From assembly GCA_041694835.1 (NCBI GenBank), contig JBGFRZ010000079.1, forward strand, positions 1 through 10,038: a stretch of 10,038 nt of DNA, given 5' to 3'. This stretch comes from Ignavibacteria bacterium. Lineage in GTDB: Bacteria; Elusimicrobiota; Endomicrobiia; PHAN01. Below the pieces are notes generated by a model that worked only from the letters and a program-made list of their open reading frames with translations, was not told where the DNA came from and ran no database searches. This document shows positions 1 to 10,038 of the stretch, piece after piece. Made by a program: the position numbers and the translations under genes. How positions within the stretch are numbered: position 1 is the stretch's first letter; the number at the start of each line of letters is the position of its first letter.

Positions 1-126
1 AAGTTGAAATCGTTTAGACCGCAATGTCCGACGAGCAAAGCGAGGAGTTTTGCGGTCTGATTGAAACTTTTAACCGTTAAGAAACTGCCCTTTAAGTGAA
101 AAAGATGGGTTTTTCAACAATCTCAT
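1..126. mobile_element. Probable partial MITE/REP-like element with internal hairpin and terminal-repeat-like end
   Basis: Stem AGACCGCAA (16-24) / TTGCGGTCT (50-58), extended by AATC/GATT and AAGTT/AACTT. Ends in GGGTTTTTCAACAATCTCAT (107-126), which recurs inverted at 9922-9941. No transposase is visible. Confidence 0.5.
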
Positions 127-189
127 CATACATCATAGCGGTATTGCAAAATCCTTACCCAATGTTACAACAACATTTGGAGAAGAGCC

Positions 190-1380
190 TTATTTATTGT
201 CTGCCGCCTTTTTTAAAGCAACGGTTTTTTCAATTGATAATTTTAATAGTTCGGCACCACTCATTATTTTTTTGCCATTATCGTAGACCGATACTCTTTC
301 CGTGCAGCAGTAACAAGGGTCAACGGCAGCAAGGCAGATTGCAGCATCCGAGACCGTCTGCTCGAGGGTGGATTTTTCATTCGTCGGCACATTCATATAA
401 CTTGGCGCCCTTATTTTATGTCTGACGGGTCTGTTGGTCCCGTCGGAACGCACATAGTGAAACACCTCGCCTCTGGGCGCTTCGTGGCGGCCTATTCCTT
501 CGCCAGGCGGTATTGTTTTTACGCATGCATCTATTTCACCACTGACGGTTTTTAGTTTTTCAAAACACTGCGTAAGAATTTTGATTGATTCATACATCTC
601 AAGCACTCTGACTATAAGTTTATCAAAAATATCGCCGTTTTCGCATACTATCACTTTCCAGTCGACAAGAGGATATGCTGCATAGGGTTCGTCTCTTCGC
701 ACATCTATATCTACTCCCGAAGCGCGGGCCGTCGGACCAAGGGCGCAGTAATTTAGTATGTCATCTTTTGTAAGCACTCCGACACCTTTTGTTCTTGAAT
801 GTATAGTTGGGTCATCCATTACCGCTCCTTTAAACATATCAAGAACGGGAATCAGTTTTTTGATTTCGGCTATATAATTTGTGAGACCGTTATCAGGGAT
901 ATCTCTTCTTACCCCTCCGATTTTAAACATTGCATAGTGTTGACGATTGCCCGAAATTTCTTCAAGAATGTCGAGGAGGGTCTCGCGATGTTTCCACGAC
1001 CACATCCAGACAGTGTTGTATCCGAGAAAGTGCCCCGCAAGACCCAGCCACAAGAGATGCGAGTGAACTCGTTCCAACTCGCCGATTATCGTCCTGATAT
1101 ATTTTGCTCTTGTCGGAATTTCAATTCCCGCCAAATCCTCAACGGCGTTTACATAAGCAAAAGGATGACTTGTAGAACAGATTCCGCAAATTCTTTCGAC
1201 TAAAAACGTCACCTGGTCAAAATGTTTTGACTCGGAGAGTTTTTCAATTCCTCTGTGATTGTAACCGATTTCAATATCAAGTTTTTTAACCACTTCCCCT
1301 TCAACATGGAGTTGGAAAAACTCCGGCTCTTCCTGCAAAGGATGATATGGCCCGATTGGGATAATTGTTCTATTTTCCAT
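190..1380 (-). CDS. Group 4 membrane-bound [NiFe]-hydrogenase large subunit (EchE/MbhL/HycE-like, NuoD fold)
   Basis: 396 aa. N-terminal GPYHP..EEP, GYNHRGIEK, L1 motif ERICGIC, ELERVHSHL, EAPRGE, and L2 motif DPCYCCTER. All four Ni-binding Cys are present. A 34-aa C-terminal tail follows the L2 Arg. Confidence 0.95.
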   Translation of the reverse strand: MENRTIIPIGPYHPLQEEPEFFQLHVEGEVVKKLDIEIGYNHRGIEKLSESKHFDQVTFLVERICGICSTSHPFAYVNAVEDLAGIEIPTRAKYIRTIIGELERVHSHLLWLGLAGHFLGYNTVWMWSWKHRETLLDILEEISGNRQHYAMFKIGGVRRDIPDNGLTNYIAEIKKLIPVLDMFKGAVMDDPTIHSRTKGVGVLTKDDILNYCALGPTARASGVDIDVRRDEPYAAYPLVDWKVIVCENGDIFDKLIVRVLEMYESIKILTQCFEKLKTVSGEIDACVKTIPPGEGIGRHEAPRGEVFHYVRSDGTNRPVRHKIRAPSYMNVPTNEKSTLEQTVSDAAICLAAVDPCYCCTERVSVYDNGKKIMSGAELLKLSIEKTVALKKAADNK

Positions 1381-1386
1381 AAAATC

Positions 1387-1496
1387 AGTATGTAGTATGT
1401 AGTAGGTAGTATGTAGGGAACGGATGTCAAAAAAAAGGGGAAGCAGTAAGGGGATGAGGTATTCCCAATACCCTGCCTACTACATACTACCTACTA
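1387..1496. repeat. Inverted array of 7-mer tandem repeats (AGTA[T/G]GT)
   Basis: Four units at 1387-1414 and three reverse-complement units at 1475-1495. 1400-1416 and 1480-1496 are a perfect 17-bp inverted repeat. Confidence 0.95.
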
Positions 1497-1924
1497 TCTC
1501 CTTGTCTCAAAGGATACTCGCCTTCCGGCCAGTCGTCCGGCAATAAAAGCCGTTTCAAGTTCGGGTGTCCAATGAAGTTTACGCCAAACATCTCGTGGAT
1601 TTCTCTCTCTATCCAGTCAAACGCCTTGCCGAGCGGAGTCAGCGACTGTATTTCAGGATTTTTTTTGTCTTTTAAAAAAACCTTGATGGTTATAAACGCG
1701 CCTGTTTTGTCGTCAGAAAAATGATAAAGTATTTCAAATGCTTCCCGGGTATCAACGCCCGTTGCGATTGAAAATCTTAAACCAAGTTGTCTGAAAAGAT
1801 ACTCTGCAATCTCATAGAGAACTTCTTTGTTTATTTCAACGTAATATCTTCGCTCGTTTTTTTTGAACGCTTTTATTATCCTGTCGGATTTTTCGGACAA
1901 TAATTTTTCTATTGCACTGTTCAT
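1487..1924 (-). CDS. NuoC-like (complex I 30 kDa) hydrogenase subunit (EchD/MbhK-like)
   Basis: 145 aa with ILYHF, WIEREIHEMFGVNFIGHP and RLLLPDDWPEGEYPLR, which are NuoC-family signatures. Directly upstream of the large subunit gene. Confidence 0.92.
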   Translation of the reverse strand: MNSAIEKLLSEKSDRIIKAFKKNERRYYVEINKEVLYEIAEYLFRQLGLRFSIATGVDTREAFEILYHFSDDKTGAFITIKVFLKDKKNPEIQSLTPLGKAFDWIEREIHEMFGVNFIGHPNLKRLLLPDDWPEGEYPLRQGDSR

Positions 1925-1931
1925 GAATTAT

Positions 1932-2366
1932 TCATTTATAAGTTTCCAAATAGAGCGAGATTTTTTCTATCCGTAAAAATATTTTTACACTTTTGTCTTT
2001 AATCTCTTCATAGAGGTCTTTGAGTTTTTCAGATGCGTATGTATGGACTATCTTGTTTTTCAGGATTCTTGCCTCCATCCAGAATTCTATCTCATCAATA
2101 AGATTTAATTTCTGTATCACCAGAAGTAGATTTCTTAATGTCTCGCTCGACTTAGAATAAAGAAATATCTCAAGTCCTTTGTAAAAGTTAAGAACAATTT
2201 CAACAACCTTCTCAAACCGAAACGAAAGAGAATCGTAGTACTCCATTTCTTCCGGCGTATACGAATGATTGGGATTATATGACTGAAATTTATCAATAGA
2301 TGCTTGAAGAAGTCGGGCTGCACCTTTTACATCTTCAAATTCCTTTAATATCAATTCTTTCTGCAT
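1932..2366 (-). CDS. HEPN-domain protein (HI0074-like nucleotidyltransferase partner, HepT-type toxin)
   Basis: 144 aa, helical character. DSLSFRFEK near the N-terminus and W..AR.LKNKIVHTY at the position of the RX4HXY motif (Arg replaced by Lys). Overlaps the upstream MNT gene by 32 nt. Confidence 0.8.
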   Translation of the reverse strand: MQKELILKEFEDVKGAARLLQASIDKFQSYNPNHSYTPEEMEYYDSLSFRFEKVVEIVLNFYKGLEIFLYSKSSETLRNLLLVIQKLNLIDEIEFWMEARILKNKIVHTYASEKLKDLYEEIKDKSVKIFLRIEKISLYLETYK

Positions 2367-2622
2367 TTCTTAAAACTTCCTTGGAAAACTCTCCCCCGTC
2401 ATAAACGACCACATCAATGTCTTCTTCTAATTGAGAAAAAAATTTTTTTTGCACTTCAAGGGATAATTTAACCGGATTGACCGCTTTTTCGGGGACTAAT
2501 AGAAGGTCAATATCTCCGCCATTTCTTTCTTTTTCGTTTCTTGAGCCAAAAATATACGCCTTGCCCTCAAATTTTTCCAGAGCAAACTTCAATGCTTTTT
2601 TCTCTTTTTCGTCAAGTCGCAT
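2335..2622 (-). CDS. Minimal nucleotidyltransferase (MNT, MntA-type antitoxin)
   Basis: 95 aa with YIFGSR...GGDIDLL (GS-x-DxD) and a third acidic residue in DIDVV. Paired with the downstream HEPN gene. Start overlaps the stop of the small-subunit gene by 11 nt. Confidence 0.88.
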   Translation of the reverse strand: MRLDEKEKKALKFALEKFEGKAYIFGSRNEKERNGGDIDLLLVPEKAVNPVKLSLEVQKKFFSQLEEDIDVVVYDGGEFSKEVLRNAERIDIKGI

Positions 2623-3031
2623 TGTTCAAAACCTTTATTAACTTTACAACTCCAGCAATCATCGCTTCTGGTTTCGGAGGACAGCCGGGGATATATGCAT
2701 GCACCGGAATTATTTTGTCAAGCGGCGAAACAACGTTGTAGGAGTCATGAAAAATTCCCAGTCCACACGAGCATGCTCCTATCGCTACTACAAAGCATGG
2801 TTTAGCCGATGCCTCATATAACTTTTTAATTTTTATTGCGGTTTTTTTATTTGGAACTCCTGTAACGAGCAATATGTCAGCATGGCGAGGACTTCCCACG
2901 AGTTGTATTCCAAATCTCTCTAAGTCGTATCTTGGCGTAAGGCAATCAAGAATTTCTATGTCACAATTATTGCAAGGACTTGTTGCCGCATGAAAGACGA
3001 ATAAAGATTTTGTAATATGTTTCGGATTCAT
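2612..3031 (-). CDS. Group 4 [NiFe]-hydrogenase small subunit (NuoB-like, EchC/MbhJ/HycG)
   Basis: 139 aa. CNNCDIE, SPRHADILLVTG, VAIGAC and IPGCPP supply four Cys for one [4Fe-4S] cluster. The CxxC spacing is hydrogenase-type rather than the CC of NuoB. Confidence 0.95.
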   Translation of the reverse strand: MNPKHITKSLFVFHAATSPCNNCDIEILDCLTPRYDLERFGIQLVGSPRHADILLVTGVPNKKTAIKIKKLYEASAKPCFVVAIGACSCGLGIFHDSYNVVSPLDKIIPVHAYIPGCPPKPEAMIAGVVKLIKVLNNAT

Positions 3032-3037
3032 AAACCC

Positions 3038-3238
3038 TTATATTTTTACATTTTTATAGACAAAGAATTTCTTTTTTGTATTTGTTCGACAAATCCCCCG
3101 CATTTCTTGAAGCCAATCAATGTATTCTTCAAAAGACATTTTTTTATGAGCGTGACGGCCTTTTCTGAAATGCAGCATCCGTTCTTTATTTCGGCCGTCT
3201 TCAAGCATCTCTTTTTTCTCAACTTCTGAAAGTATCAT
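3038..3238 (-). CDS. Small hypothetical protein, probable partner of the upstream nucleotidyltransferase
   Basis: 66 aa, charged, predicted helical (SFEEYIDWLQEM). ATGA start/stop overlap with the NTase gene. Fills the gap up to 6 nt before the small-subunit start. Confidence 0.7.
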   Translation of the reverse strand: MILSEVEKKEMLEDGRNKERMLHFRKGRHAHKKMSFEEYIDWLQEMRGICRTNTKKKFFVYKNVKI

Positions 3239-3768
3239 TTCGTTCTTGCCAAAATTTCGTCAAATTCTTTTTCTCTCTCGAATAATTTGAAATATTCTCT
3301 CACAAGTTCTAAATCCAGATTTTTGATATTCGCGACAATGTCTTCAATATCGGCCATATCTTTATGGTATCTCCGGGGGTCGTTGGAACTTGACTGAACT
3401 TTTAGCCCTATTAAATCTTCGGGTCTTGCGATTTTTATTTTGAATCCAAAAATCTTTTTCGTCTCCGCTCTTTTCAATATCTCCAAAGCATATTTTCTAT
3501 TGGCGAATAAAAAATCCACATCGCCAAAGTCGGCAAGTTGAGACGAATAATTTGCCGCATCCTGCGTTTTATGAAAGGCCCGATAGCCATATTTTTCCAT
3601 AATGTCGTCGACGGCGTTCGCTTGTTTCAACAATACAACAAAATCAATATCAACCGTCATGCGTTCTACTCCGGCAAAACTTAAAGCGTGTCCGCCAATC
3701 AAAGCAAAATCAATTCCGTTTTTCTGAAATTCGTTAATTAAAATTTCAAAGACCTTTTTGAAGTTCAT
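3235..3768 (-). CDS. Pol-beta superfamily nucleotidyltransferase (AbiEii/DUF1814/DUF6036-like)
   Basis: FALIGGHAL...RMTVDIDF, VDF, PEDLIGLK and KDMADI motifs. I prefer the ATG at 3768 (MNFKKVF, 177 aa) over the ORF-track start at 3786. Confidence 0.85.
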   Translation of the reverse strand: MNFKKVFEILINEFQKNGIDFALIGGHALSFAGVERMTVDIDFVVLLKQANAVDDIMEKYGYRAFHKTQDAANYSSQLADFGDVDFLFANRKYALEILKRAETKKIFGFKIKIARPEDLIGLKVQSSSNDPRRYHKDMADIEDIVANIKNLDLELVREYFKLFEREKEFDEILARTK

Positions 3769-3791
3769 AGAAACCCGAAAAATCAAAAACG

Positions 3792-4697
3792 TTACAAACC
3801 AAGCAACGCCAGAAACAATGCAACGAGTCCGAGCGGCACGCCATAACCCCAGAAAAATTTTAAAATACTATCAATTCTTAAACGAGGATTTGTATTTCTA
3901 ACCAAAGTAAAAATCACAACGATTATAAGATATTTTAAGAAAAAGAGCAAACTCTGTGACGGAAAAAACAAGATGATAGCGAGCATTGGAAGTGCTGCAA
4001 GTAGTATTGTTTTGGTAATTCTCCATAATGCAAGCAATGCCCCCGAATACTCCATATAGACGCCACCTGCAATTTCTGTTTCGGCTTCTGCTATATCAAA
4101 AGGCACCAACCCAAGTTTTGCTATAGAAACAGTCAGCATTATAACAAACGCTATAAATCCTGAAAGTGAAAACAGTAGTGAGCCGTGAATGTTTTGATAG
4201 TTTATAATATCACCAATGGATACAGAATTAGTTCTTAATATCACGGTAATTATACTCAATATGAAAACAAACTCATAGGACAGCAGAAGTTTGATTTCTC
4301 TTGAAGCACCAACGACCGACAGAGGATTACCCGAAGATAGAGCGCCCAGAATTAGCATAATTGGCGGAATCATAAGAAGATATATCAGAAGTATAATATC
4401 GCCATTGAAAGTCCTCATTCCCATTAGTGCCATTCCCAAAATCATTGCTACGATAGTGACTACCGACATAGATACTACCGGGCTTCCGACGAATATCCAG
4501 TACGATGCATTTTTAGGAACCGTTATTTCTTTGGCAAAAAGTTTTCTTATATCATAGTACGGTTGAAGGAATGGAGGGCCCACGCGGCATTGCACGAGTG
4601 CCGTCAGTTTCCTGTCAATCCATGAAGTTAATAATCCTAGTGTTAAGATGAAAACAAAACCAGGAAAGATAAATAAATTAAACAAAAAGTTCAACAT
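3792..4697 (-). CDS. NuoH-like membrane subunit (EchB/HycD/MbhM-like)
   Basis: 301 aa with many hydrophobic segments. DRKL.A.VQ.RVGPP, GASRE, SYE, PFDIAEAETEIAGG...EYSG and PRLRID are complex I subunit 1 signatures. Confidence 0.95.
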   Translation of the reverse strand: MLNFLFNLFIFPGFVFILTLGLLTSWIDRKLTALVQCRVGPPFLQPYYDIRKLFAKEITVPKNASYWIFVGSPVVSMSVVTIVAMILGMALMGMRTFNGDIILLIYLLMIPPIMLILGALSSGNPLSVVGASREIKLLLSYEFVFILSIITVILRTNSVSIGDIINYQNIHGSLLFSLSGFIAFVIMLTVSIAKLGLVPFDIAEAETEIAGGVYMEYSGALLALWRITKTILLAALPMLAIILFFPSQSLLFFLKYLIIVVIFTLVRNTNPRLRIDSILKFFWGYGVPLGLVALFLALLGL

Positions 4698-4700
4698 ATG

Positions 4701-5174
4701 TTACTTCTTCTCCCAAACTATTGTTTTTATCGCCAAGTGCTCATTTAGAACATATATATTGTTTGCAACATCTTCCGTAACTTCTGTGTATTTTAACGCT
4801 TTGTGGGGACAAGTATCAACACATTCTGGCGCAACTACATCTTTTCTGCCGACACACCAATCGCATCCCGAAGTTTTAAATGATAATATGTCTGAATAAA
4901 TGGTGCCAAAAGGACACGCCGCCATACAACTTTTGCAACTTGTGCAAAGCATTGAGTGTCTTTCAAGAATACCGTTTTTGTTTTTCTCCAACGCCTTATT
5001 CGGACATGAGTTTATACAAAAAGATTCTTCGCATCTTCGACATATCAGAAATTGGCAACCTTTTGCGAGCGCTTTTTCAATTCCGTTGTTTTGAATATGA
5101 TAGTAATAAGAACATCCCGCTTCGCATTTTTTACATTTATAGCAAATTTCCAAATCAACTAAAAGTTTTTTCAT
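4701..5174 (-). CDS. 4x[4Fe-4S] electron-transfer protein (HycB/CooF/HydN/DmsB-like)
   Basis: 157 aa with four Cys groups: CxxCxxCxxxC, CxxCxxxxCxxxCP, CxxCxxCxxxCP and CxxC...CxxxCP. Ends 3 nt before the NuoH-like start. Confidence 0.9.
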   Translation of the reverse strand: MKKLLVDLEICYKCKKCEAGCSYYYHIQNNGIEKALAKGCQFLICRRCEESFCINSCPNKALEKNKNGILERHSMLCTSCKSCMAACPFGTIYSDILSFKTSGCDWCVGRKDVVAPECVDTCPHKALKYTEVTEDVANNIYVLNEHLAIKTIVWEKK

Positions 5175-5191
5175 AACTTTCTTAAAAAACG

Positions 5192-5322
5192 AGCGAATAG
5201 TGAATAGAGATGAGAGGTCAGAGGTCAGAGGTGAGAGATGAGAGGTGAGAGATGAGTTTTTTCTCTGTCCCCCGTTCTCTGTTCTCTGTTCCCTGAACTC
5301 TGACCTCTGACCACTGTCCTCT
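5192..5322. repeat. Inverted array of 7-mer tandem repeats (AGAG[G/A]T[C/G])
   Basis: Seven units at 5206-5254, preceded by AGCGAAT AGTGAAT. Eight GACCTCT/GTTCTCT-like units at 5267-5322. 5216-5230 and 5298-5312 are a perfect 15-bp inverted repeat. Confidence 0.95.
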
Positions 5323-5324
5323 AA

Positions 5325-5705
5325 TTATGTATTATCCAGGATAATTCTTATTATGTCGTGCCGACTGACTACGCCCACTACTTTATTATATTCATCGACT
5401 ATAACTACCCGCCTGAATTTCTTTTCCGATATAACGAGTGATATTTTGTCGATATCGGAGTCGGGCAAAAAACTTACCACATTTTTTGTCATCACATCGG
5501 AAACTTTCGTCGTTCTTGAATTGCCGCTGAAAACAAGGTTCAAGACATCGTTTTCGGTTATTATTCCGACAAGTTTGTTTTCGCTGTCCACCACGGGCAG
5601 ACCGCTGACCCTTTTATTATAGAGAAGATTTACGGCATCGTAAATCGTTTCATCGGGTCCGATGGTTATGACGTCTTGAGTCATTATATCTTTTGCTCTC
5701 AGCAT
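5325..5705 (-). CDS. Stand-alone tandem CBS-domain protein
   Basis: 126 aa with two CBS repeats (DIMT...LPVVD...GIITEND and DVMT...VIVD...GVVSRHD). GGAGG RBS upstream. Confidence 0.93.
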   Translation of the reverse strand: MLRAKDIMTQDVITIGPDETIYDAVNLLYNKRVSGLPVVDSENKLVGIITENDVLNLVFSGNSRTTKVSDVMTKNVVSFLPDSDIDKISLVISEKKFRRVVIVDEYNKVVGVVSRHDIIRIILDNT

Positions 5706-5709
5706 AAAA

Positions 5710-5714
5710 CCTCC
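5710..5714 (-). promoter_or_regulatory. Shine-Dalgarno site of the CBS gene
   Basis: Minus strand reads GGAGG-TTTT-ATG. It is the clearest canonical SD in the cluster. Confidence 0.7.
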
Positions 5715-5717
5715 AGG

Positions 5718-5782
5718 GAAGGTTAAAGGTGCAAGGTATAAGGTTAAAATTCAAAACTCTTTAACCTTTAACCTTCAACCTC
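5718..5782. repeat. Inverted array of 7-mer tandem repeats (AAGGTTA)
   Basis: AAGGTTA AAGGTGC AAGGTAT AAGGTTA at 5719-5746 and TAACCTT TAACCTT CAACCTC at 5762-5782. 5718-5730 and 5764-5776 are a perfect 13-bp inverted repeat. Confidence 0.92.
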
Positions 5783-5784
5783 TC

Positions 5785-6612
5785 TCATACAAACGGGTCG
5801 CGTATATGTTTTATCTGCTCATAAGTGAAAACCGGACCATCTTTGCAGATAAAAAACTCTCCCAACTGACAGTGCCCGCATTTTCCCAAACCGCATGACA
5901 TATTCGCTTCCATTGAAAGATAGATATTGGCAGGTGCGAAACCCTTTTCAAGCAGTTTAAGAGTTGAAAATTTCATCATTACAGGCGGTCCGCAGACAAC
6001 TGCGATGCTGCTGTGAACTATATCCATTTTAAGATGGTCGAGCAAACAAGTAACAAGCCCCACTTGCCCGTCCCATTGAATATCTACGGGACAGATGTCG
6101 ACACTTTTAAGAACCTCCAGACGATTTTCTTTTTCCCACTCGGGAAACATATATTTATAGACGACATCATCGGGGGTTTTGGAGCCGTAAGCAAGAATAA
6201 TTTTTTTGAAATTTGTCAAATCGTGAAGAAGCGTAAGCAGAAAACTCCTCAAAGGAGCCATCCCCACGCCACCGCCAAGAATAAGTATTTCTTTGCCGAA
6301 AAATTTTTCTACGGGATAACTTGTCCCATAAGGTCCTCTAATTCCAAGTTTTTCTCCGCCTTTCATCTTATGTAAAACTCCAGTTACAAATCCTGCTTCC
6401 ATAATAGTTATTTCTATCAAGTCGGTCTTGTAAGGATTTGACGACGGCGTAAACGGCGCCTCGCCGATGCCCGGCACCGCGAGTTCAACGAACTGACCTG
6501 TTTTGAACTTAAAAGGTTCAAGTGGTCTGATGACAAAAGTTTTGATATTTTTTGTTTCATCAATAACTTTTTCAAGTATACATTCTATCGGTTGATAAAT
6601 ATGTTTTTTCAT
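5785..6612 (-). CDS. FAD/NAD(P)-binding [2Fe-2S] oxidoreductase (AsrB / sulfhydrogenase gamma HydG / FlxA-like)
   Basis: 275 aa FNR fold. GQF, GEAPFTPSS, RGPYG, GGGVGMAP, VCGPPVMM and C-terminal MSCGLGKCGHC...CKDGPVF. Confidence 0.92.
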   Translation of the reverse strand: MKKHIYQPIECILEKVIDETKNIKTFVIRPLEPFKFKTGQFVELAVPGIGEAPFTPSSNPYKTDLIEITIMEAGFVTGVLHKMKGGEKLGIRGPYGTSYPVEKFFGKEILILGGGVGMAPLRSFLLTLLHDLTNFKKIILAYGSKTPDDVVYKYMFPEWEKENRLEVLKSVDICPVDIQWDGQVGLVTCLLDHLKMDIVHSSIAVVCGPPVMMKFSTLKLLEKGFAPANIYLSMEANMSCGLGKCGHCQLGEFFICKDGPVFTYEQIKHIRDPFV

Positions 6613-6615
6613 ATA

Positions 6616-6675
6616 AATTACGAATGTTTAATGACGAATAACTCATAGCAAAATCCATCATTCGTCATTCGTTAT
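6616..6675. repeat. Degenerate inverted array of 7-mer repeats (AATGACG)
   Basis: AATTACG AATGTTT AATGACG AATAACT at 6616-6643, with inverted units at 6656-6675. 6630-6639 and 6660-6669 are a perfect 10-bp inverted repeat. Confidence 0.7.
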
Positions 6676-7656
6676 GCGTTGTAAAGATTCCCGTATATCA
6701 ATTTTTGCAGGACAAACTTCTATACATCTCCCGCATCCACTACAGGCATAATTTCCAAAGTTTTTTTTTCGATAAATCATCTTACAATTATACAAATTTT
6801 GTAACCGCTGAAATTTTTCTTTTCTCGGGTTGGCGCCACCCGCTACACGGCCATAACCCGCCGATTGGCAGGAATCCCACGTGCGTATTTTACTATAAAA
6901 ATCTTTAGTCTCGCCAAGTAAAAAGCAATAACAACTTCCACACACGTATCTGCAGCCATCGCATTCCACGCAACTTTTTGCTATTTCATCTTTCCAAAGT
7001 TTTGAAACCATATTTTTTTCAACAGTCATCAATGGCTCTTCCCATTTGAATTTTTCATTTTGTTTTTTTACTTTTTCGGTTAAGTCTTTGCGATTTTTTT
7101 CTTTCTCATGGAGTTGTTGTTCAATCGCTTTTTGGAAAAGATTGGGAGATTGTCTTATGAGTTCTTCGCCGATATTTGAAACACAATCTACAACGTACCC
7201 TTCTTTTATGGGAGAAAGATTTATGTCGTAGTTTTTTTGGGGATATGGGGTGATGTCCATTTTAGTGCAGAAACAACTGAGCTTGCAATCTGTACAATCG
7301 GATGAAATTATAAGAGCGTCACTTCTTTTGTGTTTATAGAAATCATCGGCAAACATTCCTTCTAAAAATATTTTATCCGAAGTATTAAGTAAATGCAAAT
7401 CGCATGACTTGGGACCGACAATCGCTAACGGATGTGATTTAATGTCAGATAAAAACTCTTGCACGGGGAAGAAAAATTGTTTAATTGATGTTATGGAACG
7501 ATACTTGCCTATATTTATTAATCCAACCGTTTCAGTAGTGTAGCGATCCCAATAAAAATTTCCAGTTTCCTCTCTCAAAGCATAAATTGCTCTTGACGAA
7601 AGAAGTTTAAGCATGAATCTGTGTATGTTGTGATTATTAATAAAAAATTGGTTCAT
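6658..7656 (-). CDS. 4Fe-4S dicluster protein (AsrA / sulfhydrogenase beta HydB / FlxCD-like)
   Basis: 332 aa with KQFFFP, SCDL, C...CFC, CVECDGCRYVCGSCYC, RTWDSC and CSGCGRCIEVCP. Adjacent to its usual AsrB-type partner. Confidence 0.9.
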   Translation of the reverse strand: MNQFFINNHNIHRFMLKLLSSRAIYALREETGNFYWDRYTTETVGLINIGKYRSITSIKQFFFPVQEFLSDIKSHPLAIVGPKSCDLHLLNTSDKIFLEGMFADDFYKHKRSDALIISSDCTDCKLSCFCTKMDITPYPQKNYDINLSPIKEGYVVDCVSNIGEELIRQSPNLFQKAIEQQLHEKEKNRKDLTEKVKKQNEKFKWEEPLMTVEKNMVSKLWKDEIAKSCVECDGCRYVCGSCYCFLLGETKDFYSKIRTWDSCQSAGYGRVAGGANPRKEKFQRLQNLYNCKMIYRKKNFGNYACSGCGRCIEVCPAKIDIRESLQRITNDE

Positions 7657-8834
7657 ATACTAACGAAAGTTTGGTAAGTTTCTCTTGCCAGAAGGATTCC
7701 TGATGATCTGGAAAATACAAAGACCTTTATTTTGGAATCGTCAGAAGTTATCGTTGAATCTTTGGGAATACATTCATCATTTTTGAAATTGGCAATCAAT
7801 ATACCAAATTTTTCTAAATTTTCAAAAATTCTTTTTCTGATATATGGAATCCCTTCGGCGATTTTACCTGTTAATGATATAGCGTCTAATTCAGGCATCT
7901 GAAGCCAATAAGCCCCGATAAATTTCCTGATACTGTAAACGAACATATCAACGGCAAGTTTGCATCTTTTGTTTCCTTGAACAGCAAATTTTACAACTTC
8001 TTTTAAATCATCGCCTTCACCACAAACCCCTACAACACCACTCTCCTTAAACAAAATTCTCTCAACATCTTCAATACTCCATCCCATTTTAAGCAGATAG
8101 ATTACAACCGACGGGGATATATCCCCTGAACGAGTCGTCATCATAAGCCCTGATAGTGGTGTAAATCCCATTGAGGTGTCGGTAGATTTCCCCCTTTTTA
8201 TCATTGTAATGCTAGAGCCATCTCCCAAATAACAAGATATCATGTTGACTTCTGAAACAGTTTTATCAAGATATTGGGCGGTTTTTTCAAGCAGGTATTT
8301 ATGAGAAAGTCCGTGAAAGCCGTATCGTTTTATTTTGTAATCATTGTAAAATCTTTCAGGAATCGGGTATCTGTATGCGACTTCCGGCATCGTGGAATGA
8401 AAAGCGGTGTCAAATATCGCTATTTGTTTGATGGTCAGAAATTCTTTTATTGAGGCATCGATTATTTTTAAGTTGTAAGGATTGTGAATAAAAGCAATGT
8501 TTATGTCCTTGTAGATTTTTTGTTTCACCGCTTCATCAATAATTGTAGGTTTGTCAAAGTCCATACCATGAACCACTCTATGACCGGCCACTTCAATTTT
8601 TTCATACAAATTGTTCTTTTTTAAGACCTCAACTATGTTAACAAATGCTTCCTCGTGAGTTAAAGATTTTCTTATGGCTTTACTGAGCGGGGTGTCTTTT
8701 TTTCTAATGGTAATAACAGAGTTTTCCGTTCCGATACTATTGACATTTCCTTCTAATAGCAACACCTCTTCCGGCATCTCCCATACGGCAAAATCTATTG
8801 AGTTTATTCTTGAGTTAAATATTAGTATTTTCAT
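7653..8834 (-). CDS. ackA: Acetate kinase family protein with degenerate nucleotide-binding motifs
   Basis: GHRVVHG, HNP, FDTAFH, RYGFHGLSH and DTSMGFTPL.G....RSGD are present. I prefer the ATG at 8834 (MKILIFN, the usual AckA N-terminus, 393 aa). The ORF-track GTG at 8855 lies inside a repeat. ATGA overlap with the AsrA-like gene. Confidence 0.85.
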   Translation of the reverse strand: MKILIFNSRINSIDFAVWEMPEEVLLLEGNVNSIGTENSVITIRKKDTPLSKAIRKSLTHEEAFVNIVEVLKKNNLYEKIEVAGHRVVHGMDFDKPTIIDEAVKQKIYKDINIAFIHNPYNLKIIDASIKEFLTIKQIAIFDTAFHSTMPEVAYRYPIPERFYNDYKIKRYGFHGLSHKYLLEKTAQYLDKTVSEVNMISCYLGDGSSITMIKRGKSTDTSMGFTPLSGLMMTTRSGDISPSVVIYLLKMGWSIEDVERILFKESGVVGVCGEGDDLKEVVKFAVQGNKRCKLAVDMFVYSIRKFIGAYWLQMPELDAISLTGKIAEGIPYIRKRIFENLEKFGILIANFKNDECIPKDSTITSDDSKIKVFVFSRSSGILLARETYQTFVSI

Positions 8835-8849
8835 TTGATAGTAAAACTC

Positions 8850-8911
8850 AACCACGAATTACACGAATTTTACGAAGGTTTTTATTTGTTTAATTCATTC
8901 AATTCGTAGTT
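8850..8911. repeat. Inverted array of 9-mer tandem repeats (CACGAATTA)
   Basis: CACGAATTA CACGAATTT TACGAAGGT at 8853-8879 and degenerate inverted units TATTTGTTT AATTCATTC AATTCGTAG at 8883-8909. Outer ends 8850-8860 and 8901-8911 match at 10/11. Confidence 0.8.
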
Positions 8912-8965
8912 CTATTTTTAAACCCACTTCTACAACAAAACTTTAAAGAACCGTAATCGCTAAAG

Positions 8966-9907
8966 TTATAAAGTTTTCTTGGATAAATCGGAGATTATTT
9001 TTTTAAGAGTTTTTAAAGACTCTGGATGATAAACTACAACGATGTCCGCTCCGCTTTCTAAATACCCCGAACCACAGCAGATTTCCCAGAAGATTCCGCG
9101 TTTCTCAAAATCGCCCCATGACGGCATTTCCTCATTAGTAGTAATTGACTCCTTCAATTTCCAACACTCTACACCGACGAAGTTAATCATAGGCATAGAC
9201 ATCATTTTATCACCGCTTAACCCCGCCAGCCGTGTTCGTTCCATTATTGTATAGCAGTATTCATATCCGTAGCCCAATGCTCCCGTTGTCTGATGCATTA
9301 CTATTTTTTCCGTGGAAAAACCGGTGTCTGCAATAAGAATGTTGAGTTGTTTTGCGAGATTGATATCAAGAGGGGTCTCTGCTATTATTGAGTGTCCGTC
9401 TGCAAGTGCACTTATGGCGATTGTTTTATAGTTATCTTTTGTGGCCATACCAACCAATGCGTTTTTTCCTTTGATGGAAGCACTTACCGTAGGAAGTACC
9501 TCGGTATTTTTTTGCGTAGATTCGCATCCTAATACAATTATCGGAATTTCTATGGAATCAGCGATATTTTTTACTGTCTTTGCAACCTCCTCAGCACTTT
9601 TATTTTTTCCTTCCGGATGAGCGCCTGTCAACCTGATGCACAAAAATTCAGCGCCTAAATCCTGACATTTCACCGCCCATTTAACGGGGTCATTAAAGAC
9701 ATCCTGCCATTCCCTTTTTAAGGGTGCGGGCCAGTGTTCGGGAGCAACGTCGGATATTTCTATGGCGACTTTTGGAAAATTCGGAATGACGCCTTCTTCA
9801 TAAATAAAAGGCAATGCGTTCTGTCCTCCGATTTTTACAGACAAATCACCTGCGCCAAGGACAATTTCGTTAATCTTTGACTGCCATTTTTCAAGATGTT
9901 TTTCCAT
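8966..9907 (-). CDS. acsD: Corrinoid iron-sulfur protein small subunit / acetyl-CoA decarbonylase-synthase delta subunit
   Basis: 313 aa with IGGQNALPF, DPVKWAVKC, PLDINLAKQLN, TGALGYGYEY.Y..MER.RLA.L.GD and WE.......L.SGADI....HP, all AcsD/CdhD signatures. Confidence 0.95.
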   Translation of the reverse strand: MEKHLEKWQSKINEIVLGAGDLSVKIGGQNALPFIYEEGVIPNFPKVAIEISDVAPEHWPAPLKREWQDVFNDPVKWAVKCQDLGAEFLCIRLTGAHPEGKNKSAEEVAKTVKNIADSIEIPIIVLGCESTQKNTEVLPTVSASIKGKNALVGMATKDNYKTIAISALADGHSIIAETPLDINLAKQLNILIADTGFSTEKIVMHQTTGALGYGYEYCYTIMERTRLAGLSGDKMMSMPMINFVGVECWKLKESITTNEEMPSWGDFEKRGIFWEICCGSGYLESGADIVVVYHPESLKTLKKIISDLSKKTL

Positions 9908-9921
9908 ACAATTTTGAGATT

Positions 9922-10038
9922 ATGAGAGCGTTGAAAAACCCTCTTTAGTTCTTTGAAATAATTCTCGTCGGTAAATCCGACGATAAAACATTTGCATTTT
10001 CTCTCCGGAATTGCTATAATATTTCTGACGAAAACAAA
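9922..10038. mobile_element. Probable start of an IS/MITE-like element truncated by the window edge
   Basis: ATGAGAGCGTTGAAAAACCC (9922-9941) is an 18/20 inverted match to 107-126. Internal hairpin TCGTCGG-TAAAT-CCGACGA at 9965-9983. No convincing ORF. Confidence 0.45.

Follow-up and report, generated by a model that had tools for sequence, protein, structure and literature searches.

Tandem-heptamer palindromes at five junctions of a respiratory-type operon: probable gene-less copies of a genome-wide insertion element

Five intergenic fillers were found in a respiratory-type operon on a window of 10,038 nt (the whole stretch of DNA that was analysed), which belongs to a 1.9 Mb, 97%-complete, metagenome-derived genome in 89 contigs. 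We consider that they are probably gene-less copies of small palindromic insertion elements spread throughout this genome, whose frame also packages TIGR02436 (four-helix-bundle) genes. The arms of the elements are tandem 7-nt units (8- or 10-nt units elsewhere), and the purine-rich arm comes first on either strand.

The minus-strand cluster was listed as cdhD, ackA, Fer4_22 (sulfhydrogenase-beta-like), FNR-like, CBS, and nuoI-, nuoH-, nuoB-, nuoC- and nuoD-like genes, with gene contexts based on crude ORF calls, and without its two inserted pairs (Table 1) it was conserved at 20 loci in 18 relatives. Gaps longer than 40 nt were located at 1381-1486, 5175-5324, 5706-5784, 6613-6657 and 8835-8965, with the ackA start set at the ATG at 8834. 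No ORF of at least 60 aa was present in these gaps, and none of the 14 TIGR02436 matches in the genome lay inside the window. All five gaps had an inverted repeat with the purine-rich arm first (by sequence inspection) and a loop of 11-63 nt, and the first arm abutted the upstream stop codon in four of them (J5 was the exception).

Table 1. Positions of the operon, its inserted gene pairs and the five junction fillers in the window
Feature	Location	Position	Strand	Description	Evidence
Host cluster		190-9907	minus	respiratory-type operon	ORFs, Pfam, NCBIfam
Inserted pair 1		1932-2622		nucleotidyltransferase/HEPN-type pair	
Inserted pair 2		3038-3786		nucleotidyltransferase/HEPN-type pair	
J1	nuoC/nuoD junction	1387-1496		gene-less hairpin	TRF, inverted arms, fold
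J2	CBS/nuoI junction	5205-5323		composite nested hairpin	TRF, inverted arms, fold
J3	FNR-like/CBS junction	5718-5781		hairpin, AAGGTTA-type units	TRF, inverted arms, fold
J4	Fer4_22/FNR-like junction	6617-6675		small hairpin, 2+2 ACGAATG units	TRF, inverted arms, fold
J5	cdhD/ackA junction	8843-8918		imperfect hairpin, CACGAA-type words	inverted arms

Tandem 7-mer arms and a hairpin were clear at J1, J2 and J3. At J1, TRF detected a purine-rich array (AGTATGT/AGTAGGT x4.3, 1387-1416) and a second, complementary array (x2.7, 1478-1496) with a loop of about 60 nt between them, the arms being complementary over 34 nt at 82% and over 17 nt at 100%; on the minus (coding) strand, the last four codons of nuoC (GDSR) and its TAG stop come from the first arm. 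J2 begins 0-2 nt past the CBS stop codon (minus strand) and has AGAGGTC/GACCTCT as its outer pair, inner arrays of AGAGATG/AGAGGTG on the left and TTCTCTG on the right, and T6 in the centre (TRF rows 5206-5256 with AGAGGTG x7.3, 5261-5295, and 5293-5322; arms of 48 nt, 75% complementary). The first arm of J3 starts at the TGA that ends the FNR-like gene (minus strand), and the ribosome-binding site GGAGG of the CBS gene lies directly outside the hairpin; one TRF row was obtained (5759-5781, CTTTAAC x3.3), the left arm (5718-5748) was detected as an inverted partner only, and the arms are complementary over 18-22 nt at 82-89%. J4 had a sole TRF row (6658-6672, TCATTCG x2.1, score 30) and arms of 23 nt (74% complementary), the first of which contains the final codons of the Fer4_22 gene together with its TGA stop (minus strand). 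J5 had stems of 12 and 7 bp (minus strand), arms of 34 nt (71% complementary) and weak tandem periodicity, gave no TRF row at a score of at least 30, and is likely a diverged member of the genome's CACGAAAA/CACGAAAT period-8 family, whose members have near-identical loops. RNA folds were compared with 200 shuffles on both strands, and the z scores (minus/plus) were -4.45/-4.89 for J1, -4.65/-4.35 for J2, -3.78/-4.24 for J3, -3.07/-1.35 for J4, and -1.70/-1.55 for J5. The initial annotation had described tandem plus inverted arrays with periods of 7, 7, 7, 7 and 9 in these gaps; the inverted repeats were indeed found in all five and the 7-mers are clear at J1-J3, but J4 has 2+2 units (x2.1) and the period-9 array of J5 was not recovered.

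Beyond the window, the period-7 enrichment that had been expected was found: TRF rows at a score of at least 40 numbered 384 in the real genome vs 0 in a dinucleotide shuffle, and the counts were 141 vs 0 for period 8, 64 vs 2 for period 10, and 4 vs 0 for period 6. The period-9 enrichment expected with it was not borne out (8 vs 2, and J5 has no tandem array). The proposed shared layout (period 7 or 8, inverted arms, purine-rich first arm) proved to be a genome-wide rule, and the purine-first polarity was observed in 83 of 94 gene-less hairpins, with R..RY..Y order in 112 of 122 mixed clusters. A reverse-complement partner was located at most 150 nt downstream of 112 of the 1355 arrays (11 for the reversed control and 21 for the complement control), and nesting was seen in 38 of 40 clusters that had at least four arrays (6.2 expected). 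About one in six gene junctions contained an array (~282/1691), with 18% of co-directional vs 9% of convergent or divergent junctions occupied (Fisher p 2e-4). Solo sense-strand purine arrays were located at a median of 7 nt past the upstream gene end, and the median distance of arrays to the next start codon was 67-72 nt. The purine-strand unit contained a stop codon in 322 of 475 period-7 arrays, an excess that is near the composition expectation (63/97 vs 56.6 +/- 3.7, reached by 28 of 500 shuffles).

All five window units fall in unit families that recur in the genome, where the same units are present at tens of loci and roughly a dozen recurrent families have homologous dispersed copies. 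Across its non-repetitive centre, J2 has copies at C9:10886, C62:32760 and C28:56978 with identities of 96%, 92% and 91%, respectively. The AGTATGT-family copies have the inner boundary sequences GGGRA/YCCC and the core of the loop (ACGGATKT) in common, and the homology of J1 to other loci covers the arms plus this short core. Matches of J5 were limited to one arm (19-29 nt at four other loci), BLAST found no copy of J3 or J4 elsewhere in the genome, and the AATGACG unit of J4 formed three arrays genome-wide. The fillers had been called sequence-diverse and defined by geometry rather than sequence; their units do differ and the layout is shared, but the recurrent families and the J2 copies make the latter description an overstatement.

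The TIGR02436 genes provide the link to cargo. As had been suggested in the initial annotation, they are flanked by such arms: 12 of the 13 in this genome sit between inverted tandem arms, and the 13th has its upstream arm and lies on a contig that stops 125 nt past its stop codon. In these cassettes the ORF has the purine-rich arm directly before its start codon and the pyrimidine-rich arm after its stop. Broken genes account for three of the 13, and no small cargo other than TIGR02436 genes was found between arms of this kind in this genome. Among relatives, 19 of 38 four-helix-bundle genes passed a strict inverted-14-mer test. The single GxxExxY gene, for which 9-mer arms had been suggested, does have inverted flanking motifs, which are not 9-mer arrays but a 10-mer-type motif in 2+2 copies about 22 nt apart. 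In public collections, loci with the same arrays seldom adjoined a four-helix-bundle ORF (2 of 80 in genomes, 1 of 80 in metagenomes), and most of these loci had no partner arm under strict arm motifs; array density and four-helix-bundle gene count were weakly correlated (Spearman 0.28, p 0.13; 30 relatives, 7-40 kb samples). In the AGTAGAT family, three of six gene-less loops retain the final 18-24 nt of the ORF (0-2 of 300 shuffles reach the score). These remnants point to descent of gene-less from gene-bearing forms, shown in this way for the AGTAGAT family only, and the window families may have the same origin. The suggestion of "empty cassettes" gains from the AGTAGAT remnants and from a gene-bearing cassette in a relative, described below, but not from the AGTATGT and AGAGGTG types: AGAGGNN and AGTATGT, the two largest families that include window units, have no gene-bearing copy in this genome.

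Orthologous junctions were occupied differently in relatives and strains. In the sister genomes G001 and G002, the junctions corresponding to J1, J3 and J4 were overlapping or at most ~25 nt long (nuoC and nuoD overlap at the place of J1; the G001 spacers are 41 nt at J2 and 25 nt at J3), and different hairpins (AGTGGAT, AGTAGAT) were found in their genus at other junctions of the same operon. The relative G020 has a four-helix-bundle cassette at the orthologous nuoC/nuoD point, after the same PLR codons of nuoC, with AGTAGCG/AGTAGTC arms that have the AGTAG core in common with J1; a small gene between arms at such a junction was what the initial annotation had proposed to look for. Length and presence variants had also been predicted and were found in metagenome run X1, where one contig with 9 differences in 256 nt (~96% identical) is without J3, 15 other letters replacing the 64 nt 5717-5780. 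An X1 contig skips 6625-6673 (J4), with a short side of 38 nt, and X1 contigs of greater divergence either replace or skip J1 and J4. By these sequence comparisons, the window elements are derived insertions, and elements of this class turn over quickly in this genome.

We presume the following course of events. An element would insert, as DNA, between two cistrons, where it would abut or cover the stop codon of the upstream gene and sometimes take the place of the last codons of that gene, as is seen here; copies would then spread to other junctions, as is evident for J2 and the AGTATGT family. Replication slippage would lengthen and shorten the arms, and new elements would settle in the centre of older ones, which would give the nested stacks observed. 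Gene-bearing copies would decay to gene-less ones, as seen in the AGTAGAT family and probably also in the window families. Tolerance of the elements would come from the stop codons that are usually present in the purine-rich arm and that, with a period not divisible by 3, occur in every reading frame; in addition, about 60 nt before the next start codon would stay free. Long stems in the polycistronic RNA may be cut by RNase III, like the stem of the ORF-bearing 23S rRNA intervening sequence (IVS), and an RNase III gene (rnc) is present in the genome. On this reading, the elements are selfish or near-neutral DNA and not operon-specific regulators; neither a transposase nor a target duplication or excision product was identified for them.

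An alternative that is unlikely, although it has to be taken seriously, is that the arrays are simple-sequence repeats which grew in place by slippage and are locally palindromic, that the four-helix-bundle genes are later lodgers, and that the window elements never moved or had cargo. Arms can be unequal and mixed in unit variants (3.7 vs 13 units at C6:3751/4150), the excess of heptamers in bacteria has been ascribed to slippage (work cited in PMC4692102), most arrays, both here and in the public collections, are without a neighbouring gene, neither J3 nor J4 has a second copy in the genome, and the link between array density and gene count is weak. Slippage alone, however, predicts neither strict purine-first polarity nor nesting, and the identity of the J2 copies over a non-repetitive centre, the common boundary and loop core of the AGTATGT family, the ORF remnant in AGTAGAT loops, and identical units at tens of loci all argue against it. 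It is improbable that the fillers are host-selected RNA structures of the operon (intercistronic processing sites, stabilisers, attenuators or terminators by which subunit ratios are tuned), since conservation is lacking: in the sister genus and another 17 relatives, these junctions have different fillers or none. Strong stems directly past stop codons at co-directional junctions, the presence of RNase III and the better folding of J4 on the sense strand would fit such a role, but genome-wide the sense strand was more stable in 33 and less stable in 48 of 81 hairpins (p 0.08), none of the five fillers coincides with a terminator-like site (GC stem plus T run), and Rfam gave sub-threshold microRNA-hairpin noise only.

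Small non-coding palindromes at operon junctions, which form mosaics, sometimes overlap ORF ends and are non-autonomous relatives of gene-bearing elements, are known as REP/BIME, REPIN-RAYT and Correia/RPE MITEs. The present elements are likewise intergenic, palindromic, mosaic and multi-copy, and one Y1_Tnp gene exists in the genome, yet mobilisation by a REP-associated tyrosine (Y1) transposase is very improbable: this gene (C41:8757-9467) is flanked by its own GGGGACGGTCCTC-type inverted repeats instead of heptamer arrays, a single gene would need to act on at least a dozen unit families, and arms of tandem short-period arrays are not a REP feature. Those classes differ from the elements here, for which neither an associated transposase nor terminal inverted repeats with a target duplication were seen. 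Chance similarity or an assembly artefact would be conceivable in a metagenome-derived genome of 89 contigs, as tandem arrays are prone to mis-assembly and J5 is statistically weak; we regard it as almost negligible in view of the shuffle controls (arrays, folds, inverted partners), the consistent flanks within the 10-kb contig, the independent X1 contigs that diverge from the window exactly at element boundaries, and the same architecture in relatives. The earlier exclusion of REP copies, CRISPR repeats and terminators was upheld: besides the different Y1_Tnp flanks, none of 12 terminator-like sites falls in J1-J5, and the 7-nt head-to-tail units have no spacers, in contrast to the 24-48 nt repeats and unique spacers of CRISPR arrays. 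A 23S rRNA IVS was also rejected (protein-coding flanks, no rRNA match in the window), as was the gene-bearing cassette form for J1-J5, which have no TIGR02436 ORF between their arms.

Intergenic tandem heptamers are also found in the cyanobacterial STRR repeats, which are comparable to the TAACTGA-type repeats. The latter, as described in PMC4679880, are heptamer direct repeats of Beggiatoaceae, Cyanobacteria and Bacteroidetes that are abundant, intergenic and patchy across phyla; some overlap the upstream ORF end, forward-orientation units contain stop codons, and almost all are direct arrays just upstream of start codons, with only one inverted case reported, whereas inverted pairing is the rule in this genome. 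The GGGAATC arrays of Xanthomonas are described in PMC4692102 as intergenic and as lying, in most cases, between co-oriented ORFs and closer to the upstream one, with 70-75 cases of two arrays converging on opposite strands (possible stem-loops) and with array length differing between close relatives. The window resembles that account in its convergent heptamer pairs between co-oriented ORFs, nearer the upstream ORF. That study examines one G-rich unit for its G-quadruplex formation, and the term "S23" was not found in a search of its text; the elements here differ in their many units, in their nested stacks and in a frame that also surrounds four-helix-bundle genes. In the 23S rRNA IVS of Coxiella burnetii, according to the description in PMC4990558, a four-helix-bundle (S23p) ORF is enclosed by a long stem of complementary termini, and heptamers in tandem (GACAGAT x2-3, strain-variable in number) lie just upstream of its start; the IVS, whose ORF is in decay, is considered selfish, and RNase III cuts within the stem of this heptamer-bearing IVS, and excision is reported. 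The window elements differ in that they lie between protein-coding genes and have no ORF, and their arms are wholly tandem units of a dozen or more families, with nesting.

Further, we tentatively suggest, as a possibility, that the class is a cross-phylum mobile cassette in which a pentameric four-helix-bundle (Avd/S23p-type) protein recognises its own arm units, while gene-less copies are non-autonomous and kept or spread in trans in the manner of MITEs. If true, this would explain the long-noted heptamer excess in bacterial genomes and would give the orphan four-helix-bundle family a function, and RNase III would be led by the stems to cleave operon mRNAs at the colonised junctions.

The fillers J1 to J5, which occupy the nuoC/nuoD, CBS/nuoI, FNR-like/CBS, Fer4_22/FNR-like and cdhD/ackA gaps, respectively, belong to a dense population of palindromic junction elements with fast turnover, and their frame (a purine-rich tandem array, or arm, followed by a complementary pyrimidine-rich one) is common to the cassettes of four-helix-bundle (TIGR02436, S23p-type) genes. 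All genes of the window lie on the minus strand (ORFs, Pfam, NCBIfam), exactly five gaps of the cluster exceed 40 nt, and an inverted repeat fills each of the five, as the initial annotation had stated. The cdhD/ackA gap is likewise the one it took: the ORF list starts ackA at a GTG at 8855, inside the J5 hairpin, and because the shorter form, which begins at the ATG at 8834 (MKILIFNS...), is covered by the NCBIfam ackA model from residue 1 onwards, the real gap is 8835-8965.

Genes of the cluster and tandem arrays of its junction elements (Tandem Repeats Finder, TRF)
Feature	Positions	Strand	Remark
cdhD	8966-9907	minus	1st in transcription order
ackA	7653-8834	minus	2nd in transcription order
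Fer4_22 gene, sulfhydrogenase-beta-like	6658-7656	minus	3rd in transcription order
FNR-like gene	5785-6612	minus	4th in transcription order
CBS gene	5325-5705	minus	5th in transcription order
nuoI-like gene	4701-5174	minus	
nuoH-like gene	3792-4697	minus	
Inserted nucleotidyltransferase/HEPN-type pair	3038-3786		
nuoB-like gene	2612-3031	minus	
Inserted nucleotidyltransferase/HEPN-type pair	1932-2622		
nuoC-like gene	1487-1924	minus	
nuoD-like gene	190-1380	minus	
J1 arrays	1387-1416, 1478-1496		period 7
J2 arrays	5206-5256, 5261-5295, 5293-5322		period 7
J3 array	5759-5781		one arm
J4 array	6658-6672		2.1 copies, barely supported

The tandem-array layout that had been proposed for all five elements stands for J1, for J2 (a nested stack of purine-rich then pyrimidine-rich arrays) and for one arm of J3, is barely visible at J4, and does not extend to J5, which has no TRF row, so that the period of 9 claimed there is not borne out. 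Fold z-scores (200 shuffles) were -3.8 to -4.9 on both strands for J1-J3, -3.07 on the sense strand only for J4 and about -1.6 for J5. Because of the TRF support and the fold scores together, J1-J3 are clear, J4 is modest and J5 is weak. A terminator scan of the window found no site within any of the five junctions, in agreement with the earlier view that they are not U-tailed terminators, and an Rfam scan of the window gave no family match, only sub-threshold microRNA-like hairpin matches at J1, J2 and J5.

The two inserted pairs sit seamlessly between nuoC and nuoB and between nuoB and nuoH (gaps of 3-7 nt, without arms) and are toxin-antitoxin-like; in one, a Pol-beta nucleotidyltransferase accompanies an NTase_sub_bind/HEPN-like protein, and in the other a DUF2204/AbiEii-like nucleotidyltransferase accompanies a 66-aa ORF. 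The operon is conserved at 20 loci in 18 genomes of the class, both pairs are always absent there, and none of their four proteins was found at any of these orthologous loci. The contig itself begins within a high-copy repeat (window 1-189; 73 BLAST matches, mostly at 96-99% identity), whose full copies of about 185 nt carry terminal inverted repeats of the type ATGAGCTCGTTGAAAAACC...GGTTTTTCAACAATCTCAT and have a MITE-like look; a second repeated segment (window 127-189) comes after this repeat at some loci.

The window corresponds to contig C59 of a genome of 1.9 Mb in 89 contigs (G000), in which we counted TRF rows at a score of at least 40 against a shuffled genome. Periods 7 (384 vs 0), 8 (141 vs 0), 10 (64 vs 2) and 14 (144 vs 14) were in excess, and periods 6 (4 vs 0) and 9 (8 vs 2), both multiples of 3, were not enriched in this comparison; the enrichment at periods 7 and 9 for which a genome-wide scan had been suggested is thus present for 7 and absent for 9. 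A reverse-complement partner lay at most 150 nt downstream of 112 of 1355 arrays, vs 11 and 21 in two composition-keeping controls. By our own crude ORF calls, a strong period-7/8 array occupies 282 of 1691 gene junctions (about 1 in 6), namely 257/1419 co-directional vs 25/272 convergent or divergent ones (Fisher p 2e-4). The purine-rich-arm-first polarity described for the window is a genome-wide rule, found in 83 of 94 gene-less hairpins, and all purine-rich arrays precede all pyrimidine-rich ones in 112 of 122 mixed clusters. The elements nest: 38 of the 40 clusters of at least four arrays are nested, vs 6.2 expected under label shuffling. Stacked arrays keep this order also when their middle layers lack mutual complementarity (for example C56:26619-26828).

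The units group into roughly a dozen recurrent families, those of the window among them (AGTATGT, 18 arrays genome-wide; AGAGGTG, AGAGGTC and AGAGATG, 55 together; AAAGGTT, 5; AATGACG, 3). Sense-strand purine arrays begin a median of 7 nt downstream of the upstream gene's end, and about 67-72 nt are left between arrays and the next start codon. Of 97 distinct units, 63 have a stop codon on the purine strand and 18 on the opposite one; with letter-shuffled units giving 56.6 +/- 3.7, the purine-strand excess beyond composition is marginal only. Orientation-specific selection on the RNA is counted against by the folding comparison, in which the sense strand had no advantage over the antisense (33 vs 48 of 81, p 0.08). 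An ORF at C28:56625-57161 has a repeat-encoded low-complexity start (QRTEDRGQ... type) followed by HisF-like sequence, and therefore heptamer arrays can sit in frame within a gene.

Some element families disperse as copies. The non-repetitive centre of J2 recurs at C9:10886-10960 (96% over 75 nt), C62:32760-32671 (92% over 90 nt) and C28:56978-57057 (91%), and AGTATGT-family members have a common inner boundary, GGGRA...YCCC, and the loop core ACGGATKT. For J3 and J4 no second copy was found in the genome, and matches to J5 elsewhere in it are confined to the arms. We rejected a REP-associated (RAYT) link: the sole IS200/Y1-type transposase gene (C41:8757-9467) is bracketed by its own, unrelated inverted repeats (AATTGGGGACGGTCCTCAATT and complement), not by heptamer arrays.

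The junction elements are insertions. In the sister genus (G001, G002), nuoC and nuoD overlap, and at FNR/CBS and Fer4_22/FNR the genes either overlap or have some 25 nt between them; by this comparison, the window's elements are derived insertions. The same sister-genus operon carries AGTGGAT or AGTAGAT hairpins at nuoH/nuoB and nuoI/nuoH. Contigs of one groundwater metagenome run (X1) depart from the window precisely where the elements lie: a contig with 9 differences over 256 nt carries 15 nt where J3 has 64 nt; at J1, 150 nt are swapped for 120 other letters; and at J4, 49 nt are skipped, with a short side of 38 nt. These contigs, which are of low depth, were placed at an 80% threshold and compared over the window parts with X1 cover. 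The elements abut, and sometimes rewrite, upstream gene ends: those of the window start at or on the upstream stop codon, and purine-rich arms are read as the C-termini of nuoC (1487-1500) and the Fer4_22 protein (6658-6675), nuoC ending in ...PLRQ-GDSR*, with its last four codons and stop from the array, where G001 has ...PLRQNQNDSK*.

A small gene between arms at an orthologous junction, as had been anticipated, is present in G020, a genome of another family, whose nuoC/nuoD junction encloses a four-helix-bundle gene flanked by AGTAGCG/AGTAGTC arms on one side and complementary arms on the other. The insertion point there follows the same PLR codons of nuoC, with the arm providing the TAG stop; a second cassette lies at the FNR/nuoI junction of G020. 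Common descent of the window and G020 fillers at nuoC/nuoD seems less likely than parallel insertion at a favoured point, because near relatives of both lineages are without these fillers. Other fillers of the same operon in relatives are GGGGG/CCCCC-rich hairpins at every junction (L013, G012), 180-240-nt elements with CATTGCGA...GCAATCTC motifs (L016, G009; L011, G002), and a 595-nt nuoB/nuoC insert (L021, G018, 4227-4821) of about nine tandem 33-nt coding repeats (GACAAACGTTTTGAACAAGT-type), which is a small repeat-protein ORF and not a four-helix-bundle gene.

G000 has 14 TIGR02436 matches in 13 genes, the highest count among 41 genomes of its class (others 0-5). The suggestion that such arms flank these genes holds here, as inverted tandem arms enclose 12 of the 13 and the thirteenth has its upstream arm on a contig that ends 125 nt past the stop. 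In gene orientation, 0-5 nt separate the end of the purine-rich arm from the start codon, and the pyrimidine-rich arm comes after the stop or overlaps it; at C81:10795-11106 translation runs into the gene's own pyrimidine-rich arm, which yields the protein's C-terminus (...SRATSHEPL). An in-frame TGA breaks one copy, frameshifts another and a lost start a third. Four-helix-bundle genes are the sole small cargo among purine-first arm pairs 150-1000 nt apart, the other ORFs there being ordinary genes or repeat-derived reading frames. The single GxxExxY gene, for which 9-mer arms had been suggested, is instead bracketed by inverted copies of a AAACACAGAT-type motif, the unit of the period-10 family. 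Among relatives, 19 of 38 evaluable four-helix-bundle genes pass a strict criterion, a best inverted 14-mer that exceeds the maximum reached in 30 shuffles, and two more lie at contig edges. In small and related samples of 7-40 kb each from 30 relatives, the correlation of array density with the number of four-helix-bundle genes was weak and non-significant (rho 0.28, p 0.13), with any strong array in 2 of 12 genomes without the gene vs 8 of 18 with it. That arm similarity tracks protein identity across taxonomic families is suggestive only (rho 0.10, reached by 92 of 2000 permutations; median identity 0.52 for near-identical-arm pairs vs 0.33 overall).

One family, AGTAGAT, decayed from gene-bearing to gene-less: 3 of its 6 gene-less hairpin loops align to the final codons plus stop of the ORF in the gene-bearing C8 copy, a stretch of 18-24 nt next to the arm on its inner side, with scores reached by only 0-2 of 300 shuffled loops, the other three being at null level. 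The derivation of gene-less cassettes from gene-bearing ones is therefore supported for this family and is a proposed one for the window's own families; G000 has no AGTATGT- or AGAGGNN-armed gene. Gene-bearing copies with AGTAGGT-type arms exist elsewhere and are rare; among the matches listed, a J1- or J2-type array adjoins a four-helix-bundle ORF at 2 of 80 genome loci (L114, L145) and 1 of 80 metagenome loci (L307). Raw counts of public AGTAKGT and AGAGGTS matches, which are lower bounds, carry no weight, a uniform model expecting hundreds for an 18-mer in 596 Gb. In a strict-motif partner search, most of these loci, among the matches listed, had one arm type only; by eye, several partner arms are built from variant units, and regular expressions thus undercount them.

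Related arrangements are known. Inverted heptamer array pairs of one unit are described in Xanthomonas (PMC4692102), direct TAACTGA arrays in Beggiatoaceae, Cyanobacteria and Bacteroidetes (PMC4679880), and tandem heptamers upstream of the S23p ORF in the Coxiella intervening sequence, an order like that of the gene-bearing frame here (PMC4990558). In the openly accessible literature covered, we found no work tying heptamer arms to four-helix-bundle/S23p genes outside rRNA. We propose that arms would grow by slippage and that the elements may be tolerated through the free initiation region and through stops that are frame-independent, since no period is a multiple of 3. RNase III may cut the RNA stems, on the model of the Coxiella intervening sequence; an rnc gene is present in the genome.

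Many bacterial genomes carry an excess of heptamer repeats, the cause of which is, to our knowledge, still open; the TIGR02436/S23p family is widespread, and we know of no function for it. This genome joins the two at very high density, with about one sixth of junctions occupied, under strict layout rules (period 7, 8 or 10 and not 6 or 9, purine-rich arm first, nesting, stop-codon abutment), and one operon junction is gene-less here and gene-bearing in a relative. Candidate links are thereby opened up: a putative binding of arms by the protein, the decay from gene-bearing to gene-less cassettes, and a putative RNase III processing of operon mRNA. Further, essential respiratory-type operons tolerate repeated invasion of their intercistronic joints, up to rewritten nuoC and Fer4_22 C-termini.
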